In this document: one piece after another, positions 1 to 64,000 of the stretch
Numbering within the stretch: position 1 is the first letter of the stretch
How the letters are laid out: each line of letters starts with the position of its first letter
NCBI GenBank assembly: GCA_903851445.1
Contig: CAINOH010000009.1
Location: 185,075 to 249,074 of the forward strand
Length of the DNA: 64,000 nucleotides
Origin: an uncultured Candidatus Micrarchaeota archaeon
GTDB lineage: Archaea > Micrarchaeota > Micrarchaeia > Norongarragalinales > CAINOH01
Reading direction: 5' to 3'
Notes under the pieces: generated by a model
What the model was told of the DNA's origin: nothing
The model's database searches: none
The model's input: the letters and a program-made list of their open reading frames with translations, nothing else
Position numbers and translations under genes: made by a program

Positions 1-56
1 TTGCCTCGCGAGTCAAGGACCTGCATCGCGCCTATGAATTCTATCTTGGTTGCCAC
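1..56 (-). CDS. eno: Enolase, N-terminal fragment (runs off the window edge)
   Basis: Minus strand reads GTG-ATKIEFIGAMQVLDSRG(N), matching the enolase N-terminal LDSRGN motif; GAGGGTG SD-like sequence upstream. Not in the ORF track. Confidence 0.85.
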   Translation of the reverse strand, partial: MATKIEFIGAMQVLDSRG

Positions 57-102
57 AGTACACACCCTCTTGTTTCAAAGGCAAACAGCGACAGGCAGCG
101 TC

Positions 103-624
103 TCAGACGCCGCGCTGCTTCTTGAAGCTCCCCTCATATTCCGTTCCTTTTTCCACGTAGTCGAAGCGTATCTGGCATATCTTCATACCCGGGAAGAGCG
201 TAAGCGTAAACGGCGAGACGTTGAGTATCTCAAGCACCTGCACGTTGTCAACGCCGGGGTGGACGAAGTTGGAGCTGATGTGCACCATCACGCCAAGCCG
301 CGCAAAGCGGCTCCTGCCCTGCAGCGTGCCGCACAGGTTTTTCGAGAGAGTGATGCGTTCCTGTGTAGTGCCTAACACCATCTGGAACGGCTTGAGCGTT
401 ATGCCGTCCTTTCCTGCGGTAACTTTTTTTTCGCACTTGCGGAATTCCTTTGAAAAGTAGGTGTCTTCATGCACTGCAATCTTGCATTTTCCCTTGGGCA
501 CCAGGAACGTGCTGCCAAGCCGCAGGTCGATTGACGCTGCGCCCAGGGTTTCCTTCGCAAAAGGAGTAATCTTGAGTTCCCCTTTCTTCATCATTTCCAG
601 TATTTTCGTCTTTGAAAGCACCAT
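103..624 (-). CDS. dcd: dCTP deaminase
   Basis: MVLS...ASIDLRLG, GRSRFARLG, VHPG, LEILN and ICQIRF motifs; start trimmed to ATG at 624. Confidence 0.93.
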   Translation of the reverse strand: MVLSKTKILEMMKKGELKITPFAKETLGAASIDLRLGSTFLVPKGKCKIAVHEDTYFSKEFRKCEKKVTAGKDGITLKPFQMVLGTTQERITLSKNLCGTLQGRSRFARLGVMVHISSNFVHPGVDNVQVLEILNVSPFTLTLFPGMKICQIRFDYVEKGTEYEGSFKKQRGV

Positions 625-782
625 CAGCAAAAGCACCAACAAATTTACTAGACGGTCACCGGCCTTAAATTGCCTTTGTTGGCACGCCCGCGCCAAAACA
701 ACTAATTAGTGGAAGTGAGGGGGGTCTGGGTAAAAACCAGGCAAAAAGCCCGCACAAATTCTTAAATTTAAGAACGTCTTAC

Positions 783-1271
783 TTGTTTTGTGATTTTTTG
801 GACCAACAACCCGCCACGACCAGCCCCGAAAGCGCAGCCAGCCTGACCACCCAGATAAAGCACACCGTCTCGAAGAGGAAAAGAACGGGCAAGACCGCGG
901 ACCACTACGCCCGGCAAAAGGCCACGTGCTACGCGTATTTTCGGGTGAACATCGACGAGCAAAAAAAGACCAAGGCCGCGCAATACACGATTTACGACTT
1001 CGTCAACGACTCGTTCCACTTCTCGCCAACCAAAAAGGAGTTGACCATCCGCGTGCTTGAGGCGCTGAAGGAAAAGCCCATGGACTTTACGGAGCTCGCA
1101 GCGCGCCTTTCCGCAAAAAAGAGCACGCTTTACCTTTTGCTTACCGCACTTCACCGGTCGGGCCTCATTGACCGCGAGACCAAGCGCCAGCCCTACCGGC
1201 TTTCCATATCCTTCTCGTCGATGCTTCGCGAGTATTCATATTGGTGGGAGAACTGGGTGCGCATAAATTAG
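783..1271 (+). CDS. Winged-helix DNA-binding protein / transcriptional regulator
   Basis: C-terminal RVLEALKEKPMDFTELAARLSAKKSTLYLLLTALHRSGLI is a wHTH pattern; start uncertain. Confidence 0.7.
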   Translation: MFCDFLDQQPATTSPESAASLTTQIKHTVSKRKRTGKTADHYARQKATCYAYFRVNIDEQKKTKAAQYTIYDFVNDSFHFSPTKKELTIRVLEALKEKPMDFTELAARLSAKKSTLYLLLTALHRSGLIDRETKRQPYRLSISFSSMLREYSYWWENWVRIN

Positions 1272-1299
1272 TTGTATTATTGACGGACAGTGATTTTGT

Positions 1300-1473
1300 A
1301 TAAACACGGCCAGCAACCAAACCCGGGCGCAAAACGCCTGGCGCGACGACGTCGAAGAGATTGGCGACGCAGAGGGCGGCATCATCAAAAAATATGTATA
1401 TCTTGCGATGGCATTGTTGATACTGACTGCCATATTGTTGATTTTTCTGAGGTTTGTGCTATACCTCTGGTAG
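1300..1473 (+). CDS. Small protein with C-terminal transmembrane helix (start codon non-canonical or uncertain)
   Basis: Frame reads INTASNQTRAQNAWRDDVEEIGDAEGGIIKKYVYLAMALLILTAILLIFLRFVLYLW*; no ATG/GTG/TTG before the hydrophobic segment. Confidence 0.45.
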   Translation: MNTASNQTRAQNAWRDDVEEIGDAEGGIIKKYVYLAMALLILTAILLIFLRFVLYLW

Positions 1474-1483
1474 ATGATGCTTT

Positions 1484-1660
1484 TTGACCGAAGACACAAC
1501 CACAGCAACCGTCTGCATCGAGGTGCCCCTCAAGCGCGACCGCAAAACCGCGGAGGAGCAGCGCACGCGCCTGCTAATATCAATCCTCTATGGTTTGGGC
1601 GGCGTCTTCGTCCTTGCGCTCTTCCTGTTCATAGGGTACCGGCTGCTTTACCCGTACTAA
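1484..1660 (+). CDS. Small tail-anchored membrane protein (58 aa)
   Basis: TTG start; MTEDTTTATVCIEVPLKRDRKTAEEQRTRLLISILYGLGGVFVLALFLFIGYRLLYPY*; below the ORF-track cutoff. Confidence 0.65.
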   Translation: MTEDTTTATVCIEVPLKRDRKTAEEQRTRLLISILYGLGGVFVLALFLFIGYRLLYPY

Positions 1661-1803
1661 ACAATCCCCGTCCGGGCGCCGGCACGCGGTCTTTGCTACC
1701 CAAACCCGCAATTCAGATGCCATTAAAAGCTGCGCAACCAATAAAACTTCCTAGCTCTCTTAGGATTCCTAGAGGCAAAAAACCACCGAGGGTGTTTATC
1801 GTT

Positions 1804-2214
1804 ATGGGCATCACAGACCTGCTTTTTGGGAAGAAGAAAGTGCCGTCCTTCTCCACCAACGTGTTCACAATCGACACGACCATCCACCCGTTCCGCATCG
1901 CGGCGCGCAAGGCCGACTATGCGCAGCTTGACGTTGTCGTGACCAACAAATTTGAGAAGGAACTCCTCACATCCATAATCATAAGCGTGCCCAAGGCGCT
2001 TGGCTTTGAGCAGTCAACGCTCTCCCACCAGCGCGAGATACGCGCGGGAACCCTGGCCCCGGGCGAGTCGAAGACCGTGCGCGTGCAGGTCTGGGGGACC
2101 GTAAGAACCGACCCGGGCACTTACGAAATCAAGATTTTCGCGCTTTCGCACTACCGCGACTACTCATATGTGCTCAACGAGGTGCGCAAAACAGTGGAAC
2201 TGAGGGCGGCGTAA
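1804..2214 (+). CDS. Hypothetical protein with an Ig-like beta-sandwich (CARDB-like)
   Basis: GTLAPGESKTVRVQV and TDPGTYEIKI patterns; GAGGGTG SD before ATG at 1804. Confidence 0.7.
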   Translation: MGITDLLFGKKKVPSFSTNVFTIDTTIHPFRIAARKADYAQLDVVVTNKFEKELLTSIIISVPKALGFEQSTLSHQREIRAGTLAPGESKTVRVQVWGTVRTDPGTYEIKIFALSHYRDYSYVLNEVRKTVELRAA

Positions 2215-2292
2215 CCATTTAAAAAGCGGCCTTGCATTTTTCTCTTGTCAATAATAATCCAAGCGCGCAAAGCGCCTCGTAGGTGAACTAAA

Positions 2293-2616
2293 ATGGCGGT
2301 AAGAGTTTCTGCTCTCATGGGAATGGACGTATTCACGGACACTGCAAAGTTCGTAGGCAAGGTCTACGACATCATAATCGACCTGCAAAAGGGAGAAGTC
2401 ACGCGCCTCACGCTCGAGCCAATCAAGGTTGCGAACAAGGACGACGCCAGGCGCATCTTCAAGGAAAAGACAATACTCTACAAGAGCGTGAAGGCAGTTG
2501 AGAAGATAGTCATCGTCTCCGCAATCCAGCCGGTTGACACGGAGCCGGTTGAGGAAGAGGCGCCAAAGGAGCCCGAGAAGCCCTTCCAGCACTACTCTTA
2601 CAAGTACAGGAGATAG
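2293..2616 (+). CDS. PRC-barrel domain protein (CdpB-like)
   Basis: VSALMGMDVFTDTAKFVGKVYDIIIDLQKGEV is a PRC-barrel signature; AGGTGA SD. Confidence 0.85.
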   Translation: MAVRVSALMGMDVFTDTAKFVGKVYDIIIDLQKGEVTRLTLEPIKVANKDDARRIFKEKTILYKSVKAVEKIVIVSAIQPVDTEPVEEEAPKEPEKPFQHYSYKYRR

Positions 2617-2722
2617 TTCTTTCCAGCCCTTTATTTTTCAGTCCTTTTTCTCAATTTTAGAAACGCGACCCGGCCGCCGGGAGTTCTTTTTCTGCGGCAA
2701 GGGCAACAACATCCGCCAAATA

Positions 2723-3025
2723 CTACTTGGCGTTCTTTCGGTATTTTTCGTATCCCCTGTAAAGTTTCTCCATCTTCCCCTCGTCCGTGGCTATTTTTGC
2801 CATTACTTGCGTTTCCAGCGAAGGTTTTTCGGGGGTTATCCCGCGCGTCCCAATGTTGAGCGGGGCATTTACTGTTGCGGGCTGTCTTCCGCTTACAACC
2901 GTCGGGTGGTACTGGCCGAGGTTCTTTCCGAGGTTCTCCTCTGCGACATTCACAACCCGGTGGGGAAGCAGGCCCCCCTTTTTTGGCAGTGCTTTCTTGT
3001 GAAGTGGCGGCGCCCTTGGTTCCAT
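2723..3025 (-). CDS. Hypothetical protein (orphan-like, basic Pro-rich N-terminus)
   Basis: 100-aa ORF with GGGG SD and TTTAAA box upstream. Confidence 0.55.
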   Translation of the reverse strand: MEPRAPPLHKKALPKKGGLLPHRVVNVAEENLGKNLGQYHPTVVSGRQPATVNAPLNIGTRGITPEKPSLETQVMAKIATDEGKMEKLYRGYEKYRKNAK

Positions 3026-3138
3026 GTAAATTCCCCCGTTCGAATCGTTAAGACGATTAGCAAAGCGGGAGTTTAAAAAAACAGCGCAGGTGCGCGTAGT
3101 GCCTAACTTTTATCCGGGCGGTTAAGAAAAAGAGAGCA

Positions 3139-3213
3139 TAGCGGGGAGAGGATTTGAACCTCCGATCTCCGGGTTATGAGCCCAGCGGGCACTCCTGGCT
3201 ACCCTACCCCGCT
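3139..3213 (-). tRNA. tRNA-Met initiator (CAT)
   Basis: AGCGGGG...CTGGG CT CAT AA CCCGG...TTCAAAT...CCCCGCT A; A1:U72 and three G-C pairs in the anticodon stem. Confidence 0.96.
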
Positions 3214-3335
3214 TCGAAAGAAGAAGCGTGCGGCTGCGGTCGTTGCAACCATATACCTAATTAGGCGCGTTAGATTCTCTTGCCTGTCAACGAATATAAT
3301 ACGCGCGGGCTTGCAGGTGCCCGCACGCGTCAGCG

Positions 3336-4028
3336 CTATTTCTTGCACTCGGCGATGAGCGTCTCGCCCTGCGGCTGCAGCTGGGGGGTTGGCGCTGACA
3401 AAGCACCGATGAACTTTTCCATCGTCTTGATGCGCTCGACGATTTTTCGCGTGTCCACTTCGCTGTTTTCGTAGCGGAGCATGCCCTTGCATTTCGGGCA
3501 GCGGAACTGGTTCTCCATCGCGTCGTCGAACTCGCAGCGCACGCAACCCTTGCGGCACTTGTAGACGCACGCGCTCTCCGCGTAGGCGACGCGCGCTCGC
3601 AGGTCGTCATACTCGCGCTTCTTCATGGAAAGGTAGTTGGAAAGGGCGCGTTCGCGGTTTAGGTTCCAAGTATAAGTGAACCAGCCGTTCTGCATGTTCT
3701 TCTCGCGGCGGTACTCGACAACACCGTAGGAGTGCAGGTGGTTGAGTATGCAGCGCACCTCGGCTATCTTGATGCCGGTCTTCTGCTCGATGGCCTCGTC
3801 AGTGCACCCCTCGTCGCCTATTGTCTCGATGATGTACATGCCGTCCTTTCCGGCGATTTCCTTGATGAACGCCTCGAGGTGCTCGCCAACGGGCTGGAAT
3901 GGCATTGGCGCGGCAACAGCCGGCACCGGCAGCGCTTCCTTGGCGATTTTTTTTGCAGAAGAAGTTTTCAGCCCGGCATGCCTGCTCGCTTTTTTGCAAG
4001 CAAGTTTCAGCGTCTTCTTGGCGGGCAT
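3336..4028 (-). CDS. tfe: Transcription factor E (TFE alpha)
   Basis: TDEAIEQKTGIKIAEVRCILNHL wHTH, GWFTYTW, Zn ribbon C-x3-C...FRCPKCKGML. Confidence 0.93.
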   Translation of the reverse strand: MPAKKTLKLACKKASRHAGLKTSSAKKIAKEALPVPAVAAPMPFQPVGEHLEAFIKEIAGKDGMYIIETIGDEGCTDEAIEQKTGIKIAEVRCILNHLHSYGVVEYRREKNMQNGWFTYTWNLNRERALSNYLSMKKREYDDLRARVAYAESACVYKCRKGCVRCEFDDAMENQFRCPKCKGMLRYENSEVDTRKIVERIKTMEKFIGALSAPTPQLQPQGETLIAECKK

Positions 4029-4146
4029 GAATATTCCTTCTTTATTTTAGTTTAAATACCTTATTCAAAAACAGCCCCTTTTACGAGGAAAAACGGTTTT
4101 TTTCGTCGCGTTTTGGTTTTTTTCATTTTTTCCCGGCGGTTTTTCT

Positions 4147-4713
4147 TCATTTTGCCTTTGTTTTTTTCTTCCCGCGGTTTGCCACAACCCTTCTCTTATC
4201 AACAACCGTCTTTCTTTTTGCGGAGGGCGTAATCTGGATTTTTGCGTCCGGAAACGCCGCGGGGGTTCTTCCGGAAAGCTCGTAAAGGAACAGGCCGAGC
4301 GCAGCCACCTCGGAGTGCGGCTGGTTGCCAACCGCGGAGTTCACGTCGCACAGGGTGTACAGTTCTGGCGGCACCTTTCCCGCGCCAACCACAAGCATCA
4401 CTTTTCTTGGCCTTGTTTTTTGTAGGTCCTCTGCGGTCTTCCGGAAGTCCTCGCCGTACATCGTAAGGTGAATTTTCTTTCCCTTAAAGGTCTTCAGCGC
4501 CCTTTTCCAGTCTTTTTCATAGCGCGCGTGGAACTTTCCGCCCCATTTTTTTGAAAGAGCCGAAAGCCGCAAGGCAAGTTCATCGTCCTCTTCGCCGCTG
4601 ATTATCATCTTTGACGCGCCAAAGGCCCGTGCCGTAAGGCCGCAGTGCGTGGTAATCCTCTTGTCGCGCGACGGCCGGTGGCCAAGGCGCAGCACGGTGA
4701 TTTCGGTTTTCAT
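4147..4713 (-). CDS. trm56: tRNA (cytidine(56)-2'-O)-methyltransferase
   Basis: VLRLGHRPSRDKRITTHCGLTARAFGA, HLTMYG and NQPHSEVAAL motifs. Confidence 0.96.
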   Translation of the reverse strand: MKTEITVLRLGHRPSRDKRITTHCGLTARAFGASKMIISGEEDDELALRLSALSKKWGGKFHARYEKDWKRALKTFKGKKIHLTMYGEDFRKTAEDLQKTRPRKVMLVVGAGKVPPELYTLCDVNSAVGNQPHSEVAALGLFLYELSGRTPAAFPDAKIQITPSAKRKTVVDKRRVVANRGKKKTKAK

Positions 4714-4728
4714 CCTGTCAACGACCCC

Positions 4729-5565
4729 TCACGTTATTTTCGCAACAAGCCGCCGTGCGTCTTTCATCCAGGCGTAAATGGTGCCCCGCCTGAACGCGAT
4801 TACGTAAAGCGCGCCAACAGCCGCGCCGGCAACGTGCGCGGCATCGGCTGTGCCCGACGCGGCCTCGCGTTTTTTAGCCTCAGCCTGGGCGTCGAGTTGT
4901 TGCTGCCTTTCCTGGGCAATCGAAAGCTGTTGTTGTGCCTCGGCTGGTTTTTGCGCTGCGGCGAGCTCTTGCGCTGCCTGCTCCGCCAGCTGTTTTTGTT
5001 GCTCAAGGTTTTTGTAGTTCTCCTTTGCAACCCAGTCTGCGGCTTGCGGAGCGGCCCAGTTTACCGCGAGCGCGACGAATGCAAGGGCGAGAATTCCCTT
5101 CTTCGGGTCAGCCAGAAGCCCCGCAACCGCCAAGCCGACGATTCCCGCACTGGCCCCGATTATTTTCATCTGCGGGGACACGAGAACGAACGCAAGCCCG
5201 CCGGCAATCCCAGAAAGGAAGTATATCGCAAGTGCGTCCTTGTAGGAGAGTGCGGCTTCGGCTACAAGGCAGAACACCGCAAGCCCGACCAAGTTCTCAA
5301 GCAAGTGGCCCAAGCCCGCGTGGATGAACAGGTACGTCACCGCGCCAAAGGGCAGGGTTTCAATCCCAAGCGCTCCAGCAGTTATGAACGAGCTTGGCAG
5401 GTATGGCGCGCCGTTGGAAAGGACAAAGTAAGTAATGGCGGTTGACGCCACAAGGATGAACGTCGCAGCCCCGAAAGGCATCGGTTTGGGGTTCTGTCGG
5501 GTTTGTCTGAGGCCCTCCTTCGCGGCAACAGCTGCCTTTTTTGTCTTTTTCTTCAACAAGGACAC
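4729..5565 (-). CDS. Rhomboid family intramembrane serine protease
   Basis: LFIHAGLGHLLEN, GASAG (catalytic Ser), AHVAGAAVG (catalytic His); start taken as GTG 5565 (ATG 5481 is an alternative). Confidence 0.85.
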   Translation of the reverse strand: MSLLKKKTKKAAVAAKEGLRQTRQNPKPMPFGAATFILVASTAITYFVLSNGAPYLPSSFITAGALGIETLPFGAVTYLFIHAGLGHLLENLVGLAVFCLVAEAALSYKDALAIYFLSGIAGGLAFVLVSPQMKIIGASAGIVGLAVAGLLADPKKGILALAFVALAVNWAAPQAADWVAKENYKNLEQQKQLAEQAAQELAAAQKPAEAQQQLSIAQERQQQLDAQAEAKKREAASGTADAAHVAGAAVGALYVIAFRRGTIYAWMKDARRLVAKIT

Positions 5566-5771
5566 CGCTAAGCCTTTACGCTCAGCGGCATAATAAGAAC
5601 TGGGTCGCAAGACCATAACAAGACCCGCCGTTATGCGGGCATGGCGACCAGTTCAACCCACCTTCATAGAATCCGTAAGATAACTTCGGAGGGGGCGAAT
5701 AAAAGTCTTGCGGGCTTAAAAACCCGAAATTCCGGTATTTGGCAAAGCCGGCGCTGGCAGCGGCAAAAAAG

Positions 5772-5844
5772 CGGGCCCAGAGGGGTTCGAACCCTCGACC
5801 GTTCGATTAAGAGTCGAACGCTCTACCGGCTGAGCTATGGGCCC
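5772..5844 (-). tRNA. tRNA-Lys (CTT)
   Basis: GGGCCCA...TTCGA CT CTT AA TCGAA...GTTCGAAC...TGGGCCC G cloverleaf. Confidence 0.96.
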
Positions 5845-6007
5845 AATAATCACAGCAAAACGGCAAGTCCGAAAACAAGCCCGCGTTTTGCTTATTGCGA
5901 ACAGAACGCCTTTAGGCCTGTTTTCAGTTCGCAATAGGAAATAGCATTCTGCACGAAATGGAATAAGAAGATTGCGTTTTGGCTGGCCTTTCACGTTATT
6001 GGGAAAG

Positions 6008-6078
6008 AGCAGAGGGAGGGAGTCGAACCCCCTTGAATCGCTCTGCAGGCGATCGCGTAGCCGTTCCGCCACCTCTGC
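6008..6078 (-). tRNA. tRNA-Cys (GCA), copy 1 (G37, A3:U70)
   Basis: GCAGAGG...ATCGC CT GCA GA GCGAT...TTCGACT...CCTCTGC T; U73 discriminator. Confidence 0.94.
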
Positions 6079-6148
6079 GTAAGAATCAGAAATAAATTAT
6101 TGAGCTAAAGGTAGAAAAAGAGCAGGGGCCGGCGTTTGCACGCAGTGC

Positions 6149-6904
6149 CTACTTGAAGACGTCCTCTATCTTCTTGACTACAACGCCCTTCCCGGTGACT
6201 ATTTCCATCGGGTGGATCTCGAGCGAGTGGTCTGTCCCGCGCATCTTGCGTATGTACAGGGTGCGCGTTGCGCCGCTTCCGACGCCCAGGAAGTTGAGGA
6301 GGATGACCCCGTCCGCGACGTATTCCTCGACTTCGTACTTGGAGAAGCTCATGCTCTGGCCCGAGCCGAGCTGCTGTTCATTGACTTCCGTTGTCATTAT
6401 GCACGTCATGCCGGAACGCGATATGATGTACGCCATTTTCAGGATTGCCTTGCGTATGTCCGTGTCCTTGTTGAGCTGGAAGCCCATTGCGGGGATGGAG
6501 TCGATTACCAGTCGCTTTGCGCCCATGTGCCGGCAAATCCCGAGGATATCCACCAGGACCTTGTCAAAGTCAAGCTGGCCGGGGAACATCGCGTGCTCCT
6601 CTTCCGAGGGCATTCCTGCGCGCGCGCTTGCGGCGTCAACCAGTGCGATTTGGCCACCGTCTTCCGCTGCCTTGATGTCCCAGCCGAAGTTGAGCATATC
6701 CTGGCGCATCTTTTCCATCACTTCGTCGAAGCTCACGTAGACTCCCGGCTCGCCGAACTCGAGCGCGCCGCGGTAGATGAACTGCATGCAGAAGATGCTT
6801 TTTCCGGTGCCGCAGGCGCCGGACAGGAGGATGTTCCTCTTTTTCGGGAAGCCGCCGCTAAGTAGTTCGTCAAGGCCGTAAATGCCCGATGGCGTGCGTT
6901 CCAT
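6149..6904 (-). CDS. KaiC-like / RAD55-family RecA-superfamily ATPase (single domain)
   Basis: TPSGIYGLDELLSGG, GACGTGKS Walker A, RLVIDS Walker B, EEYVADGVI, IRKMRGTDH. Confidence 0.93.
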   Translation of the reverse strand: MERTPSGIYGLDELLSGGFPKKRNILLSGACGTGKSIFCMQFIYRGALEFGEPGVYVSFDEVMEKMRQDMLNFGWDIKAAEDGGQIALVDAASARAGMPSEEEHAMFPGQLDFDKVLVDILGICRHMGAKRLVIDSIPAMGFQLNKDTDIRKAILKMAYIISRSGMTCIMTTEVNEQQLGSGQSMSFSKYEVEEYVADGVILLNFLGVGSGATRTLYIRKMRGTDHSLEIHPMEIVTGKGVVVKKIEDVFK

Positions 6905-7009
6905 TTGAAGCCCTCCCCTCTTAACCGGTTACGCTCGCGCAAGATAAAAGGCTTTCACAATGCCTTTGCGGCAGGAGGGTATTTCAACAGCAGGGCAATA
7001 ACCCTTTTT

Positions 7010-7345
7010 ATGCCGGCGCAGGACGACGTGGCATCGAAACTGGCCCTCTTGCAGGCCGACGTGGAGCAGCTGTGCTTGGAGCTTGACGAGCAGAAAAAGG
7101 CGCGCGCGGCGCTGGAAGCCAAGGCGGCTTCACTTTCCGACGGGCTTTTAGAGGCGCGTTCAGATTACGAGGCGCTGGAAAGGAAACAGGCCGAACTGCG
7201 GCTGTCCGTCGAGCGTTCGTCCGCGCTTCTTAAGGCAATCGAGCCCGAAAAGCTCGCGGTGGAGCTTTCCCGGCTTTCCTTTGCGGTAACCTGCCTTCGC
7301 GACAGCCTGCGGCGGCACGAAACCGATGGAAAGCAGCTAGTTTGA
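7010..7345 (+). CDS. Coiled-coil hypothetical protein
   Basis: Heptad Leu pattern across about 100 aa; ATG at 7010. Confidence 0.65.
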   Translation: MPAQDDVASKLALLQADVEQLCLELDEQKKARAALEAKAASLSDGLLEARSDYEALERKQAELRLSVERSSALLKAIEPEKLAVELSRLSFAVTCLRDSLRRHETDGKQLV

Positions 7346-7430
7346 CTGCAGCCCCGGCTTTCGTCAATGCGCGCCGCAGTAGAAGCTTATTCTTTTGCCT
7401 CCTATCTAGTAATTCGAGTGCGTGTACTGT

Positions 7431-7901
7431 ATGCCCCAGCTTCCTACTGAGATTTGGAGACGCAGGATAGAAAGCGAGTACAATCAGCTGCGCAGCCGGG
7501 GCTTTGACTTCGACGTGAACCCGGACCACACGGAATACACTTTCCGCATACTTGGCGATGCGTTGTGCGTGAGGGACGGTGCGCTTGTGCCCGTCAACAG
7601 GCACGTGGTATTCCTGCGGCTTGCGCGCGAATACCCTTACGCCGGCGGGTTTGAGCTTGTCTGGAAGACGCCGATTTTTCACCCAAACATCGACGAGAAG
7701 GGGAAGGTGTGCATCCGGCTTGTGAACCTCTGGGCTGCGGGCCAGACCGTGGCAAGCATCGTCGATGCGCTTGTGCAGCTTTTGGAAAACCCGAATCCCG
7801 ACTCGCCGCTAAACTACGAGGCGGCCCAATATTACCTTGAGAACCCCAAGCCAAAGGCAACAGCGGGCTTCCGGCTTTCGCGGCCAAAGATAGTTGGCTG
7901 A
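7431..7901 (+). CDS. Ubiquitin-conjugating enzyme E2 (UBC fold)
   Basis: RRIESEY helix 1, EYPY, TPIFHPNIDEKGKVC (HPN with catalytic Cys94), W after the Cys, LLENPNPDSPLNYEAA. Confidence 0.93.
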   Translation: MPQLPTEIWRRRIESEYNQLRSRGFDFDVNPDHTEYTFRILGDALCVRDGALVPVNRHVVFLRLAREYPYAGGFELVWKTPIFHPNIDEKGKVCIRLVNLWAAGQTVASIVDALVQLLENPNPDSPLNYEAAQYYLENPKPKATAGFRLSRPKIVG

Positions 7902-8000
7902 ACCGGTCAGCGCAAAACAGCAGGGTGGGCTGTTGCTGTTGGAAGGGTTGAAAAAAGCGAGTTGCCTAAAGAATGCGCAGAGCCTGTTTTGTGGTTTCAA

Positions 8001-9233
8001 ATGTCGTTCCTTGAGCGCTTACTTGGTTACGTGCAGCTTACTTCAAGTCATCTCGGGTTCTCAAAAAAACGGACTTTCCTTACGCTCATCGGCCTGACCA
8101 TCGGAATCACCGCCCTAGTGTCGCTGATTTCGCTTGGCAACGGCCTGCAGGCAACGGTCAACCGGCAGTTCGAGTCGCTTGGCACCAACAAGTTCATAGT
8201 TGCGCCGGGCGGAAGCTTCGGTTCGGGTGCGGGCACCGCGCTCGGGCTTACTGAACGCGACCTGGACGCGGTGCGCGCCGCCCGCGGGGTAAAGGAGGCG
8301 ACAGCGGTGATGTCCAAGGCTGGCCGCGTTGATTTCGGGAGCCAGCTTTCCGCATACCTGTTCGTGGGCGGGATTGAGACAACTGCGGCGTCGCGCGACA
8401 TATTCCTCCAGACCGCCACCTACCGCGTGGACCGGGGCCGGCTGTTTTCAATAGGCGAGCGCGGCAAGGCGATGATTGGATGGGGCCTTGCGAACGGGAA
8501 ATATACTTTTGAGAACAGGAACATCTCGATAGGCCAGACGCTTACGATAAACAACCGGAGCTTCCGCATAATCGGCTCGTTCGCGCCGCAGGGAAACCCG
8601 ATAGACGACTCGCTCGTTTACATTTCCCTTGAGGACGCAAAGGAAGTGTTTTCCTCCGACAGGTTTGCTGAGATCGTTGCGATGGCCCAGGACGGCGTCT
8701 CGCCAGAGGACGCTGCTGCAGCTGCTGCGAAGAAGCTGCGCACGCTGCACAACGTAAAGGAAGGCGAGGAGGACTTCACCGTGCAGACTCCGGGCCAGCT
8801 TGCCGAGACTTTCAATTCAATCATCAACGTTGTCGTGGCTGTTGTGGCGGGCATCGCAGTCATATCCCTCATAGTCGGGGGCATAGGCATCATGAACACG
8901 ATGTACACGTCCGTCCTTGAGCGCACAACAGAAATCGGGATAATGAAAGCTGTTGGCGCGACAAAGGACGACATCCTCTACCTCTTTGTTTTGGAGTCGG
9001 GGACCCTGGGACTTGTTGGCGGGGCGTTCGGAGTCCTGATAGGGATGGGAATAGCGAAAGTGGTCGAGTATGCCGCGCTCGCATCCGGCATCCCCGACTT
9101 TTACGCGACGTTCTCGCCCGAGCTCATAGTCGGCTCGCTCGCGTTTGCGTTTATCCTTGGGACCCTTTCGGGCGTGTTCCCCGCGCGCCGCGCAGCCGAG
9201 CTTGCGCCGATTGACGCGATTCGCGGCGTGTAG
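8001..9233 (+). CDS. ABC transporter permease, MacB/FtsX family
   Basis: RTFLTLIGLTIGI, ISLIVGGIGIMNTMYTSVLERTTEIGIMKAVGA, PARRAAELAPIDAIR. Confidence 0.93.
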   Translation: MSFLERLLGYVQLTSSHLGFSKKRTFLTLIGLTIGITALVSLISLGNGLQATVNRQFESLGTNKFIVAPGGSFGSGAGTALGLTERDLDAVRAARGVKEATAVMSKAGRVDFGSQLSAYLFVGGIETTAASRDIFLQTATYRVDRGRLFSIGERGKAMIGWGLANGKYTFENRNISIGQTLTINNRSFRIIGSFAPQGNPIDDSLVYISLEDAKEVFSSDRFAEIVAMAQDGVSPEDAAAAAAKKLRTLHNVKEGEEDFTVQTPGQLAETFNSIINVVVAVVAGIAVISLIVGGIGIMNTMYTSVLERTTEIGIMKAVGATKDDILYLFVLESGTLGLVGGAFGVLIGMGIAKVVEYAALASGIPDFYATFSPELIVGSLAFAFILGTLSGVFPARRAAELAPIDAIRGV

Positions 9234-9273
9234 GTTTGGGAAATTTTCGGTCCTGCAGGGTAAAAAAGGAGCA

Positions 9274-9346
9274 TAGCCCCGAGCGGAATCGAACCGCTGT
9301 CTTCAGGTCCAGAGCCTGACATACTTGGCCGCTATACGACGGGGCT
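9274..9346 (-). tRNA. tRNA-Gln (CTG)
   Basis: AGCCCCG...TCAGG CT CTG GA CCTGA...TTCGATT...CGGGGCT A; A1:U72 is typical of archaeal tRNA-Gln. Confidence 0.95.
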
Positions 9347-9395
9347 GCGACAAAACCAGGCCACGAGTTGTGGAAACATTTTTTTGCAGACGATA

Positions 9396-9926
9396 CTATA
9401 AAACCCGGTGGCTTGGCTTTTCTTTGCCCCAGCCGAGGATGACGTGCGCCCAGACGAGCACGACAACAACCGCATCCGCAAACCACAGCAACACGTGCGC
9501 GGGGTCGAACGCGCCGGCACCCAGGGTTGTTTCTGCCCAGACTGCAAACAGCACTCGCGCGATGTTGAACGCGAACAGGAACGGCGCGTAAAACGCAAGG
9601 GCGTAGGCAACCGCCCTCATTTTCATTTCAGACGCATATAGTGCGGAAGCTAGCAACGCCATCATCACCAACCCGGTGCACTCGATTGCCATCGAGTATT
9701 TCGCCGCGCCGGCAACCACCGTAATTCCCTGCGCGGTTGCGGTTATCCCAACAGCCGAAAGGAGCGGCACAAGCGAGAGGGCAACAAGGCGCTGGAGCGG
9801 GTAAAGAAGGCCGGGCAACGCATAGTCGATTGCGTGGATTGCAGCGTAGAGCAGAAAGAACGCAGCCAGGAACCGGAGGATGAAGCGCTTCTCGTCCGTT
9901 GGCCTTCGCGGGTTATGCACAGCCAA
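9396..9926 (-). CDS. Archaeosortase / exosortase family protein
   Basis: Multi-TM protein with the Cys (AIECTG), Arg (FNIAR) and His (DPAH) triad pattern. Confidence 0.8.
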   Translation of the reverse strand: MAVHNPRRPTDEKRFILRFLAAFFLLYAAIHAIDYALPGLLYPLQRLVALSLVPLLSAVGITATAQGITVVAGAAKYSMAIECTGLVMMALLASALYASEMKMRAVAYALAFYAPFLFAFNIARVLFAVWAETTLGAGAFDPAHVLLWFADAVVVVLVWAHVILGWGKEKPSHRVL

Positions 9927-9930
9927 AGCA

Positions 9931-10494
9931 CTACCAGGGGACGTTCTTTAGTCCGACCTTGAAAGCTATCCAGTTGAAGAGCACGTGCGCGCCATAGCTT
10001 AGTGCGAGCAGGAACACGAAGCCTTCCCAACCTATGAGGGAGCCAAGTTGTGGCGCGGTAAAGCTTGCAAACAGCAGGCTGAGGATTACAAAGCCGAGCT
10101 GGTCGAAACCCGGCAACTGGTTTCCGCTTTCGACGTTGAGCCTGCGCTTTACGAAGCTTCCGAGGACGTCGCCCGCGTGCGCGCCGGCTGAGAGGAACAG
10201 CGAGACCAAGAACCACTGATCGAATGAAAAACCCGTGGGCACGAGGCCGACCCAACCCATCACAGTTCCCACAAGCCAGCCAACAGCAACGCCCCCAATA
10301 AGGCCTTCCCAGGTCTTGTTGTCGCCAAGGATTCGCCGGCCATCCCAGAAGTTCTTGCCGCCGTCAATCGGCGTGGTCTTGATTTTTCCTGCCTTGCCGC
10401 CCGAGGGGTTGAGCCAGACCGGGGCCGCGTTTGCAAAATAAGCCGGCAGTATGAGCAGTACGAGTGAGAACATCCACTGGAGAGTGATTTCCAT
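9931..10494 (-). CDS. carS: CDP-archaeol synthase
   Basis: PAYFANAAPV, PIDGG...DGRRILGDNKTWEG, GDVLGSFVKRR, DQLGF. Confidence 0.93.
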   Translation of the reverse strand: MEITLQWMFSLVLLILPAYFANAAPVWLNPSGGKAGKIKTTPIDGGKNFWDGRRILGDNKTWEGLIGGVAVGWLVGTVMGWVGLVPTGFSFDQWFLVSLFLSAGAHAGDVLGSFVKRRLNVESGNQLPGFDQLGFVILSLLFASFTAPQLGSLIGWEGFVFLLALSYGAHVLFNWIAFKVGLKNVPW

Positions 10495-10529
10495 CCTTGT
10501 ATTCTACCTTTTTTTCCAGATATTTAATC

Positions 10530-11802
10530 CTGTTGTTGAGACGTCCATATCCTGAACCGTTGTTAGGGCACGGATACTAATCAACGTGGAAATGTGGTCT
10601 GGGAGAGCGTATAAATCATTGGGTTTGTAGTAGTGCGCGCGCATTGTTTATGAAATCTTATCGTTTCAGGGTGTATGCGAACAAGCAGCAGGATGCGGTG
10701 ATGCGCCAGCACTTGTGGGCTTCGAAGAACTTGTGGAACAGCGGTTTGACACTGGCAAAGCAGATGTACGACGATTTTGGTAAGTTCCCAACCCGAAAGA
10801 CACTTCAAGAGATAAGCAAGGATTCAGGATTGTATTCGCAAGTGGCGCAGGGTGTTTTCGTTCGTCTTTCTCTCGCGTTAAAAGCTAATACTAGACGCAA
10901 GAAGGCGGGGTTGAAAGGCGGTTTTCCGCGTTTCAAATCTTTCGATAGGATGAAGAGCTTGCATTATCCGCAGTCTGGTTTCGAGTTGTTACCGAACAAA
11001 AAATTGCAAGTCACTCCTTTCGGCAAGTTGAACATCAAACAACACCGCCCAATTGAAGGTAAAATCAAGGCGTTGACGCTGAAGCGGGAAGCTTCTGGCA
11101 AGTGGTTCGCCATTTTCACAATAGAACAGGACGAGATAGTGCCGTTGGTGAACAACGGTGGGCGAGTGGGCATCGACTTGGGTTTGACTACGCTCGCCAC
11201 GCTTTCAAACGGGTTAAAAATAAAGAATCCACGTCATTTTGATGGGCATCGGGAGAAGTTGGCGAAGTTGCAGAGACGTTTGTCAAGGGCGTTGAAGGGT
11301 GGCAAGAACAGGCGCAAAGCCAAGTTGAAAGTTGCATTGGCACACGAGAAGATTGCCAATGTCCGCAGGGACTTCTTGCACAAGGCCACCGCCAACTTAG
11401 TGAATTCATATTCCTTTATCGCGTTGGAAGAGCTTTCCAGCCAGAGGATGGCGGAACAAAATTTCGGCAAGCAAATCAATGATGCGGGTTGGGAAACGTT
11501 CGCGGGCATGATTGCATACAAAGCGGTGGAAGCTGGTTGCAAAGTAGTGTTCGTGAACCCGAAGAACACTACACAAGAGTGCAGCGGTTGTCACGAGTTA
11601 GTCAAGAAAGATTTGACCGTGCGAGTACATGATTGCTCGCACTGCGGCCTAGTGCTGGACCGTGATGTGAATGCTGCAATAAACATACTCGTCAGAGCTA
11701 CCGTCGGAACGACGGAAAGTAACGCCTGTGAAGATGGAGCGATAGTTCCGTCTGTGAAGCAGGAAGCCACGACTTGTCAGTAGGCAGGTTAAGGTAGTTC
11801 AC
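10530..11802 (+). mobile_element. IS200/IS605-family tnpB-only element (IS1341-like)
   Basis: Left subterminal hairpin TATCC...GGATA near 10546-10575; right end GAAGCCACGACTT...GGTAGTTCAC ending at 11802; codon usage differs from neighbours; left boundary approximate. Confidence 0.75.
10650..11783 (+). CDS. tnpB: RNA-guided endonuclease TnpB
   Basis: KSYRFRVY N-terminus, GFPRFK, RuvC I GIDLG, RuvC II IALEEL, Zn finger CSGC/CSHC, RuvC III DRDVNAAINI. Confidence 0.95.
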   Translation: MKSYRFRVYANKQQDAVMRQHLWASKNLWNSGLTLAKQMYDDFGKFPTRKTLQEISKDSGLYSQVAQGVFVRLSLALKANTRRKKAGLKGGFPRFKSFDRMKSLHYPQSGFELLPNKKLQVTPFGKLNIKQHRPIEGKIKALTLKREASGKWFAIFTIEQDEIVPLVNNGGRVGIDLGLTTLATLSNGLKIKNPRHFDGHREKLAKLQRRLSRALKGGKNRRKAKLKVALAHEKIANVRRDFLHKATANLVNSYSFIALEELSSQRMAEQNFGKQINDAGWETFAGMIAYKAVEAGCKVVFVNPKNTTQECSGCHELVKKDLTVRVHDCSHCGLVLDRDVNAAINILVRATVGTTESNACEDGAIVPSVKQEATTCQ

Positions 11803-11852
11803 CGGCATAACTACTAAAACTTCTACAGTGCCTGTTTGTACAGTGGTTTTTG

Positions 11853-12914
11853 ATGCTCAATGGATGGAAGATAGTGGCCCGCACGGATATGCGCACCAGC
11901 ATTGGCCGCGACTCAACAGGCGAGACGCTGGAAATACTCCACCACGACGGCCTGGTTGACGAGTATGACGTGCACTCCGTGCTTTATTCGGCCACCCGCG
12001 ATTCGCAGGCGTTCATGGTGCTTTCCTGCGACGGGCTCTACGAAATAGATGCCTCGGCTTTCCGCATCTCCCCCCCGCCGTCGCCAGTCGAGATGGCAAT
12101 GCGCGAGCAGAAGGTCCAGGACCGGGCGAGGGTTGCGGATTTCTTTTCAAAGGCAAGCGAGGCGCTGGCGGCCCTTCCCAAAAAGGACGTCGTACTGCGC
12201 GTGCTGGAATATGCCAAGGCAAACCCCGCGCCCGAGCGAGCATTTTCCCACCCAAAGCTTTCCTTTCTCGACATTGGGTGCGGCAACGGAAGGCGCGTGC
12301 TTTTCGAGGCGTCGGCTGAGGCGGGCGAGTGCGTGGGCGTTGACTTTCACCCGCCAATCTACAACGACTACCCCAACGTGTCGTTTTACCGCACCGAGGC
12401 GTCCGAGTTCCTGCGAACGCACAAGCAGCGACAAATCGAAATTTCCAGGATAAACGCGGACTTTTTCCTCGGCAGGCTTTCAGACCCAGGCCGGACGTTC
12501 ATCCTCGAGAAAATCGTTGCCGCGCTAACTGATGGCGGCGAGTTCTCATTCTGCGAGACAGTCGCGGTTGCAAAGAAGGTCGTCGCAACGCTCAAGATGT
12601 TTCCCGGAATCAGCGTCCGCGCCGCCGACTACTGGCAGTCAGCAGAGCACATGTCACGCTCAAGCGTAGGCAGGCGCGAAGTGGAAAAGTTTTTGCGTTC
12701 GCATCCCGAATACGCGCAGAAGCCGGAAGCGGGCGCCGAAAAGCCGGAGTCGCGCACCGTTCCTGCGAGCATGCCGATTTTGGTGGTTGCAAAAAAAGAG
12801 GATCCGGCAACGGTTGCACAGCAAGAGGCAAGCTCAAGCCGGGCAGACCAGGACGAGACACTACTGCCTGAATTGCAGTCAGTAGTCCGACAGCCATCCA
12901 ACGGTGCGGTTTAA
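11853..12914 (+). CDS. Class I SAM-dependent methyltransferase domain protein
   Basis: FLDIGCGNG motif I and CVGVDF motif II; N-terminal region uncharacterised. Confidence 0.75.
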   Translation: MLNGWKIVARTDMRTSIGRDSTGETLEILHHDGLVDEYDVHSVLYSATRDSQAFMVLSCDGLYEIDASAFRISPPPSPVEMAMREQKVQDRARVADFFSKASEALAALPKKDVVLRVLEYAKANPAPERAFSHPKLSFLDIGCGNGRRVLFEASAEAGECVGVDFHPPIYNDYPNVSFYRTEASEFLRTHKQRQIEISRINADFFLGRLSDPGRTFILEKIVAALTDGGEFSFCETVAVAKKVVATLKMFPGISVRAADYWQSAEHMSRSSVGRREVEKFLRSHPEYAQKPEAGAEKPESRTVPASMPILVVAKKEDPATVAQQEASSSRADQDETLLPELQSVVRQPSNGAV

Positions 12915-12986
12915 AATTCGGCGGGGCTAAAAACCTTTACTTCTTCTAATCATTGTCCCGCTGCGCTCACTTGGGGGAATGTTACT

Positions 12987-14627
12987 ATGGAATCTTTCAC
13001 AGAACAGGAAACGCAAATCCTGCTCAATTTCTGCTCGAACACGGACAAGCGGGTGTTCGTGCTCAAGAACCTGCCCGAGGCAATCAAGGGCGCGCTCTTT
13101 TCGCGCTACTCGCGCTCAACAAAGTCCCTTCGCAGGCTCCTTCTTGACGAGTTCCTCTCATCAAAGGAATCCGGGCTCATGGAGCTTGTAGGGCAAGGCA
13201 CGGGGCCAGACTTGGCAGCTGCCACGCTCAAGGCCGAGGAGTTCTACAACCGGGTTCTCGACGGTTTTGGTGACGACTCTGTTGGCGAGCTTGGCGGCGC
13301 GCACGTTGCAATCGAGGACGTCTCAATCGTGTCCACGAAGACAATCGAAGACGCGCGCGTCGGCGGCTCCCCGCTTGAAAAATCCACGCGATACGTGTAT
13401 TTCGACCAGAAGCGCGATGGAAAATGGCTCTACTACCGCGAGCCCGCGATAATGGCATCCACATTCGCAGACGAGTATTCTGCCTCCATGGATTCTCTTT
13501 TCGAAACATATGCCCGCCTCGTTCCGACTCTCACGAAATACGTCGAGGAGCAGTGGCCGATTGAGCAGTTCGAGTTCCAGCCCGACCGCACGCAGCCGGC
13601 GGTTCTTTTCGGCAAGCTTGCTGATGAGAAGGCAATCAAGCGCGCAAAAGTCGCCTACACTGGCGCAGTCCGTGCAAAAGTCTGCGATGCCTTGCGCTAC
13701 CTTCTTCCTGCAAGCACACTCACCAATATGGGCTTTTATGGGAACGGCCGCTTCTGGCAGAACATGATTTCCCGGCTATATTCGCATCCGCTTGCGGAGT
13801 CGCAGGAACTTGGTGCGGCCATGCACAAGGAGCTTGGCACAGCCATCAAGCCGTTCGTGCGCCGCGCAAAAAAAGACGAGTATTTGGCGGGCCGGCAAGG
13901 GCGAATGAAAAACGCCATTGCAGGAATCGCGGCAGGAGAAAACAAAAACAGGGTTGAGCTTGTTGGTTATGACAACGATGCTGTTGACCGTACAGTTGCA
14001 GCTTGCCTCTATCCATATTGTGACGCGCCAATGACCGCCCTGTTGCAGAAGGCGCAGGCAATGACCGAACAACAGAAAGCGGAAGTTGTTGAAGCTTATG
14101 CGGGCGGCCGCAATACGCGGCGCGACAAGCCCGGCCGCGCGTTTGAGCAGGCCTACTATGATTTTGACGTCTGCGCGGACTACGGCGCCTACCGTGACAT
14201 CCACCGCCACCGCATACTCACGCAGGAGCGCCAGCTCCTAGGGTGCAGGCACGGTTTCGAGACTCCCGAAGAATTAGTGCAGGCGGGTCTTGAGAAGGAT
14301 TATTCGGATGCGATGAAGTCAGCGGCAGTTCTTTACAACAAAATCGCAGAGCAAATGCCGTTCGAGGCGCAATACTGCGTTCCCCTGGGCTACAGGATTC
14401 GCTGGCGCATGAAAATGAATTTGCGCGAGGCCTATCACTTCTGCGAAATCCGCAGCGGCATGCAGGGTCACACGTCATACCGCCGTGTTGCGCAGGATGT
14501 TTACAGGCACATCAACAATGCGCACCCCGCGTTGGCACGGAACATGTCATTCGTGGATATGAAAGAGTACCCGCTTGGTCGCATCAATGCCGAGATGAGC
14601 AAGGAAAACAAGCGCGCATTGCAATAG
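12987..14627 (+). CDS. thyX: FAD-dependent thymidylate synthase (long, two-domain form)
   Basis: GALFSRYSRS, GDDSVGELG, EKSTRY, DALRYLLP, RDIHRHR, NLREAYHFCEIRS..QGH.SYR. Confidence 0.93.
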   Translation: MESFTEQETQILLNFCSNTDKRVFVLKNLPEAIKGALFSRYSRSTKSLRRLLLDEFLSSKESGLMELVGQGTGPDLAAATLKAEEFYNRVLDGFGDDSVGELGGAHVAIEDVSIVSTKTIEDARVGGSPLEKSTRYVYFDQKRDGKWLYYREPAIMASTFADEYSASMDSLFETYARLVPTLTKYVEEQWPIEQFEFQPDRTQPAVLFGKLADEKAIKRAKVAYTGAVRAKVCDALRYLLPASTLTNMGFYGNGRFWQNMISRLYSHPLAESQELGAAMHKELGTAIKPFVRRAKKDEYLAGRQGRMKNAIAGIAAGENKNRVELVGYDNDAVDRTVAACLYPYCDAPMTALLQKAQAMTEQQKAEVVEAYAGGRNTRRDKPGRAFEQAYYDFDVCADYGAYRDIHRHRILTQERQLLGCRHGFETPEELVQAGLEKDYSDAMKSAAVLYNKIAEQMPFEAQYCVPLGYRIRWRMKMNLREAYHFCEIRSGMQGHTSYRRVAQDVYRHINNAHPALARNMSFVDMKEYPLGRINAEMSKENKRALQ

Positions 14628-14693
14628 TTTTTTTTGGGTTAGCCGGCAGTGTAAGCGGTTTTCGCTGGCCATGCAGCTTTTCCGCACCCGTTG

Positions 14694-15248
14694 CTATTTA
14701 GTCGCTTTCAGCAAGTCGCTCTTTGAGACTATCCCCGCGACTTCCTGTCCTCTCATCACAAGAACAGCGGGCGCGTACTTCAGCAGCCCCACAACAGCAG
14801 TCGCCGGCGTGCGGACGGAGACGCAGGGGAATGGCTCATCCATCGTGTCGCCGACTTTTTTTGCGGAAACCTTGGCGTAGTTTTCATTGGACAGCAGTTC
14901 AAGCATCCAGCGCTCGGAAATGCTCCCTATTGCCTTGCCGTTTTCCATCACCGGCATCTGGGAAATGCCGTTCTTTCGCAGTATCGCAACAGCGGCGCCG
15001 ACCTTTTCAGATGGCCTCACCGAATACACTTTCGGGGTCATGATTTCGCCGGCAACTGCGCCGCTTGCGGCCTCGAGCGAGTCGAGCGCGGAAAAGACTC
15101 TGCTTGCAAGGGCGTACGCGGGGTCGAGCTTTCCCGTCTCAAGCTTTGCTATGAACGACTGGCTGGTTTGCGAGGCCTTGGCAAGCTGAGCCTGCGTGAT
15201 GCCCAGGCGCCTCCTGCGGGAGGGTATTGTTGAAATCTGCGGAAGCAA
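14694..15248 (-). CDS. XRE-HTH plus CBS-pair transcriptional regulator
   Basis: RRRLGITQAQLAKASQTSQSFIAKLETG HTH followed by two CBS domains (ISQMPVM, GIVSKSDLL); TTG start at 15248. Confidence 0.9.
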   Translation of the reverse strand: MLPQISTIPSRRRRLGITQAQLAKASQTSQSFIAKLETGKLDPAYALASRVFSALDSLEAASGAVAGEIMTPKVYSVRPSEKVGAAVAILRKNGISQMPVMENGKAIGSISERWMLELLSNENYAKVSAKKVGDTMDEPFPCVSVRTPATAVVGLLKYAPAVLVMRGQEVAGIVSKSDLLKATK

Positions 15249-15320
15249 GCAACTCGCCCTTCTTCTGCATCTGTCACGTTCGGCGTCGGTTAAATACCTT
15301 TCAATCGCTAATGTGTCTAC

Positions 15321-17018
15321 GTGATTCCAATCGTGACTCGCAGGATACTCATCACTTCGGCTTTGCCCTATGCGAACGGCGACATCCACTTCGGCCACAT
15401 AATGAGCACCTACCTGCCGGCCGACGTCTATTCTCGCTACTGCAAGCTCGCCGGGTACGACGCACTCTACATCTGCGCATCTGACGAGCACGGCACCCCA
15501 ATCGAGCTTGCAGCCCAGAAAGCCGGAAAGGACGCGGCGACGTTCGTGAACGAGTTCCACGACCGCCAGGCAGCTGACTTTGCAGCGCTCGGCATACGCT
15601 TTGACGAGTACTACCACACCAATTCGGACGAGAACACCAAGGTCGCGCAGGAGTTCTTTGCCGAACACAAAAAGAAAGGAGACATTTACGAAAAGGAAGT
15701 TGAGCAGACGTTCTGCGAAAAGGACGGCCGCTTCCTTCCAGACCGCTTTCTCCGCGGCACCTGTCCGTTCTGCAGCGCAGAGGACCAGTACGGTGACAGT
15801 TGCGAAAAGTGCGGCAAGACCTATGGTGCAGGCGAGCTTTTGAACCCGCGCTGCGCGGTCTGCGGCGGCACGCCCATACGCAAGAAGTCAAGGCACCTGT
15901 TCTTTTCCCTCTCGAAATACTCCCAGTGGCTCGAAAAATACCAGTCCGAACAGCCGTTCCCGCGCGAGGTGGTGAACTACCTGGGAAAGTGGATTTCCGA
16001 GGGCCTTGCTGACTGGGACATAACCCGCGACGGCCCGTACTTCGGCATCCCCATCCCCGGCGAGGAGAACAAGTTCTTCTACGTCTGGTACGACGCGCCC
16101 ATCGGGTACATATCCTCCACGCTTCACTACTGCAACGCCCACGGAAAGAATTTTGAGGACTATTGGAAGGGAACGGACGCCGAGCTCGTGCACTTCATAG
16201 GAAAGGACATCGTCTACTTCCACTTCCTCTTCTGGCCCGCGATGCTCAAGGAAGCAGGTTATTCGCTTCCCCACCGCATCCCGGTCCGCGGCCACGCCAC
16301 GATACAGGGCGAGAAGATGAGCAAGAGCCGCGGGAACTTCATCGGGCTTTCGGAGTTCCTCGCAAAATACCCGGCGGACTACCTGCGCTTCTACTACAAC
16401 TCCGTCACGCCCAACAACTCGTCTGACGCGGACTTTTCCTGGGAGGAGTTCGGCGCGAAGACGAACAGCGAGCTTGTCGGCGCGCTGTGCAACTACTGCT
16501 ACCGAGTGCTCTCCTTCACCAGCAGCCAGTTTGAAGGGCAAGTCCCGGTGCCCGCGCCCGGGCTTTTGGACTCCAAGCTTGAGAAGGAATTCTCAGCAAA
16601 GATTGACGCAATGCCTTCCGCAATCGCAGACCAGCTTGAGCAGGTGGAAATCAAGGCCGGCCTGGAGGCGGGGATGGCCTTTGTCAACGACTGCAACCGC
16701 TACTTCAACGACCGCGCGCCCTGGAAGCTCGCAAAGGAAAGGCCGGAGGAAGCGAAGGCCGTGATGTTCCTTGCGGCAAAGGCGGCGTACGCCATCTCAA
16801 TCCACTTCCAGCCGTTCATACCCTTCTACTGCCAGAAAATCTACTCCCAGCTCGGGTTTGAAGGGGACGTTTCGGCAGTGCGCTGGGCAGACCTTTCGGC
16901 GTTTGCGCCCGGCAGGAAGCTTGCAAAGCCGGAGATAGTCTACCGGCCGCTTGAAAAGGAAGTCCTCGCGGCCGAGGCTGCAAAGCTTGCCGCTGCTTGC
17001 AAAAAAATAATCGTTTAA
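15321..17018 (+). CDS. metG: Methionine--tRNA ligase
   Basis: ITSALPYANGDIHFGH, Zn knuckles, YVWYDAPIGY, KMSKS; start may be GTG 15333. Confidence 0.97.
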   Translation: MIPIVTRRILITSALPYANGDIHFGHIMSTYLPADVYSRYCKLAGYDALYICASDEHGTPIELAAQKAGKDAATFVNEFHDRQAADFAALGIRFDEYYHTNSDENTKVAQEFFAEHKKKGDIYEKEVEQTFCEKDGRFLPDRFLRGTCPFCSAEDQYGDSCEKCGKTYGAGELLNPRCAVCGGTPIRKKSRHLFFSLSKYSQWLEKYQSEQPFPREVVNYLGKWISEGLADWDITRDGPYFGIPIPGEENKFFYVWYDAPIGYISSTLHYCNAHGKNFEDYWKGTDAELVHFIGKDIVYFHFLFWPAMLKEAGYSLPHRIPVRGHATIQGEKMSKSRGNFIGLSEFLAKYPADYLRFYYNSVTPNNSSDADFSWEEFGAKTNSELVGALCNYCYRVLSFTSSQFEGQVPVPAPGLLDSKLEKEFSAKIDAMPSAIADQLEQVEIKAGLEAGMAFVNDCNRYFNDRAPWKLAKERPEEAKAVMFLAAKAAYAISIHFQPFIPFYCQKIYSQLGFEGDVSAVRWADLSAFAPGRKLAKPEIVYRPLEKEVLAAEAAKLAAACKKIIV

Positions 17019-17036
17019 CCAGTTACGCGTGGTCGT

Positions 17037-17324
17037 GTGGATAATCCAAGGAGCAGACGAAGAGTAGGTTTACATGAGTCTACGCCCACTGTTGACGTTC
17101 ACGTCAACAACGCCACGAAAATTGCCGGCCGGCCGGTAACGGGCCTCATTGAGGCGCTGCACATCGAGGGTTACCATCCGAAAAAAGACGAGCAGCACAT
17201 CATCCGCGTTTTTAAGGAAGAAGCAGAAGAACGCAACATTTCACCAGAGGACCATGCGCGCGAGATGCTGGTTTTGTTCCAAAGGCATTGGGAAAAGAAT
17301 AACGCAGGCAACCCGCGCGGCTGA
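17037..17324 (+). CDS. Hypothetical protein
   Basis: 95-aa ORF immediately after metG; no recognisable motif. Confidence 0.5.
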   Translation: MDNPRSRRRVGLHESTPTVDVHVNNATKIAGRPVTGLIEALHIEGYHPKKDEQHIIRVFKEEAEERNISPEDHAREMLVLFQRHWEKNNAGNPRG

Positions 17325-17405
17325 TTTTTGGCAGTTGCCTCCGAACCACATCTCCCAAGCCCGTTTTATTTATTTCCACCACCATACTATCTTCCGTAAT
17401 CGGAT

Positions 17406-17666
17406 GGGGTTATGGTATAACCTGGCAGAACAGCAGAGGCAACGGAACCTTCGGGTCCCAAGCCGCTGAAGCTCCAGCAAAACCTGCGCCTCAAAACGCA
17501 CGTTTGGATTAACTTCCTGTCAGGGAGCAAGGTTTTCCGAGCAGCAGCGCACCAGTTGCGTTGCGTGCGATGACTGAAAGACTGGAGCGCGGATTGGCCT
17601 TCGGGCCAAGATGAACGCGCCAAATGGAGAAACCTGCGGATCGGGGTTCAAATCCCCGTGACCCCA
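17406..17666 (+). tRNA. tRNA-Trp (CCA) with two introns (17437-17470 at 30/31; 17478-17631 at 37/38)
   Basis: Removing both introns at BHB-type sites (CAGC/GCTG and CTCC/GGAG central helices) gives a 73-nt cloverleaf: GGGGTTA...GCAGG CT CCA GA CCTGC...TTCAAAT...TGACCCC A. Confidence 0.9.
17478..17631 (+). ncRNA. Putative intron-encoded box C/D guide RNA of pre-tRNA-Trp
   Basis: Contains CTGGAGC (antisense to GCTCCAG) and AGGTTT (antisense to AAACCT) next to CCGA/CGGA D-like and GATGA C-like boxes, as in euryarchaeal tRNA-Trp introns. Confidence 0.6.
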
Positions 17667-17734
17667 TTTCATTTCTTTCTGGTTTTTGAGACTTTTTCGC
17701 CGGAGTTTATATTTTCGTTGTTTCTAATGCTGTC

Positions 17735-18103
17735 ATGCAAATCAACTTCAAGCGCTATCTCCTCTACCTTGTCCGCTGGCAGCTTTCCACGCCCATACTT
17801 GCGTTCGTGATATTGTGGATGGCCGGCTACGACACGCTTACCGCGACCATCGTCGCAAACATCATCGGAGGCCTCATCTTCTTCTGGGTCGACCAGTACA
17901 TCTTCACCTCAAAGGACCTCGCCGCCCAGTGGGAAGTCAGGGAGAACGTCAAGTGTTCGGACTGCGGCAAGCTGGCGCGCGGCTATAGGCTCGTAAGGAC
18001 CGAGAACTACGACAAGACAAGGGACGCGGCACCCAAGTTCAGGTGCGAGTCCTGTTCGCAGAGGAAATCGGAAGAGCTCAAGAAGACGGGAATAAAGGTC
18101 TAG
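17735..18103 (+). CDS. Small membrane protein with a C-terminal Zn ribbon (GtrA-like TM hairpin)
   Basis: Two TM helices (RWQLSTPIL, VANIIGGLIFFWVD) followed by CSDC...CESC. Confidence 0.7.
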   Translation: MQINFKRYLLYLVRWQLSTPILAFVILWMAGYDTLTATIVANIIGGLIFFWVDQYIFTSKDLAAQWEVRENVKCSDCGKLARGYRLVRTENYDKTRDAAPKFRCESCSQRKSEELKKTGIKV

Positions 18104-18768
18104 GCTTTTGCCTGTCCTTTGGCCGGCTCTTTGTTTGAAATTATTTCATCTATAGCATAAGCAATCTTTTTGGAAATTTCCGGGTCAAGGAATTTTTGTT
18201 GCTCTGGCTGGCGTATCTTACTGTAGGTTAGGTTGTGGTCCGGATCCAGTTTTTGGCTAACCGAGTAGTTGTTTGCAATGTTCTTTATTCTTGTGAGTTT
18301 TGTTTTCATTTTTTTATGCAGTTGTTTTGGCAAGGCGTGGTCAATCGCAGGAACTTCCACGTAGTAGTTCCCGCCAAATTTGATTAGAAGAATCTCGTGA
18401 GGATACCACAAACCCGGCGCGCCCATGGGTCCGACTTTGAATTTTTTTGGTTTGGCTTTTTCGGCATGACCCAGTATGTCCGGCGAAGATGAATGAAAAC
18501 TGAACACTGTCGCGTCGTGTCTTTTTCTGTATTTTTGCAGGGCAGATCCAAAATCAAAGCTGCCGTCTCGGGTTTTTATTGCCATTATCTTAGCTGCCAG
18601 CTCTGGTGTTTCGTCCCTGGCAATCCCATATGTCGTTTTTTCAACAGGATTCTTTTCCAGCACGACCTCGTGGCCTAGTGTCCGAAGGATGCCAGCGCAT
18701 TTTCGTGCGTGGTGTCCAGCGACAGTTTCCAAGGGGTGCTCGTTCCACAGGATAACTACTTTTGCCAT
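18100..18768 (-). CDS. Hypothetical protein (AT-richer orphan)
   Basis: 222-aa ORF; WNEHPLE and FSFHSS could be metal ligands (unverified). Confidence 0.65.
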   Translation of the reverse strand: MAKVVILWNEHPLETVAGHHARKCAGILRTLGHEVVLEKNPVEKTTYGIARDETPELAAKIMAIKTRDGSFDFGSALQKYRKRHDATVFSFHSSSPDILGHAEKAKPKKFKVGPMGAPGLWYPHEILLIKFGGNYYVEVPAIDHALPKQLHKKMKTKLTRIKNIANNYSVSQKLDPDHNLTYSKIRQPEQQKFLDPEISKKIAYAIDEIISNKEPAKGQAKA

Positions 18769-18849
18769 GATTTGATTCGTTGCCCGGCATTTTATTCCTA
18801 TGGCGCGGCCGCCATACTCCTTTATTTTCAGCTTCCTACAGTACTTGCA

Positions 18850-19536
18850 ATGGACTACGTAATCGGCTGCGACGAGGCAGGCCGCGGCTGCGTTTTAGGC
18901 GCCCTAGTCATGGCCGCGTTTGCGGTTCCCAAGGAGCGCGAGCTTGAGCTCAAGGCGGCAGGCGCGCGGGACTCGAAGGAGCTTACCCCGCAAAAGCGCG
19001 AGGAGCTTGCAAAGACTTTGGGTGCGATTGGCAAGTACGTGACACGCCACGTCTCCGCATCCGAGATCAACGCCGCGATGCTGAAGAAGAAGTCGCTCAA
19101 CGAGCTTGAGGCGGAAATCATCGCAGAACTGTTGGACGCTTTCGTTTTGGGTTTGCAAAAAAAAGGCTCCACCATCAACACCATTTACGTCGACTCCCCG
19201 GACCCGGTCCCGAGAAAGTACGAGCAGCGCATCAGAAAGCACGCGAAGAACCTGGCGAAAATAAAGATAGTCAGCGACAACCATTCCGAAAACAAGTACC
19301 CGTGCGTAGCTGCGGCGTCGATAATGGCAAAGACCGAGCGCGACTTCGAGCTTGAGAAAATCCACAAGATTTTCAAAAATGAGGAAATCGGCTGCGGTTA
19401 CACGCACGACAAGGCCACCATTGCCTTTGTGCGCAGGCACCTGCACGACGAGAAGCTCGCGCCCTATCTCAGAACGCAGTGGAAAACCGTGAAAAACATG
19501 CAAATCGTGCAAATTGACCTGAATAAATTTTTCTAG
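18850..19536 (+). CDS. rnhB: Ribonuclease HII
   Basis: GCDEAGRG, DSK, VAAASIMAK, C-terminal PIP box QIDLNKFF. Confidence 0.95.
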   Translation: MDYVIGCDEAGRGCVLGALVMAAFAVPKERELELKAAGARDSKELTPQKREELAKTLGAIGKYVTRHVSASEINAAMLKKKSLNELEAEIIAELLDAFVLGLQKKGSTINTIYVDSPDPVPRKYEQRIRKHAKNLAKIKIVSDNHSENKYPCVAAASIMAKTERDFELEKIHKIFKNEEIGCGYTHDKATIAFVRRHLHDEKLAPYLRTQWKTVKNMQIVQIDLNKFF

Positions 19537-19686
19537 TTTTCGGCAGTTTGACCAGCCTTCCACTATTCCGCGTCTTGGATTTTATCATTGGAACTCCGAT
19601 ACGCGAACTGCGGTCGGGTCGACTTTATATACTGAAACTTTTTACTCATATTCCCCCAACTTCAACAAAACCCAAAAACAAAAATT

Positions 19687-19946
19687 GCGGGTTTTGGAAG
19701 AATCCGAGTGTAAATGCGTTTCGGCTCAATTAATTGGGCTGTTTGAGTGGATTCGTAGAGCGAAGGAGTTCCACCGGCTTGTCCGTGTTCGGAAATCTCC
19801 CTCTTTGCGGAACCGCACAAAGAGCTCCAATTGCAAACGTTCGGCCGAACTGGAGAAAAATTTATGCAGGGCCCTAAACCAGCCCGAAAATTGGTTTGTC
19901 TCCGAACCGAAACGCAAAGCATGAATCGGGCGCTTTCAAAACCCGC
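19687..19946. repeat. Long imperfect inverted-repeat element (candidate structured RNA or MITE)
   Basis: Nested arm pairs 19687-19700/19933-19946, 19715-19727/19904-19916 and 19736-19745/19875-19885, plus internal hairpins. Confidence 0.55.
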
Positions 19947-20045
19947 CTTTTTCTATTTAAAGATTGGGCAAAGCAAAGGCTCTTTTTTCATCGTTGCAAG
20001 AAACAGCGAAAGCAAGAGAATACGGGAAGCCTGCATCTGCTTTTT

Positions 20046-20633
20046 CTATCTTTCCTGCAGTTCTTTGAGCTTGAAGAAGCACTTGGCGCAAGCTTCGGCG
20101 TCCTTGTACGCGCTGTGCGAACCTGAAAGTTCCTTTGCAAATAATTTCCAGTGAAGCTGCGAGAGCGTCGGCCACTTGTACCCGTAGCCATATCCGGTCT
20201 TCGGTATTGCGCAAAGGTCAGTAGTTGATTTCATCGTGCAGAACTTCTCAATCTCCTTGAGCGTTTCGATGTCGGAGTGCAGACCCAGTCGGTAAAGCTC
20301 GGCGCCGAGGATTTTTTGGTCAAAGTCAATGTTGTGGCCAACCAAGGTGTGCGCCTCATCAAGGGCATCGATGAACTTTTCAAGGGCGTCCACAAGGGCA
20401 ATTCCGTCTGCAAGCGCGCGCTCGGTTGTAATGCCGTGGATCCTTACAACGTCTTCAGGGATTGTGAACCCTTCGGGCTTGATAATCAGGTCCGCGCTTT
20501 CCTTGAGCTTGCCCGCATCATCATACATTAGGAAGCCCAGCTGAACCATGCGCGGCCAGTTGTCCGTGTCGCAAAAGTCCGCATCCCAGCGCACAGGCAG
20601 GCCGGTTGTCTCGGTGTCGAAGAAGAGGTACAC
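20046..20633 (-). CDS. DEDDh 3'-5' exonuclease (DnaQ-like)
   Basis: FFDTETTGLP, VGHNIDFD, CTM, KWPTL, HSAYKDA; GTG start at 20633. Confidence 0.92.
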   Translation of the reverse strand: MYLFFDTETTGLPVRWDADFCDTDNWPRMVQLGFLMYDDAGKLKESADLIIKPEGFTIPEDVVRIHGITTERALADGIALVDALEKFIDALDEAHTLVGHNIDFDQKILGAELYRLGLHSDIETLKEIEKFCTMKSTTDLCAIPKTGYGYGYKWPTLSQLHWKLFAKELSGSHSAYKDAEACAKCFFKLKELQER

Positions 20634-20682
20634 TATGTTCTTACCATCCTGTAATCTTTTTAGCTGATTGCCAAGCGCAGCT

Positions 20683-21540
20683 TCACTGCGCCTGCTGGAA
20701 GTGTTCGAAGAACTTGCGCGTGGGCTTGAGCAGCCGCGTGTTGCCCTTCTTTTCGGAGATGATATAGCCGCGTTCCTTAAGCTCGGCAACATACTCATAG
20801 ATTTCGCCGCGGAAGTAGTTCTTGAGCCCGCTCTGCAGTATCTGGCCTTTCTTTGCGATGAGCGCGAGAATCTTGAGCGATTTTCTTGAAAGCTCAATTT
20901 CCTTTGAAAGCTGCGAAACTGCGGGAAGGTAGATGCTGCGCACCTGCAGCCGCGCCTCGTTGTTTATGAATTCAATCATCAGTGCGGACTGTCTTTCGTC
21001 GTATTCCGCCTGCAGGTTGTAGACAAAGCGGGTGGCTTGTTTTACCGTGCAGTGCGAAAGCAATGCAAGTTCTGCCGGAGTGAGTGGCTTGTTTGCAAGT
21101 AGCAACGCTGCCTCGATTACCTTGGCCTTGTCCAGCTCGGGTCTTTCCTTTGCAACCTCGGAAAGCTTGTCAAGTGCAGACTGGCCTATGTCGCCTTCCT
21201 CCTCGTATTGCGGCTCCTCCTCTTCAGCGTCTTTTGTTGTCATCGAGCCTTTGGAGTCGCCTTCGGAGGATTCCGTGTCAGCACCAGCAATGGTCTTTTC
21301 GGGGGTGATTGTCTCCATTAGCCGGGTTTCTTTTTTGTCTTCCGCTTCAGCGGCCTTCTGCTCCTCAATGGCTTGGCCTATCGCGTCGGAAGTCTTCTCA
21401 AGCTCGGCGCCGCCAATCTGCTCCTCGTGGGCGTTGATGGCCTCTTCATTGATGGACTCCACAAGCTCGGCCTCCATTCTGTCCGCCTGTTGCCTGAGGT
21501 CCTGGACTTCAGCAGTTGGTTTTACTGGCTTTCTTGCCAT
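20683..21540 (-). CDS. scpB: SMC-Scp complex subunit ScpB with acidic N-terminal extension
   Basis: IEAALLLANKPL, ELSRKSLKILALIA, GNTRLLKPTRKFFEHF. Confidence 0.85.
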   Translation of the reverse strand: MARKPVKPTAEVQDLRQQADRMEAELVESINEEAINAHEEQIGGAELEKTSDAIGQAIEEQKAAEAEDKKETRLMETITPEKTIAGADTESSEGDSKGSMTTKDAEEEEPQYEEEGDIGQSALDKLSEVAKERPELDKAKVIEAALLLANKPLTPAELALLSHCTVKQATRFVYNLQAEYDERQSALMIEFINNEARLQVRSIYLPAVSQLSKEIELSRKSLKILALIAKKGQILQSGLKNYFRGEIYEYVAELKERGYIISEKKGNTRLLKPTRKFFEHFQQAQ

Positions 21541-21705
21541 AGGCGTTACACTCGGTCTTTGCTTGCAACTCTAGTGGGTAATAGTAGTCAAGGCGGGGTT
21601 TTATAAAAATGCTTCAGCCCAAGCAATAGCGGCAACAGCCGGCTTTGCGCTGTTGACTAACTGCCTGCGTGTTGTAACAAGGGCATTGAAACTTAGGTGT
21701 AGACT

Positions 21706-22293
21706 ATGGCAGAGACTCTGCTTCCACAGGAAAAATATCTCGAATCGGGCATCCACATCGGGACCAAGACCAAGAACGGCGGGATGCGCGCATTCATCTA
21801 CAAGGCGCGCGAGGACGGCCTCCACGTGCTCGACCTCAAAAAGATGGACGAGCGCATGAGGCTTGCTGCAGGAATGCTTGCGGCATACGAGCCCTCCACA
21901 GTGTACATAATCGGCAGCAAGGACAACGCCTTCGGTCCAATCAACAAGATGTGCGAGCTTACGGGCTTTAACGCCCTGAACAACCGCTTCACTCCCGGCC
22001 GCTTCACAAACCCCGAGCGCGCCGACTTCGTCGAGCCGGCACTCATCTTCGTGACCGACCCCGGGGTTGACAAGCAGGCCGTAAAGGAGGCCAACGTCAT
22101 CAACGTGCCCGTAATCGCGCTTTGCGACACCAACAACAGCACCCGCTTCGTCGACCTGGTAATCCCGGCGAACAACAAGGGAAAGAAGGCCATCGCACTC
22201 GCGTTCTGGCTCATCACCCGTGAAGTGCTCAAGCTGAAGGGCTCAATCTCAGGCTACGAGGAGTTCACGGCAGTGCCGGCGGATTTTGAGTAA
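21706..22293 (+). CDS. rps2: 30S ribosomal protein uS2
   Basis: YLESGIHIGTK, RFTPGRFTNP, IALCDT, IPANNKG. Confidence 0.97.
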   Translation: MAETLLPQEKYLESGIHIGTKTKNGGMRAFIYKAREDGLHVLDLKKMDERMRLAAGMLAAYEPSTVYIIGSKDNAFGPINKMCELTGFNALNNRFTPGRFTNPERADFVEPALIFVTDPGVDKQAVKEANVINVPVIALCDTNNSTRFVDLVIPANNKGKKAIALAFWLITREVLKLKGSISGYEEFTAVPADFE

Positions 22294-22341
22294 GTTCATT
22301 TAGGCGGTTTCTCCGCCATCATCTTTCTTTTTCTTAAAAAA

Positions 22342-23127
22342 TTAGATTTTTACAACAAGGCCTTCCTTAGCCGCAACCGCCTTCACTCCAGTCTCCTTTT
22401 CAAAGCGCGTCAGTTCCTTGTCTATCCCTGCCTTGAGGAAGCGCTCGCCAAAGTGCGAAAAGACGATCATCTTGGGCTTGTTTTTCATGGACGTGACCCC
22501 GGCGATGACTTCATTGAGGCACAGGTGGAACTCGAACCGGTCGGAAGCTGGCCGCAGGCAGTTCACCACAAACGCGCCAAGCCCGCCTTCCAAGTCATAT
22601 TGCTTCCATAGCCCTGCAAAGACCTGCGTGTCAGCTGTGTACGCGACGGTCTTGCCGCCTGCTGACTTGTAGATGAAGCCGATTGACGAGGGGTCCTCGT
22701 GGTCGCACGCAGTGGCGGTGAGCTTGCCTGCATCGAGCAGCTGGCGGCACTCGCCCGGAGTCATTGCCTTGCAGTTGAGAAGAAGTGACTTGAAGTATTC
22801 GGGGACCTCCTTTTCGAACTCGCCGATTCCCTCAACCACGCTCCGTGCCGCAAGCAGGGTGCCGAACTTCTTGTGCCAGTGGTCAAGGGTCATCGCCTCA
22901 ATCACAATCTTGGCGTCGCCAACGTGGTCGAGGTGGCAGTGGGAGACAAAGACCGTGTTGAGGCCCTTGAAGGAAAGCTTGTTCGAGAACGTCTTGAGGA
23001 ACGCTCCGGGACCCGGGTCGCAGTGCATCACCAGCTTGCCGTCAGTTAGCCGAAAGCCGCCCGTAGGCATGGCCTGCGTGTCAAGCACTACCCGACCGCC
23101 CCCGCAGCCTAGGAAAAAGAGTTCCAT
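22342..23127 (-). CDS. MBL-fold metallo-hydrolase
   Basis: FLGCGGGR, DPGPG, SHCHLDH, YTADT, SHFG. Confidence 0.9.
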   Translation of the reverse strand: MELFFLGCGGGRVVLDTQAMPTGGFRLTDGKLVMHCDPGPGAFLKTFSNKLSFKGLNTVFVSHCHLDHVGDAKIVIEAMTLDHWHKKFGTLLAARSVVEGIGEFEKEVPEYFKSLLLNCKAMTPGECRQLLDAGKLTATACDHEDPSSIGFIYKSAGGKTVAYTADTQVFAGLWKQYDLEGGLGAFVVNCLRPASDRFEFHLCLNEVIAGVTSMKNKPKMIVFSHFGERFLKAGIDKELTRFEKETGVKAVAAKEGLVVKI

Positions 23128-23216
23128 TGCAATACAATGGGCGCGGGAAGAAAATAAAAGGCTGAAGCGGGGTTGCCGAACGAAATAAAAAAGCGCTCGC
23201 AGTCGTGTCTTTCGTG

Positions 23217-24062
23217 ATGTATATGGGTAGGTCTCAAAAGGGTTTTATTCGCGATATCAACGCCGGGCGTGCAAGCAACCGTCCTTTTTGGACGGAACAA
23301 AAGAGACAGGCTGCCCAGACGGCTCAAGCCAACGCGGCCAGGGAAAAGGAACTGGCCGTGCTGAAAGCCAGGTCAGAAGAGCTTCGGAATTCATATTCCG
23401 CCGCCTTGAAAGCCAGAGATTTCGTGAAGTGCAGGGACACTTTGCAGCAACTATCGCGGGTTTATAGAGAGCGAAGTATGGATCACCACTATGATGTTGT
23501 GATGGGGCGTTTGGATTCTGCGGACAAAGTCGTCGATTCCCTTCATGAGATAAACGAAATCCGCGCCAAATACCCTGCGGAACAGAGGACTGCGGTCGGA
23601 GTTAGCAAACCATCGAAGACGGATTCTGAAGACCTGTACACGCATCACATCAGAGCCGCAACCAACATAGCAAAGCTGTTCAAAAAGCCAGTAGAGGAGC
23701 ATCCCCTTTCAAAGGCGCACTCAAACGAAGCCGCGGCCATCAAGGAGCATTATTCCTCGTTGGTTAAGGTGGAGCGCATAAAGCGTATAGAAAAGGACTT
23801 GGCGATGCTCAAACCCGAAAATATTGGTTCACTCAAGGACTTGTTAATGGGAGAGCTCGCCCGGTTGAACGGTTCTCCCTCGGAGGCACGGACGCACTAC
23901 ATGCGTGCTTTTGCACCCGGCAAGGAACAGCGCGACAATGTCCGCTTCATCGTAGATCTGAACGGCCGGGAAACTGCCCGTAATATCCTTGAACTTGCCG
24001 CGCCTGAAGGCGAAAAACCTACGTTGTTCGCCCGAAGGATGTTTGCGGAACATCTCTACTAG
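23217..24062 (+). CDS. Hypothetical alpha-helical protein (orphan-like)
   Basis: Long charged, helical ORF; no recognised motif. Confidence 0.65.
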   Translation: MYMGRSQKGFIRDINAGRASNRPFWTEQKRQAAQTAQANAAREKELAVLKARSEELRNSYSAALKARDFVKCRDTLQQLSRVYRERSMDHHYDVVMGRLDSADKVVDSLHEINEIRAKYPAEQRTAVGVSKPSKTDSEDLYTHHIRAATNIAKLFKKPVEEHPLSKAHSNEAAAIKEHYSSLVKVERIKRIEKDLAMLKPENIGSLKDLLMGELARLNGSPSEARTHYMRAFAPGKEQRDNVRFIVDLNGRETARNILELAAPEGEKPTLFARRMFAEHLY

Positions 24063-24116
24063 ATGAAATAAGTAGAGCTTTAAAATAAGAAATAAAAAGA
24101 AAAAGTGAAAGAGGAA

Positions 24117-24287
24117 CTATGTCCTCTTTGCGTATTTCTTGGTCCAGCGCAGGTGCAGCGGGTTCCTCGTCTTGGAGTTTACCTCGCACTTGTGCGAGCA
24201 GTAGTGGCTCACTACGCCCTGCTTGGTGATGAACGTCACGCCGGTGCCCACCGGGTACTTGTTTCCGCAGAATGTACAGACTGCCAT
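24117..24287 (-). CDS. rpl24e: 50S ribosomal protein eL24
   Basis: MAVCTFCGNKYPVGTGVTFITKQGVVSHYCSHKC...RNPLHLRWT; absent from the ORF track (56 aa); in the canonical rpl7ae-rps28e-rpl24e order. Confidence 0.95.
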   Translation of the reverse strand: MAVCTFCGNKYPVGTGVTFITKQGVVSHYCSHKCEVNSKTRNPLHLRWTKKYAKRT

Positions 24288-24602
24288 TTATTTGGTAGCA
24301 CCCCGTGGCTTGATCGGCTTTGCCTCGCGCTCGGTCTCAAGCAGTATCAGGTAATCCCCCTTGCGTATGGGGCCCTTTACGTTGCGCCTAATGACACGGC
24401 CCTGGTCGCGGCCCGAGAGCACCTTGCACATTACCTGGATGACCTCACCGAACACCCCTGACCGGCCGAGGATTTCGACTACCTGCGAGGGGTAGCCTTC
24501 GAAGTTGGCTGGGATTGCAGATGCGTCGGACGCCTTTGTCTCGAGTGACTTGGCCTGCTCCTCCTTTTCCTTCTTGGATTCAATCTTCTTTTTTCCGCCC
24601 AT
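24288..24602 (-). CDS. rps28e: 30S ribosomal protein eS28 (N-terminally extended)
   Basis: [17 protein letters not shown]...[22 protein letters not shown]. Confidence 0.95.
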
Positions 24603-24640
24603 TGTAACACGTCTCTAAAAGTAAGTCAAGCTAGATGGAG

Positions 24641-25030
24641 TTATTTCTTCTTCTCCTCTGCCTTGGGCGCGAGGGCAACAGCCTTCTCTACGACCTCCTT
24701 GAGCACGGCCTCGGCCTTGTCCGCCTTGGCCACTGCGACTGCCGCAGTCCCCACTCCCAGGCCAGCGGCCTTTCCAAGCGTGAGCTTCTCCGAGATGAAC
24801 ACGTACGGCACCTTCTTCTCACCACAGAGCATCGGAAGGTGCATGACGATTTCCTCAGGGTCGACGTCAGCTGCGATGAGCACGAGCTTTGCGTTCCCGC
24901 GCTCGATGGCCTTTGTCGCCTCGTTGGTTCCCTTTCGGAGCCCGCCGCACGCAAGGCCGGCCTCCACTACCTGGAGTGCCTTCTGCTGGACGTCGGAGGG
25001 GGTTTCGTACTTTACATAAGATTTTGCCAT
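24641..25030 (-). CDS. rpl7ae: 50S ribosomal protein L7Ae
   Basis: RKGTNEATKAIERGNAKLVLIAADVDPEEIVMHLP. Confidence 0.97.
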   Translation of the reverse strand: MAKSYVKYETPSDVQQKALQVVEAGLACGGLRKGTNEATKAIERGNAKLVLIAADVDPEEIVMHLPMLCGEKKVPYVFISEKLTLGKAAGLGVGTAAVAVAKADKAEAVLKEVVEKAVALAPKAEEKKK

Positions 25031-25231
25031 TTACAGATTCACCTTTCTCAATTTCGCTTTCATTGAAAGACGTTTCATCGCTTTCCCCGGGCAGCAGTCG
25101 CCGTCCCGGGTCATAAAGCCAGAGTCCGCAAAAACGCGGAGAACTAGCGAAGTATTTTAGTGCAAATAATGATTTAAAAGCGGATAGGATTACAAGAAAC
25201 CTTAGGCAAATGGCAGGAGCGATGAGTATGA

Positions 25232-25582
25232 ATGGACAGACGAGAACGGCAACCCCTGGCAGAGTCCCCCGTTAGGAGTAAAGCCGCGCAGGAAGTCGCC
25301 TTCGATCACATAAAGTTTTTAGATACGCTTGACCCGAAGGTTCATTGCGAGCTAAACCACCCTATCTACACGGAGTACGCCCGCGAAGTTTTTAACAAGA
25401 CCAACTGGTCTGCTAAAAGCGCCCGCGTGGACGAGCTGCTGCGCTTTGCAGGAAGCAAGATGCCGGAGTTGACGGGCAAAACCCTACGTCCGGGAACGGC
25501 GCGGTTTGAGAAGGCATTCATAAAACATTACTCGAACTCGCTTGCGTCAATGTGCAGTTCGATACTTCGAAACATGAAGTAG
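25232..25582 (+). CDS. Hypothetical protein (orphan-like)
   Basis: 116-aa ORF with TTTAAA box and AGGAG upstream. Confidence 0.6.
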   Translation: MDRRERQPLAESPVRSKAAQEVAFDHIKFLDTLDPKVHCELNHPIYTEYAREVFNKTNWSAKSARVDELLRFAGSKMPELTGKTLRPGTARFEKAFIKHYSNSLASMCSSILRNMK

Positions 25583-25600
25583 CCGAAAGGACCGCTTTCC

Positions 25601-26614
25601 CTACAGCCAGTCCTCTTTCTTGAAGTACAGCGTGGTGCCTACCATCATCACAGCCATCACCGCAAGGAGCACGTAGAAGCCGTACTCGAATTCGGTCTCG
25701 GGCATGTTGTGGAAGTTCATCCCGAAGATTCCGGCAAGGAGCGTGGGCGGCATCAGGATGGTGGATATTGCTGCCACCCGCTTCATCGACTTGTTGAGCG
25801 TGTTTGACACGGAAGACAGGTACGCTTCCATCACGTTGGTGACCATGTCGCGGTTCATCTCTACGTTGTCCAATAGGCGCACGAGGTGGTCGTAGGTGTC
25901 GCGGTAGTACGGCGCGTTCTGGTCGCGTACAAAGCGCACCTCGCGCCGCGAAAGCGACCCGGCGACGTCGCGGAGCGGCTGGACTTCCTTGCGGAACGTA
26001 AAGAGCAGCTTCTTCATGCGCAAGGCTTCTGAAAGCGTGGCCTTGGTGGGCTGGCCGAGCACCTCGTCCTCGAGACAGTCGAGCTTTTCCGTTATTGCGT
26101 TGAAAAGCGGGAAGTAGTCATCGACAGTCGCGTCCATCACCGCGTACAAAAGGTAGTCCGCGCCAAGCGAGAGCAGGTACGGGTTCTTCTTGGCCTTCTC
26201 GTAGACGACTTCCTGCGTGGTGGCATTGTCAATGCTGTGGGTGATTATCCAGTTGTCTCCAAGGAAGAAGTTGAGCTGGGTGGTCTTTCCGCTCACAACG
26301 TCCGTCTCGTCCGGGCCTATCTCGTAGTCCGGCCCGGCGCCTGCGGGGATTGCGGGCACCTTGAACGAGTGCACCACCACGAACGCGTAGTTCGGGTAGA
26401 CTTCGACCTTCGGCCGCTGGTTGGTCTTTCGCGCGTCCTCGATGGAAAGCTCGTGAAGCCTGAACGCGTGCGCAAGCCCCTCAGTTTCCTTGGGCGTTGG
26501 TGCGTCCACATCCACCCACACGGTGTTGGACTTTACCGCAGCTGCCTTGGCTATTGCCGCAAGGTCGGACTCTTCCCTGGCCTTTCCTTTCGAGTAGATG
26601 AGCGCGCGGATCAT
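25601..26614 (-). CDS. corA: Magnesium/cobalt transporter CorA
   Basis: WVDV, LHELSIED, QRPKVE, GIFGMNF signature and two C-terminal TM helices. Confidence 0.95.
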   Translation of the reverse strand: MIRALIYSKGKAREESDLAAIAKAAAVKSNTVWVDVDAPTPKETEGLAHAFRLHELSIEDARKTNQRPKVEVYPNYAFVVVHSFKVPAIPAGAGPDYEIGPDETDVVSGKTTQLNFFLGDNWIITHSIDNATTQEVVYEKAKKNPYLLSLGADYLLYAVMDATVDDYFPLFNAITEKLDCLEDEVLGQPTKATLSEALRMKKLLFTFRKEVQPLRDVAGSLSRREVRFVRDQNAPYYRDTYDHLVRLLDNVEMNRDMVTNVMEAYLSSVSNTLNKSMKRVAAISTILMPPTLLAGIFGMNFHNMPETEFEYGFYVLLAVMAVMMVGTTLYFKKEDWL

Positions 26615-26696
26615 TTTTTCACTTGATTTGAAAACGGCCCGGCGCAAATTAAAGCTTTTTATTGCGGGCTTACGATTGTGATGTGGACGCGGTGCA

Positions 26697-27407
26697 TTGG
26701 GGTTGGGCTACAAAAAAGGGCAACTGGTTCTTTTCGACCTCGACCAGACCATTGTTGATGCGATTCCCCTTTACGACCGCGCGTGCAGGAGGGCCTTTCG
26801 CGAGCACTTCAACGTTGAGTGCAGCGCATACGAGTTGGACTTTGCTGGAAAGACCATGCCCGCGATAATTCGGGAGGGTTGTGAAAAGAAGGGCGTGCCA
26901 AGAACGGAGTACGATGCCAAAGCGCACCTTGTGATTCGCGACTTGATACGGTATTTCGACAGCTACGTTTCGCAGAAGGATTCGAATATCAGGGTCCTTC
27001 CGGGTGCAAAAGAGCTGCTTGAGGCGCTTTCCAAAAAGGGCATCCTGCTAGGCATAGTGACCGGGAGCGCGGAAAAAAGCGCAAACAAGCTTCTTTTTCG
27101 GGCGGGGCTTCGGCGGTATTTTGCGTTCGTGGTCGGCGGCGAGCGTGCTGCTGACAAGAAGCAGGCTGCCAAAGAGGCGCTTTCCGAAGCCAAAAAGGCG
27201 TTGGGGTGTTTTCCGAAAAAAGTCGTCTTCGTGGGCGATTCTCCACGCGAGGCGCAGGTTGCAAAAGCCGAAAACTTCGCTTTTATCGGAACCGCAACAG
27301 GTTATCACACGAAAAAACAGCTCAAAGATGCCGGGGCGGCCTTCGTGTTTGCGGACCTTTCAGGCACCAAAAAAGTCCTGGCTGCGATATTGTCGCAACT
27401 TAAATGA
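26697..27407 (+). CDS. HAD-superfamily hydrolase
   Basis: LFDLDQT motif I, VTG motif II, FVGDS motif IV. Confidence 0.88.
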   Translation: MGLGYKKGQLVLFDLDQTIVDAIPLYDRACRRAFREHFNVECSAYELDFAGKTMPAIIREGCEKKGVPRTEYDAKAHLVIRDLIRYFDSYVSQKDSNIRVLPGAKELLEALSKKGILLGIVTGSAEKSANKLLFRAGLRRYFAFVVGGERAADKKQAAKEALSEAKKALGCFPKKVVFVGDSPREAQVAKAENFAFIGTATGYHTKKQLKDAGAAFVFADLSGTKKVLAAILSQLK

Positions 27408-27453
27408 TTGCTTAGTTTGTAGTGCCTAACTTTCTTCTTTTGTTGGGTTCCGC

Positions 27454-28470
27454 CTAGCCCGTTTTCAGCATCCTTTCCCTTTGCGCCTTCTCGTCCCTGC
27501 ACAAAAGCGTGACCGCGCTCGGTCCGTGCTCGTCGGTGACAAGGTATCCAGTTTCCTGCGCAAGCTTCTGCGAGAAGTCGTTTATTTGCGCCTGTGTCGG
27601 CATCTCATCCTTTTCCAAAATTATGTATGACGCGCCGACATGCATATAGCTCTTGGCCTCGACGTAGTCCGGCTGGGCTTTTTCTATCAGTTTGGTAAAG
27701 CCATCGATCGCCGCATCGGTCATATTCAGGTTCCTCATCAAGGTCATCCGCAGGACAGTCCGTGCCTTTCCTTTCAGGCTTGCCATCAGCTCAAGCGACG
27801 CCTCGTATTTTTTCCAAGTGTCAGGCTCCTGCGGCAAAAGGAGTCTTTCGTGCGAGAACTGGTCGAACGCGGCAAGCGAAAGGTAAAGCTGGGTCGGAAG
27901 CGCCCGTTCATCAGCAAGTCGTTCAACCATTTCCGGTCGCGTGCCGTTGGACGCAAGGAACGTCGTCAGGCCCATCCTGTGGAACTCCTTGACAAGTTCC
28001 GGAAGCTGGGGGTAGAGCGTGGGTTCGCCTGCAAGCGAAATAGCCACATGCCTTGGCTTCTGGCTTCTCTTCCAGGAGGCCATATTCACTTTTGAGTTGC
28101 CAGGGAAGCCGTTGAGGTTGTGAAGCTGGGCTTTAATCGCCCCTTCAGCAATGTCTTTCGCACCATCAACTCCGGCCGTCCACTGCGCGGAGTAGCTTGC
28201 AGGGTCGCGCCAGCAGAACACGCACTTTTGCGTGCAGAACGGCAGGGCCGGCGTGAACTGGACGCACTGCTCGCTTGAAATGCCGTAGAACCTGTTCTTG
28301 TAGCACGAGCCTCCGGTGAGTATTGCCTTCTTGCACCAGTGGCACACCTTCACAGCCGAGTGCCTGTGCGGCCCGACAAGCTCGTAGCCTGCCTTTTCCA
28401 GGCGGTGAAGCTGTTCCTTGGAGAGGGCAGCAGGCTGGGTGGTTCCTGCAGGCTCAAGGCAAATGGCCAT
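27454..28470 (-). CDS. taw1: 4-demethylwyosine synthase (radical SAM)
   Basis: HSAVKVCHW, CYKNRFYGI, CTQKCVFCWR, AISLAGEPTLY, YVEAKSYMHVG. Confidence 0.95.
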   Translation of the reverse strand: MAICLEPAGTTQPAALSKEQLHRLEKAGYELVGPHRHSAVKVCHWCKKAILTGGSCYKNRFYGISSEQCVQFTPALPFCTQKCVFCWRDPASYSAQWTAGVDGAKDIAEGAIKAQLHNLNGFPGNSKVNMASWKRSQKPRHVAISLAGEPTLYPQLPELVKEFHRMGLTTFLASNGTRPEMVERLADERALPTQLYLSLAAFDQFSHERLLLPQEPDTWKKYEASLELMASLKGKARTVLRMTLMRNLNMTDAAIDGFTKLIEKAQPDYVEAKSYMHVGASYIILEKDEMPTQAQINDFSQKLAQETGYLVTDEHGPSAVTLLCRDEKAQRERMLKTG

Positions 28471-28571
28471 AGAATCTGTTTTTGCCTGCCAAGGTATTTA
28501 GTGCCTGCGGATGGGGGCAACAGCGGTTTTTAATCGGTGGCGTTTCTAATGTTTTCAGAAGGTGGTTTGGA

Positions 28572-28955
28572 ATGACTCCACAAAACGAGGCTACCCGCAA
28601 AGGCAATCTTCCCGTTTCTCAAGTTATGGAAATGAAGGGAAAATTAGCCCATCTTGATGTGCACATGCCGGATTCAGACCATTATTTGCACAGTTTTGGG
28701 AAATTCCTATCCAAGAGGATATGCGACCACCAACTCGCCCCCGCAGGTTTTCATACTGCCGCACAGCTGGCGCTTTTTGATTTAGAACGGGGGAAGGACG
28801 GCTATACAGGAGAACCCATACGTCATGACTTGGTCGGTTTTCCACCGTTTGTGTTTCGGACTTACGCGCTGATGATTCCCGAAATAGCAAGCGCAGTCTG
28901 CCCGCCAAAATTTGCCGCGGCTGTGAAGGATGCGTTTGAGAAATCCAAACAGTGA
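28572..28955 (+). CDS. Hypothetical protein
   Basis: ATG after GAAGGTGG; AT-richer than its neighbours. Confidence 0.6.
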   Translation: MTPQNEATRKGNLPVSQVMEMKGKLAHLDVHMPDSDHYLHSFGKFLSKRICDHQLAPAGFHTAAQLALFDLERGKDGYTGEPIRHDLVGFPPFVFRTYALMIPEIASAVCPPKFAAAVKDAFEKSKQ

Positions 28956-29016
28956 CGTAACGCTTCCGCTTGGGTTTCAAAAACAATAGAAAAAGAATTG
29001 AAAAAAGAAAAGAAGC

Positions 29017-29274
29017 CTAGAATGAGAGTGCGCGCCGGTCCACTACCATGACGTCCTTCACGTCAAGTACGGACGAGTACGGCAGCATGGCCTCGACGCC
29101 CTTCTCTCCAAGCCTCTGGGCGAGGGTGGAGTCGGGGTTGGGCTCGATGAGCACGCTCTCTATCTTTCCGGACAGCTCGTTGATGTAGAGGTCCAGCACC
29201 CGGCCGAGTTCCTCTCCGTCTGTAGTGATGATTCTCTTTCCAGCGAGCTGTTTTGCGATCGCGAATTTGACCAT
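29017..29274 (-). CDS. PRC-barrel domain protein (CdpB-like)
   Basis: AKQLAGKRIITTDGEELGRVLDLYINELSGKI...LPYSSVLDVKDVMVV. Confidence 0.9.
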   Translation of the reverse strand: MVKFAIAKQLAGKRIITTDGEELGRVLDLYINELSGKIESVLIEPNPDSTLAQRLGEKGVEAMLPYSSVLDVKDVMVVDRRALSF

Positions 29275-29440
29275 ATTTTCACCTTCGTAAAAAGCATTGG
29301 GGAGCCTTTGTATAATTTGGATATGCTTCTAATGTTTTTAAACCCGTTGGGAATTTGCAGGCGCGGTTTTTGCGAGGTAAAGTCGGTTTTATATACCGGC
29401 CGGCAGTGATTAACCTGTCTTACGTTACGGGTGTGTGGAA

Positions 29441-29686
29441 ATGAAGGTAAAGGACGAGGTTCTCACGGTAATCGACGCTTTGAAGAAGGCCGGCTTCACT
29501 CCAGTTGACGCGGTATTTGAGGGTGCGGTAGGGGTAAAGGAGGACACCACGCTCGCGTTCATGGACAAGCTCAACGACGCGCAGATGGTCTCCGGAGTGG
29601 TCAGGGTAATCTACACGACTTCGGACAATGCAGTGCGCTTTGTGGAAATCCCTGTTGGCGAGCAGAAGGCACAGGAAGGCCAGTAG
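29441..29686 (+). CDS. Small hypothetical protein
   Basis: 81-aa ORF with host-like codon usage and a TTTTATA box upstream. Confidence 0.65.
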   Translation: MKVKDEVLTVIDALKKAGFTPVDAVFEGAVGVKEDTTLAFMDKLNDAQMVSGVVRVIYTTSDNAVRFVEIPVGEQKAQEGQ

Positions 29687-29720
29687 GGGGGTTCCGGCTC
29701 GACCGGGCATCGCCACCAAC

Positions 29721-30764
29721 CTAAACCTCTATTTCTATTTTATTTTTCCTCTCTTTCTTTGCTTTCTCAATAGCATCCTCCACTTTGTCATAGTGGAGGT
29801 AGATTGCATCGCCAAAATCCTGCAGCCCTTCAGCAGCCACAAGGGCTTCGGCAATCGACTTTTCCTGGATTTCCTTTTGCTTTAGGAGCTTCTCAAGCTT
29901 GGCGTTCTTGGCCTTCTTTACAGGACCGGAAATTGCCGCTTTGGAATAATATTCGTCAAGCGCGTCGGAAAACGTGTCGAAAACCTTGGAACTTACGGGC
30001 TCGGACTTCAGGTATGCTGTCGGGTCGTTGAGCTTGATTGCGGAAAAGCCGGTAGCACCGCCTTCGGCGCCATAATAAACCACGAATTCTGGTTCAGAAA
30101 CGTACTTTGTCAGTGCCTTCGCCGCTTTTTTTGCATCCGACAGGTCCGCGCCTTTTGAAAAATCGTCAAAATATGCAGGCGCAAGCGCGATTTTCTTCGC
30201 CGCGTCCTTTGCATCTGCACCGCCTGGCGCCTTATCCGCCGCTGCCTCAAGGGCTTTCTCAACAGCAGCGGCATCAAACGGGCTTGCCGTAGCAGCCGGG
30301 ACCGGGTATTGCCCCCCGCGCGCAACAACGCGCTTTGCTTCCCTCTGCTCGTGATATGCCGCGATTATCCTCCCATCCTCGCTGCACAGGACCAGGTTCC
30401 CCTTTGCGAACATCTCAAAGTACAAGAGGCACGCCTCTTCCTTTCGCAGTTGCATCACAACAAGCCGGTCGAGCGACACCTGCGAGATGCCCTCGAATAC
30501 CGCGTTCGCAAGCCTCTTGCGCAAAAGCGACGCGAACGAAGTCGGCTGCATCGGCGACTCCGGAATCATCTTTGATGCGGACAGCCGCGTGCCGAGCGTT
30601 GCAACAAGGTCGGTCTTTTCGCCCTTGTTTCCGAGCCTGAACCTGAAAACACCGTCCTCGATTTCATAGATTTGTTCGAGTCTGCCGCCAACAGCTTGCG
30701 CTAGTTCCCTGACCGCGTAGTGGTAGTCGAGGTTGGACATCTTCTGCGGCTGCTGCCGTGCCAT
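29721..30764 (-). CDS. NFACT / Rqc2 (RqcH)-family protein, N-terminal half only
   Basis: MSNLDY, PTSFASLLRKRL, QVSLDRLV, EMFAKGNLVL, FSDALDEYY; ends before the NFACT-R domain. Confidence 0.85.
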   Translation of the reverse strand: MARQQPQKMSNLDYHYAVRELAQAVGGRLEQIYEIEDGVFRFRLGNKGEKTDLVATLGTRLSASKMIPESPMQPTSFASLLRKRLANAVFEGISQVSLDRLVVMQLRKEEACLLYFEMFAKGNLVLCSEDGRIIAAYHEQREAKRVVARGGQYPVPAATASPFDAAAVEKALEAAADKAPGGADAKDAAKKIALAPAYFDDFSKGADLSDAKKAAKALTKYVSEPEFVVYYGAEGGATGFSAIKLNDPTAYLKSEPVSSKVFDTFSDALDEYYSKAAISGPVKKAKNAKLEKLLKQKEIQEKSIAEALVAAEGLQDFGDAIYLHYDKVEDAIEKAKKERKNKIEIEV

Positions 30765-30900
30765 TAAAAGCAACTCGTGTGCTAATCGTATTTTAAGCAA
30801 GGTTTGCGTCCTAATTTGGACGATGCAAAGCCTTCGCCATCCATTGTAATGTTTTAGGCTGCAGGTTCTTTTTTAACACGACAAATACGCAGTGGTTTCT

Positions 30901-31656
30901 ATGAAAACGCAGGCCAAACCAACGCCTTCATCGCCGCACCCCAACGGCAAGCCGGTAATCGAGCTTGACTCCGTCTACAAGTCCTACTTCATGGAGTCTC
31001 TGGAGGTTCCCATCCTCAAGGACATAAACATAGCTGTCCGCGAGGGCGAGTTCGTGGCGATCATGGGGCCATCAGGCAGCGGGAAGTCCACGCTTATGAA
31101 CCTCGTCGGCTGCCTTGACGTTCCCACGCAGGGTAGGGTGCTACTTGACGGCCACGACATCACCAGGCTTTCCGACAACAGTCTTGCGCGCATCCGCGGC
31201 AGCCTCGTAGGCTTCGTGTTCCAAAAGTTCAACCTGATTAATTCGCTGACCGCGTGGGAGAACGTGGCGCTCCCGCTCATCTTCCACGGCACTCCTGCTG
31301 ACGAGCGCAAGGCCGTTGCAATCAGGATCCTGACCTCGGTAGGCATGGCCGACCGGGTGAACAACCACCCAAACCAGCTTTCAGGGGGTCAGCAGCAGCG
31401 CGTTGCGATTGCGCGCGCCCTTGCGGTCCGGCCTCAGATGATTCTTGCGGACGAGCCAACCGGAAACCTTGACTCGACAACCGGCAAGGAGATCCTCTTG
31501 CTTTTCCGTAGCCTCAATGCCGAGGGCAAGACGATAGTCCTTGTCACGCACGACGAGAGCGTGGCGAGCAACGCCCGGCGCATCATCCAAATCAGCGACG
31601 GCCGAGTGGTAAGCGACGAGGGTTCCAGGCACGTTAAAAAGAAGGTGTCCGATTAA
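30901..31656 (+). CDS. ABC transporter ATP-binding protein (LolD/MacB-like)
   Basis: GPSGSGKS, LSGGQQQR, ILADEPTGNLD, VTHD. Confidence 0.96.
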   Translation: MKTQAKPTPSSPHPNGKPVIELDSVYKSYFMESLEVPILKDINIAVREGEFVAIMGPSGSGKSTLMNLVGCLDVPTQGRVLLDGHDITRLSDNSLARIRGSLVGFVFQKFNLINSLTAWENVALPLIFHGTPADERKAVAIRILTSVGMADRVNNHPNQLSGGQQQRVAIARALAVRPQMILADEPTGNLDSTTGKEILLLFRSLNAEGKTIVLVTHDESVASNARRIIQISDGRVVSDEGSRHVKKKVSD

Positions 31657-31708
31657 ATTTTCAGGGGAATGTTCAGGGAAAGCAGTGTTTATACAAGGGG
31701 TGTCTTTG

Positions 31709-32989
31709 ATGAAGAACGAAATGAAAATCCTATTTGCATTGATGGCGGTGGTGCTCCTGTCGCCGGTTGCGTTCGCGCTGGACGCAAGCCAGTCCGCGGG
31801 CCAGATAGAGGTACGCAACGAGTCCTATTACACGCCGTTTCCTGTTGAGCCGGGGAACTATTTTGACTTCTTTGCGTCGGTGAAGAACTCCGGTACTGAC
31901 ACGCTTTCGGTGACTTGCGGCCTGGATCCCAAGTACCCCTTCTCGATGGACGCAGGCGAGGAGAACTACCGCACGTTCACCCGCATGGCCGAAGCCAAGG
32001 AAGCGCTCCTGAATTTCAGGGTGCGCGTGGCGGACACCGCGGTCGAGGGCACCAACTACCTTGACTTTACCTGCCGAAACATAGACACTGGCCAGGCCAA
32101 CACCGTCCAGTTCAAGGTAATCATAAAGGCAAAGGCCTCGACTGTGAACATCGCGTCAGTGACAACCGACCCCGCAACAATCAGGCCGGGCCAGAAGGCC
32201 ACGCTCACAATCGTAGTTGACAGCGCGTCGCCCAACTACCTTCGCGACTTCAAGATAAGCCTCGGGATAGGCTCGGACACCCTGCCTTTTGCAGTGATTG
32301 GCGGGACCAACGAAAAACTCGTGTCCGAAATCGCGCCCCTCCAGTCAACCACTTTCTCGTTCGACCTGATGGCTTACCCGTCGGCAGCGTCGGGCGTGTA
32401 CAAGCTGCCGATCACCATCACTTACTCTGACAAGCTAGGCCGCGCGTATTCAATCAGCCAGTCGTCGGGCCTCGTGGTGGGAAGCCAGCCAAACCTCGAG
32501 CTTGCTGCTGAAAGCACGGACATAGTGCAGCCGGGTGCAACCGGGAAGGTAATCTTTCGCGTGATGAACCGCGGGCTTGTCAACGTCAAGACCCTGCGCA
32601 TCGAGATGCAGCCGTCCAAGGACTACGTAATCCTCTCCGCGCCTTCGCAGTTCATAGGCTCGATAAACGCCGACGACTTCGAGACTGCGGAGTTCCGAAT
32701 CCACGTGTCCGAGAACGCGACCGGGCCGCTTGCGCTTCCGGCAAAGCTGTACTACTCGGACACGTCCAATGCCGAGTTCGCAACCGCCGCAACCGCGTCG
32801 TTGCCGCTGTTCTCTCAGGTGGAGGCGATACAGTATGGGCTTGAGAAGATTCCCGACAACACGCTGATTTACATCCTGCTAGCAATAGTTGTTCTGTATC
32901 TTCTCTACAAGTACGCGCTCCCGCCGGTGTCCGGCTTCATAAGCGAGTATTTCGGGAAGCAGAGGCAGGCAAAGAAGCAGCGCGATTAA
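31709..32989 (+). CDS. COG1361-type S-layer / Ig-repeat membrane-anchored protein
   Basis: Signal peptide, tandem Ig-like repeats (PATIRPGQKATL, SGVYKLPITITYSD), C-terminal TM; lies between ABC genes. Confidence 0.8.
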   Translation: MKNEMKILFALMAVVLLSPVAFALDASQSAGQIEVRNESYYTPFPVEPGNYFDFFASVKNSGTDTLSVTCGLDPKYPFSMDAGEENYRTFTRMAEAKEALLNFRVRVADTAVEGTNYLDFTCRNIDTGQANTVQFKVIIKAKASTVNIASVTTDPATIRPGQKATLTIVVDSASPNYLRDFKISLGIGSDTLPFAVIGGTNEKLVSEIAPLQSTTFSFDLMAYPSAASGVYKLPITITYSDKLGRAYSISQSSGLVVGSQPNLELAAESTDIVQPGATGKVIFRVMNRGLVNVKTLRIEMQPSKDYVILSAPSQFIGSINADDFETAEFRIHVSENATGPLALPAKLYYSDTSNAEFATAATASLPLFSQVEAIQYGLEKIPDNTLIYILLAIVVLYLLYKYALPPVSGFISEYFGKQRQAKKQRD

Positions 32990-33077
32990 TTTCGTCGTCG
33001 CAGGAGGGCCTCTTTCCTTTTTCCTTTCCCTCTTTTCTTTTTTTTAATTTCATCTTAGCTTGGTTGGTGTTCTTGTA

Positions 33078-34304
33078 GTGTTCGGCCTTGGCAGTTTCCT
33101 GTCGCTCTTCTCGCTCGCCCTTGACAGCATATCGCACCGCAAGATGCGCTCATTCCTGACTATGCTGGGAATATTCATCGGCGTCGCCTCGGTGGTGGCG
33201 CTCATCGCGCTCGGCCAGGGGCTTTCGGATTCCATCAACGGCGAGTTTCAGAAAATCGGGGTCGACAAGCTCACGGTGACGCCCGGCGGCAGTGCGATGT
33301 CCGCGATGTACGCGTCAAGCAAGCTTACCGAGCGCGACTTTGCGGCGGTAAAGCGCGTGAACGGGGTTGAAACTGCCGGTTATATGATGACGCAATCGAT
33401 GCTGGTCCAGCACGGTGACAAGAAGATTTTTGCAATTGTAAGCGGCATATCAACGTCTGCGGATGAGGCCGGGCCTGTTGAGGAGTTCATGGGAATCGAA
33501 ATCGAGCAGGGTCGGAGCCTCAACTCGAATGACAAGTACAAGGCGCTTGTCGGCTCCAGGCTTGCGACTGAGAACATCTTTGGCCACGAGCTCAAGCTCA
33601 ATGACGTCGTGGTAATCAACAACACGGAGTTCCGCGTTGTGGGTGTACTCAAGAAAGTGGGCAATCCTACTGTTGACAGCGCCTTCATCATTCCCGGAGA
33701 CGCCGCAAAGGAGGTCATGGGCTCAAGCGAGTACAGCAGGTTCGTGCTCAAGCTCTCCTCGGGAATAGTCCCGGGAGACCTGCGCGATGACGTTGAAAAG
33801 GCGCTCCGGCAGTCGCGGGGCGTGACAAAGAAGAATCAGGACTTCCAGGTCAGCACCTCCGAGCAGCTCCTCCAGAGTTTCAACACGATTTTTGGGGTTG
33901 TGCAGGCAATCATCATAGGGATTGCCGCAATCTCGCTGCTTGTCGGCGCAGTCGGGATTATGAACACGATGTACACCGCGGTGCTTGAGCGCACCAAGGA
34001 AATCGGGATAATGAAGGCCGTTGGCGCGAAGAATTCGGAAATCCTCGTGCTGTTTTTGATAGAGTCCGGGCTGCTTGGCCTTGTCGGCGGAGTCATCGGC
34101 GTAATCCTGGGGTTCCTGATGGGGAAAGTGGCCGAGTACATTGCAAACCAGATGCTCGGCACCAGCCTTCTGAAGCTGTACTTCCCGCCGGAACTGATAT
34201 TCGGCGCGTTGCTGTTCTCCTTCGTGATAGGCGCATTGTCCGGCATGGTGCCAGCGCGGCAGGCATCGCACCTGCGGCCGGTTGATGCTTTGCGTTACGA
34301 GTGA
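33078..34304 (+). CDS. ABC transporter permease, MacB/FtsX family
   Basis: RSFLTMLGIFIG, GIMNTMYTAVLERTKEIGIMKAVGA, PVDALRYE. Confidence 0.94.
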   Translation: MFGLGSFLSLFSLALDSISHRKMRSFLTMLGIFIGVASVVALIALGQGLSDSINGEFQKIGVDKLTVTPGGSAMSAMYASSKLTERDFAAVKRVNGVETAGYMMTQSMLVQHGDKKIFAIVSGISTSADEAGPVEEFMGIEIEQGRSLNSNDKYKALVGSRLATENIFGHELKLNDVVVINNTEFRVVGVLKKVGNPTVDSAFIIPGDAAKEVMGSSEYSRFVLKLSSGIVPGDLRDDVEKALRQSRGVTKKNQDFQVSTSEQLLQSFNTIFGVVQAIIIGIAAISLLVGAVGIMNTMYTAVLERTKEIGIMKAVGAKNSEILVLFLIESGLLGLVGGVIGVILGFLMGKVAEYIANQMLGTSLLKLYFPPELIFGALLFSFVIGALSGMVPARQASHLRPVDALRYE

Positions 34305-34376
34305 AAAAGATTACACTATTTTTAATGAAAATTAAAAAGTTGGGCGGAACATGCCGCCAAGAAGGAGTTTGGCGCT

Positions 34377-34568
34377 CTAGCGGAGGACCGAGAGCGGGAT
34401 TGCGTTCTTCTCGAACTCAAGCTTTGCAAGCACGAGCGAGTTAATCGTGTTGAGGTTGTTCTTGACAAGGCACGGCGCGCCCATTGCAAGCTGGAGCGCT
34501 CTTGCGCCAACCACTCTTGCGACTTCGTACTTGGTCATGTCCTTGAATTTTACAGTTGCGGATGGCAT
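34377..34568 (-). CDS. rpoK: RNA polymerase subunit K (Rpo6)
   Basis: TKYEVARVVGARALQLAMGAP. Confidence 0.93.
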   Translation of the reverse strand: MPSATVKFKDMTKYEVARVVGARALQLAMGAPCLVKNNLNTINSLVLAKLEFEKNAIPLSVLR

Positions 34569-34705
34569 TGGAAAGTTGCACCTCTGGTGGATGATGAAAA
34601 AGCCGGCTGGAAGAAAGCGTTTCTCCGGTCTATCCTTTGGGCGGTTCAAAGCATTAAATACTTTCCAAGGGGATGTTTTTGGTGTATCTGGGAGGATTAG
34701 GCGCG

Positions 34706-35443
34706 ATGGCATCCAACATTACCAAGAGGATACGTTCATTCCTGCGAAAGGCCGCAAACCCTAAAGTTAGGGAAAAGTCACGGCGATTCTTCACCGAACC
34801 CGTTAGGCCGCTTGGCGTGCCTATGCAAGGTTGCACAAAGGCGGTGGCTGTTGCGATTGCGGACGCAAAAAAGGTGGGCATTGCCTTGTCTGTTGCTGAT
34901 GCCAAGGATGCTGCCAAAGACCTATATTCTTCGGGCGTCCTCGAAGAGCAATATTGCGCGAACATCCTGCTTTCCAAGTTCGAACGAAAATTTCAAGAGG
35001 AAGACCTTGCATTCTTCGAATCACTTATCCCCAAACACATCAACAACTGGGCCTGTTGCGACGGCTTGTGCTCGATTTTGGGAAAGCTCTACGAAATGTA
35101 CCCACAGCAGGCGCAAAAGACGCGCTTTTGGCCGAAATCAAAGAACCGGTGGGTCAAGCGCGCGTCAGTGGTGTGCTTTGTCCTGCCCGTGCGGCGCGGG
35201 GTGTTCATCGACTTGGTTTATGGCAACGTCTCGTCAATGCTTTATGATTCGGACGACTTGGTGCGCAAAGCAAACGGCTGGGCGCTGCGGCAGGCCGGCA
35301 AGTTCGACGAGAAGCGGCTCGTCTCATTCCTTGAAATGCACGCGGATATGCCGGCAATCACGCTTTCCTACGCAGTGGAGAAATTGGATGACAAGACGAG
35401 AAAAAGGATTCGCGGCCTGAGAACGGCCGGGATAAAAAAATAG
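34706..35443 (+). CDS. DNA alkylation repair protein (AlkD-like HEAT repeat)
   Basis: LGVPM, INNWACCD, NRWVKRAS, DLVRKANGWALR. Confidence 0.88.
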   Translation: MASNITKRIRSFLRKAANPKVREKSRRFFTEPVRPLGVPMQGCTKAVAVAIADAKKVGIALSVADAKDAAKDLYSSGVLEEQYCANILLSKFERKFQEEDLAFFESLIPKHINNWACCDGLCSILGKLYEMYPQQAQKTRFWPKSKNRWVKRASVVCFVLPVRRGVFIDLVYGNVSSMLYDSDDLVRKANGWALRQAGKFDEKRLVSFLEMHADMPAITLSYAVEKLDDKTRKRIRGLRTAGIKK

Positions 35444-35477
35444 ATGTTGGCGGCAAGCGCCGCCTTCCAAAGGGACT

Positions 35478-35765
35478 TTACTGGACTATTTCCATCTTTC
35501 CGAACTTGCCCAGCGTAAGCTGCGGTTTGTCTTGCCAAGTGTTGACGTAGCCGTTGGTAATCTTTATCTTGGAACCAACCGAGACCTCGTCAATCTTCTC
35601 GTTCCAGAGCACGAGCGCGATTGTTCCGGAGTCGTCCTTGATGATGACGTTCGCCACGCGGAGCTTGCGGCCCATCTTGTCAATTTCGCGGGGAGTCTCG
35701 ATGTCAACTACTTCGGCCTCGAGCTCCACGTTGCCTGTTCCCGGATTGAGTTCTGAAATCTTCAC
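35478..35765 (-). CDS. ssb: Single OB-fold single-stranded DNA-binding protein
   Basis: KISELNPG, VANVIIKDDSGTIALVLW, NGYV, LTLGKFG. Confidence 0.88.
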   Translation of the reverse strand: MKISELNPGTGNVELEAEVVDIETPREIDKMGRKLRVANVIIKDDSGTIALVLWNEKIDEVSVGSKIKITNGYVNTWQDKPQLTLGKFGKMEIVQ

Positions 35766-35867
35766 TTAAAACCACCTGTTTTCAAAAAAAGCGTTTCCCG
35801 CCGCATTGCGGCACTTATTTTTTGAAATGCCGCGCTTAATAAAACCAAGTTACGCCTTTGTTTTGAT

Positions 35868-36542
35868 ATGCGCAAGTTCAATGGCCTGCCGGGACGAAAG
35901 CCGCGTTCAAGGCCGGCCCTTTTTCGGACCAAGGCAGCCGGCCGCAGCCGGCCTGAGGATTCCTTTGCCGCGGGGGAGTTTTACGGAAGCGGCGAGGGTG
36001 ACTCCCACCGCGAAAGCAACGCGATACGCAGCATCCAAGGCAAAATCACAATCCGCAGCCTTGAACTTTTGGCAATCGTCCCGCCTGCAAGGCTTCTTGA
36101 TGCCGGTTGCGGCTCCGGTTTCTCTAGCCTCGTTGCAAAGGCCGCGGGGTTTGAGGTTTTGGGCTTTGACCTTGACAAGAAGATGGTTGATGCCGCAAGG
36201 AAAAACAAAGTCGATGCCAAGGTAGGAAACCTGACCAAGATTCCCTTCGGTGACAACTCGTTTGATGCGGCCATTTCAATTTCTGCCCTCCAGTGGCTCG
36301 GCGCAGGCAAAAACCCGTTGGCTGCGTTCGAGGAGTATTTCAATTCTGCAAAGGAGTTTGCGCGCGTCCTGAAGCCAGCTGGCCGCGCGGTAATTCAGTT
36401 CTACCCCCGCGACGAGGACGAGGCGTTCCGTGCAGGCCGGGCCTTCCGGAAAGCGGGGTTTGCCGTGACGCTGCAGGTAGACTCTGCCGACAACCCTAAA
36501 CGGCGGAAAACGTACCTTGTTCTGGGGCGGCAAATCGCCTAA
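35868..36542 (+). CDS. Bud23/WBSCR22-like class I SAM methyltransferase (candidate SSU rRNA m7G methyltransferase)
   Basis: SRPE...FY, IQGKITIRSLELL, LDAGCGSG, FDAAISISALQWL, QFYP, AGF, VD, K.YLVL. Confidence 0.8.
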   Translation: MRKFNGLPGRKPRSRPALFRTKAAGRSRPEDSFAAGEFYGSGEGDSHRESNAIRSIQGKITIRSLELLAIVPPARLLDAGCGSGFSSLVAKAAGFEVLGFDLDKKMVDAARKNKVDAKVGNLTKIPFGDNSFDAAISISALQWLGAGKNPLAAFEEYFNSAKEFARVLKPAGRAVIQFYPRDEDEAFRAGRAFRKAGFAVTLQVDSADNPKRRKTYLVLGRQIA

Positions 36543-36664
36543 AAAACCCTTCGGTTTTCCCTCGTAAACCGCCAGTCTGGTCTGGGGCTTAAAAACCATT
36601 AGAAGCTACATATATCCAGTGCGAATTTTAGTGCACTTTCCAGGGTATTTTAGAGGGATTTCTT

Positions 36665-37120
36665 ATGGCCGCTATAGATGAGATGACCACTGTAGACAAC
36701 GTCGCGCAGGAAGCCGCGGCAGAGGTTGCAGAAGGCGAAGAGGCCGAGGATGCCGAGTCGCCGTCGCTGCCTTTCCCCAACGCGCGCGTAGTCAAGATTA
36801 TCAAGGAGAACCTCAAGCGCGAGCACCAGATAAAGCGCGACGTCAAGGTCGGCGCGAACGAGCTTGCAGGCCAGATAATCGCGGACATCGCGCAGAGCAT
36901 GGACAACGAGGAGTACTTCACGCTGTCAGTCGAGCACTTCAACAAGGCAGCGCGCAAATACCGCGAGATTCACCTGAACCAGAAGCGCATCATGCGCATC
37001 AAGAAAGTCCTGGAAAAACAGCGCGCTGAAATCGACGAGATTATCGCCGAAATCGAGCTCGAGCAGCCCGGCGCAATGTCCGGCCACGCCACTGGCTCGA
37101 ACGGCCAGCAGACCGCATAG
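36665..37120 (+). CDS. Histone-fold protein with acidic N-tail and C-terminal coiled coil
   Basis: LPFPNARVVKIIK (alpha1), IKRDVK..AN (L1-alpha2), TLSVEHF (L2-alpha3). Confidence 0.7.
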   Translation: MAAIDEMTTVDNVAQEAAAEVAEGEEAEDAESPSLPFPNARVVKIIKENLKREHQIKRDVKVGANELAGQIIADIAQSMDNEEYFTLSVEHFNKAARKYREIHLNQKRIMRIKKVLEKQRAEIDEIIAEIELEQPGAMSGHATGSNGQQTA

Positions 37121-37157
37121 GCCTTTTTTCTTCCCTCCAATTTTGCGTGATTTTTCA

Positions 37158-38081
37158 GTGCCTGAAGAGCCCGTTGTTGCAAAGGAGTCCGTTGCGGAAA
37201 AACCAGCAACAGCGCCAGCGAAGCCCGACATCGAGGCAATCCGCGAAAAGAGGCAACTCTCCCAGAAGCAGGTCTCCGAGCTGGTCACCCAGAACCGGCA
37301 GAACATCGCCAGATTCAAGGACTTATCCTCCAAAATCAAGCTTGAAAAGCAGCGCCGCGACGAGCTGAACGCGAAGACCAAGGAATTGCGTGCAAAGCGC
37401 CACGAGATGATTGAAAAAATCAAGGATGCGCGCGCGAAGCTTAATGCCGTGCTTGACGAGGTAAAGAAAATACCCGCCGGGCCGAATGCCGAGCAGCTCA
37501 AGGCCGAGATAGATTCGCTTGAGTGGTCGCTTTCAACTGTTGCGCGCTCAGCCAAGGCAGAAAAGGAGCTTTCAAAGAAAATCCGCGAGCTTGAAAAGCA
37601 GCTGCCCCTTGCAGTAAAGAAAGTTGACGCGTCGGGCGCAATCCGGGCTCTTCGCACTGAAATCCGCGGCCTTGAGGCGCCTCTTGAGGCGCTTGACAGG
37701 GAGCTTCGGCCGGCTCTTGAGGAGGCCAACGGCCACCATCGCAAGCTCATCTCGTACTACAAGGAGGCCGAGCAGCTCTCCAAGTCCATATCCTACGCCT
37801 TTTCACAGCTTGACATGGTGCGGCTCGAGGCGGCAACTGACGCCAAGGCCTACTCCGAGGCTGTTGGCGCCGTACGGGAAAAGGAGTTGGGCTACCAGCA
37901 GGAGTTGCGCGAGCTTGAGCGTGCGGAACGCGAGAAGGAGAATGCCGAGAAGGACGCGGCAAAGAGCGCCACGCAGAAGAAGATATTCGAGGCCGCAAAG
38001 CCCATCTACGAGAAGTTCAGGGCAGGAAAGAAAATCTCAACAGAGGAGTTCCTGATTCTGCAGGGCTCGGGGTTGTTGTAG
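37158..38081 (+). CDS. Archaeal coiled-coil protein (COG1340-like)
   Basis: KQRRDELNAK, IDSLEWSLST, EKELSKKI, C-terminal YEKFRAGKKISTEEFLILQ. Confidence 0.8.
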   Translation: MPEEPVVAKESVAEKPATAPAKPDIEAIREKRQLSQKQVSELVTQNRQNIARFKDLSSKIKLEKQRRDELNAKTKELRAKRHEMIEKIKDARAKLNAVLDEVKKIPAGPNAEQLKAEIDSLEWSLSTVARSAKAEKELSKKIRELEKQLPLAVKKVDASGAIRALRTEIRGLEAPLEALDRELRPALEEANGHHRKLISYYKEAEQLSKSISYAFSQLDMVRLEAATDAKAYSEAVGAVREKELGYQQELRELERAEREKENAEKDAAKSATQKKIFEAAKPIYEKFRAGKKISTEEFLILQGSGLL

Positions 38082-38089
38082 TTTCTGCT

Positions 38090-38743
38090 TCAGACACGCA
38101 CTTTTTTTCCAGTGGGGCAAACACCATTCAGCGGGCACACCTTGCACCTAGGTCCGACTGGCCTGCAGACCGTCTGCCCCAGGCGCACGAAATACTCGTT
38201 GACAAGAATCCAGTCCTTTCTTTGGAAAACCATTTCCAGCTCCTTTTCCGTCTTTTCCGGTGTCTTTGCATTCGACAGCCCGAGCCATCTGGAAATGCGG
38301 AAAACGTGCGTGTCAACCGGTATTGCGGGAATGCCGAAGCCGTAGACGAGCACGCAGCCGGCGGTCTTCGGCCCGACTCCAGGCAGCGCCTCCAGGGCCT
38401 CGCGGGAGTTAGGCACTACGCCGGCATATTCCTCAACGAGAATTTTGCAGACTTCTCTGATCTCCTTGGCTTTTTGGTTGTAGAACCCGGCAGCGTGGAT
38501 AAGCTTTGCAATGTCCCCTTCCTTTGCATTTGCGATGGCCCCTGCAGTAGGATATTTTGCAAAAAGCTTCGAGCTTGCGATGTCAGTGTTCTCGTCGCGC
38601 GTGCGCTGGGAGATGATAGTGGAAATCAAGACTTCGAACGGGCCGTAGGCCGACTTATGCCCGAGGAACGTCTTTCCCTTCAAAAATCTTCCAAGACGGG
38701 CAACGGCCGTTCTTGCCAGTTTCCGCCTTTTTTGCAAGTCCAT
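38090..38743 (-). CDS. nth: Endonuclease III
   Basis: PFEVLISTIISQRT, HhH LPGVGPKTA, PVDTHV, 4Fe-4S C-x6-C-x2-C-x5-C. Confidence 0.95.
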   Translation of the reverse strand: MDLQKRRKLARTAVARLGRFLKGKTFLGHKSAYGPFEVLISTIISQRTRDENTDIASSKLFAKYPTAGAIANAKEGDIAKLIHAAGFYNQKAKEIREVCKILVEEYAGVVPNSREALEALPGVGPKTAGCVLVYGFGIPAIPVDTHVFRISRWLGLSNAKTPEKTEKELEMVFQRKDWILVNEYFVRLGQTVCRPVGPRCKVCPLNGVCPTGKKVRV

Positions 38744-38787
38744 CAAAATAAATTCTGGCCAGCAGTGAATTAAATCAGGAGTTTTCG

Positions 38788-39798
38788 ATGGCAAAACGCT
38801 TTGGCCTTGCAATAGTGGGCGGCACTTTCGACCGTTTTCACAAAGGGCACGCGGCGCTTCTTTCCAAGGCGTTCGCAGCTGCGGACAGGGTTGTCATAGG
38901 CGTGACCGATAGGCGAATGACCGGCAAGAAGCCCTTTTCAAGAAACGTCGAGTCGTTTTCAATGCGAAAGAAGGCCGTTCAGGATTTCATAGGTAAAAAC
39001 CATCATTCAAACCGCTGTCAAATCGCTATTATTCACGACGCGTTCGACCCCAGCGCCGTTTGGAAAAAAGCCGACGCAATCGTGGTTACAAAAGACACAG
39101 CCAAGGGCGCGAGGGCAATCAACGCAGCAAGAAGAAAGGCAGGCCTAAAGAAGGCAAAAGTGGTTGGCTGCCCGTTTGTAGTTGCAAGCGACGGCCGCCG
39201 AATCTCATCGACCCGAATTCGTCTTGGCCAGATGGACAGAAACGGCAAGGTTTTTCTTTCAGGCAAGGCATATTCCAAAGCACTTTCAATGCCCGCTTTC
39301 TTGACACCAGTTATTCGAAGGCCTTTTGGAAAGCTTTTCTTGGAACCGGATGCCGCAAAAAAGGTTGCCGCGTTCCTGAAGACGAAAAAGCCAATTTCCA
39401 TCGCAACAGTTGGCGACGCGACTTTTCGCAATCTTTCAACTCTTGGCATCGCGCCCGACTTGGCCATAGTCGATTCTTTTGAGTTGCGTGCTTCCTGCAA
39501 AATCCCGAAGCAGCTGCCAAAAAAACAGCTTGCGGTTTCAAACCCTGCAGGAAAAATTACTCCTTCGCTTGTTGCGGCGATAAAAAAGGCGGTTGCATCC
39601 TCGCTTGATGCGGGCGTTCGGATTGCGATAGTGGTCCGCGGGGAGGAGGACCTTGCAGTTCTTCCTGTTGTTCTTGCGCTTCCACTTGGTTCTGTTGTGC
39701 TTTACGGCCAGCCGAAGAAAGGCATCGTAGCAGCAGTTGTTGATGAAACGGCGAAGCAAAAGGTCACGATGTTGTTGTCCCGGTTTACCGTTAACTAG
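38788..39798 (+). CDS. coaD: Phosphopantetheine adenylyltransferase fused to GTP-dependent dephospho-CoA kinase (DUF359)
   Basis: GGTFDRFHKGH and ISSTRIR, followed by TVGD, IVD, NPAGKI, GEEDLAVLP, YGQP. Confidence 0.9.
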   Translation: MAKRFGLAIVGGTFDRFHKGHAALLSKAFAAADRVVIGVTDRRMTGKKPFSRNVESFSMRKKAVQDFIGKNHHSNRCQIAIIHDAFDPSAVWKKADAIVVTKDTAKGARAINAARRKAGLKKAKVVGCPFVVASDGRRISSTRIRLGQMDRNGKVFLSGKAYSKALSMPAFLTPVIRRPFGKLFLEPDAAKKVAAFLKTKKPISIATVGDATFRNLSTLGIAPDLAIVDSFELRASCKIPKQLPKKQLAVSNPAGKITPSLVAAIKKAVASSLDAGVRIAIVVRGEEDLAVLPVVLALPLGSVVLYGQPKKGIVAAVVDETAKQKVTMLLSRFTVN

Positions 39799-39801
39799 CT
39801 C

Positions 39802-40164
39802 TCAGTTTATGAAAATTACTTTCTGCCTCCCCCGAAAGTCTGCGTCTCCAGTGAGGACAGGAACTGATACGCTTGCATAGCTGTATATTATCGCGTCAGA
39901 GAGGTGCATGTTCTCTTCCGCTGCAATCTTGCCGGCAAGCATGGCCTGTTTTGCATCCAAAATAAGCACTATGCTCTTGGAGGCTATCAAACGCAGGGAC
40001 TTCTCGATTTTATCATCTGCAAAGCCTTTCCGCTTGAAGCTGCGGTAAAGCTCGGCAAACGCGAGTGCTGGCGTCTTGAGGAGGTTTCCTTCCATCGCCT
40101 GTGCGACCTTGCGGTTTCCGGAAACGTATTCTGCCCACGCCCAGGAGTCGACGATTATTTCCAT
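39802..40164 (-). CDS. vapC: PIN-domain toxin (VapC)
   Basis: IIVDSWAWAEY, AE, LSDAII, LTGDADF. Confidence 0.9.
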   Translation of the reverse strand: MEIIVDSWAWAEYVSGNRKVAQAMEGNLLKTPALAFAELYRSFKRKGFADDKIEKSLRLIASKSIVLILDAKQAMLAGKIAAEENMHLSDAIIYSYASVSVPVLTGDADFRGRQKVIFIN

Positions 40165-40168
40165 AGCT

Positions 40169-40369
40169 TTAGTCCTCGTCCCTTATCAGGTCCTTTGCCG
40201 AAAACCTGCCTTTCATCGATCCGAAAAGGTCGTCCTTTGGTGTGGCGAATAGCCGCTCCTTTAGTATGGTGTTGACTGCAGCTGAAATGTTGGTGCCAAA
40301 GTCTTGCCTCAGCTTCTGCATAACCGTGTTTTCAAGAACCAGCGTAGTCCTTATTGTTGCAACAGTCAC
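40169..40369 (-). CDS. Antitoxin (VapB-like, ribbon-helix-helix)
   Basis: RTTLVLE...NISAAVNTIL...LFGSMKG, directly upstream of the PIN gene. Confidence 0.8.
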   Translation of the reverse strand: MTVATIRTTLVLENTVMQKLRQDFGTNISAAVNTILKERLFATPKDDLFGSMKGRFSAKDLIRDED

Positions 40370-40379
40370 AAAAATTCAC

Positions 40380-40407
40380 CATACGTCATACGTCATACAA
40401 CATATAT
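40380..40407 (-). promoter_or_regulatory. Tandem 7-bp repeat operator in the vapBC promoter
   Basis: CATACGT CATACGT CATACAA CATATAT, running into a TATATAT box just upstream of the antitoxin start. Confidence 0.55.
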
Positions 40408-40480
40408 ATTTGTTTGGTATCCGCGGCCTAAACCCAAAGTTTACACTCCTTCTGGTATTCTGTGCCTTCTTGGTGTTTAC

Positions 40481-41917
40481 CTATGCCGCGCGCTTCCAGA
40501 GCGTTCCTGTTGGCTTGTCCGCGAGTATTATGCCTTTCCTTGCAAGCCCGTCGCGTATTTCGTCAGCCTTGGCAAAGTCCTTTGCCTTCTTTGCCGCGTC
40601 GCGCTCCGCAACCAGCGCCGCAACTTCGGCGTCCGGAATTCCGGCCTTGGCTTCATTAGCGTCGAAAATTCCGAGCACGCCGTTTGCCAGCTTTTCAAAA
40701 GTGTCCGCAAGAAGTGCAAACGACGTTCTTGACGTGCCCTTTTCCGCCTCCAGTCGATACGCGAAGTCCTTGAGCTCGAACAGCGCAGAAAGCGCAAGCG
40801 GCGTGTTGAAGTCGTCATCCATCGCATCTTCAAATTTTCGGGCTGTTGCAAAGACGTCTGCCTTTACCTTTGCATCCGATTCTGATTTCTCAGGTCGTGC
40901 CTCGTTCTTTTTTTCACGCTCAATGAGCTGCCTCGTGTCCAGAAGCTTCTGCAGGGTGGGTCGCAATTCCTCAATCCTATCAGGCGATGCGTCTATCGGG
41001 CCGCGGTAGTGCGTTGAGACGTAGAACAGGCGGACAAGGCGCGCTCCGTGCGTGTCCAGCGCCTGGCGGAGCGTGATGAAGTTGCCAAGCGACTTTGCCA
41101 TCTTGTCCTTCCCGACTACGACAAAGCCGTTGTGCAGCCAGTAGTTGGCGAACGGCTTTCCAGTAGCGGCCTCGGACTGGGCGATTTCGTCCTCGTGGTG
41201 CGGGAAAATCAGGTCCTGGCCGCCGCCGTGGATGTCCAAGGTGTCGCCGAGATTCTTGGTGCTCATCACCGAGCATTCGATGTGCCATCCCGGCCTTCCC
41301 TTGCCCCAGGGCGAGTCCCAAGAAGGCTCGCCCGGCTTTGCGCTTTTCCACAGCGCAAAATCCTCCGCGTTCTTTTTCCTCTCGTCAACGTCGATGCGCG
41401 CGCCAGCCCTGAGCTTTTCAAGCGGCTGGCCCGAGAGCTTCCCGTAGGGGATGAACCTGCTGACTTCATAATAGACGTCCTTGCCGCTCCCGTGCTGGCC
41501 TTCGACCACGTACGCGTAGCCGTTGCTTATGAGCCTCTGGACGAACTTGATGATGTCGGGGATGTTTTTGGTGACAAGAGGGTATTCGTCTGCCCGCAGT
41601 ATTCCCAAGGAATCCATATCAACAAAGTATTCTTCCGAAAATCGCTCGGATAGTGCGAACGGGTCTTGTTTTGCTTCGGACGCCCTCTTGATTATCTTGT
41701 CGTCAATGTCAGTGAAGTTCTGGACGTACTTGACTTTGTAGCCGCAAAACGCGAGGTATCTTCGGATGACGTCAAATGCGGTGTAGCACCTTCCGTGGCC
41801 AAGGTGGCAGTAGTCGTAGGGTGTGATGCCGCACACGTACATCCTGACCTTGCCTTCTTCCAGGGGTACGAATTTTTTCTTGCCCTTCGAGAGGGTGTCA
41901 AACACCGTCAATGCCAT
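40481..41917 (-). CDS. cysS: Cysteine--tRNA ligase
   Basis: MYVCGITPYDYCHLGHGR, GRPGWHIEC, HGGGQDLIFPHHEDE, KMAKS; true start at ATG 41917. Confidence 0.97.
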   Translation of the reverse strand: MALTVFDTLSKGKKKFVPLEEGKVRMYVCGITPYDYCHLGHGRCYTAFDVIRRYLAFCGYKVKYVQNFTDIDDKIIKRASEAKQDPFALSERFSEEYFVDMDSLGILRADEYPLVTKNIPDIIKFVQRLISNGYAYVVEGQHGSGKDVYYEVSRFIPYGKLSGQPLEKLRAGARIDVDERKKNAEDFALWKSAKPGEPSWDSPWGKGRPGWHIECSVMSTKNLGDTLDIHGGGQDLIFPHHEDEIAQSEAATGKPFANYWLHNGFVVVGKDKMAKSLGNFITLRQALDTHGARLVRLFYVSTHYRGPIDASPDRIEELRPTLQKLLDTRQLIEREKKNEARPEKSESDAKVKADVFATARKFEDAMDDDFNTPLALSALFELKDFAYRLEAEKGTSRTSFALLADTFEKLANGVLGIFDANEAKAGIPDAEVAALVAERDAAKKAKDFAKADEIRDGLARKGIILADKPTGTLWKRAA

Positions 41918-41951
41918 AATCCCAGTCACAACACAGTTTTGGTTTTCCTTA

Positions 41952-42022
41952 AGCAGAGGGAGGGAGTCGAACCCTCTTAAACCGCTTTGCAGGCGATCGC
42001 GTAGCCGTTCCGCCACCTCCGC
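41952..42022 (-). tRNA. tRNA-Cys (GCA), copy 2 (A37, G3:U70), upstream of cysS
   Basis: GCGGAGG...ATCGC CT GCA AA GCGGT...TTCGACT...CCTCTGC T. Confidence 0.93.
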
Positions 42023-42262
42023 ACGGTTAATCTTGCGGGTGCTTTGAAAAATTCAAACGGTCAGGTTCGGCACGTGCCGAAAATCGTCATCCTGATTCTT
42101 AGGATACGATGTTTTTTACTGGCGCCAAACGCTAGCGCCGGTCAGAACTAGCGACAACAGAAGTGCGTGTCCGATGCAATGGCCGAGTTGGTCATCTTGA
42201 TATTCTCTTTTCCTTTTGGTGCTTTTATTCCTTTTCAGGGGGTTGCTGCCGCGTTGCCCGCC

Positions 42263-42475
42263 TTACATCAAAAGCAGGCCGAACACGAAAAGGAGGATTA
42301 TGTAGTAGAACAGCTGGTCGAAGTTCTCGCCGCGCACGAACACGTCGAAGAACGTGATTGGGTCGGACATTTCCTTCTGCTCTACGAACCAGGTGTTGTC
42401 GTCGGCACCCTTGATTTTCTTGGTTTCACGGGTGAAGCGGAACTGTGCCCGTGACTCGCCTTTAATGTGTGCCAT
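42263..42475 (-). CDS. Small protein with C-terminal TM helix
   Basis: MAHIKGE...DQLFYYIILLFVFGLLLM*. Confidence 0.6.
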   Translation of the reverse strand: MAHIKGESRAQFRFTRETKKIKGADDNTWFVEQKEMSDPITFFDVFVRGENFDQLFYYIILLFVFGLLLM

Positions 42476-42593
42476 TTGTAACAACTTCCAGATAGTAACA
42501 AGTGTGTTCGGTGGCTTTTATTCCTTTCGCGGCCTTAAAAAGTCCGGCTTTTGACGAAGGCGTCAGCCTTCTGGCAGTCCGCTTTTTGTCTTC

Positions 42594-43355
42594 TCATTTC
42601 TTGGCAACATACTGAAAGAAATCCGCGCCGACATCATGGCCATTCTTGAAGTCCGAATACTGCTCTATGTTTTCAAATCCCGCTTGTCGTATGAGCGAAA
42701 CCAGTTCGCCGTCCTTGAAAGGATACAATGTCATCTGTCCTGCTTTGCCGTTTTCGTGCGTTGCCTTCAACACTATTTTTTCAGGTCCGATTTCAATTGG
42801 GACGCATTTCACTTTCTTTCCGCAATAGACGTATTTCCCGGAATACCTGAAATTACCGTTCAGTATTTTTTCCTTTTCAGCCAGCATATACCCGTAATTG
42901 CGCTCGTCTATGATCAGTATCCCGCCGGGCCGCAGCACGTTTCTGAACGCCGAAAGCGTGCGCATCTGGACTTGCTTTTTGAAAAGGTGCGTGAGCGAGT
43001 TTCCCTGCAGAATTATCGCGTCAAAAGAAGCGCGTCCGAATTTTTCATCAAGCTCGCGCCAATCATAGCCGGTAAGCTTAATGTGCACGGCCTCCTTAGC
43101 TGCATTTTCAAGCGCTTTCCGTGCAAATACCGCGTCAATCTCGTTGCTTGTAACGTCAAAGCCCTGCTTGAGAAGGTAAATCGAGTCGCAACCCGTGCCA
43201 AGGCTCGCGTCAAGGATTTTCCTGCAGCCATTTTCCTTCAGGGTGTTGACAAGAAAGCCGTTTTCTCCCTCGCGGCGCTTGTTCCAATCAATATATTCAT
43301 CCCAGAAATCCACGAGGACTTGGGAATAATCAGTGCGGTCCACAGTCTTAGTCAC
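42594..43355 (-). CDS. Glycine/sarcosine N-methyltransferase-like SAM methyltransferase
   Basis: WDEYIDW..R, LDASLGTG, YDWR, GNSLTHLF, DERNY, YVYCG, YSDF, DFFQYVAKK. Confidence 0.75.
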   Translation of the reverse strand: MTKTVDRTDYSQVLVDFWDEYIDWNKRREGENGFLVNTLKENGCRKILDASLGTGCDSIYLLKQGFDVTSNEIDAVFARKALENAAKEAVHIKLTGYDWRELDEKFGRASFDAIILQGNSLTHLFKKQVQMRTLSAFRNVLRPGGILIIDERNYGYMLAEKEKILNGNFRYSGKYVYCGKKVKCVPIEIGPEKIVLKATHENGKAGQMTLYPFKDGELVSLIRQAGFENIEQYSDFKNGHDVGADFFQYVAKK

Positions 43356-43383
43356 AGAATCAACTTTACCAGAAATATTTTTT

Positions 43384-44220
43384 TTATCCCCGCGCCCTTT
43401 CGTACTCCTTCTTCATCAAAATCGCATCAGTCTCAATGTTCGGCGACTCGGAGATTATCGTTCCCGCGCACTTGTTGTCAACCAGGCTTTCCGCAAGCAG
43501 CGAAAAGCGGGGCGACTCTGCATCGATGGTCAGGTGCCTAAGCTCGCCCTTTGCCGAGTATTGTATTCCTGCAAAGTGGCAGTGAAGCTGTTGCAAGCCC
43601 GCCTTTCCAACAGCGTCTTCCACTGTCTCGAATATCCTGTCAAAGTCCTTTTTCGTATTCAAGCCGCCGTTCGCCCTCGCGTGCAAATGGGCAAAGTCAA
43701 TCGTCGGCTTGAACCGTTCAAAGCCAATCTCGGACGCAAGGCCGTAAAGCTCCGCAAGGTTTCCGAAGGCGCTTGGCTTTCCGGTAGTTTCCGGTGCAAG
43801 GACTGCCTTGCGTATTCCCGCCTTTTTCATCGAGTCCAAGACGTTCAGGTAGCCTTCCTTTGCAGCCTCGAACGCTTTTTTCCCGTCAAGCTTGCCGTAG
43901 TATCCCGTGTGGACTACCACCCGGCCGCCGCCGGCATTTTCCAGAATCCGCGCAGTGTCAAGTATGCGCACCTTGCTTGCAGCCACTTTCTCCGGCTCGT
44001 CAGAGCACAGGTTGACGTAGTACGGCGCGTGGGCTGAAAGCACCACCTTGTTCTCTTTTGCTGCCTTTCCGCAGGCTTCTGCCTTCCCAGCTGCCATCCT
44101 TGCGGAGTGCACGAACTCGAACTCGAAGGCGTCCAGGCCCAGCTTGCGCACAAACCCGATTCCCGCAAGCGAGTCGCGCCCGGGGCAGGAAAGCGGTATG
44201 CCAGCGGTTCCGAAAATCAT
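43384..44220 (-). CDS. nfo: Endonuclease IV family TIM-barrel protein
   Basis: FGTAGIP, SAHAPYYVNL, VHTG, PETTGK, DFAHLHAR, HCHF, ISESP. Confidence 0.88.
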   Translation of the reverse strand: MIFGTAGIPLSCPGRDSLAGIGFVRKLGLDAFEFEFVHSARMAAGKAEACGKAAKENKVVLSAHAPYYVNLCSDEPEKVAASKVRILDTARILENAGGGRVVVHTGYYGKLDGKKAFEAAKEGYLNVLDSMKKAGIRKAVLAPETTGKPSAFGNLAELYGLASEIGFERFKPTIDFAHLHARANGGLNTKKDFDRIFETVEDAVGKAGLQQLHCHFAGIQYSAKGELRHLTIDAESPRFSLLAESLVDNKCAGTIISESPNIETDAILMKKEYERARG

Positions 44221-44304
44221 TGCCACGCAAAGACTTGATTTGGGAGGGATTAATAGCATTAGCAACCACGTTATTTTCGGCTATAGGCAACAGCCGCGAA
44301 GGCG

Positions 44305-44985
44305 ATGGGAATGGCAACAGTCACTTATCTCGGGCACTCCGGGTTCTTGGTGGAGCTTGAGGGCAAGATATTGCTTTTCGACCCCTGGCTGGACCCGAGG
44401 CCGAAAAACGCAGAGAGGCTGGTGCCGCCGTCAACCAGCGCGGAGAAAATCAAGAAGGCCGACGCAATCTTCATCTCAAGCCCGGCTTTCGACCACTTTG
44501 ACGCCCACGACGTCTCCATAATCGCCGAAGGCACCTACGCGCATGTGGTCGCGCCTGAGGAGGTGCTCTCGCAGCTTCAAATCCAGGATAAGTTCAAGAT
44601 GTCCGCAGTTGACGGCGACGACTTCGAGTTTTACGGCATGGGCATCCAAGTTCTTCCTGTTCGCAGCAACACGCCCGGCGCAGTTGGCTACCTGGTCCGC
44701 TGCGGCGCAAAGAGCGTCTATTTCTCGGGCGACACTTACGACTTTTTCGCGCTTGCAAACGTCGAGGCGGACCTTGCGCTCCTCCCAATCGGCGGCACGC
44801 AGACCATGGACATACTGTCGGCAGTGAGCGCGGTAAAGAAGATGCGCGTAAAATACGTCATCCCCTGCCACTACGACACGTTCTCCCGCATCCATGCCGA
44901 CCCCTACGATTTCGCAAAGCGCGTAAAGCAGGAGACCAAGGCCCAGGCAGTAGTCCTGGGCGTGGGTCAGACTGCACGTTTCTAG
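44305..44985 (+). CDS. MBL-fold protein (UPF0173-like) with degenerate metal motif
   Basis: YLGHSGF, DPWL, FSGDT, LLPIGG, IPCHY; HxHxDH replaced by SPAFDH. Confidence 0.8.
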   Translation: MGMATVTYLGHSGFLVELEGKILLFDPWLDPRPKNAERLVPPSTSAEKIKKADAIFISSPAFDHFDAHDVSIIAEGTYAHVVAPEEVLSQLQIQDKFKMSAVDGDDFEFYGMGIQVLPVRSNTPGAVGYLVRCGAKSVYFSGDTYDFFALANVEADLALLPIGGTQTMDILSAVSAVKKMRVKYVIPCHYDTFSRIHADPYDFAKRVKQETKAQAVVLGVGQTARF

Positions 44986-45091
44986 GCCGTTGACCGGGCC
45001 GCGGGCCGTTCAAACCCCGCAGGGCCCTTTCGGAGTTTTTTTAAGACTCCTCATGCCCTAATATGATTCCCACTAACAGGTGATTTTGGAT

Positions 45092-45496
45092 ATGATTACG
45101 CACGGAAGGATAGTCGAGGTCAAGGCGACCAAGAAAAAGGATGGCAACATCACCGGAATGTCGGTCAACGTCAGTGTTGAGAGTGTGGCAACCGAGGGCA
45201 GCCAGATCAAGGTGGCGTACACTTACGAGATAATCTATCAGCAGGACGTAGCCAGCATGTCTATATCCGGCGAGCTGTTCACCGACGCGAACTCCGACCT
45301 TGGAAAGAAGCTCCTTGACGGCTGGAAGAAGAACAAGCAGCTCCCGGCTGACGCGGCAGAGGAGATAATCACCGCGCTCACCTATGCCGGAAGCAGCGTG
45401 GGCACGCTCCTTGCCTTTGCAATCAACATCAACGCGCCGATCAACGTGCCGCGCGCAAAGGTCGCGCCCGCAGGGCAGAGCCCCAAGGCGGGTTAG
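45092..45496 (+). CDS. Conserved-looking hypothetical protein (possible SecB-like alpha/beta fold)
   Basis: Four beta strands followed by helices; host-like codon usage; AGGTGA SD. Confidence 0.7.
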   Translation: MITHGRIVEVKATKKKDGNITGMSVNVSVESVATEGSQIKVAYTYEIIYQQDVASMSISGELFTDANSDLGKKLLDGWKKNKQLPADAAEEIITALTYAGSSVGTLLAFAININAPINVPRAKVAPAGQSPKAG

Positions 45497-45513
45497 GTAT
45501 TTGAGGTGTTCAT

Positions 45514-45780
45514 ATGACGCAGTTTATTCCCAAGGGAGAAGAGCCCGCACGCAAAAAGCCAATATCGCCCATTGCAAGTAAATCCGCAGAAGAAGCCGTT
45601 CAGAGGGCATTTGAATTTTTCAGCGCGACCACACCTGCAGAGCACGCCAAGATAGCCCGCTATTTCGGCAAAAATCCGGACCATGCACACATATTCATGA
45701 AAGCTAAGAAGCTTCCGGACGGCATGCCCTTGGCGGAGAAGAAGTCCTTGTTGTGGCAGCAGCTTGGATACCGGCGATAG
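45514..45780 (+). CDS. Hypothetical protein
   Basis: GAGGTG SD, 88-aa ORF. Confidence 0.6.
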   Translation: MTQFIPKGEEPARKKPISPIASKSAEEAVQRAFEFFSATTPAEHAKIARYFGKNPDHAHIFMKAKKLPDGMPLAEKKSLLWQQLGYRR

Positions 45781-45844
45781 GAGCAGTTCTATCATTTCCT
45801 TTTTTTTCATATTCCTTTTTCTTCGTTTCCACCCTACTTGTTCA

Positions 45845-47695
45845 ATGGTCCCAAAAGCCAAGCTCCCACCAAGGCCATTCCAACAGTCGAGCCTCTTTCG
45901 GAGATTTTCCGGCATCTCGCGCTTTTCGGGCGAGGAACGGCACATACTTTCCGAACTTTCCAACGCCTGGGATGCGGCAGCTGCCACGGCCGCGCAAAAA
46001 AGGGCGGCAGAGCTGAAGCCAAAGGTACCTACCGTGCTGCAGGATTACCCGCGCTATACTGCTGACGCGTTCGCGTTCATCAATAAGTTCACCCACTCCG
46101 CCAACAGCCGCGACTATGGTGCTTCCCTGCTCGAGTACATGGCCGGAAAGTATCCCCAGGCGCACGCGCAGGTTTGCGACATCGCGCGAAATCGGCTTGG
46201 GTTTGGGCCGCGCCATGATGCAAAAAACCCACAGTCGCAGGACTCCAAGCCGCCGATAGCACAAGACGAGCAGTCGGACCAGCGTGTGGAATGGTATTCG
46301 CGTCCTGAGACGTTCCTTCCAGTTGTGTCGAGAGCCCCGCCAGTGCACGCGCATGCAAACGATGCTGCCGGCCAGACGGAAAAACCGTGGTATGCGGTCC
46401 CAGTGCCCGGTGTGACAATTAAAAAGAAGGAAAAGTCCGCGCCCGTTCCAAAAGAAAAGTCCGTTGTTCTTCCCCCGCCGGTCGGCTATTCAAGGTATTA
46501 CCCATCCAATCCCCTTGTTGACAACCTGCGATTCTATTTCGGAGTGATAAACCCAGCAGGCCTTCGTTTTAAGAGCATATCAAAATTCATACGCAGCGAC
46601 CCGGTGTCCTCGCGGGCAGTTCAGATTGTCAACGAAAACGGGCTGGACCTTGCAAACCCCGAGCACGTCCGACAACTGGAGAAAACCATCGGGCGCGAGT
46701 TCAGTCAAGATGCCCTTGGGCCTATGAAAAAGAAACCGCTTAATAAAATTAAAAGAAAGTTCATGACTATTGACGACCTAAAGACAGAACCCCCCAAGCC
46801 CACCAATTTCAATGTCGAATATACTCCGTTTTTTCACGTGCTTGTGCGAAACAAGGCGGGTTCAAAAGACGTTGGTGTTCCTGTCAAGGCCACCGGTCAA
46901 AAAGGCGGGTGGGGCCGTGTTGCCGGCACAAAGTTTGCCCCGAAGCTTTCAAAGGACCCTCGCGAGAACGTGCGCAAACTCCTCGATGGCACCCTTCCGT
47001 TCGGTTCAAAGGGTGAATTCCGGCGGCTGATAAAATCAGACCCGGAGCATATTATCGCCTGGCACGAGCTTACGGGTACGAAGCCAGTATTGCCTTCCGC
47101 GGCAAAAGACGTTCCCCCCAGAGCCAAAAGGCAAAAAGACGCAAACCCAAACCAAGCAGATACCATCGAGCCGTTAAGTCCGGCTGCCGGCATCGACCGC
47201 GTGGTAGGTGATTTGGTGCGCTACCGCAACAAGGAGCCAAGCCCCACAGAAATCAACGAGGTTAACCGCTTACTTGCCGACTTGGTTCAGGGAGTCGAAG
47301 AACCCGCTTACAAGTTCGGACGACCTGCCTTACCATTGAAAGAACAGGTCTTTTGCGCCATCCAAAAAGTCTATTCTCAACGATCCAGCCGCGGCGCCGT
47401 CTCCCTATTCAATAATGCCGTCCAGAACGGCCTAATAACGCATCGGCCGTACTTTAACGCGGTTTCAAAATTCTTGAACCGCGAGGACGTAACGCCCATC
47501 TTGCAACACTTGGTAGCGGTCTCGGCACCTCCGCTTAAGGCGGTGGAAACGGGGTTTGCGATGGGTTCAACGGACTTTAGGGTCCCTCGCCTTACCCCGA
47601 GGCTTAAGTCCAAGAACCGCACCGCCCAAATAAACGAGTTACTCTGCAAGGTCATAGCACACAATCTGACCGTAGTACAAGAAAACAAAAGTTAG
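45845..47695 (+). CDS. Orphan protein with a C-terminal transposase-derived segment
   Basis: Pro/Lys-rich unknown region followed by EEPAYKFGRP...QKVYSQ...FAMGSTDFR...LKSKNRTAQINELLCKVIAHNL. Confidence 0.6.
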   Translation: MVPKAKLPPRPFQQSSLFRRFSGISRFSGEERHILSELSNAWDAAAATAAQKRAAELKPKVPTVLQDYPRYTADAFAFINKFTHSANSRDYGASLLEYMAGKYPQAHAQVCDIARNRLGFGPRHDAKNPQSQDSKPPIAQDEQSDQRVEWYSRPETFLPVVSRAPPVHAHANDAAGQTEKPWYAVPVPGVTIKKKEKSAPVPKEKSVVLPPPVGYSRYYPSNPLVDNLRFYFGVINPAGLRFKSISKFIRSDPVSSRAVQIVNENGLDLANPEHVRQLEKTIGREFSQDALGPMKKKPLNKIKRKFMTIDDLKTEPPKPTNFNVEYTPFFHVLVRNKAGSKDVGVPVKATGQKGGWGRVAGTKFAPKLSKDPRENVRKLLDGTLPFGSKGEFRRLIKSDPEHIIAWHELTGTKPVLPSAAKDVPPRAKRQKDANPNQADTIEPLSPAAGIDRVVGDLVRYRNKEPSPTEINEVNRLLADLVQGVEEPAYKFGRPALPLKEQVFCAIQKVYSQRSSRGAVSLFNNAVQNGLITHRPYFNAVSKFLNREDVTPILQHLVAVSAPPLKAVETGFAMGSTDFRVPRLTPRLKSKNRTAQINELLCKVIAHNLTVVQENKS

Positions 47696-47712
47696 GAGTT
47701 AGCCCGAATTTA
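47260..47712 (+). mobile_element. DDE transposase remnant (IS5-like/ISNCY type) lacking the catalytic core
   Basis: N-terminal GRP helical domain joined almost directly to the C-terminal K..AHN helix; the first catalytic Asp position reads G; a frameshifted KLGVSPN tail follows the stop. Confidence 0.6.
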
Positions 47713-47894
47713 CCAAGGCAGGAACTTTTCAACAAAAGCTCCAACGTCGCGCGCCTTATGGGGCTTCTCAAGGAAGTGCCGGAGCCGAACCCGCGTTTTA
47801 GCCTGTTCCGCAGGCGCCGCTAAGAGTCAAAAAACATAAAATTAGGATTGGAGGGAAAAAACAATCCCTCAAGCCGTAATGGTACGTGTAGTAT

Positions 47895-48194
47895 TTATCC
47901 GAACAGGCTCGCAAGTCCCGCTGCAGCCTCTTCCTCCTTCTTCTCCTCGGAGACTTCAGCCTTCTTCTCTTCCTTCTTGGCCTCTCCTGCGGGTGTGGCT
48001 GGTGCTGCGGCGAAAGCTGCCTGCTTGATTGCGTCCTCGATGTTCACGCCCTCGAGCGCTGCAACGAGTGCCTTGATTTTTGTCGGCTCCTCGTTGACTC
48101 CAGCTGCGGCGAGGACCTTCTTTACGTTGTCCTCGCTTATGGGCTGGCCTGCGGCGTGCAGGAGCAATGCGGCATATGCGTCTTTCATTTGCAT
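47895..48194 (-). CDS. rpl12: 50S ribosomal stalk protein P1/L12
   Basis: YAALLLH...[12 protein letters not shown]...[13 protein letters not shown]. Confidence 0.97.
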
Positions 48195-48223
48195 CTCCTC
48201 AATTTATCGTAAAACCTATTTCG

Positions 48224-49057
48224 TCATCCTTGCGCAGGGGCGGCTGGCTCGGAAGGCGCTGCCGGTGCAGCGGCCTCCTTTGGCGCCTTGTCCTCAACTA
48301 CCTTGTTGATTGCAAGCGCCTTTGCCTGCGCTGATGCGAGTATGACTGGTGTTGAATCCTTGTTGTAAATCTCCGCGAACACGCACAGGTTCATCGCGGC
48401 CTGGTGTGCTGATGCGAGCTGTGCGATGTACTGCGAGTCGTCGACGTCAAGCACGTTGGCAGGGTAAGTCATGTTGTCGGTGAACGCCGACTTCATGGTC
48501 ATCCCGATTTCGAACGGCTCGATGCCGAGCTTTGTGAGTATCTTTGCAACCGCGTCCGCAATCGGCTCGCCCTTCCTGGCAACAGTCGCGTCGCTTACAA
48601 TCACGATTTTTGTTCCCTGTATCTTGGCGTTGATTTTCGCCTGCTTGAGCTCGGTTAGCACCGGGCCAGGTGCAAGGTTGGTCTCCCCGCCAGGGACTAC
48701 GATGTCCGCGTTTGCAATCATCCCGGTCTTTGCCGGTGCCTTGGCCTTGCTTTGGCGCAGCATCTTTGCAAGCTTGAACGGGTCCTCGTTTGAAAGGAGG
48801 AACGCGACTGAGCCGCTCTCGTCAATCGTCTTTGAGAGCGCGTCGAAGCCAGGCTTGTTTGCCTTCTCAAGCGCCTTGCGCAGGAGCGTCGTGCGCGTAA
48901 TCACGAGCTCGGCCTTCCCGCGGAGCTTCTTCTTGATTGCGTTGTAGTGCTTTGACGGCAGGTTCTGCAGGCTGACCACTGCCACGACCTTGTAAGCGGC
49001 AATCTTCTTGGTAAGGTCGGCTACTGCCTTTTCCTTCTGCTTTCGGTTTAGTACCAT
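48224..49057 (-). CDS. rpl10: 50S ribosomal protein uL10 (P0)
   Basis: APAKTG, ETNLAPGPVL, LTKLGIEPFEIG; between rpl1 and rpl12. Confidence 0.95.
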   Translation of the reverse strand: MVLNRKQKEKAVADLTKKIAAYKVVAVVSLQNLPSKHYNAIKKKLRGKAELVITRTTLLRKALEKANKPGFDALSKTIDESGSVAFLLSNEDPFKLAKMLRQSKAKAPAKTGMIANADIVVPGGETNLAPGPVLTELKQAKINAKIQGTKIVIVSDATVARKGEPIADAVAKILTKLGIEPFEIGMTMKSAFTDNMTYPANVLDVDDSQYIAQLASAHQAAMNLCVFAEIYNKDSTPVILASAQAKALAINKVVEDKAPKEAAAPAAPSEPAAPAQG

Positions 49058-49066
49058 GAGAATCAA

Positions 49067-49720
49067 CTATGCCGCCACGGCAACGGGCTTTCCCATTGTC
49101 GTCTTGATGTAAATGGACTTGATTTTGCCTTCGGTTGCCTTGTGCTTTATCGCGTCAATCACTGCAACCGCGTTCTCTGCAACCTGCTTGTCTGTCATCT
49201 CCTCGTTGCCCACGATGCAGTGGACTACCGGGAGGTACTTGCCCTTTGTTCTGAGCGTGACCGAGCGCTTTGCCTTCTCCACCACGTCAGGCAGGTTGGA
49301 GTTGGGCATGATTGGCTTTGGCAGCTTGCCCTTGGAGCCAAGGACCTGACCGAGCGCCTTACCAACAGCGGCCATGAGCTGCGTCTGGGACAAGAGCGAA
49401 TAGTTGAGGAGCTCCTTCTGCTTCTTCTTGTCCGAAGCGTAGGATGCGATCTGCTCGCTGCCGATGACCAGGGGCACGAGCTTCTTCATGTCTACAGCCA
49501 GCTGGCCGTCAGCGAACACCGCCACCTCTACCGGACGCGGTGCGTAAGGGAGCGTGACTTCGAGCGTGATGCGGTTCTCCGGCTTGTTGAAGTCGATGTC
49601 GCGGAAGTTGATGGCGATGTCCACGCTCTGCTTGAACTTGCGCTTGCCCTTGTTCTCAGTAAGCACCGCAGTGACTGCCTTTGAGACCTTGTCGTTTTCG
49701 TAGACCAATTGTTCTGGCAC
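49067..49720 (-). CDS. rpl1: 50S ribosomal protein uL1
   Basis: KRKFKQSVDIAINFRDID, GQVLGSKGKLP, IKTTMGKP. Confidence 0.96.
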   Translation of the reverse strand: MPEQLVYENDKVSKAVTAVLTENKGKRKFKQSVDIAINFRDIDFNKPENRITLEVTLPYAPRPVEVAVFADGQLAVDMKKLVPLVIGSEQIASYASDKKKQKELLNYSLLSQTQLMAAVGKALGQVLGSKGKLPKPIMPNSNLPDVVEKAKRSVTLRTKGKYLPVVHCIVGNEEMTDKQVAENAVAVIDAIKHKATEGKIKSIYIKTTMGKPVAVAA

Positions 49721-49945
49721 CAGTTGAATCGTGAACCTTGCAGACGAACCTGTCGGATGCCACCGGCTTAAGCCGATGGGTCAAAAGAACCAGACGCTCC
49801 TAAGAGCCTTGATTCCCTCCTGCCCAGGGCAGTCCAAACGGGCGCATTTCTGCGGAACTATACAGTGAAGGTAATTGTTTATAAAAGTGATGAATTGGGT
49901 CGGGTCCTGAGCCAGACCTATAAACTAACTCGCCCAAGTTTTTGT

Positions 49946-51085
49946 ATGTTCGACCGCGACTTTGTAGGCAGGGTAAAATTCGTCTTTTCAGACCCGCAAT
50001 ACAGCAACGCCGACAGGGCTGTTTTTGTCGCGTATTACGTTTTCGTCATAGCCGGCATATTGGGCATCTTTTGGTATCTTTTTTCGACCCTGAACTTGGC
50101 AATAACCGCCTTTGTGCTTATCGCCTTCGCCGTAGTGCTTGCAAAAATCACTCAGTGGTGTTTCCAAAAATTCACCGTTGCGTACTTGAAGAATGCCGGA
50201 AGGGGTGACGAGGTCGAACTCCGCACCGAAATGATGGATTACGCGGTCAAGGCCACGGATGCATTTGCAGGCAACCCCAAAGGAGTGAAGGCTTCCGACT
50301 TGCCAAAGGCGTCCCCCCTGTTGCAGAAGGAGTTTGACAAGCAGCAAGTGCCCGCAATATGGATTCAGGCATCCGTTGCAATCCTCCTAATCCTTTTTTT
50401 TGTTTTTTTGTCATTCGCATACAAGAACATCACCGGATACGACTACGTGTTCTTTGGCAACGGGCTTTCAGCCTACAACCGCCTGCCGTCCGACAAGTAT
50501 GTGATTGTACGATATAGCTTTGTGAATTATCCTCTGCCCGAAGGCTTGCAAGGTTCCCTTGACGGCAAGGATTTTGCGCTTTACCTTTCCAACAACACCC
50601 TTCTTATCAAACCAGGTAGTTCCGTTTTCATTCCCGTATCGGGGCCGCCTTACACTGCAATGTACTCGTATGTAACTAAGAAAGGGTTATCGGTGGACTT
50701 CAGCAAGACTGCCTCTTTTGATATCTATGAAGGGTTTCCCGATTCATCCCGTCATGAATTTTTATCTAGTCTTTCGGGGAGTTTTGAATCAGACAACACC
50801 CATTCGTCTGGGTCTTTCGTCAGCGCGGACGTGATGGCCTTGGGCATTGAGGAGAACGGGACGATTTATTTCGTGCGCGAGTTCATCGACTCAAAGAAGC
50901 TCCAAGTGGACCGCGTTCTGCACAATAGCGATTATTCATATGAAAACGAAAATGATGGAAAAGCATACCAGAAGCTCTATTTATCGGTTGGCCAGAAGAT
51001 GTATGCAAACTGCACTGCGTTGAACACGATGGTTCTCATTGAGCACCTCGGCATCTTCTCAAAAAGCGGGATTGTCTTAGGTTAG
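49946..51085 (+). CDS. Hypothetical membrane protein (3 TM plus extracellular domain)
   Basis: Two N-terminal TMs, a third TM at IWIQASVAILLILFFVFL, then a Ser/Tyr-rich domain; AT-richer. Confidence 0.65.
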   Translation: MFDRDFVGRVKFVFSDPQYSNADRAVFVAYYVFVIAGILGIFWYLFSTLNLAITAFVLIAFAVVLAKITQWCFQKFTVAYLKNAGRGDEVELRTEMMDYAVKATDAFAGNPKGVKASDLPKASPLLQKEFDKQQVPAIWIQASVAILLILFFVFLSFAYKNITGYDYVFFGNGLSAYNRLPSDKYVIVRYSFVNYPLPEGLQGSLDGKDFALYLSNNTLLIKPGSSVFIPVSGPPYTAMYSYVTKKGLSVDFSKTASFDIYEGFPDSSRHEFLSSLSGSFESDNTHSSGSFVSADVMALGIEENGTIYFVREFIDSKKLQVDRVLHNSDYSYENENDGKAYQKLYLSVGQKMYANCTALNTMVLIEHLGIFSKSGIVLG

Positions 51086-51134
51086 TAGTGCTTCGCATCC
51101 TCGCGCATAAAAACCTGCAAGCAGAGATTTACCT

Positions 51135-53147
51135 GTGGCCTTTGAAAATTTACCCATCCAGCAGACCTCGTCGCCCTTGCAGGTCCCCGGCATCAATCCC
51201 GAGCCAATCAAGGCGCACTACGAGCCGGGCGAAGTCACTGCGCTTTTTGAGGAACAAGTTGCAAAGGCCAAGAATGCGCTCGATTCGATAGTCAGTCTTC
51301 CAAAGGAAAAGCAGGCAGGTGCGCTGCTTGCATTCGAGACTGCCTTGTCGGAACTAAGCGACGCGGTCAACCCGCTCTATTTTACCTCCTATGTCTACCC
51401 GGATGCGGGCGTGGCAGCCGAGGGCACCGCTTGCGAGGAAAAACACGGCCGTTTCCTGGTTGATGTCTTCACGCGCAAGGACATCTACGACATAATCCGG
51501 CAAAACCCTCCGGCTGCAGCTGATGAACGCAGGCTCTACGACAAGACTGTCGAGGCGTTTGAAAAGAACGGCCTGGACCTGCCGCCAGAAAAGCTCAACA
51601 AAGTCCGTGAACTGAAAAAGAAGCTGGCTGGCCTCGAGTCGAAATTCGGCGCAAACCTCAACTTGGACAGCACGACGATTGCATTCAGTGCAGCGGAGCT
51701 TGAAGGCGCGCCGCAGGATTTCCTTGGCCGGCTGAAAAAGTCAGATGACGGGAAGTTTGTCCTTACCATGAAGTATCCCGACTACGAGCCGGTGATGCTT
51801 AATGTAAAAAGCGGGGACACGAGAAGGCGCATGCGGCTTGCGTTCCTCAACCGCGGCGCACCTGCTGAAAACACCAAGCTGTTAGAAGAGGCCATAGCAA
51901 CCAGGCAAGAGATTGCGCAACTAAGCGGCTTTGGCTCGTGGGCGGACTACCGCACAAGCACCAGGCTTGCAAAGGATGCCGCGCACGTTGCCGCGTTCAT
52001 AGCAAATCTCAAACCGGCAATCATAAAGAAAAGCCGCGAGAACATTTCCGCGCTTTTGGAATTCAAGCGCTCGCTGGAGCCAAACGCATCAGCAGTTGAG
52101 GTGTGGGATGTTGCATACCTTGAAAACCAGTTGAAAAAACAGAAATATGCCCTTGACGACGAGCTGGTCCGAGAGTATTTCCCGCTCGAATCGGTAATCT
52201 CCGGGTTGTTCTCCATCTTCTCAACAGTATTTGGAGTGCGCTTTGAGCAGGTCGCAAATGCCAGGACCTGGCACCCAGATGCACAGCTTTACCGTATAGC
52301 CGAACCAGCTTCCGGCAAATCACTTGCGTACGTCTATTTCGACCTTTTCCCGCGAAAGGGAAAGTTTGGCCACGAGGCGATGGTGACCCTAGTTTGCGGC
52401 CGCAAGGCGGAAAGCGGATACGTAGCGCCCGTAGTCGCCATTGTCGCAAACAAAAACCCGGCTGCCGGAGGAAAGCCGCCGCTCCTTTCGCACGGCGAGG
52501 TAGTGGCGCTTTTCCACGAGTTCGGCCACGCGCTCAACACGACCCTCACAAGCGTCCCGTATGCAAGCCTTTCCGGCAGCAACGTCGCCTGGGATTTTGT
52601 GGAGACGCCGTCGCAGACTTTGGAAAACTGGCCTTACGCCGCGCAGGTCATCGACATCCTGTCCTGCCACTACAAGGACAATTCGAAGATGCCGCAGGGC
52701 CTGCGCGACAAGATTGTCGCGTTGCGCGACCTTAACCTCGGATATTCCTATTCCGTCCTTCTTGCCTTCTCGCAAACGGATCTAGAACTGCACACGGCAA
52801 AAGGGGCGGTTGACATGGTTACCGTCGCGGATTCGGCATTCCTTGACTTTACCGGGATGAAAAAGCAGGAAGGCACCAATTTCCTTGCAACGTTCGGCCA
52901 CATAATGGGCGGGTACGACGCTGGCTACTACTGCTACGCCTGGTCGCAGGTGTTCGCGTACGACTGCTTTGCGCAGTTCGAGAAGGAGGGCCTGCTCAAC
53001 GCTGCAACAGGCGCGCGCTACAGGAAATGGGTGCTAGAGCAGGGCGACATGCAGGACGGCGACAGGCTCCTAGAGGGCTTCCTCGGCAGGCCGGCAAGTC
53101 CGGAAGCGCTTTACAAGAGGCTGGGAATAACCGTTGGTTCGGGCTGA
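51135..53147 (+). CDS. M3 family metallopeptidase (thimet oligopeptidase-like)
   Basis: YFDLFPRKGKFGH, FHEFGH, DFVETPSQTLENW, FGHIMGGYDAGYYCYAWS. Confidence 0.95.
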   Translation: MAFENLPIQQTSSPLQVPGINPEPIKAHYEPGEVTALFEEQVAKAKNALDSIVSLPKEKQAGALLAFETALSELSDAVNPLYFTSYVYPDAGVAAEGTACEEKHGRFLVDVFTRKDIYDIIRQNPPAAADERRLYDKTVEAFEKNGLDLPPEKLNKVRELKKKLAGLESKFGANLNLDSTTIAFSAAELEGAPQDFLGRLKKSDDGKFVLTMKYPDYEPVMLNVKSGDTRRRMRLAFLNRGAPAENTKLLEEAIATRQEIAQLSGFGSWADYRTSTRLAKDAAHVAAFIANLKPAIIKKSRENISALLEFKRSLEPNASAVEVWDVAYLENQLKKQKYALDDELVREYFPLESVISGLFSIFSTVFGVRFEQVANARTWHPDAQLYRIAEPASGKSLAYVYFDLFPRKGKFGHEAMVTLVCGRKAESGYVAPVVAIVANKNPAAGGKPPLLSHGEVVALFHEFGHALNTTLTSVPYASLSGSNVAWDFVETPSQTLENWPYAAQVIDILSCHYKDNSKMPQGLRDKIVALRDLNLGYSYSVLLAFSQTDLELHTAKGAVDMVTVADSAFLDFTGMKKQEGTNFLATFGHIMGGYDAGYYCYAWSQVFAYDCFAQFEKEGLLNAATGARYRKWVLEQGDMQDGDRLLEGFLGRPASPEALYKRLGITVGSG

Positions 53148-53175
53148 GCTGGCAGTATTTGCATAGTTCTTTCCT

Positions 53176-54237
53176 TCACAAATACGGCTTCAGGCTCTCC
53201 TTCGAGAGTTTAACCTTCGGCTCCCACCCGAAGGCTTCCCTCGCCCTCCTGCAGTCGAACTCGCGGTTGTCAGCCAAAGTCAGGATGTTCTCAACAGTCA
53301 TCGAAGTCTTTCTTCCAATCAGCTTGAACGCGGCGTTGCGCAGCTGGAGCGCGCGGATTGCAAGTTCCTTGGACGTGTGCTTGGTTGGTGCGGGCACTCC
53401 GAGCGCATGGCAGACTATGCCGTAGACTTCCTTCTGCGTCTGGGCCTTTGCAGAGAAGCAGAACGTGCCCTCCTGCACCAGCGGGTTGCGGATTACTGAT
53501 TCTATTGCCGAGATTGCGTCGGAGACGTTGATGAACGAAATCCTGTTCTCGCCCGAGCCGATGATTTGGAGCGTTCCGGACTTGGCCATCGAAAGGACTT
53601 TCGAAAAGCCCTCGGTGAACCCCTCGCCGTAGATTATCGAGAAGCGGCAAATCACGTATGCCGCGCCGGAGTTGCGCACTGCGTCCTCGGCCAGCGCCTT
53701 GCTCTTTCCGTAATTGTTAATCGGGTTCGCTGCGGCATCCTCGTTTATCGGGGTTGCGGACTCCTTTCGCGTCACGCTGGTTGAGGAGATGAAAATAAGC
53801 CTCGCGCCGGCCTTCCTGCACGCGTCAGCCGCGACCTTGGTCGGCGCGGTGTTCGCCTTTGTCATCTCGTCAAGCGATGCGGAATAGTCTATCTTCGCGG
53901 CCAGGTGCACAAAATCAGAGGCGCCGGCGATTTTCCTTGCAAGCTCGCCGGAGTCGGAAAGCGAGTCCCTGGCAATTACCAGTGCTGGGTGTGCCTTGCA
54001 GAAGTGTTCGCTTACCTTGTTGCAGGCGTGCTTGCGGAGCTCCCACTCAGCCTCGTCGTTTCGCACAATCGCAATGACAGAGTAGCCTTTTTGCAGCAGC
54101 GACGACACCAAGAGTCTGCCCAGGCGTCCGGCGGCTCCGCTGACCGCAATCTTGCGCGCGGCGTCCCGAGCCCCGTTGCCTGCACCGGGCTTTGCTTTGC
54201 CGCGGCCGGCATTTTCCTGTGTGCGTTTGTGGGCCAT
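53176..54237 (-). CDS. NAD-dependent epimerase/dehydratase (extended SDR), paralog A
   Basis: VSGAAGRLG, VHLAA, ISSTSV, YGKSK. Confidence 0.9.
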   Translation of the reverse strand: MAHKRTQENAGRGKAKPGAGNGARDAARKIAVSGAAGRLGRLLVSSLLQKGYSVIAIVRNDEAEWELRKHACNKVSEHFCKAHPALVIARDSLSDSGELARKIAGASDFVHLAAKIDYSASLDEMTKANTAPTKVAADACRKAGARLIFISSTSVTRKESATPINEDAAANPINNYGKSKALAEDAVRNSGAAYVICRFSIIYGEGFTEGFSKVLSMAKSGTLQIIGSGENRISFINVSDAISAIESVIRNPLVQEGTFCFSAKAQTQKEVYGIVCHALGVPAPTKHTSKELAIRALQLRNAAFKLIGRKTSMTVENILTLADNREFDCRRAREAFGWEPKVKLSKESLKPYL

Positions 54238-54239
54238 CC

Positions 54240-55427
54240 TTACCAATTGTAGTTCTTCTTGATGTGGTTAAAAACCGGGTTGGATTCAAGCGGCGGCCGC
54301 TCGTCCGAGCAGTATACCGCGAGGCTGTGCACGTCCAGCTTTACGCTTGGCTGGAAGCCGAACGCGTTTTTTGCGCGCGTGCAGTCGAACACCCGGTTGT
54401 CGGCGAGCGTGAGCATGTTCTCCACGCTCAGCTCGGGGGACTCGCCGAGCACGTCAAGGGCGAACGTTTTTGCCCGCAATGACAGCAGTGCGAAATCCTT
54501 TTGCACGTGCCTTGTCGGCGCCGGCGCTCCAACCGCTTCCGCAAGCACGCCGTAAAGCTCGGTTTGCGTGATGTTGCCGCCTGAAAAGATGAACGTGCCT
54601 TCGCGCACTTCGGCGTGGCACAGGACAGCCTTCAGCGCGGCCACTGCGTCGTTTATGTGTATGAACGTAATCCGGTTGCTGCCGTCGCCGATTACGAAGA
54701 GGCGCCCCTGCCGCAGCAGCTGGACCACCTTGGTGAAGCCGTCCGAGAACCCTTCGCCGTAAATCACCGGGAAACGCACTATTACGTGCGCAATCCCGGC
54801 CTTGAGCACCGCCTCCTCCGCAAGCAGCTTGCCTTTTCCGTAGTTGTTCGAAGGCGACGGCCTTGCGTCCTCGTTGATGGGGTCCTTGGATTCCTTGCGG
54901 GTGACGCTTGTGGATGAAACGTAAACCATCCTCGCGCCCGTCATTCTGCACGCCTCGGCAACCACCCTGACGGGGCGCACCGTCGCCTTTACCATCTTTG
55001 AAAGGGGCGCGGTGTATGCGACCGTCGCGCCTAGGTGCACCACGTCCGAGGCGTCCTTGATGAGCGCGGCAACGGATTCGGGGTCAACTAGCGGGTCCTT
55101 CTCAATCACGAGCTCGTGGTGGGGCCTGCAGTATTTTTCGTGCACCGAGTTGCAGGCGATTTTCTGCAGCTCCCACGCGCCTTCGTCGTCGCGGACTATC
55201 GCAATCACTTTCCTGCCGCTTTCCAGAAGCGCCTTGACGAGCTTCCTGCCTATGCGGCCGGCCGCGCCTGTGACTGCCACTGGCCTCGTTTTCCCTGCCT
55301 TTGGCGCTTCCCGTGCAGCCGGGTTTTTCCGGTAGGCCAGCGAGCTTTTGGGCGCGCGTGAGGTTGCAACTGGCGCTTTTTTTGCAGCTTTCGGCCTTGC
55401 CTTTGCTTTAGCGTTTTTCCCAGGCAT
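54240..55427 (-). CDS. NAD-dependent epimerase/dehydratase (extended SDR), paralog B
   Basis: VTGAAGRIG, VHLGA, VSSTSV, YGKGK. Confidence 0.9.
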   Translation of the reverse strand: MPGKNAKAKARPKAAKKAPVATSRAPKSSLAYRKNPAAREAPKAGKTRPVAVTGAAGRIGRKLVKALLESGRKVIAIVRDDEGAWELQKIACNSVHEKYCRPHHELVIEKDPLVDPESVAALIKDASDVVHLGATVAYTAPLSKMVKATVRPVRVVAEACRMTGARMVYVSSTSVTRKESKDPINEDARPSPSNNYGKGKLLAEEAVLKAGIAHVIVRFPVIYGEGFSDGFTKVVQLLRQGRLFVIGDGSNRITFIHINDAVAALKAVLCHAEVREGTFIFSGGNITQTELYGVLAEAVGAPAPTRHVQKDFALLSLRAKTFALDVLGESPELSVENMLTLADNRVFDCTRAKNAFGFQPSVKLDVHSLAVYCSDERPPLESNPVFNHIKKNYNW

Positions 55428-55675
55428 CTTCCCTTACCAAGTAATGCTTTCGCCTGCAGGGTAAAAAAATGCTTTCAAGGCATAACTCCGGCCTGACAGC
55501 CGGGTTTGTAGGGCTGCAAGCTGGAAAAAGAGGGGAATGGTTAAAAACTAAAAAGCAGCCGCGAAAAGGGGTGTGGCCGGGATGGAAAAAAATTCCAAAA
55601 AAGGGAAAAGAAAAAAGAATCGAAGGCGTTGCGGCTGGAAGGCCTTTCAGGCCACCACTCCGCACGTGCCGAAAC

Positions 55676-56167
55676 TTACTTTAGCTTGGCGTCGTAGCTT
55701 CCCGTCTGGAGCTTCTTGATGGCTTCCTTTGCGTTCAGCCCGTCCACAGTTGCGCCGAGGCTCAGGCAGCTTCCCATTACCTCGGAAACCTGCGCCTTGA
55801 GCGTCTTTGCAAGGGTTGCGTCGGTCTTCATCTTGGCGACCTTGACGCACTGCTCGATGGTCATGTTCCCGATGACCTTCTTGCCTTTGGCCCCGGGCTC
55901 TTCCTTTACAGGCTCCTTCAGGCCGAGCTCCTTCTTGATGAGTGAGGACATCGGAGGCGTGCCAACCGTAATCTCGAAAGTCTTTGAGCCCTTGTCAACG
56001 ACTACTGTGACCGGCACCTGCATCCCTGCGAAGGCCTTGGTCTTTTCGTTGATCTGGGCAACCACCATGCCCACGTTCACGCCAGTTGGCGCAAGCGACG
56101 GGCCGAGGGGTGGTGCCGGCGTTGCCTTTCCGCCTTCCACCATGGCGCTTACCGTAACATTTGCCAT
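55676..56167 (-). CDS. rpl11: 50S ribosomal protein uL11
   Basis: VEGGKATPAPPLGPSL, INEKTKAFAGMQVPV. Confidence 0.97.
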   Translation of the reverse strand: MANVTVSAMVEGGKATPAPPLGPSLAPTGVNVGMVVAQINEKTKAFAGMQVPVTVVVDKGSKTFEITVGTPPMSSLIKKELGLKEPVKEEPGAKGKKVIGNMTIEQCVKVAKMKTDATLAKTLKAQVSEVMGSCLSLGATVDGLNAKEAIKKLQTGSYDAKLK

Positions 56168-56205
56168 AATCCATTTCACCTTTCAAAAACGATTTTCAAC
56201 TGAGA

Positions 56206-56643
56206 TTACTGGGGGAGCACGCGTATCGTGTTCAGCTTGATTGTGACCGGGATGGGCACCGCGACCTCGATGAGCTCCACCGTGACCTCGTCCTTTTCCT
56301 GGTCAACGCGCACGACCTTGGCCTTCTCGCCCTTGAACGGGCCCGAGATGACCTCCACGAGCTGGCCGCGGTTGATTATTACCTCGATGGGCTTGCTTTC
56401 GAGGAACGTGGCGATGTCCGCAATCTGCATCGTGTTCGCAAGAAGTCCCTTGACGTGCGGCACGTTCTGTATCGCCTGCTTTGCGTCGAACTCGTTGTCC
56501 GCCTCGGCTATGAGGTACCCCTTTAGCATTGGCGAGACAACCAGTGCTTTGACCGGAAGCTTGAACTTGCGGATTTTTTCGTAGAGCATGTCCGCGACTA
56601 TGCTCTCTTGCCCTGCTGTGACGCGGTAAGTGTATAGTGGCAT
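56206..56643 (-). CDS. spt5: Transcription elongation factor Spt5
   Basis: VTAGQE, LKGYLIAE, KOW motif VEVISGPFKGEKAKV. Confidence 0.96.
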   Translation of the reverse strand: MPLYTYRVTAGQESIVADMLYEKIRKFKLPVKALVVSPMLKGYLIAEADNEFDAKQAIQNVPHVKGLLANTMQIADIATFLESKPIEVIINRGQLVEVISGPFKGEKAKVVRVDQEKDEVTVELIEVAVPIPVTIKLNTIRVLPQ

Positions 56644-56674
56644 AAGGTAATGCTTGACCTCCTGTTGGTTTGTC

Positions 56675-56857
56675 TCAGACTTGGCGCAGGTAGTACCAGA
56701 ATATGGATATGGCAAAGCCGATGGCGCCAATGACCAGCATCCCAAGGGCGGTGCTCTTTGCAATGTGCTCGTACTCCTCTCCCTTTGGCTTGTGCGTGAC
56801 GTTGAGCACGCGTTCAGACTGGCCGATAAAGTCGGAAACCATTGCGCCAATGTCCAT
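56675..56857 (-). CDS. secE: Protein translocase subunit SecE / Sec61-gamma
   Basis: RVLNVTHKPKGEEY..IAK...GAIGFAI. Confidence 0.93.
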   Translation of the reverse strand: MDIGAMVSDFIGQSERVLNVTHKPKGEEYEHIAKSTALGMLVIGAIGFAISIFWYYLRQV

Positions 56858-56898
56858 AGTTCTTCTTGCACCCTTTTTCCTGTTTTTGTAATCGTTCA

Positions 56899-58011
56899 TT
56901 AAATGAAGTCGATGTTCTCGACTGCCTCGCCGGTAGTCTGCGCCATCTGCTTTTCGCGCACCCCGGAGAGCACGGCGAGCACGCGCACGCCGCGGTTCTT
57001 GATGTTGTCATCGACAGTCGCGCCCCAGATGATGTGCGCGTCAGGCGCGATGCTCCTGCTTATCGCCGTGACAGCGGCCTCGGACTCGCCAAGCGTCATG
57101 TCCGGCCCGCCGGTTATGTTGATTAGCGCCTTCGATGCGCTTGAAACGTCCATATCAAGGAAAGGCGAACTGAGCGCCTTCTCTGCAGCCTGCACCACGC
57201 GGTCGGGCATTTCGCTGCCTTCCATCTCGCCAAGGCCAATCATCGCGCTTCCGGATTCGCCAAGGATTGTGCGCACATCAGCAAAGTCCAGGTTGACCAG
57301 GCCGGGTTTTGTTATGAGCTCGGTGATTCCCTTCACCGCGTTTGCGAGCACCATGTCAGCAGCCTTGAACGCCGCGTTGAGCGGTAGGTCCGGGACGTAT
57401 TCCAAGAGCTTGTCATTGGGGATGACTATTGTGGTGTCCGCCTCGCGCTTGAGCTTGTCGAGGCCCTTTATTGCGTTCTCCTTGCGTTTGAGCCCTTCGG
57501 ATGAGAACGGCATTGTGACTATTGCGATGCAGAGCGCGCCGGACTGCTTTGCACAGCGTGCAATGATGTGGGCAGAGCCCGTTCCGGTCCCTCCGCCCAT
57601 GCCGCAGGTCACAAAGACCAGGTCGGCGTTTCCGACGATGTCTTTGATTTCCTGCTCGGACTCCTGCGCAGCAGCCTCTCCCACTTCGGGATTGGAGCCT
57701 GCTCCAAGGCCCTTGGTCTTCTTCCTCCCAAGGATTACGCGCTTGTCGGCGTGGGTCTTCAGGAGGTGCTGCGCGTCGGTGTTCATCGCAACCAGGCGTG
57801 CGCCGATGACGCCGACTTCCTGGATGCGGTTGAGCGTGTTGTTGCCTGACCCGCCCGTGCCCACGATGCAAATCTTGGGTTTGTTCTCCTCGAGTATCTT
57901 CATCAGTTCCAGGTCGTCTTCCGACATCGGTTTTCCTGGCTCGGTTACCACTGTGCGTGACACGGGTATTCCGGGGCCTTTTGAGAACATTTCCTCGAAG
58001 TTGACGGGCAT
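56899..58011 (-). CDS. ftsZ: Cell division protein FtsZ (FtsZ1-type context)
   Basis: GTGGSGNN, NTDAQHL, GMGGGTGTG, NLDFADV; sits in the ftsZ-secE-spt5-rpl11 cluster. Confidence 0.98.
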   Translation of the reverse strand: MPVNFEEMFSKGPGIPVSRTVVTEPGKPMSEDDLELMKILEENKPKICIVGTGGSGNNTLNRIQEVGVIGARLVAMNTDAQHLLKTHADKRVILGRKKTKGLGAGSNPEVGEAAAQESEQEIKDIVGNADLVFVTCGMGGGTGTGSAHIIARCAKQSGALCIAIVTMPFSSEGLKRKENAIKGLDKLKREADTTIVIPNDKLLEYVPDLPLNAAFKAADMVLANAVKGITELITKPGLVNLDFADVRTILGESGSAMIGLGEMEGSEMPDRVVQAAEKALSSPFLDMDVSSASKALINITGGPDMTLGESEAAVTAISRSIAPDAHIIWGATVDDNIKNRGVRVLAVLSGVREKQMAQTTGEAVENIDFI

Positions 58012-58338
58012 AATTATCCACTTCCAATGCTGATAAGTTGGTTTTATCGGCAAAGGTTAAAACCAATTGCGATGCGGGCACCGGATGCCTGCCTTTGCAA
58101 CAGACAAAATCAGCCTTCGGCTGGACGTATAACAACAAGAGTAGGCTTGGAATAATTCTTAATGGTTTGCAATCTGCCGCAAGTCCGCAGCAGCCTTTCG
58201 GCGGGCGTGGGATTAGGTGTTTGCCTGTTGAGCTGACGGGATTATGGCGGACAACGTTCCCCACAGGCAGCCTGCCCGCCAAACCAGTTGACTGGATACC
58301 AACGGATTATAAACGTGCAGAAGGTATCTCTTCTGAAA

Positions 58339-58806
58339 ATGGACAAAAAGCCGCGTCCCTCCTGGGACGAGTATTTCATGCAGATTGCAGAGGACGTAGC
58401 CGCACGCTCCACCTGCAACTCGCGCCACGTTGGCTCGGTCATAGTGGTGGAGCGGCGGATGGTCGCAACCGGCTATAATGGCGCCCCCCACGGAATGCCC
58501 CACTGCACCGATGTTGGCTGCAAGCTCGTCACGGTGACCGAGAACGGAGAGAGCAACGAAAAGTGCGACCGCGTGCTCCACGCCGAGCAGAACGCAATCA
58601 TACAGTGCGCGATGCATGGAGTGCCGTGCAAGGGTGCGACGATTTACACTACTGCCCGGCCGTGCAGGCTGTGCGCAAAGATGATAGCCAACGCCGGGAT
58701 AAGGCGCGTGGTCTATTGCGATGAGCCTTCGGACAGGGAGCCTTTCGAGATACTTGCTGCTGCGGGAGTGGAAGCGGACCGGCTGGTTTCTGCAAAGGAA
58801 AAGTAA
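58339..58806 (+). CDS. dCMP deaminase family protein
   Basis: RPSWDEYFM, RSTC, TGYNG, HAEQNA, PCRLC. Confidence 0.93.
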   Translation: MDKKPRPSWDEYFMQIAEDVAARSTCNSRHVGSVIVVERRMVATGYNGAPHGMPHCTDVGCKLVTVTENGESNEKCDRVLHAEQNAIIQCAMHGVPCKGATIYTTARPCRLCAKMIANAGIRRVVYCDEPSDREPFEILAAAGVEADRLVSAKEK

Positions 58807-58843
58807 GGGGTCCGGCAGCTAAACACAAAAAAGGAAAACAAAA

Positions 58844-59773
58844 ATGAAAACAAAAAACCCCTTTACCGTCGTGATGCCCGCATACAACGAAGAGGATGGC
58901 ATCGCCAGGGTCATTGACGAGGTCAAAGGCCACGCTGACAAGCTTATTGTAGTTGACGACGGCAGCAGCGACCGGACAAGGGTGATTGCCGAGGAGTGCG
59001 CAAGGAAGCACCCTGGAATCACCGTGGTAAGCCATGCAAGGAACAAGGGCAAGGTCGCGGCAATACTTACCGGAATCAGGCACGCAAGGACCGAAGTGGT
59101 CGTGCTCATTGACGCGGACCACACGTACCCCGCAAAGGACATTCCCATACTTGTAAAGAAGATTGAAGAGGGCTCGGACCTGGTGCTTGGAAACCGCTTC
59201 TCCTCGGGACTGCGTAACATCCCTGCGTTCAACCGCCTCGGGAACGGGCTGTTCTCGTTCCTGATATCCTTTGCAAGCGGACAGGAGATAGCGGACGGCC
59301 AGACGGGCTTTCGCGCATTCCGAAAGGGGATGCTTGGCGACCTGGACATCCGTTCGAACGGGCTCGAGTTCGAGACCGAGATGACCATAAAGGCGGCAAT
59401 CAACGGCTACAAGGTCGAGGAAGTGCCGATAGAATACAGGAAGAGGATTGGAAAGTCCAAGCTCAACCCGGTCAGGGACGGCTACCGGATGTTTTTTGCG
59501 ATACTGCGCTCGGGCTACTCGCAGATGTCCATAATTTCCAAGGGGTTCGCGCTGCCTGGGCTGTTCATCGTGCTGGTCGGGATACTCTTCATGCTCGTGT
59601 CAATAAGCGAGTACTTGGCTGCTGGCAAGCTGTCGCACGAGTACTACCCGCTCCTGTTCGTCTTCTTCGCCCTTGCAGGGACGCAACTAATCACGCTGGC
59701 GGTGTTTTCGGACGTGCAGCAGAAGAAGCTCTCAAGGATAGAGCGCGACGTTGCTTCGCTGAAGAAAAAATAA
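58844..59773 (+). CDS. GT2 glycosyltransferase (polyprenol-phosphate hexose transferase-like) with two C-terminal TMs
   Basis: PAYNEE, VVDDGSSD, NKGK, DAD, QTGFR, EVPIEY. Confidence 0.92.
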   Translation: MKTKNPFTVVMPAYNEEDGIARVIDEVKGHADKLIVVDDGSSDRTRVIAEECARKHPGITVVSHARNKGKVAAILTGIRHARTEVVVLIDADHTYPAKDIPILVKKIEEGSDLVLGNRFSSGLRNIPAFNRLGNGLFSFLISFASGQEIADGQTGFRAFRKGMLGDLDIRSNGLEFETEMTIKAAINGYKVEEVPIEYRKRIGKSKLNPVRDGYRMFFAILRSGYSQMSIISKGFALPGLFIVLVGILFMLVSISEYLAAGKLSHEYYPLLFVFFALAGTQLITLAVFSDVQQKKLSRIERDVASLKKK

Positions 59774-59780
59774 AAAAAGG

Positions 59781-61337
59781 CTACTTCTTTTTGAACACGA
59801 AGACAATCGGCTGGCTTACCGTACTCCCGTTATCAGCAGTCACAGGCGTCGAGTAATACTTCACAACCTCGTACTTGTCAGTATCCGAGAACAAGTGATA
59901 GTAGGTGTTGTCAGGAAGGGCGGTGCCGTTCTGCAACGCGGAAAACACGGTTACGAGCGGGGCGTAGACTTCCAGCAGGGACGTCAGGTATACTGTGGAA
60001 TTAAGCACTGCCGCTTGCGAAAGGAACGTGGTATAATTGGGGTCCAGGCCGAGCGTCGGCCTTCCGGAATACGCGCCGACTTGGGGATGTCCGCTTGCCA
60101 TCACCCACTCGCCGGGGTTGGTGATGTTCCTTATGAAGTACGCCGCCTCCTGGACCTGCGCGTAGGATGGCTGCTTGCTCTTGTAAAGCGCCCAGCACTG
60201 GTCGAGGTTGCCGTAGCTTGCACCCAGCAAAAACAATATTAGAAGGCAGGATACTCCAGTCCAGAAGCCGGCCTTTGCCTTGCCTGACGCCGCATCAGCA
60301 AGCGCGTTTGCGGCATCGCCAAGGAGCCTTCCTGCAAGGATGAACGCGACCGGAAGCAGAAAGATGATGAAGCGATCCTCCTTGTACGTGAAAAGGAACG
60401 TCATTATCAAAAGGGGAAGGAGGAGGGTGAGCGCGAGTGTGATTGCGTTGTCGTCCTTTTTGATGAATGCGTAGGTAATCCCAAGGAGCACGAGGATTGC
60501 GCCAAGTGAGTTGTTGAAAATCCAGTTGGCCTGCGTGATGAAGAGGAACTGGTCGGCCTGGCCGTAGCCCTGCGTGCCTGTGAAGTACTCGCCCGCAAGG
60601 CCGAAGGCAGAGCCGGACTTGGAGATTTGGTAGTTGAGGAACGCGGCTGCGAGCACCAGGACAAGGAGCACGCACAGCCCGGTTCTCTTTGGCGAGGACT
60701 GCATAGTCTTGATTATCGCGTCGCGGTAGATGAACGCGCCAACAGCAAGCCCCAGAACTATTGAGAAAAAGATGTATTTTGTGAACCCGCCGAGCAGTAT
60801 CGAAAGCACGAACACAAACATCCAGTTCGGGCTCCTTTCCTGCACGGTGCGGAAGAACGCGTACAGGCCGAGGGCCGTAAAGAACATCTGCGGCGCGTCT
60901 GTGAGCACGCGCGAGGAGTAGAACCACAGCAGTTGCGAGAACGAAAGCAGGAGCACCGTCGCTATTGCGGGCAGGTCGCCGAAGAGCCTGCGGGCAAGAA
61001 GGTATGTTGCAAGGACCGCCAACGCGCAAAGGAGTGCAACTGCAAGGTGGCCTGAATAGATATAGTCGCCTGCGATGGACGACACCACCGCGATGAAGTA
61101 GGGGAGTGCGTAGGAGCGCTGCGACTGCGTAAGTATCCCTAGAGGGTCAGTGGGCTGCACTGCGAACTGGCCGTGCTCGGAGATTGACTGGGCCAGGAGC
61201 ACGTAGTCGCCCTCGTCGGTCCACAGCGTGTTCTGCGTGCCGTAGACAAGCGCAAAGTAGAATACCCCCACGGCGGCGGCAACAGCAAGGAGGCCGCTGG
61301 CAGTCCGCACGTAAGAGTCCATTTGGTTGAAAGCCAC
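59781..61337 (-). CDS. GT-C fold membrane glycosyltransferase (PMT/ArnT-like)
   Basis: WTDEGDY, about 12 TMs, LTD, TKY, KEDRF. Confidence 0.85.
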   Translation of the reverse strand: MAFNQMDSYVRTASGLLAVAAAVGVFYFALVYGTQNTLWTDEGDYVLLAQSISEHGQFAVQPTDPLGILTQSQRSYALPYFIAVVSSIAGDYIYSGHLAVALLCALAVLATYLLARRLFGDLPAIATVLLLSFSQLLWFYSSRVLTDAPQMFFTALGLYAFFRTVQERSPNWMFVFVLSILLGGFTKYIFFSIVLGLAVGAFIYRDAIIKTMQSSPKRTGLCVLLVLVLAAAFLNYQISKSGSAFGLAGEYFTGTQGYGQADQFLFITQANWIFNNSLGAILVLLGITYAFIKKDDNAITLALTLLLPLLIMTFLFTYKEDRFIIFLLPVAFILAGRLLGDAANALADAASGKAKAGFWTGVSCLLILFLLGASYGNLDQCWALYKSKQPSYAQVQEAAYFIRNITNPGEWVMASGHPQVGAYSGRPTLGLDPNYTTFLSQAAVLNSTVYLTSLLEVYAPLVTVFSALQNGTALPDNTYYHLFSDTDKYEVVKYYSTPVTADNGSTVSQPIVFVFKKK

Positions 61338-61418
61338 ACAGTAGGATAAACAAGATTACGTTTCTTATACCGATGACTATTATATTTGTTCCAATGCAGA
61401 GATAATTCCTGCTTCTCT

Positions 61419-61491
61419 GGGCCTGTAGTCGAGTGGTTAAGACGTCGCTCTTACACAGCGAAAATCGGGAGTTCGATCCTCCCCGGGCCCA
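61419..61491 (+). tRNA. tRNA-Val (TAC)
   Basis: GGGCCTG...TCGCT CT TAC AC AGCGA...TTCGATC...CGGGCCC A. Confidence 0.95.
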
Positions 61492-61565
61492 TTCGCTTCT
61501 TCTAGCTCCCTCTAAGTTCATCTAATGCGTTTGCTGACTAAAAAAACGTGTTTGCTTGTCCTGTT

Positions 61566-61985
61566 TTACTCGGGCACTTGCACCGGCTCCCCGCTTTGCA
61601 GGATGTTCGGCATCGAGTCTTCCACTACGATGAAATCAGATGCGTCCAGGCCGGGCTTGTTCGCCAAGGGCATCGGGGTAGTTGTCCCGTTCACCGGAGA
61701 GCACGTTCCACGGTAATACGCCCATTCGTCGCACTGCGACCCGTCCGGGAAAGCGCATAATCCGCTCTGGCTTCCGTCAGCAGCGGTGACTATCTTGGAT
61801 GCGCCGCCATTCTGAGCGCAGTAGACCGACGCGGGGTTGGCCAGGTTAGACGTGCTGTTGTTCGTGGCGGTTCCATTCTGGTTCGGTTGCCCGTTCTGGG
61901 ACGCAACGCAGCCCATCACCAGCAACCCGACGAAGAACAGGGCCAGGAGGGCGACTGCCGGGTTCTTGTCCGTACTGAACTTCAT
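61566..61985 (-). CDS. DUF333 domain lipoprotein
   Basis: Lipobox-like LLVMGC; LANPASVYCAQNGG...GLCAFPDGSQCDEWAYYRGTC. Confidence 0.85.
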   Translation of the reverse strand: MKFSTDKNPAVALLALFFVGLLVMGCVASQNGQPNQNGTATNNSTSNLANPASVYCAQNGGASKIVTAADGSQSGLCAFPDGSQCDEWAYYRGTCSPVNGTTTPMPLANKPGLDASDFIVVEDSMPNILQSGEPVQVPE

Positions 61986-61997
61986 AAATACCATGTC

Positions 61998-62963
61998 TCA
62001 TTCCGCTCCGGCGCTGCCATTGAGCGCAACGAACAGGTCATTGAGTCCCTTGGCAGCTGACCTGATGTCGATCCAGACAGCTGAAAGCTGATCCTGCAAG
62101 ACGTCCTTGGTTCCCCAAGAGTTGATTTCCGTGACTGCGGCTTCCAAGGACGCCTGCACAGCGGCGACATCGCTGCTGCGGCCGGCCTCGATCGCGTTCG
62201 GGGACATCACAACAAGCAAGTCTGCCATCCTCATCGTCTCGAACCTCGCTGCCATGTGGAAGTTGGTGCCGTTCATGCACCCGTCATACAGGCAGTACTG
62301 GTGGAGGGCTTTCCTCAGTTCGGACGCGTTGTCGGTCCGGCTGATTTCATCCTGGAGGGGAACAAATATTTGCGCCCTGGCGCCATCCACCAGGTCAAGA
62401 AGATTGCTCGCATCAACCCCGCGGTCCGACAGGTTCTGCGCCCTCCGCTGGTAGATGATGAGCGTGTTGTTGTAATAGTTGAGCACCATGTTCGCATGCT
62501 TTTTCATGTCAAAGCACCGGTCATTGGCTTCTCTCAGCGATTGCAGTGTGGACTTCAGTGAGCGCAATGCCGCCTTCGTTTCGTTCTTCGACATGCCGGT
62601 GCTATTCGACTTCAGGCTGTCAAGGCCCGCCTTGATTGTTGCTTGGTTCTGCTTCAGGTGCTGTGAGAACATCTCCTGGACGTATACGTTGTAGTTCTTC
62701 GCGTCGCCCAGGCTTGCATACTGGCTCAGCTTGGGCAAGTCCGACTGCATGGCCGCTATCCTCGGGGTCAATGCGGGCGACAGGGCGGGAAAAAGCGCGA
62801 TTATCGCGTTCATCGTGTCCGTATCAAGCGTCACCTTGCACGTCATGTCCTCCAGCGCCGAATCGAGCATGGGTTTTACATCTGGTCTTGCCGCGGGCTC
62901 CGCGGCCGCCATAGAAACTAGAAAGGAGAATAACAACAGGGCCGCGATGAACTTGGTCTCCAT
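61998..62963 (-). CDS. Secreted alpha-helical hypothetical protein
   Basis: Signal peptide METKFIAALLLFSFLVSMAAA; helical body. Confidence 0.75.
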   Translation of the reverse strand: METKFIAALLLFSFLVSMAAAEPAARPDVKPMLDSALEDMTCKVTLDTDTMNAIIALFPALSPALTPRIAAMQSDLPKLSQYASLGDAKNYNVYVQEMFSQHLKQNQATIKAGLDSLKSNSTGMSKNETKAALRSLKSTLQSLREANDRCFDMKKHANMVLNYYNNTLIIYQRRAQNLSDRGVDASNLLDLVDGARAQIFVPLQDEISRTDNASELRKALHQYCLYDGCMNGTNFHMAARFETMRMADLLVVMSPNAIEAGRSSDVAAVQASLEAAVTEINSWGTKDVLQDQLSAVWIDIRSAAKGLNDLFVALNGSAGAE

Positions 62964-63003
62964 ATTTATCTCATCTCTTTAATCATGACCCGTTTAAATT
63001 TCC

Positions 63004-63483
63004 CTACTTTTTAGCCTTCTTCCTTTTCTGCATCCTTGCCACGAAAAGAAGCGCAACCGCCACGAGCGGGGCAAGCAGGGGGTTGAAGTCCGGCACACTG
63101 CGTACAATTCCCTTGCGATAGTAATAGTACTGCGTGGCCGAGTCGCTTATGCAGCCCGTAAGGTTCGCAGTGACCGTATAGGTGTGGGTGCCCTCGCGGT
63201 AGTCGGCAAGAGAAATTGAATAGTTTCCAAGGCCGTACGCGGGAATGCCCAGAATGGTGCCGTTGTCCAAAAGCAGCGTGGCCTGGGCGGCAACCGGCGA
63301 GTTTGACGAGGCGTTGGTGACATTGACGCTTATGTAGAGGTTGTTAACGCCATCCGCAACAGCTGGCGCGAAATAGCCGTCAGCGGGCGAGATTATGTGC
63401 ACCTTGAGCACGCAGCTCGGCACTGCCGCAAGCACCGGGGTGCAAAGGAGCGCAAGCAAAAGGAAAGCGATGGACTTTCTCAT
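63004..63483 (-). CDS. Secreted Ig-like protein with a PEF-CTERM-like (PDF) sorting signal
   Basis: N-terminal signal peptide; C-terminus VPDF + TM + RMQKRKKAKK. Confidence 0.8.
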   Translation of the reverse strand: MRKSIAFLLLALLCTPVLAAVPSCVLKVHIISPADGYFAPAVADGVNNLYISVNVTNASSNSPVAAQATLLLDNGTILGIPAYGLGNYSISLADYREGTHTYTVTANLTGCISDSATQYYYYRKGIVRSVPDFNPLLAPLVAVALLFVARMQKRKKAKK

Positions 63484-63571
63484 CCGAACAACCGTCGTGG
63501 CGCGTGTTGCCGCCGCCGATTGTTATTAAACTTGGCCGCAATAAAAAGCTGTGCAGGTGCAAAACTCGCCA

Positions 63572-64000
63572 ATGGTCCTCCTTGCTGTTTGTGGAAAGCC
63601 CAATGTCGGAAAAAGCACGATGATGGCAGCCGCGACGGGCACCGCGCCCCAGATTGCAAACTACCCATTCACAACAATTGACCCCAACAAGGGCGTGTGC
63701 TTTGCAAACGCGCCCTGCCCGCACGTGCGGCTCAAGGTGGTCTGCACGCCGAACAACGCGCGGTGCGAGGCCGGCACGCGCCGGGTTCCTGCAAATATCG
63801 TTGACGTCGCAGGCATAGTTCCTGGCGCGCACGAGGGCAAGGGGATGGGGAACCGCTTTTTGTCCGACGTTGCAGCTGCTGACGCGCTCCTGATTGTGGT
63901 TGACGCTTCGGGCGGCACCGACGACTGCGGAAATATTGTCGCGTTCGGCTCGCACGATGCCACTGCTGACGTGAAGCTGTTCCTTGACGAGCTTGACGAC
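63572..64000 (+). CDS. ychF: YchF/Ola1-family ATPase/GTPase (partial, runs off the window edge)
   Basis: MVLLAVCGKPNVGKST...IANYPFTTIDPN...DVAGIVPGAHEGKGMGNRFL; not in the ORF track because it has no stop in the window. Confidence 0.93.
   Translation, partial: MVLLAVCGKPNVGKSTMMAAATGTAPQIANYPFTTIDPNKGVCFANAPCPHVRLKVVCTPNNARCEAGTRRVPANIVDVAGIVPGAHEGKGMGNRFLSDVAAADALLIVVDASGGTDDCGNIVAFGSHDATADVKLFLDELDD

What the first reader, a model, noticed from the sequence alone, without database searches (positions are those of the whole stretch)
7431..7901. Stand-alone eukaryote-like ubiquitin E2 in a DPANN-type archaeon
Seen: a 156-aa ORF with the full UBC signature: helix 1 RRIESE, YP loop, FHPNI, catalytic Cys eight residues after the Asn (TGC 7710-7712), W, and PNPDSPLN.EAA. 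Known: archaeal E2s (Caldiarchaeum, Asgard) usually sit in Ub-E1-E2-RING-JAB operons, and bacterial E2-like proteins generally lack such a canonical HPN. Seen: no E1, ubiquitin-like (GG-terminal), RING or JAB gene is recognisable in these 64 kb; neighbours are a coiled-coil protein, a divergent KaiC-like ATPase and an ABC permease. Inference: either a dispersed ubiquitylation system in a small-genome archaeon, or an orphan E2 using another modifier or a host's E1.
Basis: partly seen in the sequence, partly recalled or inferred. Interest (0 to 1): 0.85.

Follow-up and report, generated by a model that had tools for sequence, protein, structure and literature searches.

The report
Ubiquitin E2 of a dispersed archaeal system
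The gene is a genuine ubiquitin-conjugating enzyme (E2) in a small-genome archaeon, but it is not an orphan: its activating enzyme, ubiquitin-like tag, RING-like partner and removal protease lie just outside the window, and in related archaea all five genes sit side by side.

Summary
Window 7431-7901 (+) encodes a 156-aa UBC-domain protein (Pfam UQ_con 6.5e-18) with HPN at 84-86 and Cys94 (TGC 7710-7712).

"Stand-alone" does not hold. On the same 452-kb contig, 3.7-12 kb before the window starts, lie:
- a GG-terminal ubiquitin-like protein (87 aa);
- a Rpn11-like JAB protease;
- a winged-helix protein with a C4HC3 RING-like finger;
- the genome's only ThiF/E1.

In the same order (relatives' records are titled Micrarchaeota / Norongarragalinales), each gene was found in 59-64 of 68 genomes. 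The usual layout is one cluster of about 4 kb: E2<-Ubl | JAB->RING | <-E1. UQ_con was found in 0 of 265 sampled genomes of other families of the phylum.

This genus alone has pulled the cluster apart. The Ubl-E2 gap is 11,145 bp here and at most 1,636 bp in 56 other genomes.

The system closely resembles the Caldiarchaeum Ub/E1/E2/srfp/Rpn11 operon, which has been reconstituted in vitro. I found no paper describing it in Micrarchaeota or DPANN, although NCBI already names these proteins E2.

Verdict: a real, probably working ubiquitylation system, and a new lineage of a known kind. Interest is moderate.

The parts
7431..7901 (+). E2 (UBC-domain) gene, 156 aa plus stop. It is the only part of the system inside the window.
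   Evidence: Translation is. Pfam UQ_con gives 6.5e-18, and solved E2s match down to 1.4e-13. The gene is single copy in the genome.

The other parts lie on the same contig, upstream of window base 1 (contig coordinate = window coordinate + 185074):
- Ubl, C9:181100-181363 (+)
- JAB, C9:175472-175936 (-)
- wHTH + RING-like protein, C9:174490-175425 (-)
- E1, C9:173223-174089 (-)

7680..7688 (+). HPN motif (H84 P85 N86)
   Evidence: CAC CCA AAC read directly from the sequence. Invariant in 41 of 41 aligned family members.
7710..7712 (+). Codon of the predicted catalytic Cys94
   Evidence: TGC read directly from the sequence. Invariant in 41 of 41. Aligns with the active-site Cys of UBE2L3 in the phmmer alignment.
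7635..7640 (+). Loop-4 P69-Y70, the likely RING-contact motif
   Evidence: P69 and Y70 are invariant in 41 of 41. In the Caldiarchaeum E2, the PY67/68AA mutant abolished srfp-dependent ubiquitylation (PMC5654768, passages seen). That the two PY motifs are equivalent is my inference from position; I did not align them.

Best explanation
The ORF is the E2 of a complete, self-contained, eukaryote-type ubiquitin-like conjugation system. The system is inherited vertically throughout one order of Micrarchaeota (probably Norongarragalinales).

Proposed mechanism:
1. The 87-aa beta-grasp protein ends in ...PDPTGG, so it is already mature.
2. The genome's only ThiF-type E1 adenylates it. The tag is probably then held on the invariant crossover-loop Cys186 of the E1.
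3. It passes by transthiolation to Cys94 of this E2.
4. It is discharged onto substrate lysines with the help of a 311-aa protein. That protein has an N-terminal winged helix and a C-terminal C4HC3 cross-brace (RING-like) finger.
5. The Rpn11-like JAMM protease reverses the modification. In relatives whose Ubl carries a tail after GG, it would also trim the precursor.

In most genomes of the order the five genes form one cluster of about 4 kb. In this genus the cluster was broken: a 1446-aa ORF lies between JAB and Ubl, and the E2 now sits 11 kb downstream of the Ubl.

Shown here: gene presence, motifs, co-conservation, synteny, the fold of the Ubl, and family membership of the E2, E1 and JAB. 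Inferred: every chemical step, E3 activity of the RING-like protein, the substrates, and whether conjugates go to the proteasome.
For: The parts:
- E2: UQ_con over Pfam's cut-off, and HPN and Cys invariant.
- E1: ThiF 2.4e-44. The best solved relatives are UBA1 adenylation domains (2.6e-26), ahead of MoeB (6.9e-18). The GxGxxG glycines, R70, D128, the C167/C170 and C284/H287 pairs and C186 are invariant in 18 of 18. It is the only ThiF in the genome. It falls below every NCBIfam cut-off for ThiF, MoeB and UbaA.
- JAB: PF01398 3.1e-15. The best solved relatives are Rpn11 (3.9e-16), CSN5 and the Caldiarchaeum Rpn11-like protein (6e-13). E27, H91, H93, S101 and D104 are invariant in 16 of 16.
- Ubl: the AF2 model has pLDDT 81 with a beta-beta-alpha-beta-beta order. 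It matches 639 PDB chains at E<=1e-3, among them ubiquitin, ISG15, NEDD8, SUMO and Caldiarchaeum Ub (TM 0.79). PDPTGG is invariant in 44 of 44, and 37 of 44 end exactly at GG. Beyond its own family, the profile finds poly-ubiquitins carrying 11-16 PF00240 repeats.
- RING-like protein: eight metal ligands are invariant in 20 of 20, as C-X2-C-X19-C-X-C-X4-H-X2-C-X10-C-X2-C. The Caldiarchaeum srfp is C-X2-C-X11-C-X2-C-X4-H-X2-C-X10-C-X2-C (PMC3082918, passage). A profile search of PDB puts RING E3s in 7 of its 10 hits (AMFR 0.021, RCHY1 0.036), all weak.
- E2 with the RING domain: complex prediction gave weak support, score 0.40 against a best control of 0.11 (3 controls). The mark was reached by 58 of 80 solved complexes and 2 of 110 mismatched pairs. 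At 0.60 or under, only 7 of those 80 solved complexes passed, and so did both mismatches that passed. The runs agree in at least 71% of contacts and the partner's pLDDT is at least 71. E2-RING complexes are solved, so the pass may come from likeness.

Co-conservation in the order (68 genomes including this one):
- E2 63, Ubl 62, JAB 64, E1 59, RING-like 63.
- Among the 22 high-quality genomes: 22, 21, 22, 22, 22.
- UQ_con in a sample of the phylum: 35 of 35 genomes of this order's families, and 0 of 265 of 20 other families.

Synteny:
- The Ubl lies upstream of the E2 on the same strand in 57 of 57 genomes with both on one contig.
- The gap is at most 300 bp in 47, 463-1636 bp in 9, and 11,145 bp only here.
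- The span of the four genes has a median of 3,967 bp across 47 genomes.

Each of the five is single copy here. No ThiS/MoaD-type carrier was found (the genome is 81% complete).
Against: - No biochemistry exists for any member of this family. Every step is by analogy with the Caldiarchaeum and eukaryotic cascades.
- The RING assignment is weak. zf-RING_2 reaches only E 0.028 here, and only 5 of 20 members hit it, all under the cut-off. The fold search of the full-length model found only the winged helix, with no hit at E<=1e-3. A C4HC3 pattern also fits PHD fingers, which are not E3s. The complex prediction is only 'weak support'.
- The E1 is short (288 aa here, about 250 in relatives). It has no separate catalytic-Cys domain or ubiquitin-fold domain. 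NCBIfam ranks a ThiF model (103.6 bits) above Ube1 (80.5 bits), both far under their cut-offs. 'Eukaryote-like' therefore depends on which library is asked.
- Pfam's ubiquitin model does not detect the Ubl. Only YukD does, at 1.8e-5 and under its cut-off.
- In this genome the genes are not one operon, so co-expression is not implied by layout. No RNA run holding the stretch was listed.
- Four of the 68 genomes lack all five genes (61-79% complete). One of them is the sole member of its family.
Confidence: 0.8

Rival explanations
1. Orphan E2. The E2 has lost its own partners and works with another modifier, or with the E1 of a host cell.
For: Within the 64-kb window no partner is visible (searches place them all upstream). 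In this genus the E2 is unlinked from the Ubl: the gap is 11,145 bp here, and the E2 is on another contig in genus mate G302.
Against: - The partners are intact, single copy and on the same contig.
- Their catalytic residues are conserved.
- The Ubl is 98-99% identical between this genome and genus mate G302, so the tag at least is under strong constraint.
- The E2 is kept in both genus mates at 90% and 78% identity.
- The order is described as metabolically rich and possibly host-independent (PMC12892359, abstract and passages).
Confidence: 0.03
2. The system is mainly a sulfur-carrier or biosynthetic system. The ThiF-like enzyme and the beta-grasp protein would serve tRNA thiolation or cofactor synthesis (like Urm1/Uba4 or SAMP/UbaA), and protein conjugation would be secondary or absent.
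For: It is the only ThiF-family enzyme in the genome, and no ThiS/MoaD was found, so any such chemistry would have to use it. NCBIfam's best-scoring model is ThiF. Dual-function Ubls are known (Urm1 and the SAMPs; PMC4571572, section 9).
Against: - The E1 falls far below the ThiF, MoeB and UbaA cut-offs.
- The invariant E2, Rpn11-like JAB and RING-like protein have no role in sulfur transfer, yet they are co-conserved and adjacent.
- I saw no rhodanese domain on the E1, which has a single ThiF domain.
- The Ubl model is closest to ubiquitin, ISG15 and NEDD8 rather than to MoaD or ThiS.
Confidence: 0.07
3. An anti-virus defence module of the bacterial E1-E2-JAB kind (CBASS Cap2/Cap3, Bil/Bub-like), which tags viral or signalling proteins.
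For: The gene content (E1, E2, JAB, Ubl) is the same as in those systems. The E1 weakly matches PADLOC 'E1-E2' models (best 1.7e-12) and the JAB matches PADLOC JAB models (2e-5). PDB hits include Citrobacter BubCD at 1.7e-7.
Against: - The E2, Ubl and RING-like protein match no PADLOC model.
- The E1 and JAB match eukaryotic UBA1 and Rpn11 far better.
- The cluster is single copy, at a conserved locus and near-universal in one order (59-64 of 68 genomes). Defence islands are typically patchy (that pattern is recalled general knowledge).
- I saw no cyclase, effector or nuclease beside it in the 19 clusters inspected.
Confidence: 0.05
4. Assembly artefact: the E2 region and the E1/RING/JAB/Ubl region come from different organisms joined in one contig.
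For: The genome is a metagenome-derived assembly of 25 contigs, 81% complete. No single independent contig spans the 20 kb.
Against: - GC is even along the window (0.49-0.585) and across contigs (0.52-0.57).
- Short independent contigs at 99% identity or more tile all 30 bins of the 20 kb in three runs and 29 of 30 in a fourth, at similar low depth. All four runs are from one study.
- The window's E2 groups with the E2s of its own taxonomic family on the tree (SH-aLRT 96), as vertical descent predicts.
- Both halves of the layout recur in genus mates. Ubl-1525-aa ORF-JAB-RING-E1, with a 425-aa and a 261-aa ORF on the Ubl's far side (sizes match the enolase-sized ORF and the inositol monophosphatase here), is in L081. 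KaiC-coiled coil-E2-FtsX is in L083 and L084.
Confidence: 0.03

Closest known systems
Caldiarchaeum subterraneum (Aigarchaeota) Ub / E2-like / E1-like / srfp operon with a divergent Rpn11-like gene (Nunoura 2011, PMC3082918; Hennell James 2017, PMC5654768; Fuchs 2018, PMC6043591)
   Same: - The same five components.
- The JAMM gene is divergent from a Ubl->E2 pair in both.
- The finger has a C4HC3 ligand pattern identical from the fourth ligand on (X4-H-X2-C-X10-C-X2-C).
- The JAB matches CsRpn11 at 6e-13.
- The Ubl model matches CsUb with TM 0.79 and 26% identity.
- The E2 loop-4 PY motif is present.
   Different: - Gene order: here RING follows JAB and the E1 is convergent, whereas in Caldiarchaeum ubl-e2-e1-srfp run in one direction.
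- The finger is fused to an N-terminal winged helix in a protein of 245-414 aa, rather than being a small stand-alone srfp.
- The Ubl is usually made mature (37 of 44 end at GG), whereas CsUb has a 9-residue tail.
- The host is a DPANN lineage.
- In this genome the cluster is dispersed.
- No biochemistry exists for this family.
Asgard archaeal ubiquitin modifier systems
   Same: On my E2 tree the Micrarchaeota E2s fall on the same side of a 99% SH-aLRT branch as E2s from a Sigynarchaeum, a Promethearchaeota, a Bathyarchaeota and a Desulfurococcales genome. These E2s are 31-38% identical to the window's. The Promethearchaeota locus has JAB-E1-E2 in a row.
   Different: I found no relative of this RING-like protein or of this Ubl by BLAST in those four loci. 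The relationships inside the clade are unresolved, and the tree has no root and no eukaryotes.
E1-(Ubl)-E2-JAB operons of Methanomassiliicoccales and other Thermoplasmata (seen here). These may be the 'JAMM-3' group with Ub, E1 and E2 homologues of Fuchs 2018, whose taxa are not named in the text I could read.
   Same: E1, E2 and JAB homologues lie in one operon. Identities to the proteins here are E2 29-41%, E1 25-49%, JAB 32-44%.
   Different: They form a separate E2 clade, all genes run in one direction, and no relative of the RING-like protein was detected by BLAST in those loci.
SAMP/UbaA sampylation of Haloferax, and Urm1/Uba4
   Same: A ThiF-type E1 activates a GG-terminal beta-grasp protein, and a JAMM protease reverses the modification.
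   Different: Those systems have no E2 or E3. The E1 here is far under NCBIfam's UbaA cut-off (74 against 450 bits), and the JAB far under the desampylase cut-off (29.5 against 130). No ThiS/MoaD-family protein was found in this genome.
Eukaryotic E2s such as UBE2L3/UbcH7 and UBE2A/Rad6
   Same: The alignment covers the full UBC core (residues 11-141) with HPN, Cys, Trp and the PNP loop. The stretch HPNIDEKG-VC is shared almost letter for letter with UBE2L3 (alignment).
   Different: E-values are only about 1e-12 to 1e-13. The archaeal E2s above are closer (tblastn 3e-32 for the Bathyarchaeota E2, 8e-29 for the Sigynarchaeum E2).

Membership tests
UBC / E2 superfamily (Pfam PF00179) | Profile match over the curated threshold | tested here: met
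   65.1 bits against a cut-off of 27, E 6.5e-18. The whole-genome scan gives 64.9 bits.
UBC / E2 superfamily (Pfam PF00179) | HPN motif, with the catalytic Cys eight residues after the Asn | tested here: met
   H84 P85 N86 and C94. Invariant in 41 of 41.
UBC / E2 superfamily (Pfam PF00179) | UBC fold (alpha/beta sandwich) | not tested
The support is by sequence only: alignment to solved E2s over residues 11-141. In the complex job the E2 chain had pLDDT 80-83, but no fold comparison was made.
UBC / E2 superfamily (Pfam PF00179) | Forms a thioester with a Ubl charged by an E1 | not testable with these tools
   Needs an in vitro assay with a C94A control.
Archaeal eukaryote-type ubiquitylation system (Caldiarchaeum/Asgard kind) | Beta-grasp modifier with a C-terminal Gly-Gly | tested here: met
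   The model has pLDDT 81. It matches ubiquitin-family chains, including CsUb. PDPTGG is invariant in 44 of 44.
Archaeal eukaryote-type ubiquitylation system (Caldiarchaeum/Asgard kind) | Dedicated ThiF-type E1 with eukaryote-like features | tested here: inconclusive
   ThiF 2.4e-44. Among solved structures UBA1 is best, but NCBIfam ranks ThiF over Ube1. The eukaryote-specific motifs named by Nunoura et al. were not checked residue by residue.
Archaeal eukaryote-type ubiquitylation system (Caldiarchaeum/Asgard kind) | Rpn11-like JAMM protease with an intact E...HxH...S..D motif | tested here: met
   PF01398 3.1e-15, Rpn11 3.9e-16, motif invariant in 16 of 16.
Archaeal eukaryote-type ubiquitylation system (Caldiarchaeum/Asgard kind) | RING-finger E3-like protein | tested here: inconclusive
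   For: eight ligands invariant in 20 of 20, in a pattern close to srfp, and weak profile hits to RING E3s. Against: Pfam is under its cut-off, no fold match was obtained for the finger, and the complex job gave weak support only (0.40 against 0.11).
Archaeal eukaryote-type ubiquitylation system (Caldiarchaeum/Asgard kind) | Components encoded together in an operon-like cluster | tested here: not met
   Not met in this genome: the span is 19.7 kb and the Ubl-E2 gap is 11,145 bp. It is met in relatives: the span is 2.9-5.9 kb in 45 of 47 genomes with E2, Ubl, JAB and E1 on one contig.
Orphan / stand-alone E2 | No cognate E1 or Ubl in the genome | tested here: not met
   The E1, Ubl, JAB and RING-like genes are on the same contig.
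Bacterial defence E1-E2-JAB systems (CBASS Cap2/Cap3 and kin) | Match to PADLOC defence models | tested here: not met
   The E2, Ubl and RING-like protein give 0 families. The E1 and JAB give only weak generic matches (1.7e-12 and 2e-5).

The most novel reading that the evidence does not exclude
One whole order of DPANN archaea (probably Norongarragalinales) carries a complete, vertically inherited ubiquitylation cascade that includes an E3. This would be the first such system outside the TACK and Asgard lineages.

Its E3 has a new architecture: a winged helix fused to a C4HC3 RING-like finger. That could place ubiquitin-like tagging on DNA-bound or chromatin proteins.

The system was found in none of the other sampled Micrarchaeota, and its E2 groups with Asgard and Bathyarchaeota E2s. 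This points to a single ancient transfer at the base of the order, or to a wider and older archaeal distribution of E3-containing ubiquitylation than current accounts assume.
Probability: 0.4. Interest if true: 0.6.

Novelty: new member of a known kind. Interest (0 to 1): 0.42.

Why it matters
Accounts of where eukaryotic ubiquitylation came from rest on a few archaeal lineages: Aigarchaeota and Asgard, where RING E3-like proteins accompany E1 and E2. A complete set that is near-universal in an order of small-genome DPANN archaea widens that picture in three ways:
- It gives 60-odd natural sequence variants of each component for comparison.
- It offers a compact system of mesophilic origin for reconstitution (the low predicted growth temperature is from PMC12892359, passage).
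- It shows a RING-like finger already fused to a second, possibly targeting, domain.

For this scan, the practical lesson is that 'stand-alone' was an effect of the window's edge.

Tried and rejected
- Ubiquitin Pfam model (PF00240) on the whole genome: no match, and it rang in none of the 14 control genomes, so the blank says nothing. The Ubl was found instead by scanning ORFs for a C-terminal GG.
- Search for a conserved extra gene in the 370-900 bp between JAB and Ubl, by tblastx among 21 upstream regions: the matches I inspected (printed for 4 of the 21 regions) are mostly explained by the JAB gene's own 5' end, so nothing was claimed.
- Fold search of the full-length RING-like model: only winged-helix repressors (MarR type) at E 0.03-0.12, and no hit at E<=1e-3.
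- The search for homologous proteins with the E2 alignment, meant to reach named Asgard or eukaryotic E2s: the 120 listed hits, wherever a source names them, are all Micrarchaeota-type; 900 proteins reached E<=1e-8.
- 1446-aa ORF between JAB and Ubl: no Pfam family, not a Ubl repeat protein, and the best Atlas hit was 0.85, a lead only.
- The look-up of sequencing runs: no RNA holder listed. Four DNA runs of one study hold the stretch.
- Read laying: short contigs tile the 20 kb from E1 to E2, but no piece spans it, so it neither proves nor disproves continuity.
- Literature: nine searches found no paper on a ubiquitin system in Micrarchaeota or DPANN.
  - The 2025 comparative study of 163 Micrarchaeota genomes has 0 occurrences of 'ubiquitin' or 'proteasome' in its main text.
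  - Supplements are closed and might list these genes.
  - PMC7203096 mentions both DPANN and ubiquitin, but only its first 300,000 characters are held, and these contain no 'ubiquitin'.
  - The taxa of the 'JAMM-3' group of Fuchs 2018 are in a figure I cannot see.
- Papers, and what I saw of each:
  - PMC4594999, PMC10989744, PMC4327156, PMC3082918, PMC12892359: passages only.
  - PMC4571572: passages and section 9.
  - PMC6043591: passages and section 6.
  - PMC5654768: outline, abstract and passages.
- Recalled, not from any call: the roles I give to E1 residues (GxGxxG, Arg finger, Asp, zinc pairs), the generic RING, RINGv and PHD spacing rules, the Rad6-like Ser in the PNPxSP loop, and the patchiness of defence islands.
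Full report
**1. The observation**

Window 7431-7901 (+) is an open frame of 156 codons plus a stop.
- It matches Pfam UQ_con at E 6.5e-18 (65.1 bits, cut-off 27).
- It matches 260 distinct solved E2 sequences at E<=0.01. The best is 1.4e-13, and UBE2L3 aligns over residues 11-141.
- H84-P85-N86 is encoded at 7680-7688, and Cys94 by TGC at 7710-7712, eight residues after the Asn.
- In an alignment of 41 family members, H84, P85, N86, C94, W101, P121 and N122 never vary.

The motif description, the coordinates and the neighbours are therefore right. The neighbours are a KaiC-family ATPase, a coiled-coil ORF and a MacB/FtsX permease. The KaiC match is strong (3.3e-67), not divergent.

**2. Where the window lies and what stands next to it**

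The window is G000:C9:185075-249074, on a 452-kb contig of a 1.09-Mb assembly of 25 contigs that is 81% complete.

A whole-genome scan finds one ThiF-family gene, at C9:173 kb. An ORF listing of the stretch before the window and Pfam then show four genes.

| Gene | Position on C9 | Size | Evidence |
|---|---|---|---|
| E1-like | 173223-174089 (-) | 288 aa | ThiF 2.4e-44 |
| C-terminal Cys/His finger protein | 174490-175425 (-) | 311 aa | zf-RING_2 only 0.028 |
| JAB/MPN protease | 175472-175936 (-) | 154 aa | PF01398 3.1e-15 |
| Ubl | 181100-181363 (+) | 87 aa | ends ...PDPTGG-stop; YukD 1.8e-5 |

The E2 is at C9:192505-192975 (+). The four partners therefore lie 11-19 kb from the E2. The nearest, the Ubl, ends 3.7 kb before the window begins.

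Family HMMs built here find exactly one copy of each of the five in 7,292 ORFs of the genome. A Pfam scan finds one JAB, no ThiS/MoaD and two 20S proteasome subunits.

**3. What each partner is**

*E1.*
- The best solved relatives are the active adenylation domains of eukaryotic UBA1 (2.6e-26), UBA6, UBA7, SAE2 and UBA3. These come ahead of MoeB (6.9e-18) and ThiF (6.1e-16).
- Against that, NCBIfam ranks a ThiF model (103.6 bits) above Ube1 (80.5 bits). All models fall far under their cut-offs, including UbaA.
- In 18 family members the nucleotide-loop glycines, R70, D128, two Cys/His pairs (C167/C170 and C284/H287) and a lone C186 between them are invariant. I take C186 as the candidate thioester Cys; this is an inference.

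*JAB.*
- The best relatives are Rpn11 (3.9e-16), CSN5 (5e-13) and the Caldiarchaeum Rpn11-like protein (6e-13).
- The JAMM residues E27, H91, H93, S101 and D104 are invariant in 16 of 16.

*Ubl.*
- An AlphaFold2 model from 44 sequences has pLDDT 81 and a beta-beta-alpha-beta-beta order.
- It matches 639 PDB chains at E<=1e-3. The top hits are ISG15, ubiquitin, NEDD8 and SUMO, and Caldiarchaeum ubiquitin scores TM 0.79.
- A profile search of 1.84 billion representatives finds only 98 proteins at E<=1e-3. Beyond the family itself, the three large multi-stretch hits that I scanned are poly-ubiquitins with 11-16 PF00240 repeats.
- PDPTGG is invariant in 44 of 44. Of these, 37 stop exactly at GG and 7 carry tails of 2-26 residues.

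*Finger protein.*
- The model (mean pLDDT 69.8) has a confident winged helix at residues 45-127 (pLDDT about 95), a disordered linker, and a C-terminal domain at 240-311 (pLDDT about 80-90).
- The fold search sees only the winged helix, weakly.
- The finger has eight invariant ligands in 20 of 20 members: C-X2-C-X19-C-X-C-X4-H-X2-C-X10-C-X2-C.
- The RING motif reported for the Caldiarchaeum srfp is C-X2-C-X11-C-X2-C-X4-H-X2-C-X10-C-X2-C (PMC3082918, passage).
- A profile of the finger against PDB sequences gives ten weak hits, seven of them RING E3s (AMFR 0.021, RCHY1 0.036, RNF24, EL5, RNF4).
- A complex prediction of the E2 with residues 232-311 gave weak support. The score was 0.40 against a best control of 0.11 (3 controls). 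The mark was reached by 58 of 80 solved complexes and 2 of 110 mismatches. At 0.60 or under, only 7 of those 80 solved complexes passed, and so did both mismatches that passed. Contact agreement was at least 71% and the partner's pLDDT at least 71. The pass may come from memory of solved E2-RING pairs.
- I therefore call the protein RING-like and a candidate E3, not an E3.

**4. Relatives**

Proteins like the E2 that carry a name are called 'ubiquitin-conjugating enzyme E2' or 'hypothetical protein' of Candidatus Micrarchaeota, Micrarchaeia or Norongarragalinales. Related loci come from records with the same titles. NCBI places Norongarragalinales in Micrarchaeia, phylum Microcaldota. That the window's genome belongs to this order is an inference from these titles and from the tree.

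In a sample of 301 genomes of the phylum, UQ_con is present in this genome and in 35 of 35 genomes of the ten families of its order. It is present in 0 of 265 genomes of twenty other families.

Counts in all 68 genomes held for the order, including this one:

| Gene | All 68 genomes | 22 high-quality genomes |
|---|---|---|
| E2 | 63 | 22 |
| Ubl | 62 | 21 |
| JAB | 64 | 22 |
| E1 (E<=1e-20) | 59 | 22 |
| Finger protein | 63 | 22 |

Four genomes (61-79% complete) lack all five.

**5. Synteny**

These figures come from the coordinates of those calls.
- 61 genomes have both the E2 and the Ubl, and 57 have them on one contig.
- In all 57 the Ubl is upstream on the same strand.
- The gap is at most 300 bp in 47 genomes, 463-1636 bp in 9, and 11,145 bp in this genome alone.
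- E2, Ubl, JAB and E1 lie on one contig in 47 genomes. The span is 2.9-5.9 kb in 45 of them (median over all 47: 3,967 bp). It is 19.7 kb here and 20.2 kb in one other genome.

I fetched and read 19 clusters from other genera. I chose them among genomes with hits, so they are not a random sample. Eighteen show the same order, E2<-Ubl | JAB->RING-like | <-E1. One has its E1 on another contig.

Genus mate G302 has the same broken layout as this genome: Ubl, a 1525-aa ORF, JAB, RING-like and E1 on one contig, and the E2 on another. The loci with E2s 90% and 78% identical to the window's show coiled coil-E2-FtsX and KaiC-coiled coil-E2, as here. These are probably the same two genus mates.

The dispersal is thus fixed in the genus, and all parts are kept.

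**6. Wider distribution**

The scan of one genome per prokaryotic species found 543 stretches encoding a relative of this E2. Of the 80 kept:
- 52 are Micrarchaeota-type;
- 24 are Thermoplasmata or Methanomassiliicoccales-type;
- one each is from a Bathyarchaeota (38% identity), a Sigynarchaeum (38%), a Promethearchaeota (34%) and a Desulfurococcales (31%) genome.

Most of the Thermoplasmata loci, and the Desulfurococcales and Promethearchaeota loci, carry E1, E2 and JAB in one direction, sometimes with a detectable Ubl. I found no BLAST relative of the finger protein there.

A quick maximum-likelihood tree of 80 E2s separates the 24 Thermoplasmata-type rows from the other 56 (SH-aLRT 99). The other 56 are the Micrarchaeota-type rows plus the four Asgard, Bathyarchaeota and Desulfurococcales rows. 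Those four form one long-stemmed group inside an unresolved part of the Micrarchaeota clade.

The window's E2 groups with those of its own family (SH-aLRT 96).

The tree has no root, no eukaryotes and no Aigarchaeota, and several long branches. It says only that the family is coherent, that the window's E2 sits where vertical descent predicts, and that its nearest outside relatives among those sampled are Asgard/Bathyarchaeota-type rather than Thermoplasmata-type.

**7. Explanation**

The simplest reading is a working Ubl-E1-E2-(RING-like E3)-JAMM cascade of the kind reconstituted from Caldiarchaeum. In that system Rpn11 trims pro-ubiquitin, E1 and E2 form thioesters, and conjugation to a test substrate needs the srfp and the E2 loop-4 PY motif (PMC5654768, abstract and passages; PMC6043591, passages and section 6). 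Here P69-Y70 of the E2 are invariant.

The rivals, and why I rank them low:
- *Orphan E2.* Set aside, because intact partners are present and conserved.
- *Sulfur carrier only.* It does not explain the co-conserved E2, JAB and finger protein.
- *Bacterial-type defence module.* PADLOC has no match for the E2, Ubl or finger protein, and the module is near-universal, single copy and at a fixed locus.
- *Chimeric contig.* Unlikely. GC is even, independent short contigs tile the stretch in four runs of one study, both halves of the layout recur in genus mates, and the E2 sits in the expected place on the tree.

**8. Novelty and limits**

The kind of system is known. What seems new:
- the lineage: a DPANN order, where the set is near-universal;
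- the fusion of the finger to a winged helix;
- the gene order;
- the mostly tail-less Ubl.

NCBI's pipeline already names many of these proteins E2, so their existence is in public records.

Nine literature searches found no description. The 2025 comparative study of Micrarchaeota does not mention ubiquitin in its main text. Supplements were closed, one long paper is held only in part, and the membership of the 'JAMM-3' group of Fuchs 2018 is in a figure I cannot see.

No experiment supports any step for this family, and the E3 assignment is the weakest link.

Noticed in passing
outside the window: G000:C9:176088-180428 (-) = L003:10088-14428: A 1446-aa ORF of unknown function sits between the JAB and Ubl genes in this genus only (1525 aa in genus mate G302, locus L081). 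It has no Pfam family, it is not a Ubl repeat protein, and the best Atlas hit scored 0.85. Its insertion is part of what broke the cluster.
   Followed up: partly
window 7010-7345 (+): A coiled-coil ORF of about 111 aa lies 85 bp upstream of the E2 on the same strand. It is conserved next to the E2 in the two genus-level relatives (64% and 46% identity, L083 and L084) but was not seen beside the cluster in other genera. Its only family matches are weak SMC coiled-coil hits.
   Followed up: partly
loci L135, L138-L162 (named records): E1-(Ubl)-E2-JAB operons, all in one direction, are common in Methanomassiliicoccales and other Thermoplasmata. They also occur in a Desulfurococcales and a Promethearchaeota genome. 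I found no paper that mentions a ubiquitin system in Methanomassiliicoccales.
   Followed up: partly
loci L040, L038, L056, L012, L020, L024, L032: In seven of 44 distinct Ubl genes of the order, the frame reads on for 2-26 residues past the GG. These would need trimming, presumably by the adjacent JAB.
   Followed up: no
outside the window: G000:C9:180429-181099; also the JAB-Ubl spacers of L063-L082: About 670 bp without a convincing gene lies upstream of the Ubl gene. In relatives, 370-900 bp lies between the divergent JAB and Ubl genes. That is long for genomes of about 1 Mb. No conserved ORF emerged, and RNA families were not searched.
   Followed up: partly
window 10644-11783 (+): An IS605 OrfB / TnpB-like gene (OrfB_IS605 7.7e-28, Cas12f1-like TNB domain 9.6e-23) lies 2.7 kb downstream of the E2. 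A mobile element this close could bear on the local rearrangement.
   Followed up: no
window 9396-9926 (-) and 9931-10494 (-): An exosortase/archaeosortase-like membrane protein (PF09721, 1.4e-7) lies directly beside CDP-archaeol synthase (2.3e-36).
   Followed up: no
genome handle G332 (family f31, 79% complete): The only sampled member of one family of the order lacks all five genes of the system. This could be a true loss or an assembly gap.
   Followed up: no
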